DNA from: a virus
Lineage: Duplodnaviria; Heunggongvirae; Uroviricota; Caudoviricetes
Length of the DNA: 40,176 bases
Virus record (IMG/VR): IMGVR_UViG_2698536646_000014
Direction: 5' to 3' (one strand)
The position numbers were made by a program, and so were the translations under genes. Positions 1 to 40,176 of this stretch are shown here, piece after piece (the stretch's first letter is position 1; each line of letters begins with the position of its first letter). The notes beneath the pieces are model-generated. The model did not search any database. It was not told the DNA's origin and worked only from the letters and a program-made list of their open reading frames with translations.

Positions 1-136
1 CACAACATCCGAGGACAGCATCGTCCGCTGGCCCACAGAAGTCCGGAAAGTCATGGAAGGTCGTTGTTGGGAGGAGGTACAAATTCTCTCATGCAAAAAA
101 TACGTAAAATCGATAATAGCTGGAAATAATTCAATA

Positions 137-198
137 CATGCACTCTCGAAAGTGCATCAGCCAACCGCAGAACGTTATTGCATACAACGTTTCTGCGG
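137..198 (-). terminator. two consecutive hairpins just downstream of tfa; possible end-of-late-operon terminator
   Basis: Inverted repeats atgcact/agtgcat (about 137-156) and ccgcagaacgtt/aacgtttctgcgg (about 165-198), followed on the minus strand by a T-rich stretch. No clean U-tract. Confidence 0.35.
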
Positions 199-212
199 CA
201 TAATCCCAATGA

Positions 213-797
213 TTACTCCCTGACAGGGTTCGTAGGCCACTCAATATCAGGTGCAGTTGACGTATCAACACGGTTCAGCAATACCCGATACTTTTTCCAT
301 GCTTCCAGCAACGAGATTTCTTCCTCCGTTGCAATTTCCAGATCTGCAGCATCCTGAAGCGGCGCAATATGCTCACTGGCTACCTGCATCAGGTTGTTTT
401 TTGTTTCTTCCGCCTCCCGGATCCGGAACAGTTTTTCTGCTTCCGTATCCTTCACCCAGGCTGTGCCGTTCCACTTCTGAAACTCCCCTTCCGGCGATAA
501 CCAGGTAACATTTTCCGGTAACGGACCGAGTTCAGAAATAAATAACGCGTCGCCGGAAGCCACGTCATAAACCGTTTTACCCCGATGATCTTCAACGAGA
601 TGCCACGATGACTCATCACTGTTGAAAACAGCCACGAAGCCAGCCGGAATATCTGGCGGTGCAATATCGGTACTGTTTGCTGGCAGACCTGTATGAGGCG
701 GAATATATGCATCACCTTCACCAATAAATTCATTAGTTCCGGCCAGCAGATTATAAATTTTTATGGTCCGTGGTTGTTCACTCATTCTGAATGCCAT
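213..797 (-). CDS. tfa: tail fiber assembly protein Tfa
   Basis: 194-aa ORF, near-identical over its length to lambda Tfa as recalled ([26 protein letters not shown]...). Start ATG overlaps the stf stop by 1 nt. Confidence 0.93.
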
Positions 798-3700
798 TAT
801 GCAAGCCTCACAATATAGTTAAATGCGATGTTTTTGACGGTGTTTTCCGCGTTACCCGCAGCGTTAACGGTGATGGTATGTCCATGTGAACCAATCGCAA
901 CGGAGTGCGTATGAGCACCAATACCGACAGTATGCGCGTGTGCACCTGCAGATGCTGCTGTGCCGGACAGTGAATGGCTATGATTACCATCTATACTGGT
1001 ATTCGCTAACCACCCCGTAGACATACCTACTGAGCCTTGTACACCCCAGGTATTTTGACCTGAGCTNNNNNNNNNNNNNNNNNNNNNNNNNNNNNNNNNN
1101 NNNNNNNNNNNNNNNNNNNNNNNNNNNNNNNNNNNNNNNNNNNNNNNNNNNNNNNNNNNNNNNNNNNNNNNNNNNNNNNNNNNNNNNNNNNNNNNNNNNN
1201 NNNNNNNNNNNNNNNNNNNNNNNNNNNNNNNNNNNNNNNNNNNNNNNNNNNNNNNNNNNNNNNNNNNNNNNNNNNNNNNNNNNNNNNNNNNNNNNNNNNN
1301 NNNNNNNNNNNNNNNNNNNNNNNNNNNNNNNNNNNNNNNNNNNNNNNNNNNNNNNNNNNNNNNNNNNNNNNNNNNNNNNNNNNNNNNNNNNNNNNNNNNN
1401 NNNNNNNNNNNNNNNNNNNNNNNNNNNNNNNNNNNNNNNNNNNNNNNNNNNNNNNNNNNNNNNNNNNNNNNNNNNNNNNNNNNNNNNNNNNNNNNNNNNN
1501 NNNNNNNNNNNNNNNNNNNNNNNNNNNNNNNNNNNNNNNNNNNNNNNNNNNNNNNNNNNNNNNNNNNNNNTAAGTATCTTTAAAAACACTGGGGTTAAAT
1601 CGACGGCCATCTCTATGGCTGTGATTACCAGCTGCATTCGTGCTGCCACTTAAACTATGGGTATGCGCACCAGTGTTATTCGTGGATTTAGTGCCGTAAT
1701 CAAACGACGATGTGGTTTTCGTCCCCAAATCCGTACTGGATGCGCTGGCGCTGTGGGTATGCGATTTAATGCCGTCCTGTTCCTGAGACAATACGGCCCG
1801 ACCACTGGCAGGTTTGCCCTTAATCGTCCAGCCACGCATATCAGGGATCACGCCTGACGGATAAGCCGCTGCAAGTTTCGGGTATGCAGATTTGTCAAAA
1901 GCCTGCCCCTGCATCAGGGCATAGCCAGACGGAACGGTATCTGATGGCCACGGGATTGGTGCGCCAGGCGGATAAAACTGCTCTGATGGCGTATAGAGTG
2001 AATAAACTGTACCGTCCGTTAACCCTTCCGGCTTATTAGCAGAATATGCTGGTGACGTATGAATCGTCACGCTGGCATTACTGGTATAATCCCATTGAAT
2101 ATTTACACCAGTCGCATAATTTCCGATTGCAACGTAAATATCGTAAGTATCACCAGATGTATTAACCCAGGCAAAATTTGTAAACCCTGTCAATGTGCGC
2201 TGCCATAAAGCACCAGTAATCCCCTTCGGATTACCATTACCTGCACGTAAAACAAGTTCAGATATACCTGCCTGTTGAGGTGACCCCACGTTAAATCCAG
2301 CGCCACCAATCAACGTAATTGAAACAACAGAACTCGCCTGTGGCATGGTTACCGTTGCTAATTTGAACCAACCAGCACCACCGCTGAATGACATTGTTGT
2401 TGAGTTAAGCGTACCAATATCTTTCGGCGTCAGTGTTATATCCGCTGAAAGCGCCTTACCATTCACCTTACGGGCAGAAGGTACCCGACCATTCGCATTG
2501 TCATTAGCTGCTTTCACTGCTTTCGGTGTCGCAGCAAGCGTTTCAGATGTGCTGTTGGTTGCACTACTGAGCTGGACAATTCCTTTTTGTGCTGTCGTAG
2601 CGTCCTGTGCGGTGTATTTCCCGTTAGCCAGGTCATACGCGGCCTTAACGGCTTTTGGCGTTGCCGCCTGTGACTCGGAAGTGCTGTTAGTCGCACTGCT
2701 GAGCTGAACTATCCCTTTCTGTGCTGTCGTTGCATCCTGTGCGGTGTATTTCCCGTTAGCCAGGTCATACGCGGCCTTAACGGCTTTTGGCGTTGCCGCC
2801 TGTGACTCGGAAGTGCTGTTGGTCGCACTGCTGAGCTGTACTATCCCCTTTTTCGTCGTGCTCGCATCCTCAAGCGCCACGGCGGATGCAATATCCTCTG
2901 CCCGTTTTGCTGCTGTCTCGGCGCGCGTTGCCGCGGATTCCGCCGTACTTTTGCTCTGTGCTGCCGCTGCCGCACTGCCAGCAGCCTCTGTCGCCTTCGT
3001 GGATGCCGTCGTGGCGCTGCCCCTCGCTGCTGACGCCTGTCTGGTCGCCTCATCTTTTGAAGCAGACGCAGATGATGCCGATGACGCCGCCGAACTGGCG
3101 GACGATGCGGCAGCCGTTTTTGAGGATTCTGCGCTGGTTTCCGACGCTTTCGCGTTCGTTTCGGATGTCTTCGCTGCGGAAGCAGACCTCGCTGCTGCGC
3201 TGGCCTGTTCAGTGGCTTCGCCAGCCTTCGTTGTGGCTGTTGAAGCGGATGATGCGGCGCTTTCTGCCGATTTTCCGGCGGCGGTGGCACTGACTGCTGC
3301 CTCCTCTGCCTTAATGGACGCCTCACGGGCCGATGATGCAGCTGCTGTCTCAGAGTCTGCCGCAGCTGAGGCGCTCTGTTCCGCTGCCGTTTCAGAAGAC
3401 TTAGCATTCGTCTCGGACGTTTTTGCCGCCTTCACGGAATTTCCTGCCGCCGTTGCCGAGGAGGCTGCACTGCTGGCGCTTGTGGAGGCGTTCGTTTCTG
3501 ATGATTTTGCCGCCTCTTTGGAGGCCGCCGCATCTCTGGCTGAAGTGGCGGCTTCTGACGCTTTCGTTGTCGCAGTGGATGCAGAAGTGGCTGCTGATTT
3601 TTGTGACGCTGCAGCATTCGTTTCTGACGTTTTCGCCGCACCGGCACTGGTGGCCGCCGCGCTTTTTGAGGACTCTGCAGCGGCAGCACTTTTTGATGCT

Positions 3701-4580
3701 TCAGTGGCCTTTGTTGATGCCGTTCCTGCGCTGGAAGACGCCTCCTGAGCCGAAGTCGCGGCCTGTCCGGCTGACGTGCTGGCTGCACGCGCTGAGCCTG
3801 CAGCATCAGTCGCATGGGTTGCCGCCTCACGGGCAGATGTGCCGGCATCACTGGCTGACTTCTTCGCGGCTGCCGTGTTCTGTGCCACCGCGGACGCGTT
3901 ACGCGCCACCTCTTCCACCATCAGTTCAAAACGGCGCAGAGCCTCCGGACGGGCATCATCCTCCGTCATGGCACCGAGAAAATCATTCAGCGTACCGGGT
4001 CGGGAATCTTCATACACGGTGATGGTCCCGGCATGTGACGGCGGGAATCCTTCCACCAACAGAATAACGCTGTACTGACCGTACTCAANNNNNNNNNNNN
4101 NNNNNNNNNNNNNNNNNNNNNNNNNNNNNNNNNNNNNNNNNNNNNNNNNNNNNTTGCCGCCTCACGGGCTGATGTGCTGGCATCGCTGGCTGATTTCTTC
4201 GCGGCTGCCGTGTTCTGTGCCACCGCGGACGCGTTACGCGCCACCTCTTCCACCATCAGTTCAAAGCGGCGCAGTGCCTCAGGACGGGCATCATCCTCCG
4301 TCATGGCACCGAGAAAATCATTCAGCGTACCGGGTCGGGAATCTTCATACACGGTGATGGTCCCGGCATGTGACGGCGGGAATCCTTCCACCAACAGAAT
4401 AACGCTGTACTGACCGTACTCAACGTCCATGCTGTAACGCCCGGCTTCATCCGGATTTTCTGAGGCCAGCGTGTTCACCACCACCGTGGTGCTGTTACGT
4501 TTTGCTTTCAGCTGGATTGTGCAGTTCTGTACCGGTTTTCCTGTGCCGTCTTTCAGTACACCTGAAATCTTTACTGCCAT
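797..4580 (-). CDS. stf: side tail fiber protein Stf, interrupted by two scaffold gaps; reading frame across gaps not recoverable
   Basis: N-terminus [26 protein letters not shown] and C-terminus ...[31 protein letters not shown] match lambda Stf. Ala/Ser-rich shaft with phage-tail-fibre repeats. True start is the ATG at 4580 (track start 4586 is GTG), preceded by GGGGTG. Confidence 0.85.
1067..1570. other. assembly gap (run of N) inside stf
   Basis: Continuous n characters; the translated X-run in the ORF track is an artefact. Confidence 1.
2520..2860 (-). repeat. about 3.3 tandem copies of a 132-bp unit inside stf, encoding a 44-aa tail-fibre repeat
   Basis: Direct repeats gtgctgtt(g/a)gt(t/c)gcact... 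seen three times; protein repeat [44 protein letters not shown] x3. Confidence 0.85.
4089..4153. other. assembly gap (run of N) inside stf, flanked by near-identical duplicated sequence
   Basis: About 265 bp on each side (about 3822-4088 and 4154-4420) are roughly 97% identical, consistent with unmerged contig ends or collapsed paralogous stf copies. Confidence 0.9.
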
Positions 4581-4589
4581 ATTCACCCC

Positions 4590-4618
4590 ACAAAAAAGCC
4601 CGCCTGAACCGGCGGGCT
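4590..4618 (-). terminator. intrinsic terminator between lom and stf
   Basis: Minus strand: agcccgcc-ggttca-ggcgggct hairpin followed by TTTTTTG. Confidence 0.7.
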
Positions 4619-4644
4619 GTCATAACACTGTGTTACCTGGCTAA

Positions 4645-5244
4645 TCAGAATTTATAACCGACACCCACGATGAAACCGTCAGTGCGCCAGTCGCCACTGC
4701 CGGAGCCTTCATAAGCAATATCAATGGCCACGGATTCGGTCGGGTTAAACTGCACGCCAGCTCCCCACGCCAGAGACGTGTTGCTGTGGCGACCGTCATC
4801 ACTTCCGGTCAGCACATCGTGCGTTTTCCCCTTGTTGTCAGTTACGCGAAGATAATCCCCGGAGAAAGTCGACACACGGCTGTAAGCCACACCCGCCATC
4901 GCATACGCGCTGAACCATTCATTCACGCGCACAGACGGCCCCGCCATTACGCTGAACCAGCGGTTACGAACGGAATCTTCATGCCAGCGGGTATCGCTGT
5001 AACGGGTCAGCTGGCGATTCTTGTCTCCTGCATAGCTGAATGACGTCACCAGCCCCAGTGTGTCCGTAAACTCATAACGGTATTTCACGTTAATCCCGTT
5101 CAGATCATCACTGCCGGGGACGTTCGTCGAGGCATGAAGATACCCCGCGCTCAGCGTGGACTGATGTTCAGACGCCCATGCAGGCGCACCGGATACGGCC
5201 AGACAAATGGCTGCGGACAAAATTGCTGCACAAACTTTACGCAT
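4645..5244 (-). CDS. lom: outer membrane protein Lom (Ail/Lom family)
   Basis: 199-aa ORF with signal peptide (MRKVCAAILSAAICLAVSGAPAWA) and beta-barrel ending ...GVGYKF; matches lambda Lom. RBS GAGAGGT. Confidence 0.9.
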   Translation of the reverse strand: MRKVCAAILSAAICLAVSGAPAWASEHQSTLSAGYLHASTNVPGSDDLNGINVKYRYEFTDTLGLVTSFSYAGDKNRQLTRYSDTRWHEDSVRNRWFSVMAGPSVRVNEWFSAYAMAGVAYSRVSTFSGDYLRVTDNKGKTHDVLTGSDDGRHSNTSLAWGAGVQFNPTESVAIDIAYEGSGSGDWRTDGFIVGVGYKF

Positions 5245-5265
5245 AATTACCTCTCGCTTTTCTGC

Positions 5266-5292
5266 AATAAAAAAGGCGTCATTCCTGACGCC
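5266..5292 (-). terminator. intrinsic terminator between J and lom
   Basis: Hairpin ggcgtca-ttcc-tgacgcc flanked by an A-run (plus strand) / T-run (minus strand). Confidence 0.6.
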
Positions 5293-5314
5293 CTTTATTG
5301 GGGTTATAAATATT

Positions 5315-8300
5315 TCAACGAATACTGATGCCGGAAGCGGCTTTTTTGGTCACAATCACCGTACAGTCGGTGATATTGCCTGCCCCCTGATTGCCTTTCT
5401 GGAAAATCTTAAACTCCAGAGTGACGCTTCCCCTGCCACTCGGCATATCAATAACTGCACTGTAACTACCGGGAATGGCCCCTTTAGTTTCTCTGGATGC
5501 GATTAATACGCCGTTTTTGCGAACTTCAAAACCATAACCCGTGTATCGCGTGCCTCCTGGGTTATTTCCGCTCCCCGGATCGTCATACGCTATACCGTTA
5601 AAAATAATGGGCGGAATAATAATCTGGCGGTCAAAGTTATGATCATCGCTGATGGTGACTGTAACCGTACCGTTTGGTGTTTCCGTGTTACCCCACGTAC
5701 CGACTTTTTTCGGGAAGGCTTTTGATACAGCTTTAACGAAATCTCCTCTGACCTGGGTCGCCTCCAGCATGCCCTTAATCGTACAGTTCTGGTTAATCGT
5801 GACATTGTTGAGCGTCCCTGAATTTGCATTCACATTACCGCTGATATCCGCATTTTTAGCGGTCAGCTTTCCGTCTGGTGTCAGGGAAAATGCCGGCGGA
5901 TTTCCACCGCTGGTAATGGTGGGAGCCGTCAGGCGTTTCAGGAACACGTCATTCATGAATATCTGGTTGCCCTGCGCCACAAACATCGGCGTTTCATTCC
6001 CGTTTGCCGGGTCAATAAACGCGATACGGTTAGCGGCAACCAGAAACTGGCTCAGTTTGCCTTCCTCCGTGTCCTCCATGCTGAGGCCAATACCCGCGAC
6101 ATAATGTTTGCCGTCTTTGGTCTGCTCAATTTTGACGCCCCACATGGCATTCCACTTATCGTTGGCGTCCTTCCACTCTTTCGAAAACTCCTCCAGTCTG
6201 CTGGCGTTATCCTCCGTCAGGTCGACTTTTTCCAGCAGCTCCTGGCCGAGATGGGATTCGGTTATCTGGCCTTTGAAAAAATCCAGGTAACCTTCCGCAT
6301 CATCGCTCGCCCGACCGACAGCCTCCACGAATGCTGATTTGCCGACGGTGTTCACACTGCGGATATAAAAGTAATAATCATGGCCCGGCTTAATATTGAT
6401 ACTGGCGGCTATCCAGTACAGCCCCGTGCCAAGGTAGCGGGCTGTGGTTTCAACCTGCCTGATATCCGCAATCCGTTTTTCCGAGAACCAGAACTCAAAC
6501 TGTACCGTCGGGTCATAAACCGCAAGATGCGGCGTGGCGGTTATCTGAAAATAGCCCGGCGTCAGCTCAATCCGCGACGGCGCTGCCGGTGCGGCAATCC
6601 GGAACGATACCGACGCCGGATCGCCCTGCTGCCCCCACGCATTTACTGCCCGGACTGTCAGCCTGTAGTTCCCCAGAGCCAGTTGTGTGAAGCGGTAAGT
6701 GGTTTCCGTCGTCCGGGCCGTGCTGACCAGCCGCTCACGGCCGTCATCCGCTGCCACGGTCAGGCGAAGCAGGAAGCTCACGCCCTTCACCACCTTCGGC
6801 GTGTCCCAGCGGGCCAGCACCTGGTATTCCCCGCTGTCTGCGGTGACTTCTGCGGTCAGGTGCTGCACCGCTGGCGGCGTGACACCATTTACCGTGCCGC
6901 TCTGGTCGCCGTCAAAGTGCGCCCCGTTATCCACGATGGCCTCTTTTTCCGGTACATGCTGCACGGCAGTGATGGCATACGTGCCGTCGTCGTTCTCACG
7001 GATACTCACGCAGCGGAACAGGCGCTGGCGCAGCGTCGGCAGCTTCAGCCCCCATACGCTGTATTCAGCAACGCCGTCAGGAACACGGCTCACTTTCACC
7101 TTCACGCCGTCGGTGACGGACTGAACCTCCACGCTGACCGGACTCCCCTGCCCGTCAACCAGGCTTATCAGCGTGGTGCCGGAAGATGGCAGCGTGATTT
7201 CACGGTCGAGCGTCAGCGTCCGGGTCTGGCTGTTTACCGCCAGCACGCGCCCGCCGGTGCGGATACCGGCATAGTCATCATCGCAGATTTCAATGACATC
7301 GCCCGGTACATGGCGAAGCCCTTCGGCACCCACGCTGAAGTCCACGGTCTGCGTTTCCAGCAGTTCTGTTTTAATCAGCCACAGCCCGGCGCGGTGTGCC
7401 TGCCCCCGGCTGGTACAGCCAAAAGCATCCATCTTCGTGACGTTACGACCGTAACGGGCAATGGCCTGCGTGTCCTCCACAAGCTCTGTCGCCGTCTCCC
7501 AGCCGTTATTCGGGTCAATCCAGTTCACCTCAACGGCATTATGGCGGTCCTTCAGGGCGCTGAANTGGGTCAGCATATCCCACAGACACCAGGCCATGTT
7601 GTTGCTGTATGCTGGCTTAAACGTTCCGTCCCAGATACCGCTGTATTGCCGCGTCTGCGGGTTATAGCTCGACGGCACCTGCAGAATGCGCCCGCGCAGA
7701 TGATAATTACGGCTCACCTGCTGGCTGCCGAACTGCTCCGAATCCACCTGCACGCCGACCAGTGCCGTGTTCGGGTAGCACTGTTTCACATCGATGATTT
7801 CGGTGTATGACGACCAGAGCGTTTTGTTCTGCAGCTGGTCTGTGGTGCTGTCCGGCGTCATCCTGCGCATCCGTATATTGAACGGGCGCGGCGGCAGGTT
7901 ACCCACCACCACCGAGGCCAGATACTGCGAGGTGGTTTTGCCCTTAATGGTGATGTCTTTTTCCGTCACCCAGCCACCATTACGTTGTATCTGAACCAGC
8001 AGGCGGACTTCCGACGGATTCCTGTCCCCCTTTGAGGTGGTTTCCACCAGTGCCTGCACACCGAAGGTAAAGCGCAGACGGTCAATGTTTGCCGACGTGA
8101 TGGTCCGGGTGATCGGCGTGTCGTATTTCACTTCCGTACCCAGTACCGTCTCGGAACCTGATGATTCAAATCCCTCCGGCGGTGTCTGTTCCTGCTCACC
8201 TGCCCGGAACACCACCGTGACACCAGAGATGTTGGTATTCCCCTCACTGTCCAGCACCGGTGTACTGTTCAGCAGCACGCTTTTTAATCCATCCACCGGA

Positions 8301-8410
8301 CCTTCAACCGGCCCTTCGCTGATGGTATCGATCACACTCAGCAACTGCGTGGACTTCAGGTTGTCCTTTGCTTCGCGCGGGGTATGCCCCTTACTGCTGC
8401 CTTTACCCAT
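5315..8410 (-). CDS. J: tail tip / host specificity protein J (central tail fibre); one ambiguous base, about 100 residues missing relative to lambda J, non-lambda C-terminal domain
   Basis: [28 protein letters not shown]... matches lambda J through most of its length. Single n at 7565 sits where about 100 aa of lambda J (HPRYGMGK...APFRYS) are absent. Last roughly 150 aa do not match the lambda LamB-binding domain. Confidence 0.9.
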
Positions 8411-8470
8411 TCCTCACGCTCCATAAACGACAAAACCGCCCGGAGGCGGTTTCACATAAAACATTTTGCA

Positions 8471-9118
8471 TCAGCGACCAATCACCACAACCTGACCACC
8501 ATCCCCTTCGTCTGCCGTGCTGATCTCCTGAGAAACCACACGTGACCCCACGCGCATTTCACCGTACAGAACAGGCAGAACATTGCCCTGGGCAACCATG
8601 TTATCCAGTGAGGAGAAATAGGTGTTCTGTTTGCCGTTATCTGTACTGGCTGCCGTGGGCGTCCTGGCTTTCGGTGCCAGCATCTGCGCCACTCCGCCCA
8701 GGATCATACTGGCCCCTGCCGCATACATGCCCGATACAGCCGCGGCCCCCAGCCAGCCCACAGGGTTCCACCATGCCACCGCAATCAGCGCCGCCCCAAG
8801 CACCACCTGAAACACACCGCCACTTTTAGCTCCCGCCAGACGCGGCACGATGTGGATCACGGCACCATTTGCCAGCGGCTCATTAAGACGGGCAGATAAT
8901 TCATTTTCGCCTGCATCACGCCCGGCAATGCGCACCTGATACCAGCCCTCATTCAGTTTCTGACGAAACGCCGGGATCTGCATGGCCAGCGCCCGGATGG
9001 CTTCGGACCCCGTTTTCACTCGAAGGTCGATGCGGCGGCCAAATCGTTGTAAATCCCCGTAAAGGCAGATGCGTGCCATGCCCGGTGACGCCAGAGGGAG
9101 TGTGTGCGTCGCTGCCAT
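8471..9118 (-). CDS. I: tail assembly protein I
   Basis: MAATHTLPLASPGMARICLYGDLQRFGRRIDLRVKTG... matches lambda I; overlaps K by about 100 bp as in lambda. Confidence 0.9.
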   Translation of the reverse strand: MAATHTLPLASPGMARICLYGDLQRFGRRIDLRVKTGSEAIRALAMQIPAFRQKLNEGWYQVRIAGRDAGENELSARLNEPLANGAVIHIVPRLAGAKSGGVFQVVLGAALIAVAWWNPVGWLGAAAVSGMYAAGASMILGGVAQMLAPKARTPTAASTDNGKQNTYFSSLDNMVAQGNVLPVLYGEMRVGSRVVSQEISTADEGDGGQVVVIGR

Positions 9119-9759
9119 TTGTCGGTATACCTCTCTCGTTTGCTCAGTTGTTCAGGAATATGGTGCAGCAGCTCGCCGTCACCACAGTAAATGGCGGCAT
9201 GATTCGGCACCGATGAACCAAAACAGCACAGCAGCACATCGCCCGGCTGCGCCGCTGACAACGGCACCTGATACAGCCCTGTAGCCTCCAGATTATCCAG
9301 ATAGAGATTCTGACCATTACGCCACCAGTCGTCCTCACGATGAAAATCTGGCATCTCAATTCCCGCCAGATGGTAAGCGTCCCGGAACAGCGTGTAACAG
9401 TCCGTCACCCCGTGCTCAAAGCGCCGCCCGGTAAGATGTGGCACACAGCGGAACTTGTGAATCGCCCCCCGGCAGACCAGCCACCACGGCAAATCACTCT
9501 GCACCTGCAGCCGCCGGTCGGCCTCACTCAGCCAGGGCAGACCACCGGGGTGGCTGTGGACCAGCGCCACAATCTCACCCTGCATCTCTGCCCGCAGCCA
9601 GTCCTCCGGCGACATCCGGAAATACTCCTCCGGCTCACCGGAGATATTCACGCAGGGAAAATATCTTTCCCCCTCCGGTGTTCTCACCACGAAGCCGCAC
9701 GACTCCGCTGGCGCACATCGCCGGGCGTGCGCCAGAATCGCTGATTCTGTCTCTGTCAT
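9016..9759 (-). CDS. K: tail assembly protein K (JAB/MPN + NlpC/P60-like)
   Basis: MTETESAILAHARRCAPAESCGFVV..., HSHP motif and C-terminal Cys/His residues; matches lambda K as recalled. Confidence 0.85.
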   Translation of the reverse strand: MTETESAILAHARRCAPAESCGFVVRTPEGERYFPCVNISGEPEEYFRMSPEDWLRAEMQGEIVALVHSHPGGLPWLSEADRRLQVQSDLPWWLVCRGAIHKFRCVPHLTGRRFEHGVTDCYTLFRDAYHLAGIEMPDFHREDDWWRNGQNLYLDNLEATGLYQVPLSAAQPGDVLLCCFGSSVPNHAAIYCGDGELLHHIPEQLSKRERYTDKWQRRTHSLWRHRAWHASAFTGIYNDLAAASTFE

Positions 9760-9764
9760 GGGAT

Positions 9765-10463
9765 TTACTGCGAAAGTTTGTTAATGGAAAGGAAGCCGCC
9801 AAAGTTGCCGACGTTATTGCGAAACTTACAGCCGCTCAGGCATTTGCTGCATTTATCCTTCGTGATATCGGACGTCGGCTGATCATATTCATCCGCGACC
9901 GCCGGACCGTGATAACCGCACTCATCGCCGCGATAGGTCCAGGTGCAGGTGTTGGCCAGCATGATACGTCCCGGAAAAACGGCACCGTCCGTTTCCGTCG
10001 GCGTGGACAGTACAAAAGAGGCACTCACCGCGCTCAGTTCGCTGCACTGCTCGATGCGCCAGCGGCTGATCACCTCCTGCTCCGGATCGGCGTCACTGTT
10101 TCCGTTGACGAAGTTCACCGCATCCAGAAAACGGGCGTAAACCTTACGCCGGACCACCGTTCCGCCGACCAGACTCTGCAGATCTTCCGCCATCCCGGTG
10201 ACCATGCCGTGCAGGTTAGAAACCGTCAGTGTCGGACGGGCAGCACTGCCCTTGCCGTTCAGTTCAAATCCCGTCCCCTGAATGGGATACGCCTGATACT
10301 GTCGCCCCTGCCAGGTGACCGGCTCACCTTTTTCGTTCTGCTCATTACAGAAAAAATAACGTTCTCCACCGACCTCTGTCAGATCGATTTCCCAGAGCAC
10401 CACCTGGGCTGACTGAGTGAGGCGTGTCGTCTCATGATGTGTTTCCTGTGGAATATCCTGCAT
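9765..10463 (-). CDS. L: minor tail protein L
   Basis: 232-aa ORF MQDIPQETHHETTRLTQSAQVVLWEIDLTEVGGERYFFCNEQ..., matches lambda L in length and sequence. Confidence 0.9.
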   Translation of the reverse strand: MQDIPQETHHETTRLTQSAQVVLWEIDLTEVGGERYFFCNEQNEKGEPVTWQGRQYQAYPIQGTGFELNGKGSAARPTLTVSNLHGMVTGMAEDLQSLVGGTVVRRKVYARFLDAVNFVNGNSDADPEQEVISRWRIEQCSELSAVSASFVLSTPTETDGAVFPGRIMLANTCTWTYRGDECGYHGPAVADEYDQPTSDITKDKCSKCLSGCKFRNNVGNFGGFLSINKLSQ

Positions 10464-10472
10464 CAGAGACTC

Positions 10473-10802
10473 CTATGCCACGACCTGTTCAAAATCTGCC
10501 GTTATGGTTACCCACAACGCCCCCACGCTTGCCGACCATTTACGACAAACCACCCTGATCGGCTTCCAGTCATAAGGTGGCGTCCACTGAAATGCGCGGA
10601 CGCCACCGTGCCGTTCCAGAAAGGCTTTTAAAGATGGGTGTTCACATTTACGAACACGTATCGTCACGCTGTAAGTCGACAACTGGTTATTCAGTCCCGC
10701 CGCACGACGCTGTTCATAACCATCGCCCAGCTTCACTGTCACCACTTTCGGCTCTGATACCACATTCATATCCGGGCGCACTTTCCAGTGAAACGTCTCC
10801 AT
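10473..10802 (-). CDS. M: minor tail protein M
   Basis: 109-aa ORF METFHWKVRPDMNVVSEPKVVTVKLGDGYEQRRAAGLNNQL...; same length as lambda M; start overlaps the H stop (TAATG). Confidence 0.9.
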   Translation of the reverse strand: METFHWKVRPDMNVVSEPKVVTVKLGDGYEQRRAAGLNNQLSTYSVTIRVRKCEHPSLKAFLERHGGVRAFQWTPPYDWKPIRVVCRKWSASVGALWVTITADFEQVVA

Positions 10803-13800
10803 TACCGATATGCTCCACTTAACCGACCACCATCACGGGCCTGCTGTTGCATAAAGTCCGCTGCCGCTTTTTTCCCAAGGTCATAAACCACCTTCAGGGC
10901 AGCCGGACCTATCTGCCCGTTCGTGCCATCGTTATTGATCTCGATGTTGTACTGCGGGGCAAACATCGCCATACCTGAACCACCAATATCCGCCACAACC
11001 CCCAGCTTACCGTCAGCACCACGACGCAGTGGCAGAATGGCTTCAGGTCCCGCTTCCCCCATCACACCCGCGCCTTTTGCAAAAGCAAAAAACGTCGGAC
11101 GGTTAACCACCGTGCCACTGTAACGACTCAAATCAGCAGACTGATAAATCCCCCCATTGGCATTCAGGGAAAGGCTGCTGAGATCAAATCCCAGTACACT
11201 GCCAATCCCTTTTATCGATTTCATCATGGTTGCCTGCGCCAGGATTTTCGCCATATCTGACAGCACAGAAGAGGTGAAGGATTTGAAATTGAGTTTGCCG
11301 GTAGTGACAAAAGTTGCCAGGCCATTTCCCATGTTGCTGAAGGCTGACGAGAACACCTGTTCTGCTGTTCCTGCCGTATTATCTGCATCCACGGTAAAAT
11401 CCTGAAATGCACGCAGGACTCCGTTTTTCCAGTTACCCTGCACAACTTCAAGCTGTTGCCAGTAACGGCGATTCTCATTCAGTTGTCGGTTCAGGCTCTC
11501 CGTCAGCGCCTGCTCGGCCTTTCTGTAGTCATCCGTGTTATATGTTCCTTTCTGCTCACTATCCCGCCTCAACTGCTCCAGCTGTTGCTGGTATTTCTGG
11601 CGAAGACTCAGTTGTACCTGATATCGCTGCCGCTGCTGATCACCCATACCCACCGTGGCGATATCCAGGTCATGTTGCTGACGCTGAGCGCGCTCTTCTT
11701 CAGCCAGTTGACTGGTCAGCTGAATTGTTTTTTTCTTCAGCTCGTTGAGTGCCGTCTGTTTCTGAAGCTCCTGCTGTTTTACATCCAGCAGCGTCAGTGC
11801 CTGAATCAGTTCATCTTTACGGGCCAGCACACTCTTTTCATCTGCCGTCAGTTTTTTCCCGTCCAGGTCGCTGATGCGCTGCTGCAGAGCCAGAAGCTGT
11901 TTATGCGCTTCTGTCATCCTTTCCGTGGCAATGCCTGCTGACTGTCTGGCAGCAGCAATCTGTCCTTCCACCTGTGCCTGTTGCTGACTGTACTGCAGCA
12001 ATAACCGGGTGGCCTCATCATTACGGGGTTCGCGTGTTTTTTTCTTACCGGATGCCAGGGCTTTCTCGTAACGTTCATTTTCACGTTGTATCGCCGCATC
12101 CCTGACAGCCTGATCGGCGTACTGCATGGAATTAATACGCGCAATTTCACGCTGATGTCGTGCTGCTTCCGTTTCATTCATCCGGTTCAGTGCAGCATTT
12201 TCAGCATTACGGCGTTTCTGTTGCTCCTGATAATTCCGCTCTGCCTGCTCTTTTGCATCCTGCAAATCCTTCTGGCGTTTTTTCTCCTGAAGCTCGTTAA
12301 GACGCTGCTGATCGTACTCAACCTGAGAAGATGATGCCGTCCAGGGGAGTCTTTTCGCCCGCGACACTTTCTCCTGTAAAGCGGAAATCTGTTCATCCAG
12401 CGAGTCTTCACGACCAATATTCATGGCCGCATCCCAGAAACGACTCCATAAATCAGACAGATACTTCAGCGTACTGCCCAGCGCATTGAGGTTATTATCA
12501 ATATCCGCAGTACGCCGACCGGTTTCCTCTGCCAGTGCAGACATGGCTATCCGTGCCGCATCACTGGACCGCCCCTGTTCCCCAAGGACGCGTATCTGCT
12601 CAAGCTGAGTGGCAGTAAGAAAATGCAGCTCATTGTCCAGAGCCTTCGCGGCATTTACAGGATCATCCTTCAGCCGCTTAAACTGATTTATGGTATCGCT
12701 GACCGACTGGCCAACCGATCGCTCCATCTGTGCGGCAGCTCTCGCCACCATACCGATATCGTTTCCACGAAATGCACCACTCCCCACCACCTGAGCCAGC
12801 GCACCGGCTGCAGCATGTTGCGTAATACCATTCCCGGAAATAGCACGACTGAGCGTCCACAGCTGCCCGGCAGTGACTCCGGCATAATGCCCCGTCAGCG
12901 ACAACTGGCGGTTAAATTCTTCCCCCTCCTTCTGACCGTCATACCAGGCTTTACCCAGACCATAGACAGCCGCGGCAATACCGCCAATAACCCCGCCCAG
13001 CATCATGCCTTTCGGTGACATCAGTGTGTCTATCCATCCGGCACGGTTAGCCAGCGTTATTCCGGACCCCCTCAGCGCCCCTAAATTGCCGCGGGCCAGT
13101 TCACCTATCAGAACGCCTATCTCCTGGCGGGCTGCTGCACTTTTCAGACCCAGCGAATGCGTGGCTTTTCCTGCCTGCTCCATTTTGCGGATATACACTT
13201 CTGCAGCACTGCTTACCCCCAGCTGGGCAGCCTTAGCACGAAGCAACTCAGAAGATGAAAGATTCTGGCGGGTTGCCTGCTCTTTAAGCTGACGGATAAA
13301 CGCCACTTTCTGTCGGGTAGCCTCTTCCTCAGCCTGTGTAAGAACACGGGTTTTCGCCGTAACCTCAGAAATCAGCGCCAGATAATCCTGCTGACCAATC
13401 CCGCCACTGTTTCTGGCCTGTCGGATCTGCTGCTGAATACGCTGTAATTCCTGCAGCCCCGCACTGGCCTGTTTCACACTGTCAATCTGACGATAAAACG
13501 CAGCAGCCGCTTTATCCTGAGCCTCCGCCAGAGCCATGGCCTGCGCCTGTTCCTCGCGCATTTTCTGGCTCAGTGCCTCCATGCGCTGGCGGGTTTTCTC
13601 CACCTCGCGGGACATGCGTTCATGAGCCTGTGCGTTCTTCTCCACCGTCTGCGCATGGACGGATGCGGCTGTTGCAGCCGAAGAAGCCGCCTGCGTTGTC
13701 TGCCGGGCGGCCTGAGTCTGACGCTCCATAAAACGCTGCATACGGGCAGAAGACCGTTCTGCATCGCTGGCTGCACCATTCAGAAGGTTTTTGATACGGG

Positions 13801-13867
13801 GAATTTCATTTTTAAACTCTGCCGCATCAATCCCCAAATCAATGACCAGGTTGGCTATCTGGTCCAT
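10802..13867 (-). CDS. H: tail tape measure protein H
   Basis: Coiled-coil-rich ORF of about 1021 aa; N-terminus MDQIANLVIDLGIDAAEF and C-terminus ...NNDGTNGQIGPAALKVVYD... match lambda H ends. Start trimmed to the ATG preceded by GGAGGTG (track start is an alternative upstream codon). Confidence 0.88.
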   Translation of the reverse strand: MDQIANLVIDLGIDAAEFKNEIPRIKNLLNGAASDAERSSARMQRFMERQTQAARQTTQAASSAATAASVHAQTVEKNAQAHERMSREVEKTRQRMEALSQKMREEQAQAMALAEAQDKAAAAFYRQIDSVKQASAGLQELQRIQQQIRQARNSGGIGQQDYLALISEVTAKTRVLTQAEEEATRQKVAFIRQLKEQATRQNLSSSELLRAKAAQLGVSSAAEVYIRKMEQAGKATHSLGLKSAAARQEIGVLIGELARGNLGALRGSGITLANRAGWIDTLMSPKGMMLGGVIGGIAAAVYGLGKAWYDGQKEGEEFNRQLSLTGHYAGVTAGQLWTLSRAISGNGITQHAAAGALAQVVGSGAFRGNDIGMVARAAAQMERSVGQSVSDTINQFKRLKDDPVNAAKALDNELHFLTATQLEQIRVLGEQGRSSDAARIAMSALAEETGRRTADIDNNLNALGSTLKYLSDLWSRFWDAAMNIGREDSLDEQISALQEKVSRAKRLPWTASSSQVEYDQQRLNELQEKKRQKDLQDAKEQAERNYQEQQKRRNAENAALNRMNETEAARHQREIARINSMQYADQAVRDAAIQRENERYEKALASGKKKTREPRNDEATRLLLQYSQQQAQVEGQIAAARQSAGIATERMTEAHKQLLALQQRISDLDGKKLTADEKSVLARKDELIQALTLLDVKQQELQKQTALNELKKKTIQLTSQLAEEERAQRQQHDLDIATVGMGDQQRQRYQVQLSLRQKYQQQLEQLRRDSEQKGTYNTDDYRKAEQALTESLNRQLNENRRYWQQLEVVQGNWKNGVLRAFQDFTVDADNTAGTAEQVFSSAFSNMGNGLATFVTTGKLNFKSFTSSVLSDMAKILAQATMMKSIKGIGSVLGFDLSSLSLNANGGIYQSADLSRYSGTVVNRPTFFAFAKGAGVMGEAGPEAILPLRRGADGKLGVVADIGGSGMAMFAPQYNIEINNDGTNGQIGPAALKVVYDLGKKAAADFMQQQARDGGRLSGAYR

Positions 13868-14168
13868 AACGCACACCTCCGGAAATACCTTCCCCAAGAT
13901 GCATCAGTTCTTCGTCCGTTCGCTCCGGTATCCCGTTCTCTTCCGGTAAAAGGCTGAAATCAGCCACCGCAGCATCACTGCTGCCGGACACCATTCTCAC
14001 GATCAATGCCTTCAGCGAGGCAAACTGCGCATCCATCCACACATCACTGAAGCTCTGCATCCGGAAATAATCGCCCCACTGACCAAGCTCAGTGGCCGAC
14101 ATTTCCGACAGCATCCGCCGCCAGTCTGCCCGCCGGAACTCCCGGGCAAGCCGCATGACAAACTGCAT
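13839..14168 (-). CDS. T: tail assembly chaperone T segment, expressed as a G-T fusion by -1 programmed frameshift
   Basis: ORF in the -1 frame relative to G, overlapping the G 3' end and the H 5' end; conserved G/T arrangement of lambdoid tail operons. Confidence 0.75.
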   Translation of the reverse strand: MQFVMRLAREFRRADWRRMLSEMSATELGQWGDYFRMQSFSDVWMDAQFASLKALIVRMVSGSSDAAVADFSLLPEENGIPERTDEELMHLGEGISGGVRYGPDSQPGH

Positions 14169-14176
14169 TTCCCGCG

Positions 14177-14566
14177 TCAGGACTTTTCCGGCGTCAGCCC
14201 CTCATGCTCCAAATCCCCGGCATTATCAATGGCCCCCATACCGCTCAGCGACAGAACCATCTCCGCCCCCGCACCCAGGGCATCATACGACCATGTTGTA
14301 ATAACGGATGCGTAAAGCGTCTCAACATCCTGAGACTGTTCCGCATTCCACAGTGAGCGGGAAACCAGCCAGGCATTGATATCCATCCCCATCCGCAGAA
14401 AAGCAATCTGTCGTTCAGCCTCCGGCAGTTCTCCCTCCCCGGCATCAAACTTTGCCGTTCGCTGCTGAACAAACGTCAGATATTCAATTCTCTGCAGCCC
14501 GGACAGCTCACTGAGCACCACGGACTGTTTTTCATAATTAAACGTGTCCTGTTTCAGAAACATCAT
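14177..14566 (-). CDS. G: tail assembly chaperone G
   Basis: ORF MMFLKQDTFNYEKQSVVLSELSGLQRIEYL... resembles lambda G (MFLK... start); ATG-ATG start preceded by AGGTGGAG. Track start at 14605 is an upstream TTG running through a hairpin. Confidence 0.85.
   Translation of the reverse strand: MMFLKQDTFNYEKQSVVLSELSGLQRIEYLTFVQQRTAKFDAGEGELPEAERQIAFLRMGMDINAWLVSRSLWNAEQSQDVETLYASVITTWSYDALGAGAEMVLSLSGMGAIDNAGDLEHEGLTPEKS
14183..14189 (-). promoter_or_regulatory. candidate -1 frameshift slippery heptamer G-GAA-AAG for G-T fusion
   Basis: Heptamer lies 2 codons before the G stop, inside the window where the T frame is open; analogous to lambda G-GGA-AAG. Coordinates approximate. Confidence 0.45.
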
Positions 14567-14585
14567 GTTCTCCACCTGTAAAAAA

Positions 14586-14603
14586 GCCCCGAATAACCGG
14601 GGC
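14586..14603 (-). terminator. hairpin plus T-run between V and G (possible attenuator)
   Basis: gccccg-aataac-cggggc stem-loop followed on the minus strand by TTTTT, immediately before the G ribosome-binding site. Confidence 0.45.
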
Positions 14604-14623
14604 AAATGATGAGTATCGTCCTG

Positions 14624-15367
14624 TTAACCTGCTGCGCTGACAGTCACCGTAGCCACTGCCACAAAATTCCCGTCAGCGGTCATGCCCACAATGCTGACAC
14701 TGCCCTGCTTCACGCCTTTCACCGTGGCCACAAGCCCGTTCAGGGTCACCGTGGCAGTCTGTGGATCTGTCGAATGCACACTGATCGCTTTGTCACTGGC
14801 TCCGTCAGGTTTTACTGTAAAGGTCAGCGTGGTGGTTGCTCCCACTTTTACACTGGCAGATGCCGGTGCCACCGTCAGCCCGGTAACGCTCACTGTTTCA
14901 GTGCCTTCCTCTGCCAGATACGGACGCCCCACACCGCTGATTTTCACTGTGCGGGTCATCACGTCTTTTGAGGCAATGGTTTTACCCAGTGAACTCAGCC
15001 AGCCACGGAAAACATCAACAGTACCGTTGGGATATTTGATACGAAACGCGCAGACTTCACCGGAGTCGAACAACTGAACCAGTTTTTTCTGCCCGCTGTC
15101 ACCCGGACGCCAGGCCAGCGTCGCCGAAGTATCACCAACGGATTTCTGCCCCTGGGTTGTCGTTTTCCAGTCTGCATCTTCATCATCGAGATAAGTGTCA
15201 TCTTCTGCATCAGCGGTCATTTCGCCAGGTTGCAGATCCTTCACCATCGCAAGACGCAGCCAGTCAGTGTCCGATAAAGGGTTCGCAAACGCATCGCCCT
15301 TGCCGGTATACATCCAGAACGTCGTTCCCGCACCTTTCGTTTTTGCCAGTGGATTTGGTGTGGTCAT
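14624..15367 (-). CDS. V: major tail protein V
   Basis: MTTPNPLAKTKGAGTTFWMY...NGTVDVFRGW... matches lambda V, including the C-terminal Ig-like domain. Start trimmed to the ATG preceded by AAGGAGGTG. Confidence 0.92.
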   Translation of the reverse strand: MTTPNPLAKTKGAGTTFWMYTGKGDAFANPLSDTDWLRLAMVKDLQPGEMTADAEDDTYLDDEDADWKTTTQGQKSVGDTSATLAWRPGDSGQKKLVQLFDSGEVCAFRIKYPNGTVDVFRGWLSSLGKTIASKDVMTRTVKISGVGRPYLAEEGTETVSVTGLTVAPASASVKVGATTTLTFTVKPDGASDKAISVHSTDPQTATVTLNGLVATVKGVKQGSVSIVGMTADGNFVAVATVTVSAAG

Positions 15368-15377
15368 TACCACCTCC

Positions 15378-15791
15378 TTAATTCGTGTACGTGATCTGGT
15401 ACGTGATTTCCGCCATCGCCCAGGTGGCCATCTCATTATCACGTTGATAGTTAAAACCGAGTGGGATCAGGGTGTCGATGAGTCCGGAAAGTGCTGGTAC
15501 ATCATTCAAGGCCGGGAAAATGGTGCTCTCCATCCACATATCCAGCTCTGAATCCGGTGCCTGTGCCCGGATGAAGACAGCAATATGCAGAACAGCCTGC
15601 CAGTCATCTTCATCCGTCATTTTTCCGGTGTACTGAGCATCACTCAGCCACACCGCCACGGCAGGCAGTTCCTGCGCATCAACAAATGCCGGAAGCCCGT
15701 CAAAAAACGTGGCGCTGTCTCCACACTGTTCCCGAAGGCGTGCCAGTACGACCTGGCGGATTTGTGTATGTCGGTTCATCGGGTCAGCCAT
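15378..15791 (-). CDS. U: tail terminator protein U
   Basis: ...ATFFDGLPAFVDAQELPAVAVWLSDAQYTG... similar to lambda U (GATFFDGRPAVFDEADFPAVAV...). Confidence 0.85.
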   Translation of the reverse strand: MADPMNRHTQIRQVVLARLREQCGDSATFFDGLPAFVDAQELPAVAVWLSDAQYTGKMTDEDDWQAVLHIAVFIRAQAPDSELDMWMESTIFPALNDVPALSGLIDTLIPLGFNYQRDNEMATWAMAEITYQITYTN

Positions 15792-16354
15792 AACCTCAGT
15801 TGTTGTTTCAGTGCATACCCCAGCTGTTTCGGCATTTCCGCAGCAATGATGCGGTCGCGGGCATCTTCAAATGCCTGTGTCAGCGGTCCGGACAGCGGGA
15901 TTTTCACCACATCAATGGGGTAACGATTTTTGCCATCAATACGCCGCATCACATGCCAGCGACCATTCGCCAGTTGCTGAATAAACGCATCCCGGAAAAG
16001 ATATTTACCCACCTTCAGCACACTGCCACGGTACTGCAGTTTTCCACCACGCCGGGCCAGTCTGACCCGGGCTGTCCCCAGCTTAATGGCGGGCAGATTG
16101 CCCCGGTTAACGCGGATCCTGGCCGTCATTTTTCCTGACGGACTGGCTTTAAACACCCGGACACGCTGACGTACCAGTTTCAGGGGGATCCCTTTCACCT
16201 GGTTATCTCCCGCAACGGTATTCCCGGCAACCTGCCGGGTGGCAACCGAGACCGCTTTCTGTGCCACACGGTTTATCGCCCATGCGCTGGCCTGTGGCAC
16301 CATACGGGTATCAAGGCTGTTCAGATTGCGGATGGCATTCTCAAGCCCCTTCAT
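15776..16354 (-). CDS. Z: tail completion protein Z
   Basis: 192-aa ORF, same length as lambda Z; RBS AGAGGTG; position immediately upstream of U. Confidence 0.8.
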   Translation of the reverse strand: MKGLENAIRNLNSLDTRMVPQASAWAINRVAQKAVSVATRQVAGNTVAGDNQVKGIPLKLVRQRVRVFKASPSGKMTARIRVNRGNLPAIKLGTARVRLARRGGKLQYRGSVLKVGKYLFRDAFIQQLANGRWHVMRRIDGKNRYPIDVVKIPLSGPLTQAFEDARDRIIAAEMPKQLGYALKQQLRLWLTR

Positions 16355-16365
16355 CCCACACCTCT

Positions 16366-16641
16366 TTACTCAATAAAGATCATTGGCTTACCGTTAAAGC
16401 GTTCATGCCGTGTGACCGTCCATTGTTGTCCGTCATAAACAACGCGATCCCCGCGCCGTGGGCGGTATCCCGAAGAAAACACCACCAGAGAGACCGCAGG
16501 TCCGGACAGAGCATTCAGCTCTGCCAGTGTTTCTCCCGGGATCACAGTCATATCGACATCATTAATCGAGGCTGTCTTTCCCATCTTTCTGACCGTGATC
16601 GCATCCATACGCGCTGCCAGCCGGGAAAAGGGATCAGACAT
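16366..16641 (-). CDS. putative head-tail joining / head completion protein (FII-position)
   Basis: 91-aa ORF between the capsid module and Z; start overlaps the upstream gene stop (ATGTCTGA). Not lambda FII by sequence; assignment by position. Confidence 0.5.
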   Translation of the reverse strand: MSDPFSRLAARMDAITVRKMGKTASINDVDMTVIPGETLAELNALSGPAVSLVVFSSGYRPRRGDRVVYDGQQWTVTRHERFNGKPMIFIE

Positions 16642-16957
16642 TGAGTTTTACCGGCACTTCTTCTGCACTGGTTCCGGCATCTGCCCAGACAACCCCGACC
16701 AGCGGATCAGAGCCGCTGTTAGTCAGCTGAACTTTTCCGGACTTCAGATAAACCTTCTTACCCGTTTTCATGTCATCCGTTTTCAGCTTAGGCAGCATAA
16801 ACACACCTTCGGTCAGGCCGTCGCCTGTTTCACCCTGTGGAATATCGGTCAGTGCCACCGCAAAAACATCACCCACCTGCACCAGATCTCCGCTGCTGAT
16901 GGCTGCACTGGCAACAATCGCCACCGTTTTTCCTTCTTCTACAAAATTCTTTGCCAT
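16634..16957 (-). CDS. small head protein (DUF2190-like; putative decoration/stabilisation)
   Basis: MAKNFVEEGKTVAIVASAAISSGDLVQVGDVFAVALTDIPQGETGDG...; immediately downstream of the capsid gene; GGAGA RBS before the internal ATG. Confidence 0.5.
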   Translation of the reverse strand: MAKNFVEEGKTVAIVASAAISSGDLVQVGDVFAVALTDIPQGETGDGLTEGVFMLPKLKTDDMKTGKKVYLKSGKVQLTNSGSDPLVGVVWADAGTSAEEVPVKLNV

Positions 16958-17043
16958 AACTGTCTCCGCACAGCCCCGTTCAGGGGCTGATTTCAGGTAC
17001 AAAAAAAGCCCTTACGGGCCATCAGAGTTGTTGTCTGCGACGT

Positions 17044-19002
17044 TTACGCCGTACATTTCACCAGACCGCGGTGATCAACTGGCGCGACACCGGCGTCAAT
17101 ACGCACTTTCGTTGTCACGCCATCCACACTGAAGCCCTCCATCTGATCAATATATGGCGTATCCACACCGTTGAGATAAGCCACTTCAATCGTATCGGAG
17201 CCTTTTGACGCAGCCAGGTAGAAGGTGGTCTGGCTGTTATCATCAAGACGAGGCTCTGCAATAACGGTCGCAAAATCTTTCACCGGGTTAATAATACCGG
17301 CGTTAATGTCGGCCCCCTTGACACTTGAGGAGCGAATGACCTGGTTAGCAACAGACTCCATCGCCGTCGGTACCAGTACGAACGCAGGACGAATATTCAG
17401 ATGACGCTCCCCCTCTTTCTGAACGCGCATCAACTGGCGGGCTTTATCCAGCGATGCCACGTCCATTGCAGCGCTATCCAGTACGTTTGCATGTTTCGCT
17501 TTATCGAACAGACTTACATTATCTGTGGAGATTTTCGGGTTAGACGTCAGAATGGCATAAACCAGATCGGCAATAGTGGATTTCGCCGCACGGCCCAGTT
17601 TCATCGGGACATCGGTCAGCATATTCAGATCATCATTGATAATGGCCTGACGGGTGATACTGAACAGCTCGCCATAGGTCGCCAGTGCAATAGTGGCCTG
17701 TTTATCTCCGGTGGTGACGTATTTATATTCCGCCCCTTCACGCACCTGACGCAGAGCACTGAAGCCCCCCATACCCACACGATGGGCAATTTTAAAATCA
17801 GACAACTGACCTTTCCGCGTCCACTGTTCATAGGTTTCAGGGGCATCTTCCCAGCCCTGCAGAATGGCTTTGTTCGCAACATCCAGCAGAATATTACCGA
17901 AGTCAGACGTACTGTGTGTGAACGCCGCACCGACCATCTGCATCGGGTTATAACTGGAAACCCCAATACCCCGTTCAGTCAGTGACATACGGGCATATTC
18001 ACGCAGGGTCATCCCGTTGTAGACATTATCACGTTCGGTTTTTTCAAATCCGGCACGCGCCATCAGCGCCTGGCGGATCCCGTCCCCCACAAAATTACCG
18101 TTTCCGGCATAAATATGAGCCGGGGTATTTTTATTGGATGGCGTGGACTCGCGCCCCATCTCGTTCAACAGCTTTTCGCGGGCCTGCTCCAGCGAACATT
18201 CAGGATCGGCAAGACACTGAGCCTGCAGCGTCTGATAACGCCCGCCAAACATGGCAAACAGATCATTAATACCGTTTACACGCGCTTTTTGCTCTGCCAG
18301 TACCTGCGCACGGATACTGTTTTCATCCACCACGGGTGCTGCTGCCTGCACTGGCGTCCGGGAGGCTGCAGGTTCATCATCCTGTACGCGTGGAGCACTG
18401 TTGCGTGGCGGAGTAATCATGTTTCGAATGGATTCCGGCATCTTTTTAAATTCCTCTGTACGTTTTGACTGAATACATGCCATTGCCTTAACGGCTGGCG
18501 TCACCTGATCAGCAAATCCCTGTGCCAGACATTCGGCACCGGACATCCAGGTCTCATCCGCCAGCATGGCAGCAATTTCATCGGTGGTTTTCCCGGTTTT
18601 CTGTGCATAAGCGGGTAACAGAACCGCCTCAACCTTATCGAGCAGGTCGGCATAGGTGCGCATGTCCTCCGCATCACCGCCCGTAAAGCCAAATGGTTTA
18701 TGAATCATCATGAAGGTGTTTTCCGGCATAATGACCGGGTTTCCCACCATCGCAATGACCGACGCCATTGACGCCGCCACACCGTCGACATAAACGGTAA
18801 TGGACGCACCATGTGTTTTCAGCGCATTAAAAATGGCGATGCCTTCAAAGACATCGCCACCCGGTGAATTAATATGGAGATTAATGTGGGTGATATCGCC
18901 CAGTGCATTCAGATCACTGATAAACTGCTTCGCTGTAACACCCCAGAAACCAATCTCGTCATAAATATAAATATCCGCGTCACTCTGGTGACCAGCCTGC
19001 AT
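17044..19002 (-). CDS. ClpP-like (S14) prohead protease fused to HK97-fold major capsid protein
   Basis: N-terminal ClpP-like segment (...INSPGGDVFEGIAIFNALKTHGASITVYVDGVAASMASVIAM...) and long C-terminal capsid-like region, directly downstream of portal. Start uncertain (ATG at 19002 chosen; weak RBS). Confidence 0.7.
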   Translation of the reverse strand: MQAGHQSDADIYIYDEIGFWGVTAKQFISDLNALGDITHINLHINSPGGDVFEGIAIFNALKTHGASITVYVDGVAASMASVIAMVGNPVIMPENTFMMIHKPFGFTGGDAEDMRTYADLLDKVEAVLLPAYAQKTGKTTDEIAAMLADETWMSGAECLAQGFADQVTPAVKAMACIQSKRTEEFKKMPESIRNMITPPRNSAPRVQDDEPAASRTPVQAAAPVVDENSIRAQVLAEQKARVNGINDLFAMFGGRYQTLQAQCLADPECSLEQAREKLLNEMGRESTPSNKNTPAHIYAGNGNFVGDGIRQALMARAGFEKTERDNVYNGMTLREYARMSLTERGIGVSSYNPMQMVGAAFTHSTSDFGNILLDVANKAILQGWEDAPETYEQWTRKGQLSDFKIAHRVGMGGFSALRQVREGAEYKYVTTGDKQATIALATYGELFSITRQAIINDDLNMLTDVPMKLGRAAKSTIADLVYAILTSNPKISTDNVSLFDKAKHANVLDSAAMDVASLDKARQLMRVQKEGERHLNIRPAFVLVPTAMESVANQVIRSSSVKGADINAGIINPVKDFATVIAEPRLDDNSQTTFYLAASKGSDTIEVAYLNGVDTPYIDQMEGFSVDGVTTKVRIDAGVAPVDHRGLVKCTA

Positions 19003-19015
19003 CCTGAACCAGGAA

Positions 19016-20524
19016 TTATTCTTCGGACTGGTCGTCGGTGTGCTGCGGCTCCTGTCGTTTCGTTGCGGCACTGCTGCCTCCTTTATCACTGGCCGGATCG
19101 GTATCAAATACCAGATCCAGCTTGCGGTTTTCATCAATTTCGGCCTTGCGCCGACGTTTGACATCATCCGGATTACGACCACCTGCACGTACCCAGTCTG
19201 ATTCTGTCGCCGCTCCACCACGAATCTGGATTTTCCAGGCCTCAGCCTCCTTAACAGGGTCAATCCACGGCATCACCGGTCCGGAATACACCGCGGTATA
19301 CAGTGAAGAACGGTCAAGATCGCGGGGTAGCCTGATAACACCGGATGCCACAGCCTGTTTCAGCCATGCACGATACATCGGGCGGGTGACGGCACCAATA
19401 AACCAGTCCTGCAGGATCAGGTAGCCATCAGTAGATTCAACCAGCTCCTGACGCTGGGCGCTGTAAGTGCCGTTATAGTTGCGCGCTGTACTGGAAAAAC
19501 TCAGACGACTGCCCGCCGCCACGGCACGCAACTGACCATTACGAAAAGTTTCAAGGTTAGGATTGGGGCGATCCGACTTCACCATTCCGATTTCTTCGCC
19601 GGGTTTCAGATCGTCGTAAATAATGCCTGGCTGAATGGTAAGCTCGCGTTCCTTATCCTTGCTGCCATTACCATCCGGTTCATAGCTCTGCCCGTCGCCT
19701 TTGCGGATGTACATCCCCAGAGCAGCGGCGATCCTTGCTGCAGTCAGCTCATAATCTTCATAATCTTTCAGGGCACTGAGGCGGATCAGCACACCGGACA
19801 ACAAAGACGTCCCGCGCATCTGGTGCAGACGGCGAACAAATTTAAGATGCAGCATTCGCTCTGCATCCACTTCTTTGGTTTCCATCTGCCGTCCGGATAC
19901 GGGACGGCTTTTATACACCAGATATTTTTCGGGACGCCCCCAGTCATCAACAAACACGCCCTGATTCAGCCTGTTGCTCTCATCACTGGTCATGGGAATA
20001 AAGTCCGGCTCGAGCGCCTCCAGCCAGAAATGAACACCGGCAGAAGGCGTCAGGCTGTTTATGCGCCCGGAAACCATCTGGGCAAACACCTCACCATCGC
20101 GCAGCCAGGTACGCAGCATCAGACGTTCCAGCATCGGACGGGTAAACTGCCCGGTGACTTCCGGGCTGACAGACCATTCACTCCATCGGGTGCGAATCTC
20201 CGCAGCCAGGTCACGGGCAATGGCCCCATTGCGTAATACCGGATGTGGCTCGACAATAATCCCGTTTTTCCCCACCACCCGTTCTTCCAGCTTGTCAAAT
20301 ACACCAATAACCAGATCGTGGTTGTTATCAAGGTAACGGGCCTGCTCACGTAACGACACGGCCCCGTACTGGCTTAACTGGTCGGCAGTTCGGTTTTCCC
20401 GCCGGCCTTTGTGTGTCCGCGTCGTTTTTACGGCCTCATAAGCCTGGATCACCGCACGGGAACGCAGCCTTGCCGCTTTCCATCCTGGTGAAAAAACGCC
20501 AATCACATCATCAAGAATTGCCAT
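19016..20524 (-). CDS. portal protein (lambda B family)
   Basis: About 500-aa ORF following the gpW-like gene and terminase; start ATG overlaps the gpW-like stop (TGATG). Confidence 0.8.
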   Translation of the reverse strand: MAILDDVIGVFSPGWKAARLRSRAVIQAYEAVKTTRTHKGRRENRTADQLSQYGAVSLREQARYLDNNHDLVIGVFDKLEERVVGKNGIIVEPHPVLRNGAIARDLAAEIRTRWSEWSVSPEVTGQFTRPMLERLMLRTWLRDGEVFAQMVSGRINSLTPSAGVHFWLEALEPDFIPMTSDESNRLNQGVFVDDWGRPEKYLVYKSRPVSGRQMETKEVDAERMLHLKFVRRLHQMRGTSLLSGVLIRLSALKDYEDYELTAARIAAALGMYIRKGDGQSYEPDGNGSKDKERELTIQPGIIYDDLKPGEEIGMVKSDRPNPNLETFRNGQLRAVAAGSRLSFSSTARNYNGTYSAQRQELVESTDGYLILQDWFIGAVTRPMYRAWLKQAVASGVIRLPRDLDRSSLYTAVYSGPVMPWIDPVKEAEAWKIQIRGGAATESDWVRAGGRNPDDVKRRRKAEIDENRKLDLVFDTDPASDKGGSSAATKRQEPQHTDDQSEE

Positions 20525-20736
20525 CAGAACCTCGCCAGCCGGTACCCGGGATGCCCCCGTCGTCGTGTAATCAGAGCCGCAAGGCGGCGCTCCCACTCCT
20601 GCCGTCCCTGCCGGATCTCAGATAAGTTTTCCATGGTCATCTGCTGACCATTAAAGGTGACGGATTTTCCGTCCAGCACCGCCATTTCAGCTTCCGTATA
20701 ACGCTGAATCATGGCTTCAATATCATTCTGGTTCAT
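20524..20736 (-). CDS. head-tail joining protein, gpW-like
   Basis: About 70-aa ORF between terminase large subunit and portal; RRRG C-terminal motif as in lambda W; ATGA overlap with terminase stop; GGAGG RBS. Confidence 0.65.
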   Translation of the reverse strand: MNQNDIEAMIQRYTEAEMAVLDGKSVTFNGQQMTMENLSEIRQGRQEWERRLAALITRRRGHPGYRLARF

Positions 20737-22835
20737 AACCATCCTCCGGAAGTCAGCCAGGGGTTAACATCGTCAGTTACTGTTTTCTTCCGTTTTTGTT
20801 TTTTAACAGGCGTGGATACCGGTTCCGGTGAGGGTGACGGTTCGGTACTGTCCGGGACACACTCCAGCCAGGTTTCCCGGCTCGCCCACTCCGGTGCATC
20901 CGGCCAGCGGATCTTTTCGTATCCATGCAGAATGACCAGAGCCTCGGCATACACCATCAGGTCAAAAGCTTCGTTGGCACCGCGACCCGGCTTACTCCAT
21001 TTCCCGTCACTGCTCCGCTCTTCATACGTCAGTTCGTCGTAAAACCAGCTCCCCAGCCAGTCAGGGAAATGCACATAGCCGGGACCTGGCGAGTCACGCC
21101 ATAACGCGTTATTCACCCGGTCTTTCAGTGCATCCGTCTGAAGAAGCCAGAGCGGCACATCACCTGCGGCCTGCGCCCGTCGGCCCGTTCGTCCGGTGTT
21201 ATCAGGGAATGTACGGGTGATCAGTTTTGCGCGCCGGATGCTGTCGCCCTTAAACAGGTAAATACGTTTACCAAGGCCATCACGACGGCAACGACGCCAG
21301 AATTTATAGGCATTATCAGTGACCCCGTCTTCACCGCCGGAGTCCACCGCCATTGCCATCAGTCGCATTTGTTGAGAAGGATCGGAGGCCAGCGGCCAGC
21401 TTTTATGAAAAACATCCGTCAGCAGGACATCCCAGTCTTCCGGATAGCTGGCCGGATCAATTCGCTGGCTCTCCCCGTCGCTGTCACCGCGCAATGACTG
21501 CGTGATGTTGTAACGATCAATAATCCAGCGTTCGCCACGGCTGCCATAGCCCGTTACCTGAACCACAAAACGGCGATGACGTCCCGCCTGCACATCCACT
21601 GTCGCCACAAGGAAATTAACGCCATCCGGCACACTGCGGGAAGGAACTGGCTCTGCCCGCTGCTCAAGCAGTTCACTTTTTCGTTGCTCCATGCTGGCGC
21701 GGGGAAGATAAGGTAATCCCCAGTCGGTATTGATAACCGTCTTGAGTGTTTCTTCACTTCCGGTTGTCTCGTATTCCTGTTCTGCAGTAAGCAGTTTGTA
21801 AACGAGTTGCGAGAGTGTCTGGTAAGCAGCTGCCGGACCCTCCATCCAGAATGACGCAATACGTGAGCGTCGGGGATCACCATAACGACTGCCATCCGCA
21901 TTGATGGATTCACCATCCCGCAACCAGACCCCACGTCCGTTCAGCTCACGTTTGTGTTCAGGCATAATCCGTCCTGAACAGGAAGGACACTGAATATAAG
22001 CCGCCTCACTTGCCAGCACGGGATCGGCAATATCACGGAAACCAGCAACCACATCGCCGCAGGGCTGAAAATACTCACCACAGTGTGGACAGGGCCAGTA
22101 CCAGCGACGGCGATCGCCACGGTTATAGAGCGACAGTATCCCCGTGGTTGGTGGAGCCTCATGCGGTGAAGTCCGTCGCCATTTCACATCCTTCACATCC
22201 CTGCCGGGGGAACTCTCCACAAGCGTCATACCACTGGACATAAATGTTGTGGTACGTTTTGAGGCAAGAGAGAAAGCATCCCCCTCGCCATCAATATCTT
22301 CCGGAAAACGGTCATAATCCGTCAGCGCGACGCATTTATAATCTGATGAGGACATGATATTGACTGACGGCCAGCCGATTTTCAGGTAGTTACCAGCAAG
22401 GAATGTTCTGTCATAAACGTTGTTGTCATTTTTGTTCGGACTCAGGCGACTGACCACTTCCGGGCTGACGCGAAACGTTCTGGCGAGTCGTTTTTTGGAG
22501 TGTTCGCGGGCTTTTTCCTCCGTCATCTGAATGATCAGCATATCAGCAGGATCGCAAATCACGTTGTAAATCACCCAGCCGTCAATCAGGCCGATAGTCT
22601 TGCCGGTTCGTGCCGGGCCAACAAATATCACTGCGTCGTATTCACGCGAGGCCAGGCAGTTCATCGGCTCAATAACATACGGTGCCACCAGCGGATCCCA
22701 CGGGACTGAGTTCCCTGCCCCCATGGGCACCCGCATATACTGAGCAACGGCATCAGCAACCCGCATTCGTCTCGGTGCGCGAAGGATATAACCTGAATCG
22801 GTTCGTGCTGCCTTTGCGGTTTCCTGATTCAGCAT
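20733..22835 (-). CDS. terminase large subunit (gpA family)
   Basis: 700-aa ORF with Walker-A-like GPARTGKT and a CPHCGE zinc-finger-like motif resembling lambda gpA CPHCGEE; follows the small-subunit gene. Confidence 0.85.
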   Translation of the reverse strand: MLNQETAKAARTDSGYILRAPRRMRVADAVAQYMRVPMGAGNSVPWDPLVAPYVIEPMNCLASREYDAVIFVGPARTGKTIGLIDGWVIYNVICDPADMLIIQMTEEKAREHSKKRLARTFRVSPEVVSRLSPNKNDNNVYDRTFLAGNYLKIGWPSVNIMSSSDYKCVALTDYDRFPEDIDGEGDAFSLASKRTTTFMSSGMTLVESSPGRDVKDVKWRRTSPHEAPPTTGILSLYNRGDRRRWYWPCPHCGEYFQPCGDVVAGFRDIADPVLASEAAYIQCPSCSGRIMPEHKRELNGRGVWLRDGESINADGSRYGDPRRSRIASFWMEGPAAAYQTLSQLVYKLLTAEQEYETTGSEETLKTVINTDWGLPYLPRASMEQRKSELLEQRAEPVPSRSVPDGVNFLVATVDVQAGRHRRFVVQVTGYGSRGERWIIDRYNITQSLRGDSDGESQRIDPASYPEDWDVLLTDVFHKSWPLASDPSQQMRLMAMAVDSGGEDGVTDNAYKFWRRCRRDGLGKRIYLFKGDSIRRAKLITRTFPDNTGRTGRRAQAAGDVPLWLLQTDALKDRVNNALWRDSPGPGYVHFPDWLGSWFYDELTYEERSSDGKWSKPGRGANEAFDLMVYAEALVILHGYEKIRWPDAPEWASRETWLECVPDSTEPSPSPEPVSTPVKKQKRKKTVTDDVNPWLTSGGWL

Positions 22836-23329
22836 TACTCCTCCTGCTGTAATTCCTCCTCATCATCCGCACCTGCTTCAGTCACCCGCAGGGCTATCTG
22901 ATCGCGCAGATCATCAATAATGGACTGAACACGGCTCACAGCGGCAGGCTGCAGACCGCAGTCACGTTCCAGAATATCCGGTAATGTCTCCAGCACCTGC
23001 ACGACCGCTTTTGCCCAGATGGCAAACTCCCGTCTGACATCACTGGCCGGAATGAGTTGTGCCGTTTCCTGTTCGAACTTAAGACGCTCACGTTCAGACT
23101 GATACCAGGCTTTGCGCTCATGCGCGTCCATTTCGCCTTCTGCAACCGGCGGTGGCAATGCCAGAAATGCCGACACAATATCAACCACCCGATAAAGCTT
23201 GAGGTTGCTTTCATGCCCCCCTGCAACGGGTAGATTTTGCAGCCTTGCCGCAGCAGTCTGGCGATGTACACCTGACAGTGCCGCCAGTTGACTGATATTC
23301 AGCGTCAGATTTTTTAACTCTCGATCCAT
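22835..23329 (-). CDS. terminase small subunit (Nu1-like)
   Basis: 164-aa ORF with N-terminal HTH-like segment (LNISQLAALSGVHRQT) and acidic C-terminus; immediately downstream of cos; TAATG overlap with large subunit start. Confidence 0.75.
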   Translation of the reverse strand: MDRELKNLTLNISQLAALSGVHRQTAAARLQNLPVAGGHESNLKLYRVVDIVSAFLALPPPVAEGEMDAHERKAWYQSERERLKFEQETAQLIPASDVRREFAIWAKAVVQVLETLPDILERDCGLQPAAVSRVQSIIDDLRDQIALRVTEAGADDEEELQQEE

Positions 23330-23479
23330 ACCCGCTCCAGAATGTTTTAAACATGCATCTCGCGAACAACTTTAGGCAAACGGTGTTAGTGATGAACAAA
23401 AAACAATCAAAATCGACACCATAAAAACAAAACCACTGTAATATCAATCTATTACAGTGGTGGTGATGACGAATGAAAT

Positions 23480-23530
23480 TTCAAAAACTAGCCTTTTTCC
23501 GCGACGCTCCCGCCCCGTGGCAGGCCACTC
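23480..23530 (-). other. cos site (cosN-like); cosB probably between it and the Nu1-like start
   Basis: Minus-strand ACGGGGCGGGAGCGTCGCGG, versus lambda cosN ACGGGGCGGCGACCTCGCGG as recalled, about 170 bp upstream of the small terminase start; followed by AT-rich stretch. Confidence 0.7.
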
Positions 23531-24144
23531 CACCGGGAGGACCCGTCAGCCTGACAGACATGACGAACGTCTGATACAGCGCCTTGCATGAATGGCATCG
23601 GGATAATCCAGAAAGGAATAGCATCGTGCCCACAAGAATCTGTGTGAGTATCCTGTTTCTTCCACCCCCGCACAGGACTGGCGAGCATGAGGGACAAACC
23701 CGCGAACCATAAACGCGGTAAAAACCCGGTGTGCATCGTTTTTGATTATTCCCGCACACTCTCGCAGAAGGAGTTCCCCGTCGGGCTACGGTCTCTGTTA
23801 ATACGGGAATACGGCGACGATACAGCGCATGATGTGTCAGGCTTGAATACCTTTATCCGTTAAAAGGGATATCAGTTAAGTTATCCCGTGTAGGGTATAA
23901 GCCATTATCAAAGCCACTCTGTAGGGAGTGGCTTTTGTAATGGCAATAAAAAGCCCCGCGAATGCGAGGCTAAATCCAGGTATTTTTAATGACTGGCTCT
24001 TATTTCAACGCAGCCCCTTACCGCGCGCCAGATGCTCAACTTCAAGCATCAGCAATGAGATGTTTAATCTGGATTCACTCCAGAAGTGATCACCACCCTG
24101 TCTACAGAGCCAAATGTGAAGGATGATGAGTAAAATTATCGCTA

Positions 24145-24612
24145 TCATCGAAGGCATTGCGTCCTGATATATTCCTGAAGCGTTCTCAGTGCTGTCTGGT
24201 CTCTGATGATTCCGTCCCGGATACCGAGAACGTTTCGTCCAGCAACTGGAGAGAGTTCGACGGTGGCATCATTGCCCATGCCGGAGGCGCTGGAGGTTTC
24301 GGCTGAGGATGGCACAGAGCATTTTCCTTTGACGAGCACCCGACCACCATTATCAAGCTTGCGCCGAAGAGCATCATTTTCAGCTTTCGCATCAGCCAAC
24401 TCCTTCGTGTATTTAGCATCGAGTACATCAGCAGCACGCTGGCGTTGCTGCATGTCAGTAATGGTGGCGGTCGCCTGCTTCAGCTCACTGACTTTTTTAT
24501 CACGCTGTTCTTTGTAGGCGATGGCGTTATCACGGTAATGATTGACCGCCCACGACAGGCAGACGATGATGCAGATAACCAGAGCATAAATAATCGCGGC
24601 GACTCTGCTCAC
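24145..24612 (-). CDS. Rz: i-spanin Rz
   Basis: [34 protein letters not shown]... matches lambda Rz N-terminus; GTG start overlapping the endolysin stop (GTGA). Confidence 0.85.
24186..24392 (-). CDS. Rz1: o-spanin Rz1 (lipoprotein) embedded in Rz in an alternative frame
   Basis: [21 protein letters not shown]... with lipobox VVGC and proline-rich segment PKPPAPPAW, like lambda Rz1. Confidence 0.8.
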
Positions 24613-25142
24613 TGATCTATCCCCCAACAGGCTAATGCGCTTTCCTGGTCACGACGAATAACCTGTCCATAGCAGTTATTTGAACGTATGCGGCAATCGC
24701 GCCCACCATCTTTTATCCACCAGCGAATCGCCTCGCATGCACCTTTACGATCACCAGCATTCAGCCGCTTATAAAACGTCGACGGAAAACACTTACCGGG
24801 GCCAATGTTATAGGGACAAAATGACGCGATACCCGCTTTTTGTGGCTCGGTCAGTGGTACTTTAATATTGCGCTCCACCCATGCCAGCGCCTTATCACGC
24901 TCAATGGCGTTGACCTGGTCGCATTTTTCCTTCGACAGTTTCATACCGGGAAAAACGGGTTTTCCATCCACCATCGTGGCACCCCGACAGATGGTCCAGA
25001 TGCCGGACCCATCGCGGTATGCCGTTGTGTGGTTACCTTCTTTTTCATCCAGAAACTGGTCGAGAATATCAGGCGCGGGCGCACCGACGGCAATCAGTGC
25101 CAGAACGGCAGCCGACAGGCCGTATCTGATTTTTGCGTTCAT
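24609..25142 (-). CDS. R: SAR endolysin (T4-lysozyme-like muramidase), phage-21 R type
   Basis: N-terminal Gly/Ala-rich weakly hydrophobic segment ([14 protein letters not shown]), T4-lysozyme-like catalytic region, C-terminus ...ACWGIDQ resembling R21 ...CLWGQQ. Confidence 0.8.
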
Positions 25143-25197
25143 GGATATTTATCAGGATTTATCGGTTTCTGCCCACGGACAGGTTTATCTGTTCCGG

Positions 25198-25414
25198 TCA
25201 GTGACTTAAGGTTGTGATTCCGGAGGAGTCTTCAGAGAACCAGTAATTCTTCCTGGTAGCTTTCCTTTGTAGGTTATCCAAACATTCTGCGCATCTANNN
25301 NNNNNNNNNNNNNNNNNNNNNNNNNNNNNNNNNNNNNNNNNNAAACCAGTACCCGGCACTACCTGCTGAGGTGCCATAGGCGACACCCGTTGTTAACTTA
25401 TCCATGGATTTCAT
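25198..25414 (-). CDS. S: pinholin (S21-like) with dual-start motif; interrupted by scaffold gap, C-terminal frame unresolved
   Basis: N-terminus [24 protein letters not shown] matches S21 (dual starts at M1 and M4); GAGGTG RBS; remainder lost in the N-run at 25298-25342. Confidence 0.6.
25298..25342. other. assembly gap (run of N) inside the holin gene
   Basis: Continuous n characters. Confidence 1.
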
Positions 25415-25447
25415 AACCCCACCTCGCAGATGCGGGTGCTGTGTAAT

Positions 25448-25477
25448 GGAAATAAAAAGGCCACCTGACGTGGCCAC
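25448..25477 (-). terminator. intrinsic terminator between methyltransferase gene and holin
   Basis: ggccac-ctgac-gtggcc hairpin followed on the minus strand by TTTTTATTT. Confidence 0.65.
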
Positions 25478-25481
25478 CAGA

Positions 25482-26534
25482 TTATTTCCCCACCAGCTCG
25501 TTTATCTCTTTCACTGTCTGATTAAACCGCTCTGACTCAAGCTCAACACCTAAGGCCCGACGCCCCAGCGCCATTGCTGCTTTTATTGTGGAACCGGATC
25601 CCATAAAAAAATCAGCAACCAGATCACCTGGTCGACTACTGGCATTGATTATTTGCCTGAGCATATCCGCCGGTTTCTCACACGGATGTTTCCCCGGGTA
25701 GAACTGAACGGGTTTATGCATCCAGACATCGGTATAAGGCACGGAGACTGATACGGAGAAATAGCGCCGGAGAGATTTAAACTCATCCAGCAATTCAGAA
25801 TATTTACGATTCAGTGAATCATAAGATGCCACCAGCTGGTGGTGTGGTTGTTCCAGTTGTTGTTCCTGAAACTTCTCTGCCGCTATACGGGAAAACAGTG
25901 CCTGTAACTTCCGATAGTCAGCCTCATTCGGCAACTGCCACTGACTGGCACCAAACCAGTGGGAAACCATATTTTTCTTACCTGTGGCTTCGGCAATTTG
26001 TTTTGCCGTTATACCCAGTTCGGCACGAGCATCCCTGAAATACGATATCAGCGGTGCCATTATGTGCTGTTTGAGTTCCCTTTCTTTTGCCGCATAGCCG
26101 TCACTTTTGCCGCGATATGGCCCCTGGTAATGTTCAGCAAACAGAACGCGCTCTGTGGCAGGAAAATATGCGCGCAGACTTTCTTTATTACACCCATTCC
26201 AACGTCCGGACGGCTTCGCCCAGATGATATGGTTAAGCACGTTGAAACGTTCACGCATCATGATCTCAATATCAGATGCCAGGCGATGCCCACAGAACAG
26301 GTAAAGGCTTCCGGCAGGTTTCAACACCCGCCAGAACTGGGCCAGACAGTGGTCCAGCCACTTAAGGTAATCTTCGTCCCCTTTCCACTGATTGTCCCAA
26401 CCGTTGGGTTTCACCTTGAAGTAAGGCGGATCGGTAACAATCAGGTCAATGGAATCATCAGGCAGGGACTGAATAAAATGCAGGCAATCAGCGTTGATTA
26501 AATCAACACTGTTTATTTTTACAGTATTTTTCAT
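25482..26534 (-). CDS. orphan DNA methyltransferase (beta-class amino-MTase; probably N6-adenine)
   Basis: 350-aa ORF with motif IV DPPY near the N-terminus ([11 protein letters not shown]) and motif I FxGxG near the C-terminus (DFFMGSGST); no adjacent restriction gene. Confidence 0.8.
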
Positions 26535-26684
26535 GGATCAGTAAGCGTAACTCTGGTAGGCTCACTCTGCTTTTGCGCTAAAGCAGTGGGCCGTGGTTCG
26601 CTTGTGACCAGTAAGCATGAGCGAATGGCTGGCAGGTGCTACCAACACCCACCAGCCGCCCATTTTCACAGCAGGAAACCGCCA

Positions 26685-26888
26685 TTACTGGCAGCGTCTG
26701 AATTTATTCCCGTACCCGCCGTTATCCTTCGCCAGACCCGCCAGAACTAACTGAGTCAGTATTAACTGGCACCGGGCTTCGCTTACTCCGGTAGTTCTCG
26801 TCATCATGCGTGGCGTTACCCACTTGTCAGCAGGTAAGAAATGAAGGACTGCGGCGGCGGTTTCTGTCATATCTTGCTGTTTTAGCAT
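26685..26888 (-). CDS. small hypothetical protein (possible winged-helix DNA-binding)
   Basis: 67-aa ORF from internal ATG with AAGGGA RBS-like sequence; no recognisable homology. Confidence 0.3.
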   Translation of the reverse strand: MLKQQDMTETAAAVLHFLPADKWVTPRMMTRTTGVSEARCQLILTQLVLAGLAKDNGGYGNKFRRCQ

Positions 26889-27005
26889 GTCTTTTTCCCT
26901 TCTGGTTAACATGACATACCAATAACTCTTGTCTAAAAAGCCAGCAAGATAAAAAGTCAGTATTCACGACCACCAGCGTGTTTACTGTACTGCACCAAGT
27001 TTACG

Positions 27006-27034
27006 GGTACAAAAAACCCGCTCAGTGGCGGGTT
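27006..27034 (-). terminator. terminator hairpin, second copy of the tR'-like element, downstream of the lipoprotein gene
   Basis: ggtacaaaaaacccgctcagtggcgggtt, near-identical to the element at 27682-27710 (2 mismatches in 29 bp). Confidence 0.6.
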
Positions 27035-27111
27035 GCTATCACAGCTATATATTTACTTATTATGCCGTTACTAACATTTATCTTCGACATATAATCGAAA
27101 ACAAGGTTTGC

Positions 27112-27537
27112 TTAAAACTCTGCTTTCATTTTATCCGGGAATTTTTTATTTGCAGCATAATAACTACCAAGTACATAAGCGTTCATTTGCTGCTCTACAT
27201 CAACCCGACATGCCGCACTAGAACAAGCTCCACTGATAAGCCCAAAAGAACTCCCTTTAGCAGAGAGATCAGCTTTGATTTCCTCTACAGTGTTTTTCCC
27301 CATAGCAACTACACACCCTGTCACAATATATCTAGCTTTCACATCATCCATGCTAAGGATAGTAGTTTTCGCAATTTTGCTGTATCCATCATTTTTATAA
27401 ACATCCATGGCAAACGCACGGCAATCTGTATAATACGGACTTGCTTTAACTTGCGAATACTCAGGTAATTTCATACCTGCACAACCAACTAAACAAAAAC
27501 CTATCGCTGCTATTAATACCTTTTTCATTACAGTCAT
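27112..27537 (-). CDS. lipoprotein of unknown function (moron)
   Basis: Signal peptide and lipobox (MKKVLIAAIGFCLVGCAG); AT-rich codon usage unlike the surrounding phage genes; flanked by duplicated terminator hairpins. Confidence 0.7.
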   Translation of the reverse strand: MTVMKKVLIAAIGFCLVGCAGMKLPEYSQVKASPYYTDCRAFAMDVYKNDGYSKIAKTTILSMDDVKARYIVTGCVVAMGKNTVEEIKADLSAKGSSFGLISGACSSAACRVDVEQQMNAYVLGSYYAANKKFPDKMKAEF

Positions 27538-27681
27538 AACCTAGAAGCATCATTGAAACTAATTTATTAAATAACCATCGAGTTTCTGGAATACAGACGT
27601 TAACCATCTCTCCAAAATCTAAAAGATAATAAGAAAAAATGTTTAACGCACCAATCCATTTCATAGTTTCATGAGACATCA

Positions 27682-27713
27682 GGCACAAAAAACCCGCTCA
27701 GCGGCGGGTTTTT
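27682..27713 (-). terminator. tR'-like intrinsic terminator (bidirectional) downstream of the late promoter
   Basis: acaaaaaacccgc-tcagcg-gcgggttttt; A-run and T-run on both sides. Confidence 0.7.
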
Positions 27714-27756
27714 GACATTTACCAACGGTAGACATACAAGGCCCATCGTTGAGAAA

Positions 27757-27785
27757 ATCTTATCCATATTTTTTGAAAAATGCAA
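27757..27785 (-). promoter_or_regulatory. pR'-like late promoter downstream of Q
   Basis: Minus strand TTGCAT - 17 bp - TAAGAT, about 35 bp after the Q stop and about 60 nt before the terminator hairpin. Confidence 0.55.
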
Positions 27786-27816
27786 GTATCACGTCGACAT
27801 CTTCGGCGAAAATTAT

Positions 27817-28569
27817 CTATCTTGTCACTTTTCTCAATTGCGATTCAGCATACGCTTCTTCCTGCCAGCACTTTGTAACCAGTTTATTAATAACGTCTGC
27901 ATATCCTTTGTACCACTGATAATCCGTCAGGTCCGGTACCAGTTTCTGGACATGATGCCGCGCCAGTGTGGTTGGTAAACGGCTAAACCGGTTGCCATTG
28001 CAACGCCCACAAATCTTATAAACAGGCACACCATGAAGCCGGGTTCTTTTTTCATCCAGGACAATACCTTTACCCTTACACCCTCTGCACGCTGTGCTGA
28101 CTTCTCCCTTACCATGGCAATGCTGACATAGTTCCTTCACCCACTCTTCCTTGATAACAGATTCCCCGCTTCTGGAGTGTTTCACCACTTCGCGCAATAC
28201 ATTATGAAATCCAGTACCAGCACAATGCTCACAGCGAGCCTTACTTGCCGCAGACCTGGAATAATCAGCAAAGGCAAAATTCACAAGGTAAGGGATGATC
28301 TGTAACCGGGTTTCTTCACTCAATTTGTTCAATGTCGGGTTATCCAGTGCCATCGCGTAATTGAGCAGACCTTCAATCGCAAATTGAGGATCCTGAACAC
28401 CAACTTTTGCCAGGAATAAGGCAAACCCAAGCGGTGCTTTCGACTGCACCATCCCCTGCGCAGCCATCACATCCGTAATCGTTAAACCACCTGAGCCTGT
28501 CGCCGGTGCGTCATCGCTCAATTTTGGAGATTTTGGGGAGTAATATTTTGGTAAGGCTTCAAGGTTCAT
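27817..28569 (-). CDS. late-gene antiterminator Q (Cys-rich, phage-82 / QuuQ-like type)
   Basis: 250-aa ORF from the ATG preceded by GGAGAA; several CxxC pairs (CEHCAGTG, CQHCHGKG, CRGCKGKG, CGRCNG); located just upstream of the pR'/tR' pair and lysis genes. Confidence 0.7.
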   Translation of the reverse strand: MNLEALPKYYSPKSPKLSDDAPATGSGGLTITDVMAAQGMVQSKAPLGFALFLAKVGVQDPQFAIEGLLNYAMALDNPTLNKLSEETRLQIIPYLVNFAFADYSRSAASKARCEHCAGTGFHNVLREVVKHSRSGESVIKEEWVKELCQHCHGKGEVSTACRGCKGKGIVLDEKRTRLHGVPVYKICGRCNGNRFSRLPTTLARHHVQKLVPDLTDYQWYKGYADVINKLVTKCWQEEAYAESQLRKVTR

Positions 28570-28582
28570 GCTCGTTCTCCAC

Positions 28583-29578
28583 TTACGCCAATACGCCAAT
28601 TGCCAGCGCACGATCGATAAAACGAAATATCAGCTCCAGCTGGGAGCCATACTTCTCTTCAAATGCCACGGTATCCGCATGCAGCTCGTCGTGATGCTTT
28701 CTGCACAAAGGCAACACAAAGAGGTCATGCGCTTTTGTACCCATTCCACCCTGACCGTGGCCTATCAGGTGGTGGGGATCATCAGCAGGCTTTCCACAAC
28801 ATGCACACGGCTGTGTCTTAACCCAGCGCGTGTACTTTTCATTAACCCAGCGGCGGCGTTTTGGGCGTAACATAAAAGACTCCGGCGACTCCGGATCCAC
28901 TTTCAGCGCCAGCACCTTTTTTGCCTTATCCTGGATGATGCTGGTGGCAGGAACCGAAGGCACAAGGTCACTTTCCCGGGTGACAGACGGCACAACAGGC
29001 TTTGGTAATCTCAGTGCCTTACGGGCTGCACTTTCCGGTAAGGCATCCGCCAGGTCATTACGAATCAGCCACCAGCACAGTTCCGGCATTGTCACAACGT
29101 GACTATCATCAAAACCGAGATCCCGACGCACAACAGACAACACCCAGCGGGCACAGTTATCCGTTGCCATTGATTCCAGCCGTTCCGTGAACTGATCGCG
29201 CAGCTGGTTATCGCAGTGCCAGCACAGACGGATTGCGCCCGGAGCGTGTCGCATTGTGGTCATGTTCTCGCTGTGCCAGTCGGAATGAGGCCACTGGCAG
29301 CCTTTTTCACGAAGTAACCAGCTTTCAAGACATTCCACGCCACCAGCACGACGGATCACTGCCTCATTGCGGAACACGGCCCGAACGGCAGGATCATCCG
29401 CCAGCGGTTGTGATGCCGCCGGAACGGCACCACTGGCGAAAGATGAATAACGTTCCGGCTCAGGCTCCAGCAGAACACGCCCCTGCATAAACAGGGGCAT
29501 CAGCTCTGAACCTGGCCTGAACAATACGATCCCCATACGCGGGGCAATTTCAGGGGTCAGTAGTGCTCTCACGGTCAC
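28583..29578 (-). CDS. DUF968-like (YdfU-like) protein with C-terminal HNH/NinG-like Cys/His motif
   Basis: 331-aa ORF ending ...PCACCGKPADDPHHLIGHGQGG...CRKHHDELH; immediately upstream of Q. Start uncertain (GTG at 29578 or internal ATG). Confidence 0.55.
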   Translation of the reverse strand: MTVRALLTPEIAPRMGIVLFRPGSELMPLFMQGRVLLEPEPERYSSFASGAVPAASQPLADDPAVRAVFRNEAVIRRAGGVECLESWLLREKGCQWPHSDWHSENMTTMRHAPGAIRLCWHCDNQLRDQFTERLESMATDNCARWVLSVVRRDLGFDDSHVVTMPELCWWLIRNDLADALPESAARKALRLPKPVVPSVTRESDLVPSVPATSIIQDKAKKVLALKVDPESPESFMLRPKRRRWVNEKYTRWVKTQPCACCGKPADDPHHLIGHGQGGMGTKAHDLFVLPLCRKHHDELHADTVAFEEKYGSQLELIFRFIDRALAIGVLA

Positions 29579-29579
29579 C

Positions 29580-30389
29580 TCAATGAACGGTATCGAGCAG
29601 CTTTAACAGCTCAGGGAATCGGGATTCGAAGAAATGCGGCTGCGTCTCGCGCGGATTTGCAGGACTGGTGATGTTCTTGCCGAACATGCAGCCTTTCGCC
29701 GTCAGCGACCAGAATTTTTTGATGTTGTTAATCGCGGTACGGCTGTATCGTTCGCGTTGTTCAACGATCCCCAGCTTCACCATCTGGTGATATGCCTGAT
29801 TAGCCGTCAGGCGGATACCATACTGCTTCAGCAGTGCACTCAGCGACAGCGTGGGGCGACTTGAGCCATCAGGCGCGTCAGCAGGAGCATCAATGGCATA
29901 GCGCGGTGCCAGATTCGGTAAGCCAACAGCCTCCTGAAGCTTCTGACAGGCTCCAAGCACTGATGAGTTAGACAGATTTAATTCCCGGCGCATAAAGTCC
30001 AGCAGGATCACGCCAGCCTGCATCTTGTCAGCAGCCTGTCCGGATAATTTTTCCGGTGCGCTGGTTACCATGTCGAAAGTACGGATCACCTTCAGATGGA
30101 ATGACGGGCTGATCCACATTGCATAGGCATACACCAGTTCTTTGCAGACATACGTCCCCTGGTTATTTCCGCCATTAATGACGCTAACTGGTTGATTTTG
30201 TTCCAGAGGCGGAATTCCACCCTCGGTGAAAAGTTGTTCAATCAATTCACAGGTTTGCTTATTGGAGAGCCAGTATTTCGGGCGGTTTTTTTGTTCTCCC
30301 CCGGCTGCCCTGTGCAGATCGTTCAGGCTGTAACGCCCATAAGCATCACGACGAACTTCAATACCATCAATGACCATCAGATTATTCAT
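29580..30389 (-). CDS. KilA-N domain protein (antirepressor-like)
   Basis: N-terminus MNNLMVIDGIEVRRDAYGRYSLNDLHRAAGGEQ...PKYWL typical of KilA-N; GAGGAGA RBS. Confidence 0.65.
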   Translation of the reverse strand: MNNLMVIDGIEVRRDAYGRYSLNDLHRAAGGEQKNRPKYWLSNKQTCELIEQLFTEGGIPPLEQNQPVSVINGGNNQGTYVCKELVYAYAMWISPSFHLKVIRTFDMVTSAPEKLSGQAADKMQAGVILLDFMRRELNLSNSSVLGACQKLQEAVGLPNLAPRYAIDAPADAPDGSSRPTLSLSALLKQYGIRLTANQAYHQMVKLGIVEQRERYSRTAINNIKKFWSLTAKGCMFGKNITSPANPRETQPHFFESRFPELLKLLDTVH

Positions 30390-30408
30390 ACTTCGTTTCT
30401 CCTCTTGA

Positions 30409-30798
30409 TCAGGCGGCTGCACCCGCCGGTTTCTCATACTTACTGATAGTGATCTCGACCTTCCCTTTCTGGATAACCGGTCCCCACTCCACCAGCATTC
30501 TTTTCACCTGGCTGTCGTCTTCCCACACCCCCGCGTGGGTCAGGGCGTCAAACAGCGCCTTGTTATAGTTGTCCAGATCGCGGATCCGGTTATCCGGAGG
30601 AAACAACACGATCTCCACTGAAGCAGGTGCCGACGTTGGTTTTGGCAGACGACGTAACTGCTCAACTATTGCTGCGCACGCCGCGCTCTGAAATTTTCGC
30701 CCCGCCGCGCTTATCAGGCTCTTACCAGCAAATGCCCCTTTGTTGGGGTGTCGCCAGTACGTGTTCACGCTGGGCGGGAAAGGCAGGATCAGCTTCAT
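30409..30798 (-). CDS. rusA: Holliday junction resolvase RusA
   Basis: 129-aa ORF with PPSVNTYWRH and RDLDNYNKALFDALTHAGVWEDD motifs, like DLP12 RusA (PPSNNRYYRH, RRDLDNLQKAAFDAL). Confidence 0.85.
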   Translation of the reverse strand: MKLILPFPPSVNTYWRHPNKGAFAGKSLISAAGRKFQSAACAAIVEQLRRLPKPTSAPASVEIVLFPPDNRIRDLDNYNKALFDALTHAGVWEDDSQVKRMLVEWGPVIQKGKVEITISKYEKPAGAAA

Positions 30799-31121
30799 AC
30801 TTTCAGGCCTCTCTCATGTAACCAGTGGGTTGCACGCAGCCTGGCGTTTTCCTCACCGGCAAGCAGTGAGCGGATAATCCCGACCGCCTCGCTGTCGTCG
30901 TCCTTCACCGCGGTATGAAGAGTGATACCCCGGGCCATGCCACGCTTTATCGTGATGACGCCTTTTTTCTCCAGTGCGCGAAGATGTTCCACCGCTGCAT
31001 TCACTGAACGGTATCCCAGCATGGTTGCCACCTCCTGATTGGTTGGCGGGAAGCCACGTTCTTTCTGGTAAGAAATCAGCATATCCAGCACCTGCTGCTG
31101 GCATTGAGTTAACGTCGTCAT
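30795..31121 (-). CDS. LexA N-terminal DNA-binding-domain homologue lacking the S24 peptidase domain
   Basis: 108-aa ORF: ...LTQCQQQVLDMLISYQKERGFPPTNQEVATMLGYRSVNAAVEHLRALEKKGVITIKRG..., versus LexA ...[55 protein letters not shown]. ATGA overlaps on both sides. Confidence 0.65.
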   Translation of the reverse strand: MTTLTQCQQQVLDMLISYQKERGFPPTNQEVATMLGYRSVNAAVEHLRALEKKGVITIKRGMARGITLHTAVKDDDSEAVGIIRSLLAGEENARLRATHWLHERGLKV

Positions 31122-31771
31122 GCCGCCATCTCCCTGACCAGTTTTTCCGCCTGCTGGCGAACCTGCGCCAGAAACGCCTCACCACATGCCTCAAGTTCAT
31201 CGCGCCCGATGTAGCTGATTGCCGGTCCCTTCCAGGTCTTGTCGAAAACAGCAATAGCACCAGCGAAGAAAGCGCCTGTCGGCACCTGCTTCTCGTCCTT
31301 CGGGATAAACCAGGCAGGCAGTTCAAAACCAATACGCCCGCGAATAAAAGCAATATGATCTGCATCTTCCGGCCACCACACTTCGCTGGTGGCAGCTTTG
31401 ATCAGGAAAACATAGCGTCCGCCCTTATCACGCATGGCACTGGCATGTTTCATGATGTAACGCATGCCGGTGATGTATTGCCCTTCATGCTGACTGGCGC
31501 GGCTGTACGGGGGATTACCAAAGGCAGCACCTTTAAGCTCCGCAAGACGTTCAGACCAGTCATGCGCCAGCGCGTTGTCTTCCGCAGTGTAATAAGCGGC
31601 ACATTTGGCGTTATCACCATCAGTGAACAGATCCAGAACAAACGGGCCAAACAGGGTGTTAATTCCCCAGAAAATGTTATCCGGCGTGCGCCACTGATCG
31701 CCCACTTCCTTCAGTTCATGGGCTGGTTTGTTCCGCAGCTCCACCAGCGCCTGGCAATATTTATTACTCAT
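31118..31771 (-). CDS. phage Dam-family N6-adenine DNA methyltransferase
   Basis: About 217-aa ORF with NPPYS motif (AAFGNPPYSRA); nin-region position typical of small phage Dam methylases. Confidence 0.7.
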   Translation of the reverse strand: MSNKYCQALVELRNKPAHELKEVGDQWRTPDNIFWGINTLFGPFVLDLFTDGDNAKCAAYYTAEDNALAHDWSERLAELKGAAFGNPPYSRASQHEGQYITGMRYIMKHASAMRDKGGRYVFLIKAATSEVWWPEDADHIAFIRGRIGFELPAWFIPKDEKQVPTGAFFAGAIAVFDKTWKGPAISYIGRDELEACGEAFLAQVRQQAEKLVREMAA

Positions 31772-32259
31772 TAAGCCCCCACGTAATTCCCTGACAGATA
31801 CCACTCTTCACCCGATGCAGCGCGCTTGCTGCTTTTCCGTAAGCACCGCTCACGACGCGCCAGAAAATTGTTTCGTTCTGGCTGGGAGTGGCTTTCACGG
31901 AATGCCGCCATCCACACCGTTGCAGCACGACGGTATAAGCCCCTGGACTCCAGTTCTTCCGCCTGGCGGGTCAGGCACAAAATCACCCGGGGATCGTTAG
32001 TGCCGACATAGAAATTGCGCACAGGTCTGGTTTCACGAACTGGTTGTGGTTCCGGCTCCTGCGCTCTCTCAGTCAGGCGTGGGAAATGTCTGCGTGTATC
32101 TCCTTCATAACGGTGAGCCACACGCCCACTCTGACGTAACTTGCTTGCTGACTGCAGAACGCGCTGCCGTGAGTAACCTGCAAAAGCATCCGCAATGTCT
32201 CCGGAAGTACACCCCGGATGGGCTTCAATGAATTTCTGAACTTCATTCAAAAGACTCAT
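31771..32259 (-). CDS. hypothetical protein (possible N-terminal winged-helix regulator)
   Basis: About 163-aa ORF; start ATG preceded by AGGGGGTG; no recognisable catalytic motif. Confidence 0.4.
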   Translation of the reverse strand: MSLLNEVQKFIEAHPGCTSGDIADAFAGYSRQRVLQSASKLRQSGRVAHRYEGDTRRHFPRLTERAQEPEPQPVRETRPVRNFYVGTNDPRVILCLTRQAEELESRGLYRRAATVWMAAFRESHSQPERNNFLARRERCLRKSSKRAASGEEWYLSGNYVGA

Positions 32260-32261
32260 GA

Positions 32262-33080
32262 TCACCCCCTGAATCCTGCCGGGATCTGGCTGTAGTCCAC
32301 GTTGTCGTAACTGGCTTTGAAGTACGGGTCCTCGCGTCTGGCTGCAGATACCGCAGGAACTTCCCAGAATTCTTCGAAATGACGATCCGGACCAAAGAAC
32401 GTGACAGCCTGTTTCACAAATTGTGTGCCGCTGTTACCCATCGCAGATACCCATCCCGCGTAGCGTTTCACACCTTCCAGCATGGTTTCGGGGTTTACTC
32501 CCTCATTCAAACGGGCTTTCCAGGCTTTGAAGGCTGCAGATTTTGAATTGCCACCAGCACGTTTGGGATATGCCAGCCATGCCTGCTCAAACTCCGGAGA
32601 GTATTCCGGTCGGTTTGAACGAACTCGCACGGACTCATCAACTGATGCACCAACAGCTATTGGTTCATTGACTGGTTCTTTGACTGGTTCAAAAGAGTGA
32701 CTGGTTCTGGGTGAATCTCCTGCACTACCCCCTGGTGCAACTCCTGCACTACCTGGTGAATTTGCTGCACCAGATAGTGAATTATTTGCACTACCCCCTA
32801 GTGAATCTCCTGCACCATCCAGATGAAGGAGATAGATATTACTTGAGTTACCTTTTTCACCTTTCCGGGTGACTTTTTTTACCAGCCCGGACTCACAAAG
32901 GGCCGCAATATGATTCATCACAGAACGTTTGCTAATTTCGCACTGGTCAGCAATATGCTGGTAGCTGGGCCAGCACTCACCCTGATCGCTGGCATTATCA
33001 GCCAGCTTGATCAGAACCAGTTTTCGCAATGGATTACCCACTCGAATTTTCATCGCTTTAACCATCAGCTCCATACTCAT
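32262..33080 (-). CDS. replication initiator, lambda O-like (N-terminal wHTH, internal iterons)
   Basis: N-terminal HTH region (KIRVGNPLRKLVLIKLADNASDQGECWPSYQHIADQCEISKRSVMNHIAALCESGLV), Gly/Ser/Ala-rich linker encoded by a DNA repeat array, GGAGGTG RBS. Confidence 0.6.
   Translation of the reverse strand: MSMELMVKAMKIRVGNPLRKLVLIKLADNASDQGECWPSYQHIADQCEISKRSVMNHIAALCESGLVKKVTRKGEKGNSSNIYLLHLDGAGDSLGGSANNSLSGAANSPGSAGVAPGGSAGDSPRTSHSFEPVKEPVNEPIAVGASVDESVRVRSNRPEYSPEFEQAWLAYPKRAGGNSKSAAFKAWKARLNEGVNPETMLEGVKRYAGWVSAMGNSGTQFVKQAVTFFGPDRHFEEFWEVPAVSAARREDPYFKASYDNVDYSQIPAGFRG
32660..32860. repeat. iteron-like direct repeats plus adjacent AT-rich stretch inside the initiator gene (candidate ori)
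   Basis: Repeated units tgactggttc (x3), gtgaatctcctgcac (x2), tgcactaccccct (x2), followed by agatgaaggagatagatattacttgag; same architecture as lambda ori within O. Coordinates approximate. Confidence 0.55.
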
Positions 33081-33313
33081 GCTGCACCTCCGAGATGCTT
33101 CATGTTTTTTCCGGAGCGAAAGGCTATAAGCGGCATACTGACGCGGTAATTACGGCCCAGCGGTTCACAAATCACCTTCTGGCATTCACGGTCAACCAGG
33201 CTAACACGTAGAACATGCCCTGCAGGCGTGGTGTACCACTGCCCAACTGTAGGAATTGATATTTTTTTACGCTGAAGCAAACGGCAAATATTGAGGATCA
33301 ACGGATTAAGCAT
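33077..33313 (-). CDS. hypothetical small protein
   Basis: 78-aa ORF with ATG start overlapping the upstream gene stop by 8 nt (ATGCTTAA); ends 1 nt into the initiator start. Confidence 0.4.
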   Translation of the reverse strand: MLNPLILNICRLLQRKKISIPTVGQWYTTPAGHVLRVSLVDRECQKVICEPLGRNYRVSMPLIAFRSGKNMKHLGGAA

Positions 33314-34142
33314 GACGATGCCCTCCGCTGATATTCAGGAGACGGTGAATATGAAAATTAGCCTTATCCGCCAGACGAATACGTTCAGCTTGCAAGTTAA
33401 GAAGGGTTTCTACCAGAACCTGATGTGCCTGCGGATCCGAAAGAGTTACCTTGCGCAGAGCACGTAGTGCAGTTGTTACATAACTGAGTTTATGTAAGTC
33501 TTCATCATTCAGACGAGTGAGGGCTGGGACAGTAGCCATGATGGCAGCCTCCTTGATCGGTGAAATACTTCCACCACCGGAAACGCCAATTTCGCTGGTG
33601 GTGAACTGAACGGGGTTGGCGTAACCGGTGATCAAGGAAACCGGCGCATCTTTCGATGCCCCCGCCCAGCCCACCATAACTTTGATGTGAGCAAATGCGG
33701 ACGATAAAAAAGACGCTGGCGCGTCATATATCGCCTTGATCAATTCCAGGACGCCAATCCCGGCACCCGCTTTATAAGGTGCCTGAACAGTGTAACGTCC
33801 CGGAATGGCAGAATCAATGTGCTGGTGGTCCTTCACACTCAACAAAATCACGCCTGAATTTCCACAAAGGACTAAAGCACTCATGCGGGTAGTCTTTGCG
33901 AAGATAGATAACGCGCTGTGTTTCTGGCTCCCAACGAATAACATGAACATAAAGTCCTCTTCCGTCACGAAACCAGCGGTTAAGTTCCTGCACAACTCGC
34001 CCCCCACAGTCAGGTAAAGTTCTCTGTGGTTACTTACAGCCAGGTGATTTGGTAATCTGCATTCATGCCGTAACAACAGGTGTTCAGCGACGCTGACCAC
34101 CAGCTGTTGCGACAAACGGTTATTTGCCGTTAAACTGTTCAT
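33306..34142 (-). CDS. hypothetical early-operon protein
   Basis: 278-aa ORF; ATGA overlap with the upstream YdaT-like gene; no family recognised. Confidence 0.45.
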   Translation of the reverse strand: MNSLTANNRLSQQLVVSVAEHLLLRHECRLPNHLAVSNHRELYLTVGGELCRNLTAGFVTEEDFMFMLFVGSQKHSALSIFAKTTRMSALVLCGNSGVILLSVKDHQHIDSAIPGRYTVQAPYKAGAGIGVLELIKAIYDAPASFLSSAFAHIKVMVGWAGASKDAPVSLITGYANPVQFTTSEIGVSGGGSISPIKEAAIMATVPALTRLNDEDLHKLSYVTTALRALRKVTLSDPQAHQVLVETLLNLQAERIRLADKANFHIHRLLNISGGHRHA

Positions 34143-34702
34143 GCGTTAGTTTCTCCACAGACACAAAACGCCACGACGCCCGGAGCTGCACACTCGCGGG
34201 CGTCACTCTTTTCTGGAGCGCAAAAGATTTTGTAGACCAGTGCTGCATGCTCCTGGAGCTTCGAAATTGACAGATACAACTCATCATTAATTGCTGTCTG
34301 CTCGTGTGGCTCCACTACCCCATCTTCGATTGCCGAACGAATCTGCTTTGAGTAACTCCCGATCTGTTCGATGACTTCCAGCAGGCGCTGGTTTATATCG
34401 GCGTTCTCTACTTCCTCAATTTCAGGAAGCGATACAAACACCCCACCAGCAGACTGTGCGACAGCATCCGCAATGTAGTGAGTGCCAGCCGCGCGCTGTA
34501 AAATCATTGCCCATCCCAGCGGGAAAATCTGATCGCCATCTGCACGAAGGCGGTTGAATAAAGCGTTCTCTGTTACATCCAGCCACTCAGCAGCTTCAGC
34601 GTAACCCCCCGGCAACGCCGCGATAGTTTTTCTGACAGCTTTCACGTACCACTCAGGCTGTTTTTCTACTTTCCAGTGATGCTTACCCACGGTTAGCCTC
34701 AT
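34139..34702 (-). CDS. early regulatory protein (putative CII-like / YdaT-family)
   Basis: 187-aa ORF directly downstream of the cro-like gene; family assignment by position and vague resemblance only. Confidence 0.35.
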   Translation of the reverse strand: MRLTVGKHHWKVEKQPEWYVKAVRKTIAALPGGYAEAAEWLDVTENALFNRLRADGDQIFPLGWAMILQRAAGTHYIADAVAQSAGGVFVSLPEIEEVENADINQRLLEVIEQIGSYSKQIRSAIEDGVVEPHEQTAINDELYLSISKLQEHAALVYKIFCAPEKSDARECAAPGVVAFCVCGETNA

Positions 34703-34733
34703 CGTTCTGTGGTTAAAAATTGAAGGTGTTCTG

Positions 34734-34934
34734 TTAATCTTTCGGATAGATATCCGGTCTTAAGTCAGATTTCGTAATTGCACCTGACGTGCATTGCTCA
34801 AGTTTTTTAGCCAGCACAAAACTGGCTTTTTTATAACCATTGAAAACCAGCCGTAAGTAGCCTGGTGTTGAGCCAACTTTTCCGGCCAACTCACCCTGCT
34901 GTTCTTTGGTTAAAGAGTCCCAATACGCTTTCAT
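34734..34934 (-). CDS. Cro-like HTH repressor (YdaS-like)
   Basis: 66-aa product MKAYWDSLTKEQQGELAGKVGSTPGYLRLVFNGYKK...SDLRPDIY; divergent from the CI-like gene; GGAGGT RBS. Track start at 35237 is implausible because it overlaps cI. Confidence 0.65.
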   Translation of the reverse strand: MKAYWDSLTKEQQGELAGKVGSTPGYLRLVFNGYKKASFVLAKKLEQCTSGAITKSDLRPDIYPKD

Positions 34935-35024
34935 ACAATATGTACCTCCGGTATACATATTACATGATTGAGATGAACCTTCAAGATACTTGTACCTTAT
35001 CGGTACAAAGGTTTTAATTTCTTT
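34935..35024. promoter_or_regulatory. immunity-region divergent promoter/operator region (OR-like)
   Basis: Palindromes TTGTACCTTATCGGTACAA (about 34990-35008) and ATGTACCTCCGGTATACAT (about 34940-34958); minus-strand PR-like TTGAAG - 16 bp - TAATAT; cI ATG almost leaderless. Confidence 0.6.
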
Positions 35025-35699
35025 ATGAAAACAGTCCATGACATCCGGCGGTCTAACGCCAGAAAACTGAGAGATGGTGTTGGCGGGAATTCTTCCTTTG
35101 CCACCATGATTGATCGCGAGCCAACCCAGACCAGCAGGTTTATGGGAGATGGTGCAACTAAAAATATCGGTGACAGCATGGCACGGCACATCGAAAAATG
35201 TTTCGACCTGCCTGTCGGATGGCTTGATCAAGAACACCAGACAACGAACATCACAAAAAAACCTGACGTTTCAATCACTAACAAACAAATAACGTTAGTC
35301 CCTGTCATATCATGGGTACAGGCCGGAGCATGGAAAGAAGTTGGCTATTCTGAGGTTGATTTGAGCACAGCAGAAACTTATCCCTGCCCTGTACCCTGTG
35401 GCGAAATGACTTATATCTTGCGGGTGATTGGTGATTCAATGATTGATGAGTACCGCCCGGGAGACATGATTTTTGTTGATCCTGAAGTCCCTGCCTGCCA
35501 CGGTGACGACGTTATTGCATTGATGCACGATACAGGCGAAACCACCTTCAAGCGGTTGATAGAAGATGGAACACAGCGTTATCTCAAAGCATTAAACCCA
35601 AACTGGCCTGAGCCTTACATTAAGATTAACGGTAATTGCTCTATAATTGGTACAGTGATTTTCTCAGGAAAACCAAGAAGATACATAATAAAGGCCTAA
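35025..35699 (+). CDS. CI-type prophage repressor (N-terminal HTH, C-terminal S24 LexA-like peptidase)
   Basis: 224-aa ORF with C-terminal autocleavage domain: GDSM serine motif and downstream lysine (TFKRL), PGD turn. Confidence 0.85.
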   Translation: MKTVHDIRRSNARKLRDGVGGNSSFATMIDREPTQTSRFMGDGATKNIGDSMARHIEKCFDLPVGWLDQEHQTTNITKKPDVSITNKQITLVPVISWVQAGAWKEVGYSEVDLSTAETYPCPVPCGEMTYILRVIGDSMIDEYRPGDMIFVDPEVPACHGDDVIALMHDTGETTFKRLIEDGTQRYLKALNPNWPEPYIKINGNCSIIGTVIFSGKPRRYIIKA

Positions 35700-35710
35700 T
35701 CAATATTTAT

Positions 35711-35735
35711 AACCTGCTTCGGCAGGTTTTTTTAT
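35711..35735 (+). terminator. intrinsic terminator after the cI-like gene
   Basis: acctgc-ttcg-gcaggt followed by TTTTTTT. Confidence 0.75.
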
Positions 35736-35737
35736 AC

Positions 35738-35766
35738 TTGACAATGTACCTTTGGGATACATAATG
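35738..35766 (+). promoter_or_regulatory. pL-like early-left promoter with embedded operator
   Basis: TTGACA - 17 bp - ATAATG; the spacer contains ATGTACCTTTGGGATACAT, same half-site as the OR palindromes. Confidence 0.65.
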
Positions 35767-36201
35767 TATCTAAAAGAAACACAGCACAGGCAAGATTAAA
35801 CAAAATTTGGTTGTAACACGGCGTATGGCACATGCGTCGTTAGCGGTCTGGGGACGTTAAAGGGGACAATCCACTCCTTGCTCGGGCAAACAAACCAGGT
35901 AGCCGGAATGTGCAAGTCAATGATGATGCTGATAAGACGCCTAACCAGCGTGGCGATTCGGTTTGACGCCTGGGAAGAGACCAGGGTGCAACGATGAGGA
36001 CATTTATGGAACCGCGACAAAGTGTGGTGCCGTAACTGGCTAAGTGCTCTCAGCGTTGTGGTGAATGCGCAGGCTGATGCGCGAAAGACATTGCAGCTAA
36101 TGCGGAAAAGAGCTGTTCGGCGGGGCAATTAAACGCCCGTGAGAGTCTGAAATAACCGCAAGCCGGAGATCAGCACCGGTCACCACAACAGCCACTGCTT
36201 T

Positions 36202-36247
36202 GGCGGTACCAGTTTGTACACTTGCTTCCGGCTGGTACCGCTCTTTT
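36202..36247 (+). terminator. strong hairpin plus T-run at the end of the untranslated leader
   Basis: 10-bp arms gcggtaccag / ctggtaccgc around a 19-nt loop, followed by CTCTTTTT. Coordinates approximate (1-2 bp). Confidence 0.55.
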
Positions 36248-36385
36248 TACAAAACAGAGAAGAGCATCACCGGACGACGGGCTCATAACCAAATCCATCC
36301 GGGCGGCTGCCACCGCAGGTGTTCTTCTCTGTTTTGTGGAGAAACCAACCGACCTTGCAGGGTCGATATGATTAGGAGCAGCAAA

Positions 36386-36748
36386 ATGGCTAGCGAACGC
36401 AGTACTGATGTGCAGGCATTTATTGGGGAGCTGGACGGCGGCGTATTTGAAACCAAAATCGGCGCAGTTCTCAGTGAAGTCGCTTCCGGTGTGATGAACA
36501 CGAAAACCAAAGGTAAGGTCTCACTCAACCTGGAAATCGAACCATTTGATGAGAACCGTGTGAAAATCAAACACAAACTCTCATATGTTCGCCCGACTAA
36601 CCGCGGGAAAATTTCCGAAGAAGACACCACCGAAACGCCGATGTATGTCAATCGCGGTGGTCGCCTGACTATTCTGCAGGAAGACCAGGGACAATTACTG
36701 ACTCTTGCCGGTGAACCTGACGGAAAACTCCGCGCAGCAGGTCATTAA
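36386..36748 (+). CDS. hypothetical protein, YfdP-like
   Basis: 120-aa ORF from the ATG preceded by AGGAG; upstream part of the track ORF runs through the terminator hairpin and is not coding. Confidence 0.55.
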   Translation: MASERSTDVQAFIGELDGGVFETKIGAVLSEVASGVMNTKTKGKVSLNLEIEPFDENRVKIKHKLSYVRPTNRGKISEEDTTETPMYVNRGGRLTILQEDQGQLLTLAGEPDGKLRAAGH

Positions 36749-36813
36749 TATCGTTCTTAATTAACCGATTATTTATCTCATCACTGAATATCTTTATATA
36801 GTGAGGACTTATT

Positions 36814-37638
36814 ATGTCTCAGAACTTAGACGCAACCGCAATTAATCAAATCCATGCCCTTATTTCTGCTCAGGGTGTTAATGAAATTATCAGTAAGATT
36901 GGTGCCGATGCTGTGGCATTGCCTGAGAATTTCCGCATTCATGATCTGGAAAAATTAAATTTAAATCGTTTCCGTTTCCGTGGTGCGCTTTCCACTGCCA
37001 GCATCGATGACTTTACTCGTTATTCTAAAGATCTTGCAGATGAAGGCACCCGCTGCTTTATCGATGCTGATAATATGCGTGCCGTCAGTGTTCTTAACCT
37101 GGGTACTATTGATGAACCAGGTCACGCAGATAACACCGCCACTCTCAAACTGAAAAAGACAGCTCCGTTCTCTGCTCTGTTGTCTGTTAATGGCGAGCGT
37201 AACTCCCAGAAGTCACTGGCAGAATGGATTGAAGACTGGGCCGACTACCTTGTGGGCTTTGATGCTAATGGTGACGCCATTCAGGCAACCAAAGCGGCTG
37301 CGGCGATCCGTAAAATCACAATTGAAGCGAACCAGACCGCTGATTTTGAAGATAATGACTTCAGCGGCAAACGCTCCCTGATGGAGTCTGTCGAAGCGAA
37401 GACCAAAGACATTATGCCAGTGGCATTTGAATTTAAATGCGTTCCGTTTGAAGGTCTGAAAGAACGTCCGTTTAAATTACGCCTCAGCATTATCACTGGC
37501 GATCGTCCTGTACTGGTTCTGCGCATTATTCAGCTGGAAGCGGTACAGGAAGAAATGGCTAACGAATTTCGTGATCTGCTTGTTGAGAAATTCAAAGACA
37601 GCAAAGTAGAAACCTTTATTGGTACTTTCACCGCCTGA
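36814..37638 (+). CDS. YfdQ-like protein (DUF2303)
   Basis: 274-aa ORF, same length as E. coli CPS-53 YfdQ as recalled; follows the YfdP-like gene. Confidence 0.55.
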
Positions 37639-37649
37639 TTTCATTACTG

Positions 37650-37673
37650 CAAATGCCCCTGCGGGGGCATTTA
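37650..37673 (+). terminator. terminator-like hairpin after the YfdQ-like gene
   Basis: tgcccc-tgcg-ggggca followed by TTTA; weak U-tract. Confidence 0.45.
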
Positions 37674-37814
37674 CGGAAGCGATAATTTTAACTATTGCCG
37701 CCCCTATAAAGAACCATTAAACAATAACGTGACGTAGCTATTGATAGTAAATGAAGCACTTGCAAAATAATTGCATTGCGTATATATACACACATGTGTT
37801 GTATTACAGCGATA

Positions 37815-38609
37815 ATGGTAAAGCAAATGATTAACTCTGAAGCAATTGAGCAACTAATGTGGCTATGGTCCTTATTTGACATTAAATTCTTATCTATTCT
37901 TGCCGCTGCCTTCACTATATATTTTGGCGTGCAAAAAATATCAAAAAAGGTGACAGTGTCGTATTCAGCAAATGCAAGTAGAATATATGACATGCATATA
38001 TCAACCATAATCCTGAATAATAAAAGAGATAATGCAATTGCTATATCTTCAATCAATATGGAGGTTGAAGGTAAAGGGATACTACAAGTTATTAAATTTG
38101 ACTCCCCTCTTCTTTTAAAGAACTATGATTCTTTAAAAGTTGAACCACCAAAATTTAGCAGCCTTTACAATAATGATGGCGTAGTTAAGTTAGATATTTC
38201 TGATAAGTTTCATTTTTATATAATCACGACATCTGGAGATGAAATTAAATGTATTTCTGAAAATAAATATGTAGCACCAAACATGGAAAACAAAATAGCT
38301 ACAGACATAAGAAAATTTAATGGCATTGTCTTAACAAACAGAATGTCTTATATTTTTTTCTATGCAAATGACAACGGAGAGAAATACTGCATAATAGATG
38401 TTTCATTGTTCATAAATGGTGACAACCCATTTCATTTTAATTTTTTAAAAGAAGATGAATTAAGAGATTTTTCTAGCATCCTTATTAGTTACGGATATCA
38501 CCAACAGTTTAAAAGTTATGCATTGTTTAAAATAGACAACCATCTTGCTCCTTCTTTGGTTTTAAATAAATCAATGATAGAAAATAATATTATTGAAATG
38601 AATAAGTAA
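37815..38609 (+). CDS. AT-rich gene for an N-terminally membrane-anchored protein of unknown function (candidate exclusion/abortive-infection protein)
   Basis: About 264 aa; one N-terminal hydrophobic helix (LMWLWSLFDIKFLSILAAAFTIYFGV); Asn/Lys/Ile-rich; very low GC versus neighbours; own promoter-like TTGCAA - about 17 bp - TATATA (about 37760-37788). Start 37815 or 37827. Confidence 0.6.
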   Translation: MVKQMINSEAIEQLMWLWSLFDIKFLSILAAAFTIYFGVQKISKKVTVSYSANASRIYDMHISTIILNNKRDNAIAISSINMEVEGKGILQVIKFDSPLLLKNYDSLKVEPPKFSSLYNNDGVVKLDISDKFHFYIITTSGDEIKCISENKYVAPNMENKIATDIRKFNGIVLTNRMSYIFFYANDNGEKYCIIDVSLFINGDNPFHFNFLKEDELRDFSSILISYGYHQQFKSYALFKIDNHLAPSLVLNKSMIENNIIEMNK

Positions 38610-38645
38610 CTCACCGGGTGCAGCCGGTTATGATGGAGAAATGAT

Positions 38646-38927
38646 ATGAATACCTTGTTTTTACTGATGGCTGAATTCAATACCCCAAACATTGAACTCT
38701 CAGCAGTTAGTCAAAAATACTTTGGTATGAGTCCAGCCACAGCAGAAGCAAAAGCAAACGCTTGTAAGTTGCCTGTACCTACATATCGCATCGGTACATC
38801 ACAAAAAGCAAAACGTTGCATCAATATTCAGGATCTTGCGGAATACATAGACAAAAGACGAGAAGAAGGACGTATCGAGTGGGAACAGGTCAGAACAGGC
38901 AAACAGAAGGGCAAAGAACATCACTAA
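38646..38927 (+). CDS. PrtN-like transcriptional activator (pyocin-activator family)
   Basis: 93-aa ORF MNTLFLLMAEFNTPNIELSAVSQKYFGMSPATAEAKANACKLPVPTYRIGTSQKAKRCINIQDLAEYIDKRREEG; GGAGA RBS. Confidence 0.6.
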   Translation: MNTLFLLMAEFNTPNIELSAVSQKYFGMSPATAEAKANACKLPVPTYRIGTSQKAKRCINIQDLAEYIDKRREEGRIEWEQVRTGKQKGKEHH

Positions 38928-38929
38928 AG

Positions 38930-38956
38930 AAAAAACCCGCCTAAAGGCGGGTTTTC
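38930..38956. terminator. bidirectional intrinsic terminator between convergent operons
   Basis: aaaaaacccgcc-taaa-ggcgggtttt. Confidence 0.75.
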
Positions 38957-38974
38957 AAAAAGCACCAGCTATGA

Positions 38975-39148
38975 TCATGCTGCTTTGCGACGACGAAGCT
39001 TACCCTGCTGCTCTTTACCAGAGACAGTAGCGTGAGTGAACGCATTAGGAGCAGCCTTCATCAGAACTTCAACAGCAGCACCCATACCTGCGAATGCTTT
39101 CATTGTGTCGAACTTAACCTGTGGCTTGGTTGCTTTTTGATCTTCCAT
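38975..39148 (-). CDS. small basic protein (57 aa), not in ORF track
   Basis: ATG preceded by GGAG at 8 nt; translation MEDQKATKPQVKFDTMKAFAGMGAAVEVLMKAAPNAFTHATVSGKEQQGKLRRRKAA; ends 2 bp before the bidirectional terminator. Confidence 0.4.
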   Translation of the reverse strand: MEDQKATKPQVKFDTMKAFAGMGAAVEVLMKAAPNAFTHATVSGKEQQGKLRRRKAA

Positions 39149-39187
39149 AGAAAACTCCAGAAGCTATACCGAAACAATTCCTGTTGT

Positions 39188-39607
39188 TTACTCATCATCA
39201 ATAGATGATACGCAATATTTATTTTTAAATTTAAGGTTCTTTGGCGTAACTTCATCAGATATATCAAAACCGTCCAGAATTCTATTGAATGTAGCTTCTG
39301 GCATATCATCATGAACGGAAATCTCACCCGATCGCTGCTTTCTAACCATGTTATCCACTCGCCAAATTATAGCTTCAGCGTAAACAACATAACTTGGATG
39401 CTTGATAAAGCGATGATCACCAGAATTCAAGACGCAAGACGGATCGTGGGGGACACCATCCTTGATACTAGAAATATTAACAACTAAAACACAATAACAA
39501 TCGTTAACGGGGTAATAAACAGGATCATTACAAATCACATGAAGATGATTGCATGGCCCAGTTGGGGCAAGCACAGTTCCTTTCCTGTATGGCTGATAAT
39601 CCGTCAT
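39188..39607 (-). CDS. 139-aa protein of unknown function; candidate toxin/effector partner of the upstream Panacea-domain gene
   Basis: ATG overlaps the upstream gene stop (ATGA); no membrane segment; several Cys/His; no family recognised. Confidence 0.55.
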   Translation of the reverse strand: MTDYQPYRKGTVLAPTGPCNHLHVICNDPVYYPVNDCYCVLVVNISSIKDGVPHDPSCVLNSGDHRFIKHPSYVVYAEAIIWRVDNMVRKQRSGEISVHDDMPEATFNRILDGFDISDEVTPKNLKFKNKYCVSSIDDE

Positions 39608-40176
39608 GATAATTGCAAAGAAAATTCCTTAAGTTTCTGAGATTCTTCCATTTTGCCAATTATACGATTAGCCTCATCCTCGCTTTTACCCTCACTGATC
39701 AGCATTTCTTTCAGGTCTATAGGCTTACGAGAATTGCCAGGATTGTGCCACTCTGGACAAACGCTTTCTAAATGCGTCATGTTTGCGAGATCAAATCGGT
39801 TCATATGCCCATACAGAGAATAGATTTCATCTAAAATCCGGATATCTGCACGGCTCAACTCATCAAAGACCTCGTCTGCATCCATTTCCCTCGGATCTGA
39901 ACGCAACAACACATCATGCCCGTTCGTCTCTATCAGGTTGTACCAGTAGTCACCAATACCTTCAGCCTTACCACGAATCAAGTTCAGCGTATTCGACATG
40001 ACTGGACCAAATTTCATAGAGTAAAGGCTATCTTCGCCGATCATCCTGCCATGCTTCAAAATCGACTTGCGGTTAGACAGATAGAGCAGCTTCATCAATT
40101 TCAGATATGCCATGCGCCCACCTCGCTTAAGAAGTAGGTATGCAGCCATTTGAGCTACTTTTTCTTCGCAAAACAT
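39604..40176 (-). CDS. Panacea-domain (DUF4065) protein, putative PanA-type antitoxin; ORF reaches the window edge
   Basis: N-terminal signature ...AAYLLLKRGGRMAYLKLMKLLYLSNRKS...YSMKFGPV (KLqKLLY...GPV pattern). First in-window codon is ATG at 40174-40176, so true start could lie beyond the window. Confidence 0.6.
   Translation of the reverse strand: MFCEEKVAQMAAYLLLKRGGRMAYLKLMKLLYLSNRKSILKHGRMIGEDSLYSMKFGPVMSNTLNLIRGKAEGIGDYWYNLIETNGHDVLLRSDPREMDADEVFDELSRADIRILDEIYSLYGHMNRFDLANMTHLESVCPEWHNPGNSRKPIDLKEMLISEGKSEDEANRIIGKMEESQKLKEFSLQLS

What the first reader, a model, noticed from the sequence alone, without database searches (positions are those of the whole stretch)
37640..38620. AT-rich, self-contained gene for a membrane-anchored protein in the early-left region
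This stretch of about 1 kb has markedly lower GC than the flanking phage genes. It encodes one roughly 264-aa protein with a single N-terminal hydrophobic helix and an Asn/Lys/Ile-rich soluble body. It has its own sigma70-like promoter and follows a terminator-like hairpin, so it looks like an independently expressed horizontally acquired cassette. Single-gene membrane-anchored proteins at this position often act as superinfection-exclusion or abortive-infection factors; I recognise no homologue.
Basis: partly seen in the sequence, partly recalled or inferred. Interest (0 to 1): 0.75.

Follow-up and report, generated by a model that had tools for sequence, protein, structure and literature searches.

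The report
Uncharacterised membrane-tethered prophage cargo gene
A 925-bp AT-rich segment swapped into an E. coli lambdoid prophage encodes a 260-residue inner-membrane-tethered protein from an uncharacterised family that repeatedly sits next to phage-defence genes, so it is a credible but untested candidate anti-phage gene.

Summary
The observation largely holds. Window 37689-38613 is a 925-bp replacement segment. Its ORF (29% GC) is the lowest-GC stretch of the window (mean 51%). It carries one real gene, 37827-38609 (+), 260 aa (not 264).

The protein has one N-terminal TM helix and a confidently modelled (pLDDT 94) two-domain beta-rich body. Charge distribution places the body in the cytoplasm.

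The "own promoter" is not above chance. There is no terminator of its own. The upstream hairpin belongs to the neighbouring yfdQ module.

Homologues have no conserved partner gene. They occupy accessory slots of many mobile elements, including a P2-like slot between portal/ogr and gpA, next to xis/int, and the Q-holin slot. They also sit beside or inside type I R-M operons, a Pycsar system and PDC-S31.

Best reading: a stand-alone, membrane-tethered anti-phage (Abi/Sie-type) protein. This rests on association only, and the mechanism is inferred. It is a new candidate family of a familiar kind, of moderate interest.

The parts
37651..37672 (+). Stable GC-rich hairpin directly after the yfdQ (DUF2303) stop. 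It belongs to the conserved upstream module and marks the left recombination boundary.
   Evidence: dG -19.4 kcal/mol, z -3.7. The same 49 nt occur in SfV, SfIV, mEp460 and Stx2c phages and were matched in 2,334 E. coli genomes. It is annotated 'terminator' in phage Ayreon but has a weak U tail and was not scored by the scan.
37689..38613 (+). The 925-bp AT-rich replacement segment: 138 nt upstream region, the ORF, and 4 nt after the stop.
   Evidence: Homology to sister prophages (L032, L033, L035-L038) ends at 37687/37688 and resumes at 38614. GC is about 29%. No flanking direct or inverted repeats typical of a transposon were found.
37760..37788 (+). Candidate promoter, TTGCAA-17 nt-TATATA. 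Hypothetical.
   Evidence: Read from the sequence. A similar TTGTAA ... TATAC box aligns upstream of the Citrobacter orthologue. Promoter-like sites are not enriched over shuffles in this region.
37827..38609 (+). Protein-coding gene, 260 aa (WP_047654657.1, 'hypothetical protein'), PHROG 14996.
   Evidence: ORF. PGAP annotation in 100%-identical E. coli loci. PHROG 14996, E = 2.4e-178, full length. Eleven close clusters of conserved length. pN 0.22-0.40 versus pS 0.72-0.85 among orthologues. AlphaFold2 model with pLDDT 94.
37857..37931 (+). Codons for residues 11-35, the single N-terminal transmembrane helix. The predicted orientation is N-out / C-in.
   Evidence: Kyte-Doolittle maximum 1.68. 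Modelled as a helix over residues 4-38. In 108 of 126 family members the C-side flank carries more K/R than the N-side flank (mean 2.5 versus 0.6).
37950..38249 (+). Codons for residues 42-141, an Ig-like beta-sandwich domain. It carries the family-wide conserved N65, K/R67, D68, P94, K98, E/D101 and S111. The conserved C142 is the next residue.
38292..38603 (+). Codons for residues 156-259, a second mixed beta/alpha domain. It carries the conserved FNG.V, Y175, Y179 and G.I..(W).F..N motif.
   Evidence: Model and conservation. No separate structural match was found.
38646..38927 (+). Downstream PrtN-family / excisionase-like gene. It is probably co-transcribed with the target, because no terminator lies between them.
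   Evidence: Pfam PF11112, E = 3e-23. PHROG 1300 'excisionase', E = 1e-39. The intergenic fold is weak.
38931..38956 (.). Strong bidirectional intrinsic terminator. It closes the rightward (+) operon and the convergent minus-strand cargo genes.
   Evidence: The terminator scan found 11 pairs followed by a T run. dG -18 to -19 kcal/mol on both strands, z about -4.6.

Best explanation
The segment is a horizontally exchanged, single-gene accessory cassette of a dusA-integrated lambdoid prophage. It replaced the usual yfdR-to-exonuclease block of the early-left operon.

Its product is tethered to the inner membrane by one N-terminal helix. A short N-terminal stub lies outside, and two beta-rich domains lie in the cytoplasm.

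I consider it most likely a stand-alone anti-phage protein acting at the cytoplasmic face of the inner membrane. The proposed mechanism is that the tandem beta domains recognise a component of an infecting phage. The protein then either blocks genome entry or early development, or self-associates through its helix to damage the membrane and abort the infection.

Shown here:
- the gene is real and under purifying selection;
- the protein architecture;
- the cassette replacement;
- the absence of a conserved partner gene;
- repeated placement in accessory and defence slots of mobile elements.

Inferred:
- the topology (from the positive-inside rule);
- the defence function (from association);
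- the sensing and effector steps, which are speculative.
For: 1. The gene is real. Orthologues keep their length, the AlphaFold2 model reaches pLDDT 94 / pTM 0.83, and pN is far below pS.
2. It is cargo. It is the lowest-GC stretch of the window. It has exact junctions at 37689 and 38613. It is present in 99 of 5,426 complete E. coli genomes, whereas the flanking PrtN gene is in 741. It is kept across prophages with different repressors and different TA cargo.
3. No partner gene is conserved between loci. It therefore appears to act alone or with host or phage factors.
4. Homologues sit in accessory or defence slots:
- Providencia P2-like prophage, between portal/ogr and gpA;
- directly after hsdM-S-R plus a YgjP-like gene in a Syntrophobacteraceae genome;
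- inside a type I R-M operon, between hsdS and hsdR, together with MNT/HEPN-like, Bro-N and RhuM genes;
- 63 nt downstream of a Pycsar pair, PycTM + PycC, E = 2.6e-94;
- adjacent or near PDC-S31 in two unrelated loci;
- an island with HEPN_LA2681, DUF4062 and MvaT;
- next to xis/int in Citrobacter islands;
- next to phage methyltransferases in Klebsiella and Hafnia-like prophages.
5. Occasional inactivation: IS1 insertion in E. coli E89, a transposase insertion in Pseudoalteromonas, and a frameshift in Vibrio. I take such decay to be common for defence genes (my own knowledge, not tested here).
6. Published base rate: 6 of 8 randomly chosen unknown-function loci at P4 hotspots protected against phages (PMC13586616).
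Against: - No sequence match to any PADLOC model, for the protein or for any of the 126 family members.
- No Pfam or NCBIfam family.
- No solved-structure relative.
- Fold searches give only generic Ig-like sandwiches.
- No recognisable enzymatic or pore-forming module, and only one TM helix.
- Most of the defence-adjacent contexts belong to homologues only 21-27% identical to the E. coli protein.
- Six of the nine marine/other genome loci yielded no PADLOC hit among the neighbours scanned, and neighbours overall include housekeeping genes (hut genes, FdhD, a LysR regulator).
- PDC-S31 is itself only a candidate defence gene.
- The gene lies in the repressor-controlled early-left operon. Its own promoter is unproven, so it may not be made in the lysogen.
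- Constitutive read-through into the xis-like gene would be awkward for prophage stability.
- The protein is not in the DefensePredictor supplementary text held here.
Confidence: 0.5

Rival explanations
1. Classical superinfection exclusion. The protein is made in the lysogen and, from the inner membrane, blocks DNA translocation of incoming siphophages. It might do so by interfering with the inner-membrane entry route, without killing the cell.
For: Prophage location and the membrane anchor. In E. coli the gene is always in a lambda-like siphovirus prophage. No toxic or enzymatic domain is recognisable.
Against: Homologues also occur outside prophages, inside R-M operons and next to Pycsar. 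From my own knowledge, that is unusual for narrow, phage-specific Sie proteins. No similarity to any annotated Sie family appeared in PHROGs or Pfam. Expression in the lysogen is unproven.
Confidence: 0.2
2. A non-defence accessory (moron) gene. For example, an early-left lytic-cycle function of the phage, a modulator of host envelope or membrane physiology, or a neutral passenger kept by linkage.
For: It sits in the early-left operon, where lambdoid phages carry many dispensable genes of other functions. It probably shares a transcript with the xis-like gene. Several homologue loci have only housekeeping or unknown neighbours.
Against: The same family is embedded in type I R-M operons and placed directly beside Pycsar and PDC-S31 in non-prophage DNA. 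A phage-development role does not explain that. Purifying selection and near-identical copies in different genera (96.7% between a Colwelliaceae and a Pseudoalteromonas genome) argue for a portable, host-independent benefit.
Confidence: 0.22
3. A counter-defence gene, or a selfish addiction/toxin gene: an anti-defence factor of mobile elements, or a membrane toxin whose regulator lies elsewhere.
For: Mobile-element cargo next to TA modules: the Panacea pair in the window, and YafO and CbtA/CbeA near homologues. The Klebsiella prophage that carries a homologue also encodes an Acb2/Tad1-like protein.
Against: No partner (antitoxin) gene is conserved. Placement inside host R-M operons and beside Pycsar fits a defence role better than an anti-defence role. 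No similarity to known anti-defence proteins was seen.
Confidence: 0.08

Closest known systems
PHROG 14996 (unknown function)
   Same: Full-length match, E = 2.4e-178, covering residues 5-264 of the 264-aa reading, that is the 260-aa protein. The Klebsiella and Providencia homologues hit the same PHROG.
   Different: The PHROG carries no function. It says only that the protein has been seen in (pro)phage genomes.
Prophage inner-membrane superinfection-exclusion proteins (P22 SieA, lambda SieB, HK97 gp15, T4 Imm). This comparison is from my own knowledge.
   Same: A single prophage gene, a membrane anchor, a location in an accessory slot, and AT-rich composition.
   Different: No sequence or profile similarity was detected. 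This protein is larger (260 aa), has two folded cytoplasmic beta domains, and has homologues outside prophages.
Membrane-associated abortive-infection effectors, such as Pycsar PycTM and CBASS 2TM/4TM effectors
   Same: Small membrane proteins found in defence islands. One homologue lies immediately next to a Pycsar pair.
   Different: Those effectors have two or more TM helices and depend on a cyclase signal. This protein has one TM helix, no match to their PADLOC models, and no conserved partner gene.
Ig-like beta-sandwich proteins with an N-terminal helix (archaeal type IV pilins 8fk7/6w8u, ApaG 1xvs, CupB2 3q48, Spo0M 5cl2)
PDC-S31 (DUF2971), a single-gene phage-defence candidate in PADLOC
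   Same: Co-located with family members in two unrelated loci. Also a single-gene candidate defined by association.
   Different: It is a different protein with no homology to the target, and it is itself unvalidated.

Membership tests
PHROG 14996 | Significant full-length match to the profile | tested here: met
   E = 2.4e-178, profile positions 1-260 of 260.
Known or candidate anti-phage defence proteins (PADLOC-DB v2.0.0) | Match to a PADLOC protein model | tested here: not met
   No family at E <= 1 for the window protein. Among the 126 family members there were only two isolated chance-level hits, E 0.0016 and 0.0099.
Defence-island / hotspot-associated gene (guilt by association) | Repeated, independent co-location with recognised defence systems or placement in established mobile-element defence hotspots | tested here: met
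   Type I R-M twice, Pycsar, PDC-S31 twice, the P2-like portal-gpA slot, and a HEPN/DUF4062 island. This is not a statistical enrichment test. The sample is about 20 contexts, several of which lack defence neighbours.
Superinfection-exclusion proteins | Expressed from the repressed prophage | not testable with these tools
   Only consensus promoter scans were possible, and these were not above chance. Transcript data from a lysogen are needed.
Superinfection-exclusion proteins | Homology to a characterised Sie family | tested here: not met
   The only PHROG hit is an unknown-function family, and there is no Pfam or NCBIfam hit.
Superinfection-exclusion / Abi proteins | Reduces infection by other phages | not testable with these tools
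   Requires a plaque or liquid-infection assay.
Single-pass inner-membrane protein | One hydrophobic helix of TM length, with flanking charge asymmetry | tested here: met
   KD 1.68 over residues 13-31, and a modelled helix over residues 4-38. The K/R bias to the C-side is seen in 108 of 126 members. This is a prediction only.
Autonomous expression cassette (promoter + gene + terminator) | Own promoter | tested here: inconclusive
   6 promoter-like sites against 7.5 +/- 2.6 in shuffles. A TTGCAA-17-TATATA box is partly conserved in Citrobacter.
Autonomous expression cassette (promoter + gene + terminator) | Own terminator | tested here: not met
   The intergenic fold has dG -8.7, z -0.6, and no terminator-like site was found before 38931.
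Pfam Ig_TMEM131L_3 (PF24498) | Score above the gathering threshold | tested here: not met
   16.1 bits against a cut-off of 28.

The most novel reading that the evidence does not exclude
The gene founds a previously undescribed family of single-protein anti-phage immunity factors. The family comprises about 220 clusters at 50% identity, mainly in Gammaproteobacteria and their phages. Its architecture has no characterised relative: an N-out single TM helix, a cytoplasmic Ig-like sandwich and a novel second domain. On this reading it senses infection at the inner face of the membrane and works without any partner gene.
Probability: 0.4. Interest if true: 0.65.

Novelty: new variant of a known kind. 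Interest (0 to 1): 0.5.

Why it matters
If the protein protects against phages, it would add a compact single-gene defence family with no recognisable enzymatic or pore-forming domain. Its mechanism would therefore have to be new in detail.

It would also document the yfdQ-xis interval of dusA-integrated lambdoid prophages as an exchangeable cargo slot. That slot lies beside a second variable slot carrying Panacea-type toxin-antitoxin pairs.

If the gene is not defensive, the finding is an ordinary prophage moron of unknown function.

Tried and rejected
- Pfam, NCBIfam and PADLOC scans of the protein and of 126 family members gave nothing usable.
- A profile search of PDB sequences returned only a chance hit to mucolipin-2, E about 0.1.
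- tblastn against 50,697 deposited phage genomes found no match. The gene is so far seen only in prophages and metagenomes.
- The NKRD motif at residues 65-68 looks like a GTPase G4 box. I rejected this: there is no P-loop and the fold is an all-beta sandwich.
- I looked for a partner gene by comparing neighbours in all loci and found none. The Citrobacter 477-aa, Providencia 361-aa and Klebsiella 113-aa neighbours are unrelated to one another and have no PADLOC hit.
- A search for transposon-like terminal repeats around the segment found none.
- An Rfam scan of 35500-40176 gave only sub-threshold hits on the terminator at 38931-38956.
- The antisense ORFs (37688-38056 and 38516-38692, minus strand) are treated as chance ORFs in AT-rich DNA. 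PGAP annotates no minus-strand gene there in the identical E. coli loci.
- Literature searches by accession numbers and PHROG id gave no paper. The DefensePredictor supplements do not list the protein.
- The search for related loci with the wide alignments failed because no stretch was conserved enough.

Full report
**What the window is**

The window is a lambda-like siphovirus prophage. It is 99.9% identical over most of its length to a prophage of E. coli A14 (NZ_CP028760.1) that is integrated at dusA.

On the + strand, the end of the window reads as follows:
- a LexA-family repressor (35025-35699);
- yfdP;
- yfdQ/DUF2303 (36814-37638);
- the target gene;
- a PrtN-family / excisionase-like gene (38646-38927).

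Three convergent minus-strand genes follow, ending in a Panacea-domain gene. In the reference genome the dusA fragment that marks the prophage end comes next. The integrase lies at the opposite end of the prophage, outside the window.

**Checking the observation**

The composition claim is correct.
- The ORF is 29.0% GC (GC3 26%).
- All N-free windows of the same length average 51.3% +/- 5.8%, so z = -3.9.
- It is the lowest-GC stretch of the window.

The long ORF 37776-38609 is real. Its start is best placed at ATG 37827, which gives 260 aa.
- Every homologue begins M-(I/L/Y)-N at that position.
- The Klebsiella copy has a strong Shine-Dalgarno sequence before it.
- PGAP annotates 260 aa.
- The PHROG profile begins there.

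The protein has one hydrophobic segment (residues ~10-35) and is rich in Ile, Ser, Asn and Lys.

The upstream hairpin (37651-37672) is stable: dG -19.4 kcal/mol, z = -3.7. However, it belongs to the conserved 3' flank of yfdQ. The same sequence is found in SfV, mEp460 and Stx2c phages and was matched in 2,334 E. coli genomes. It has only a short U tail, and the terminator scan did not score it.

The 'own promoter' claim is not supported statistically. Six promoter-like sites were found against 7.5 +/- 2.6 in shuffles. A TTGCAA-17-TATATA box at 37760-37788 is partly conserved upstream of the Citrobacter orthologue. I regard it as a hypothesis.

There is no terminator between the stop codon and the xis-like gene (dG -8.7, z = -0.6). 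The first strong terminator, which is bidirectional, is at 38931-38956. The gene is therefore not a fully self-contained unit.

**The cassette and its slot**

Comparison with sister prophages places the junctions exactly. Homology stops at 37687/37688 and resumes at 38614, four bases after the stop codon.

In SfV, mEp460, O157:H7, O91:H21 and other strains the same interval holds a different block. That block runs from yfdR (5'-deoxynucleotidase), through a few small genes, to a 3'-5' exonuclease, and is about 2.3 kb long. Here it is replaced by 925 bp of AT-rich DNA.

- The PrtN gene is found in 741 of 5,426 complete E. coli genomes. The target gene is found in 99.
- Every E. coli copy I inspected sits in this same slot.
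- The host prophages differ in repressor type and in the toxin-antitoxin cargo beyond xis.
- One copy is disrupted by IS1.
- No transposon-like repeats flank the segment.

**The protein**

The protein has no Pfam, NCBIfam or PADLOC match. It does match PHROG 14996, of unknown function, over its full length.

- A word-indexed search of 5.8 billion proteins found only 11 close clusters, from E. coli, Citrobacter, Klebsiella and metagenomes.
- An exhaustive profile search found 221 clusters at 50% identity. Most are 230-290 aa with the same layout.
- None of the 126 members tested matches a Pfam family or a PADLOC model.
- Sources call every named member 'hypothetical protein'.

Among orthologues pN is 0.22-0.40 while pS is saturated at 0.72-0.85. 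All copies are 29-33% GC, whatever the host.

With the 126-sequence alignment AlphaFold2 gives pLDDT 94 and pTM 0.83. The model has three parts:
- a helix over residues 4-38;
- an Ig-like beta sandwich over residues 42-141;
- a second mixed beta/alpha domain over residues 156-259.

Family-wide conserved residues are K37, N65, K/R67, D68, P94, K98, E/D101, S111, C142, G194 and N205. I could not relate them to a known active site.

The flank after the helix carries 2.5 K/R on average, against 0.6 before it. It is the more positive flank in 108 of 126 members. By the positive-inside rule the folded body is cytoplasmic, and only about ten residues face the periplasm.

**Genomic contexts of relatives**

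No neighbouring gene is shared between loci. The family gene therefore moves and presumably works alone.

Prophage and island contexts:
- Citrobacter: immediately upstream of xis and int, in several different islands.
- Klebsiella: in a podovirus-like prophage, after an MT-A70 methylase.
- A metagenomic lambdoid element: before xis/int.
- A Hafnia-like lambdoid prophage: between a DNA methyltransferase downstream of Q and the holins.
- Providencia stuartii: in a P2-like prophage, between portal/ogr and gpA. From my own knowledge, this is where P2 carries old and tin. The same prophage has a TIR-like gene beside int.

Contexts next to defence genes:
- A Syntrophobacteraceae genome: directly after hsdM-S-R and a YgjP-like gene.
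- A metagenomic type I R-M operon: between hsdS and hsdR, with MNT/HEPN-like, Bro-N and RhuM genes.
- Paraglaciecola algarum: 63 nt downstream of a Pycsar pair.
- Next to or near PDC-S31/DUF2971 in a soil prophage end and in a Vibrio genome.
- An island with HEPN_LA2681, DUF4062, an M78 peptidase and MvaT.

Other observations:
- Other marine loci have unknown or housekeeping neighbours.
- Copies in a Colwelliaceae and a Pseudoalteromonas genome are 96.7% identical in different surroundings. This indicates recent transfer.
- Two copies are broken, one by a transposase insertion and one by a frameshift.

**Interpretation**

The pattern has three elements: a single portable gene, persistently AT-rich, in the accessory slots of many kinds of mobile element. 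It is also repeatedly beside or inside recognised defence loci. This is the pattern by which defence genes have been predicted in the field.

A recent study found that 6 of 8 randomly chosen unknown-function loci at P4 hotspots did protect against phages (PMC13586616). None of the systems named there resembles this protein.

I therefore favour an anti-phage role, with about 0.5 confidence. The site of action would be the cytoplasmic face of the inner membrane.

Whether it excludes incoming DNA or aborts infection cannot be decided here. I lean to an abortive or sensor-type action because relatives occur outside prophages. A plain non-defence moron remains a serious rival (about 0.2).

The claims of autonomous expression are the weakest part.

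**Novelty and value**

The protein family is uncharacterised and has no detectable relative among known defence, Sie or Abi proteins. The kind of object, a single-gene membrane-anchored prophage cargo that is a candidate defence factor, is familiar.

Large numbers of such candidates are currently being predicted. DefensePredictor alone reports nearly 3,000 unexplained clusters (PMC13092281).

I rate the interest at 0.5. It is a clean, testable candidate with a confident structural model and a well-defined exchange slot, but it is not surprising in kind.

Noticed in passing
window 39188-40176 (minus strand): A Panacea-domain (SocA-like antitoxin) gene at 39604-40176 overlaps by 4 nt (ATGA) a downstream 128/139-aa gene of unknown function (PHROG 19071). 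This looks like a PanA-type toxin-antitoxin pair. In sister prophages the same interval between xis and the dusA fragment holds other pairs, including a different Panacea gene with a 182-aa partner and a YafO toxin with its partner. It is therefore a second variable cargo slot.
   Followed up: partly
window 1068-1570: A run of about 500 N interrupts the tail-fibre gene region. ORFs and composition values there are artefacts.
   Followed up: yes
L002 41871-45399 (E. coli A14, just beyond the window's left end): In the near-identical reference prophage, the far end next to the integrase and intact dusA carries a reverse transcriptase gene overlapping a SLATT-domain gene, plus a DinI-like gene. 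This is a likely RT-based defence module. The integrase is separated from the xis-like gene by the whole prophage.
   Followed up: no
window 26781-28103: A second low-GC stretch (below 40%) lies downstream of the antiterminator gene. It contains small hypothetical genes, including 27112-27537 (minus strand). A DNA methyltransferase gene lies at 25482-26534, just before the lysis genes. This is another moron-type slot.
   Followed up: no
window 38931-38956 and 38975-39148: A strong bidirectional terminator separates the + strand operon from the convergent minus-strand genes. A conserved 57-aa minus-strand ORF (WP_000390072.1) of unknown function lies just beyond it. The sub-threshold Rfam hits (rnk_pseudo, sroH, RNAI) all centre on the terminator and are not meaningful.
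   Followed up: partly
L007-L010 6015-7448 (Citrobacter): A 477-aa gene with no Pfam, PADLOC or PHROG match always precedes the Citrobacter orthologue in the module next to xis/int. The DNA further upstream differs between loci: a P4-like satellite, CbtA/CbeA islands, or another element.
   Followed up: partly
L011-L013 8831-9916 and 14355-15278 (Providencia stuartii P2-like prophage): A 361-aa gene (PHROG 17460, unknown function) follows the family member in the portal-gpA slot. A TIR-like gene (PADLOC TIR effector model, E = 2.6e-9) sits between the C repressor and the integrase.
   Followed up: partly
L003-L006 14352-14612 (Klebsiella prophage): The Klebsiella prophage that carries a homologue also encodes an Acb2/Tad1-hairpin family protein, an anti-CBASS/anti-Thoeris sponge family, among its structural genes.
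   Followed up: no

Follow-up and report, generated by a model that had tools for sequence, protein, structure and literature searches.

A prophage-borne Panacea gene pair of Escherichia coli with a predicted MazF-fold partner assigned to PanT cluster T6

At one end of the window, the 40,176-nucleotide stretch of viral DNA analysed here (IMG/VR record IMGVR_UViG_2698536646_000014), we identified two adjacent minus-strand genes, panA and panT, that are a new example of the known PanA/T6 pairing of antitoxin and toxin, in this case carried by an E. coli prophage. They do not represent a new toxin. The domain identity of PanA, the predicted fold of PanT, the synteny of the two genes and the membership of PanT in cluster T6 are results of the present analysis. 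We consider it likely that the pair is a type II PanAT cassette in which PanA holds the MazF-fold PanT and in which free PanT blocks translation, probably as an endoribonuclease. The features of the pair are as follows.

39604..40176, minus strand: panA, encoding a 190-aa standalone Panacea/DUF4065 protein; its ATG is the final three bases of the window.
39604..39607, minus strand: ATGA stop/start overlap (panA TGA and panT ATG), read from the sequence.
39188..39607, minus strand: panT, encoding a 139-aa putative toxin with a predicted MazF/Kid/CcdB-type fold and extra C-terminal helices; PanT cluster T6 family.

The Panacea gene and its coupled partner

The preliminary description of this DNA had assigned the upstream gene to the Panacea/DUF4065 proteins, and a profile search bears this out. 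PanA matches Pfam PF13274 (SocA_Panacea) over residues 27-137 with 67.9 bits (E 1.8e-18), far above the cut-off of 25.7. It also matches phrog_1281 in PHROG, and it carries no N-terminal accessory domain. Both signature motifs, KLMKLLY and FGPV, are present, the latter at residues 56-59. The GPV motif (residues 57-59 here) is critical for neutralisation by Panacea (PMC8832971), and among 29 orthologues G57 never varies, with P58 and V59 kept in at least 90%.

PGAP places the start of PanA (WP_000458583.1, "Panacea domain-containing protein") at the same codon as the ORF in the window. In E. coli A14 (locus L001), where the stretch is 100% identical, a GAGG Shine-Dalgarno sequence is found 8 nt 5' of this ATG. 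The protein begins MFCEEKVAQ, and its orthologues share the pattern MF.E.K.AQ. A longer, 232-aa form used in one GenBank annotation was rejected in view of this shared N-terminus and of the GAGG sequence before the ATG. In protein clusters built at 90% identity, the cluster that holds the 139-aa toxin also contains 190-aa PanA sequences and has a 190-aa protein as its representative; this mixture is probably an artefact of clustering, brought about by fused gene calls or read-through (members of 232 and 169 aa), and it accounts for the absence of the exact protein as a separate cluster from the word-indexed search described below.

The stop codon of panA overlaps the start codon of the 139-aa ORF in the sequence ATGA at 39604..39607, as had been described before, and to judge from the sequence this is the translational coupling point of panA and panT. 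The panT ATG is not preceded by a well-spaced Shine-Dalgarno sequence, which fits coupling by termination and reinitiation.

RefSeq/PGAP begins PanT elsewhere, at the GTG at 39574, 11 codons later than the ATG at 39607, and so reports a protein of 128 aa (WP_014640052.1). We rejected this start on the basis of codon-level conservation upstream of GTG 39574. Across 19 orthologous panT genes, residues P6, R8, K9, G10 and T11 are conserved but are encoded by varying synonymous codons: in this stretch proline is written with all four of its codons, arginine with AGG, AGA, CGG and CGC, and glycine again with all four. Only 3 of the 19 orthologues have GTG at the RefSeq start position. G10 is invariant, and strand beta-1 of the structural model begins at this residue. 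The synonymous codon variation, the invariant glycine and the position of beta-1 together indicate that the 139-aa reading from ATG 39607 is the real gene. The RefSeq start drops 11 conserved residues, including Gly10, and masks the ATGA coupling.

The arrangement of the two genes is conserved well beyond E. coli. A scan of one genome per species yielded 32 PanT loci from Gamma-, Alpha- and Betaproteobacteria, and in all 29 loci with a readable upstream region the adjacent ORF on the 5' side, in the same orientation, encodes a Panacea protein (169-227 aa; best Pfam Panacea E-value 6.9e-28). The two genes overlap by four nucleotides (-4) in 18 of these 29. Beyond the pair, the 113 flanking ORFs of 21 loci represent 102 different Pfam families, none of which occurs more than twice. 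As the flanks do not recur, panA and panT appear to form a self-contained mobile unit.

Predicted fold and family of PanT

The 139-aa ORF had been described as belonging to no recognisable family. With respect to sequence models this stands: PanT has no significant match in Pfam, NCBIfam or PADLOC, its sole PHROG match is PHROG 19071 (function unknown), and phmmer against PDB sequences found nothing. Sub-threshold matches to ICMT and DapC were set aside as noise. With respect to structure and published catalogues it does not stand, given the MazF fold predicted for the protein and its place in a catalogued cluster, T6. A word-indexed search recovered 62 clusters of PanT homologues in Enterobacterales, Vibrio and Shewanella. 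An exhaustive profile search extended the family to 2,703 representatives at 50% identity with E <= 1e-3, and to 929 with E <= 1e-10. Nearly all members are about 130 aa long.

The AlphaFold2 model of PanT, built on 54 homologues, has a pLDDT of 90.1 and a pTM of 0.84. When this model was used as a Foldseek query, the best 50 matches were all MazF, the best of them with a probability of 1.00. In the ranking by fold, CcdB stood below ten MazF/Kid structures. We predict from the model that PanT has a MazF/Kid/CcdB-type fold. None of 92 diverse family members matches Pfam PemK at E <= 0.1, and an hmmsearch of the PanT profile against PDB sequences recovered no MazF. Profile alignment by hhalign gave a probability of only 0.33 against E. 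coli MazF, and likewise 0.33 against a hand-typed five-sequence MazF/Kid/EndoA/ChpBK alignment. The link between PanT and MazF thus rests on structure and not on sequence.

Across the wide family H21 is invariant, and L22, D55, C58, G63, H65, F67, S72, Y76, G113 and S117 are at least 90% conserved; the enterobacterial subfamily is additionally invariant at H23 and C26. The catalytic residues of E. coli MazF are Arg29 and Thr52. In a low-confidence alignment of the two proteins, H21 falls at MazF H28, L22 at Arg29 and S46/S47 at T52, and the conserved H21, D55, C58 and H65 of PanT differ from the Arg29/Thr52 set. Given that the conserved residues differ from those of MazF and that the weak alignment sets Leu22 at the position of Arg29, the chemistry of PanT is uncertain; we infer that it is probably that of an RNase. 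Alternatively, the pair could be a PanAT cassette with a toxin that is not an RNase and that acts by CcdB-like gyrase poisoning, or by another, possibly metal-dependent, chemistry involving His21, Asp55, Cys58 and His65. We regard this as improbable. With regard to the F-plasmid CcdAB system, CcdB stands behind the MazF/Kid structures in the fold ranking, the antitoxin is unrelated to PanA, and the T6 member that has been tested inhibits translation, not replication (PMC8832971).

Both the name of the Panacea domain and a catalogue of the toxins that accompany it come from Kurata et al. 2022 (PNAS, PMC8832971). In the portion of Dataset S1 available to us, cluster T6 is labelled "EndoA/PemK/MazF-family RNases" on the basis of HHpred (PMC8832971). 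According to the same portion, T6 antitoxins have no N-terminal domain, and the antitoxin gene precedes the toxin gene, typically with an overlap of -4 or -1. Two T6 entries there, each listed once, are Pantoea septica LMG 5345 (-4) and "Yersiniaceae bacterium 2016Iso4" (-1). Both genomes were recovered in our analysis. The PanT of Pantoea septica LMG 5345 (locus L009; overlap -4) is 56% identical to the protein described here, and that of Chimaeribacter/"Yersiniaceae bacterium" 2016-Iso4 (locus L008; overlap -1) is 55% identical; gene order and overlaps at both loci are the same as in their T6 entries in that portion of the dataset. As two genomes listed under T6 carry homologues at 55-56% identity with the same overlaps, we place the 139-aa PanT in cluster T6 on sequence grounds, as far as the available entries allow. 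The accessions WP_000458583 and WP_014640052 are absent among the listed entries available to us from the supplements of two Atkinson/Hauryliuk-lab papers. The suggestion that the partner founds a new toxin family is not supported, as structure prediction and fold search give a MazF/Kid/CcdB fold and PanT cluster T6 was catalogued in 2022. Its reading as a toxin remains the best one.

One member of T6 has been validated. The Pseudomonas moraviensis toxin (WP_083201923.1) is toxic in E. coli, is neutralised by and pulled down with its PanA, and selectively inhibits incorporation of 35S-Met, a translation-specific effect (PMC8832971). The corrected N-terminus of the P. moraviensis PanA, MIFSEQKVAQ (PMC8832971), matches both MFCEEKVAQ and the orthologue consensus. 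The two pairs are alike in having a standalone Panacea antitoxin with a near-identical N-terminus, antitoxin-then-toxin order, a -1 or -4 overlap and a toxin of about 130 aa for which an EndoA/PemK/MazF-like structure is predicted. They differ in setting, as the P. moraviensis pair is recorded as "NotPhage" in the available entries whereas the pair described here lies in an E. coli lambdoid prophage, and in the invariant H23 and C26 that the enterobacterial subfamily adds. A second PanT profile search returned no named P. moraviensis protein among its matches. By analogy with this homologous pair (PMC8832971), PanT in the prophage would be toxic, would be neutralised directly by PanA and would have translation as its target.

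These properties would not apply if the genes were a conserved phage accessory pair that does not act as a growth-arresting toxin-antitoxin system in E. coli, with a 139-aa protein that is non-toxic or that acts only on foreign nucleic acid or in phage regulation. Such a pair would have precedents: eight predicted PanTs showed no toxicity in E. coli (PMC8832971), and an E. coli phage-borne PanA pair of cluster T1 is recorded as "not Toxic" in the available part of the same dataset. We nevertheless give this alternative only a slim chance. The ATGA-coupled antitoxin-then-toxin order is strictly kept across three proteobacterial classes amid unrelated flanks, as is typical of self-contained toxin-antitoxin cassettes. 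The fold predicted for PanT is a classical toxin fold of such systems, and the toxicity of the tested T6 member was seen in E. coli itself (PMC8832971).

Among other known systems, MazEF and Kis-Kid (PemIK) have AbrB/SpoVT-like antitoxins (MazE, Kis) in place of the Panacea domain found here. In contrast to their toxins, PanT has no Pfam PemK match, does not evidently conserve MazF Arg29 and has another H/D/C/H set, and its chain continues for about 40 extra C-terminal residues that form further helices. The type VI system SocAB of Caulobacter has the same antitoxin domain as PanA (PF13274 SocA_Panacea), but its toxin is SocB rather than a MazF-fold protein, and it works by delivery to ClpXP where direct binding is expected for PanA. 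Although SocA is the founding Panacea-domain antitoxin, as the Pfam name SocA_Panacea records, and although direct and proteolytic modes need not exclude each other (PMC8832971), it is very improbable that PanA neutralises indirectly, as a proteolytic adaptor to ClpXP: with the NCBIfam SocA equivalog NF047745 it reaches 13.5 bits where 190 are required, ClpXP and Lon are dispensable for neutralisation by the tested PanAs and the T6 pair forms a stable complex (PMC8832971), and standalone Panacea domains neutralise directly (PMC10440598).

Position of the pair in the prophage

panA and panT reside in a lambdoid prophage whose integration site is dusA. The features next to the pair are as follows.

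38646..38927, plus strand: PrtN-type excisionase gene (xis), convergent to panA-panT.
38931..38956, minus strand: intrinsic-terminator-like hairpin (11-bp stem, then a T-run) between the convergent xis and panA-panT-orf57; found at the same site in L001.
38975..39148, minus strand: 57-aa ORF (orf57), phrog_2741 (E 8e-36), with its own GGAG Shine-Dalgarno sequence, between panT and the hairpin.

The pair had been described as cargo at the edge of the prophage. It is indeed edge cargo of a lambdoid prophage, and its position can be refined: panA and panT lie between the convergent xis and the prophage/dusA junction, which makes this the att-proximal end. In phage SKA5, xis is followed by orf57, the 139-aa gene, panA, a dusA fragment (attP) and int. 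The further claim that the pair ends at a bidirectional terminator did not hold, as orf57 intervenes and a terminator scan flagged the hairpin at 38931..38956 on the minus strand only.

The small gene orf57 may be co-transcribed with panA and panT. We rejected it as a third component of the cassette: it is absent from all 32 related PanT loci, and phage mEp460 has it without the pair. In mEp460 the place of panA and panT is taken by an unrelated 177-aa hypothetical gene, so the slot between orf57 and attP is variable.

The pair, at no less than 80% of a 1,577-bp query, is present in 193 of 5,426 complete E. coli genomes, and the xis/orf57 portion on its own is much commoner, with 742 genomes. 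Homologous pairs adjoin the integrase in Yersinia phages YeP1-3, lie among late genes in a Klebsiella phage and adjoin the portal gene in the P2-like Pseudomonas phage Sirocco. Homologues are rare on plasmids (three records). From these sequence comparisons we take the pair to be phage-carried accessory cargo. In the Sirocco record (OR683410.1; L037, 1501..1863), the PanT homologue is 48% identical to the protein described here and lies directly 3' of a PanA-sized gene; it is unannotated, and a 44-aa antisense ORF is annotated instead.

Several other elements of the prophage were recorded in passing. In the leftward operon, xis is directly preceded by a very AT-rich ORF of 260-277 aa (37776..38609, plus strand) with a GC content of 27-32% against about 45% around it. 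Its product has a hydrophobic N-terminus, belongs to phrog_14996 (function unknown) and has no match in Pfam, NCBIfam or PADLOC. It seems to be a second cargo gene gained by horizontal transfer, and of the cargo in this region it may be the more novel.

Three Rfam matches exceeded their gathering thresholds: IS009 (256..454, minus strand, 220.9 bits), C4 antisense RNA (33594..33681, minus strand, 82.3 bits) and the Hfq-binding sRNA isrK (33706..33782, minus strand, 64.2 bits). The last two adjoin each other in the immunity/early region. Just past the start of the window, near DinI and the integrase, E. coli A14 (L036, 42371..44270) has a reverse-transcriptase gene that overlaps a gene for a SLATT-domain protein (PGAP annotation). 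The two look like a retron/Abi-like defence pair, and with them at its other end the prophage may have cargo at both ends.

Proposed mechanism and biological role

We propose that panA and panT would be co-transcribed from a promoter just past the end of the window, and that translation coupled through the ATGA overlap would ensure that the toxin is made only together with its antitoxin. The standalone Panacea protein PanA would bind PanT directly and keep it from acting. Were PanA lost or inactivated, PanT would be released and would then stop growth through a block of translation, probably as an endoribonuclease. Candidate triggers are a shut-off of host expression, a phage-derived trigger and loss of the prophage. 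The pay-off would be abortive infection or exclusion of other phages, or else stabilisation of the prophage.

A role of panA and panT in phage defence is a plausible hypothesis. The distribution of the pair would suit stabilisation of the prophage just as well as defence or exclusion. Neither PanA nor PanT has a match in PADLOC-DB 2.0 at E <= 1, and a literature search found no report in which a Panacea/MazF-like pair was assayed against phages. [quoted passage not shown] A stronger version for the present family, which we think unlikely, is that prophage PanA/T6 pairs are anti-phage systems in which Panacea senses phage and frees a MazF-fold toxin whose His/Asp/Cys/His centre replaces Arg/Thr. 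If this were true, the family would form a branch of the MazF/CcdB superfamily that differs in mechanism and acts on a target of its own, RNA or other.

As the partner of PanA is explained as a MazF-fold toxin of a catalogued family with one validated representative, it is not to be pursued as a new toxin class. The interest that remains lies in a large family that has no model, in conserved residues that depart from those of MazF, and in a natural E. coli prophage setting. When clustered at 50% identity, the T6 family comprises about 2,700 clusters; neither Pfam nor NCBIfam has a model for it, and it is annotated everywhere as "hypothetical", so that a family model would improve annotation. 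As cargo of several temperate phages, in slots that vary, and with a natural E. coli host, the pair is a handy system for testing phage sensing by Panacea antitoxins.
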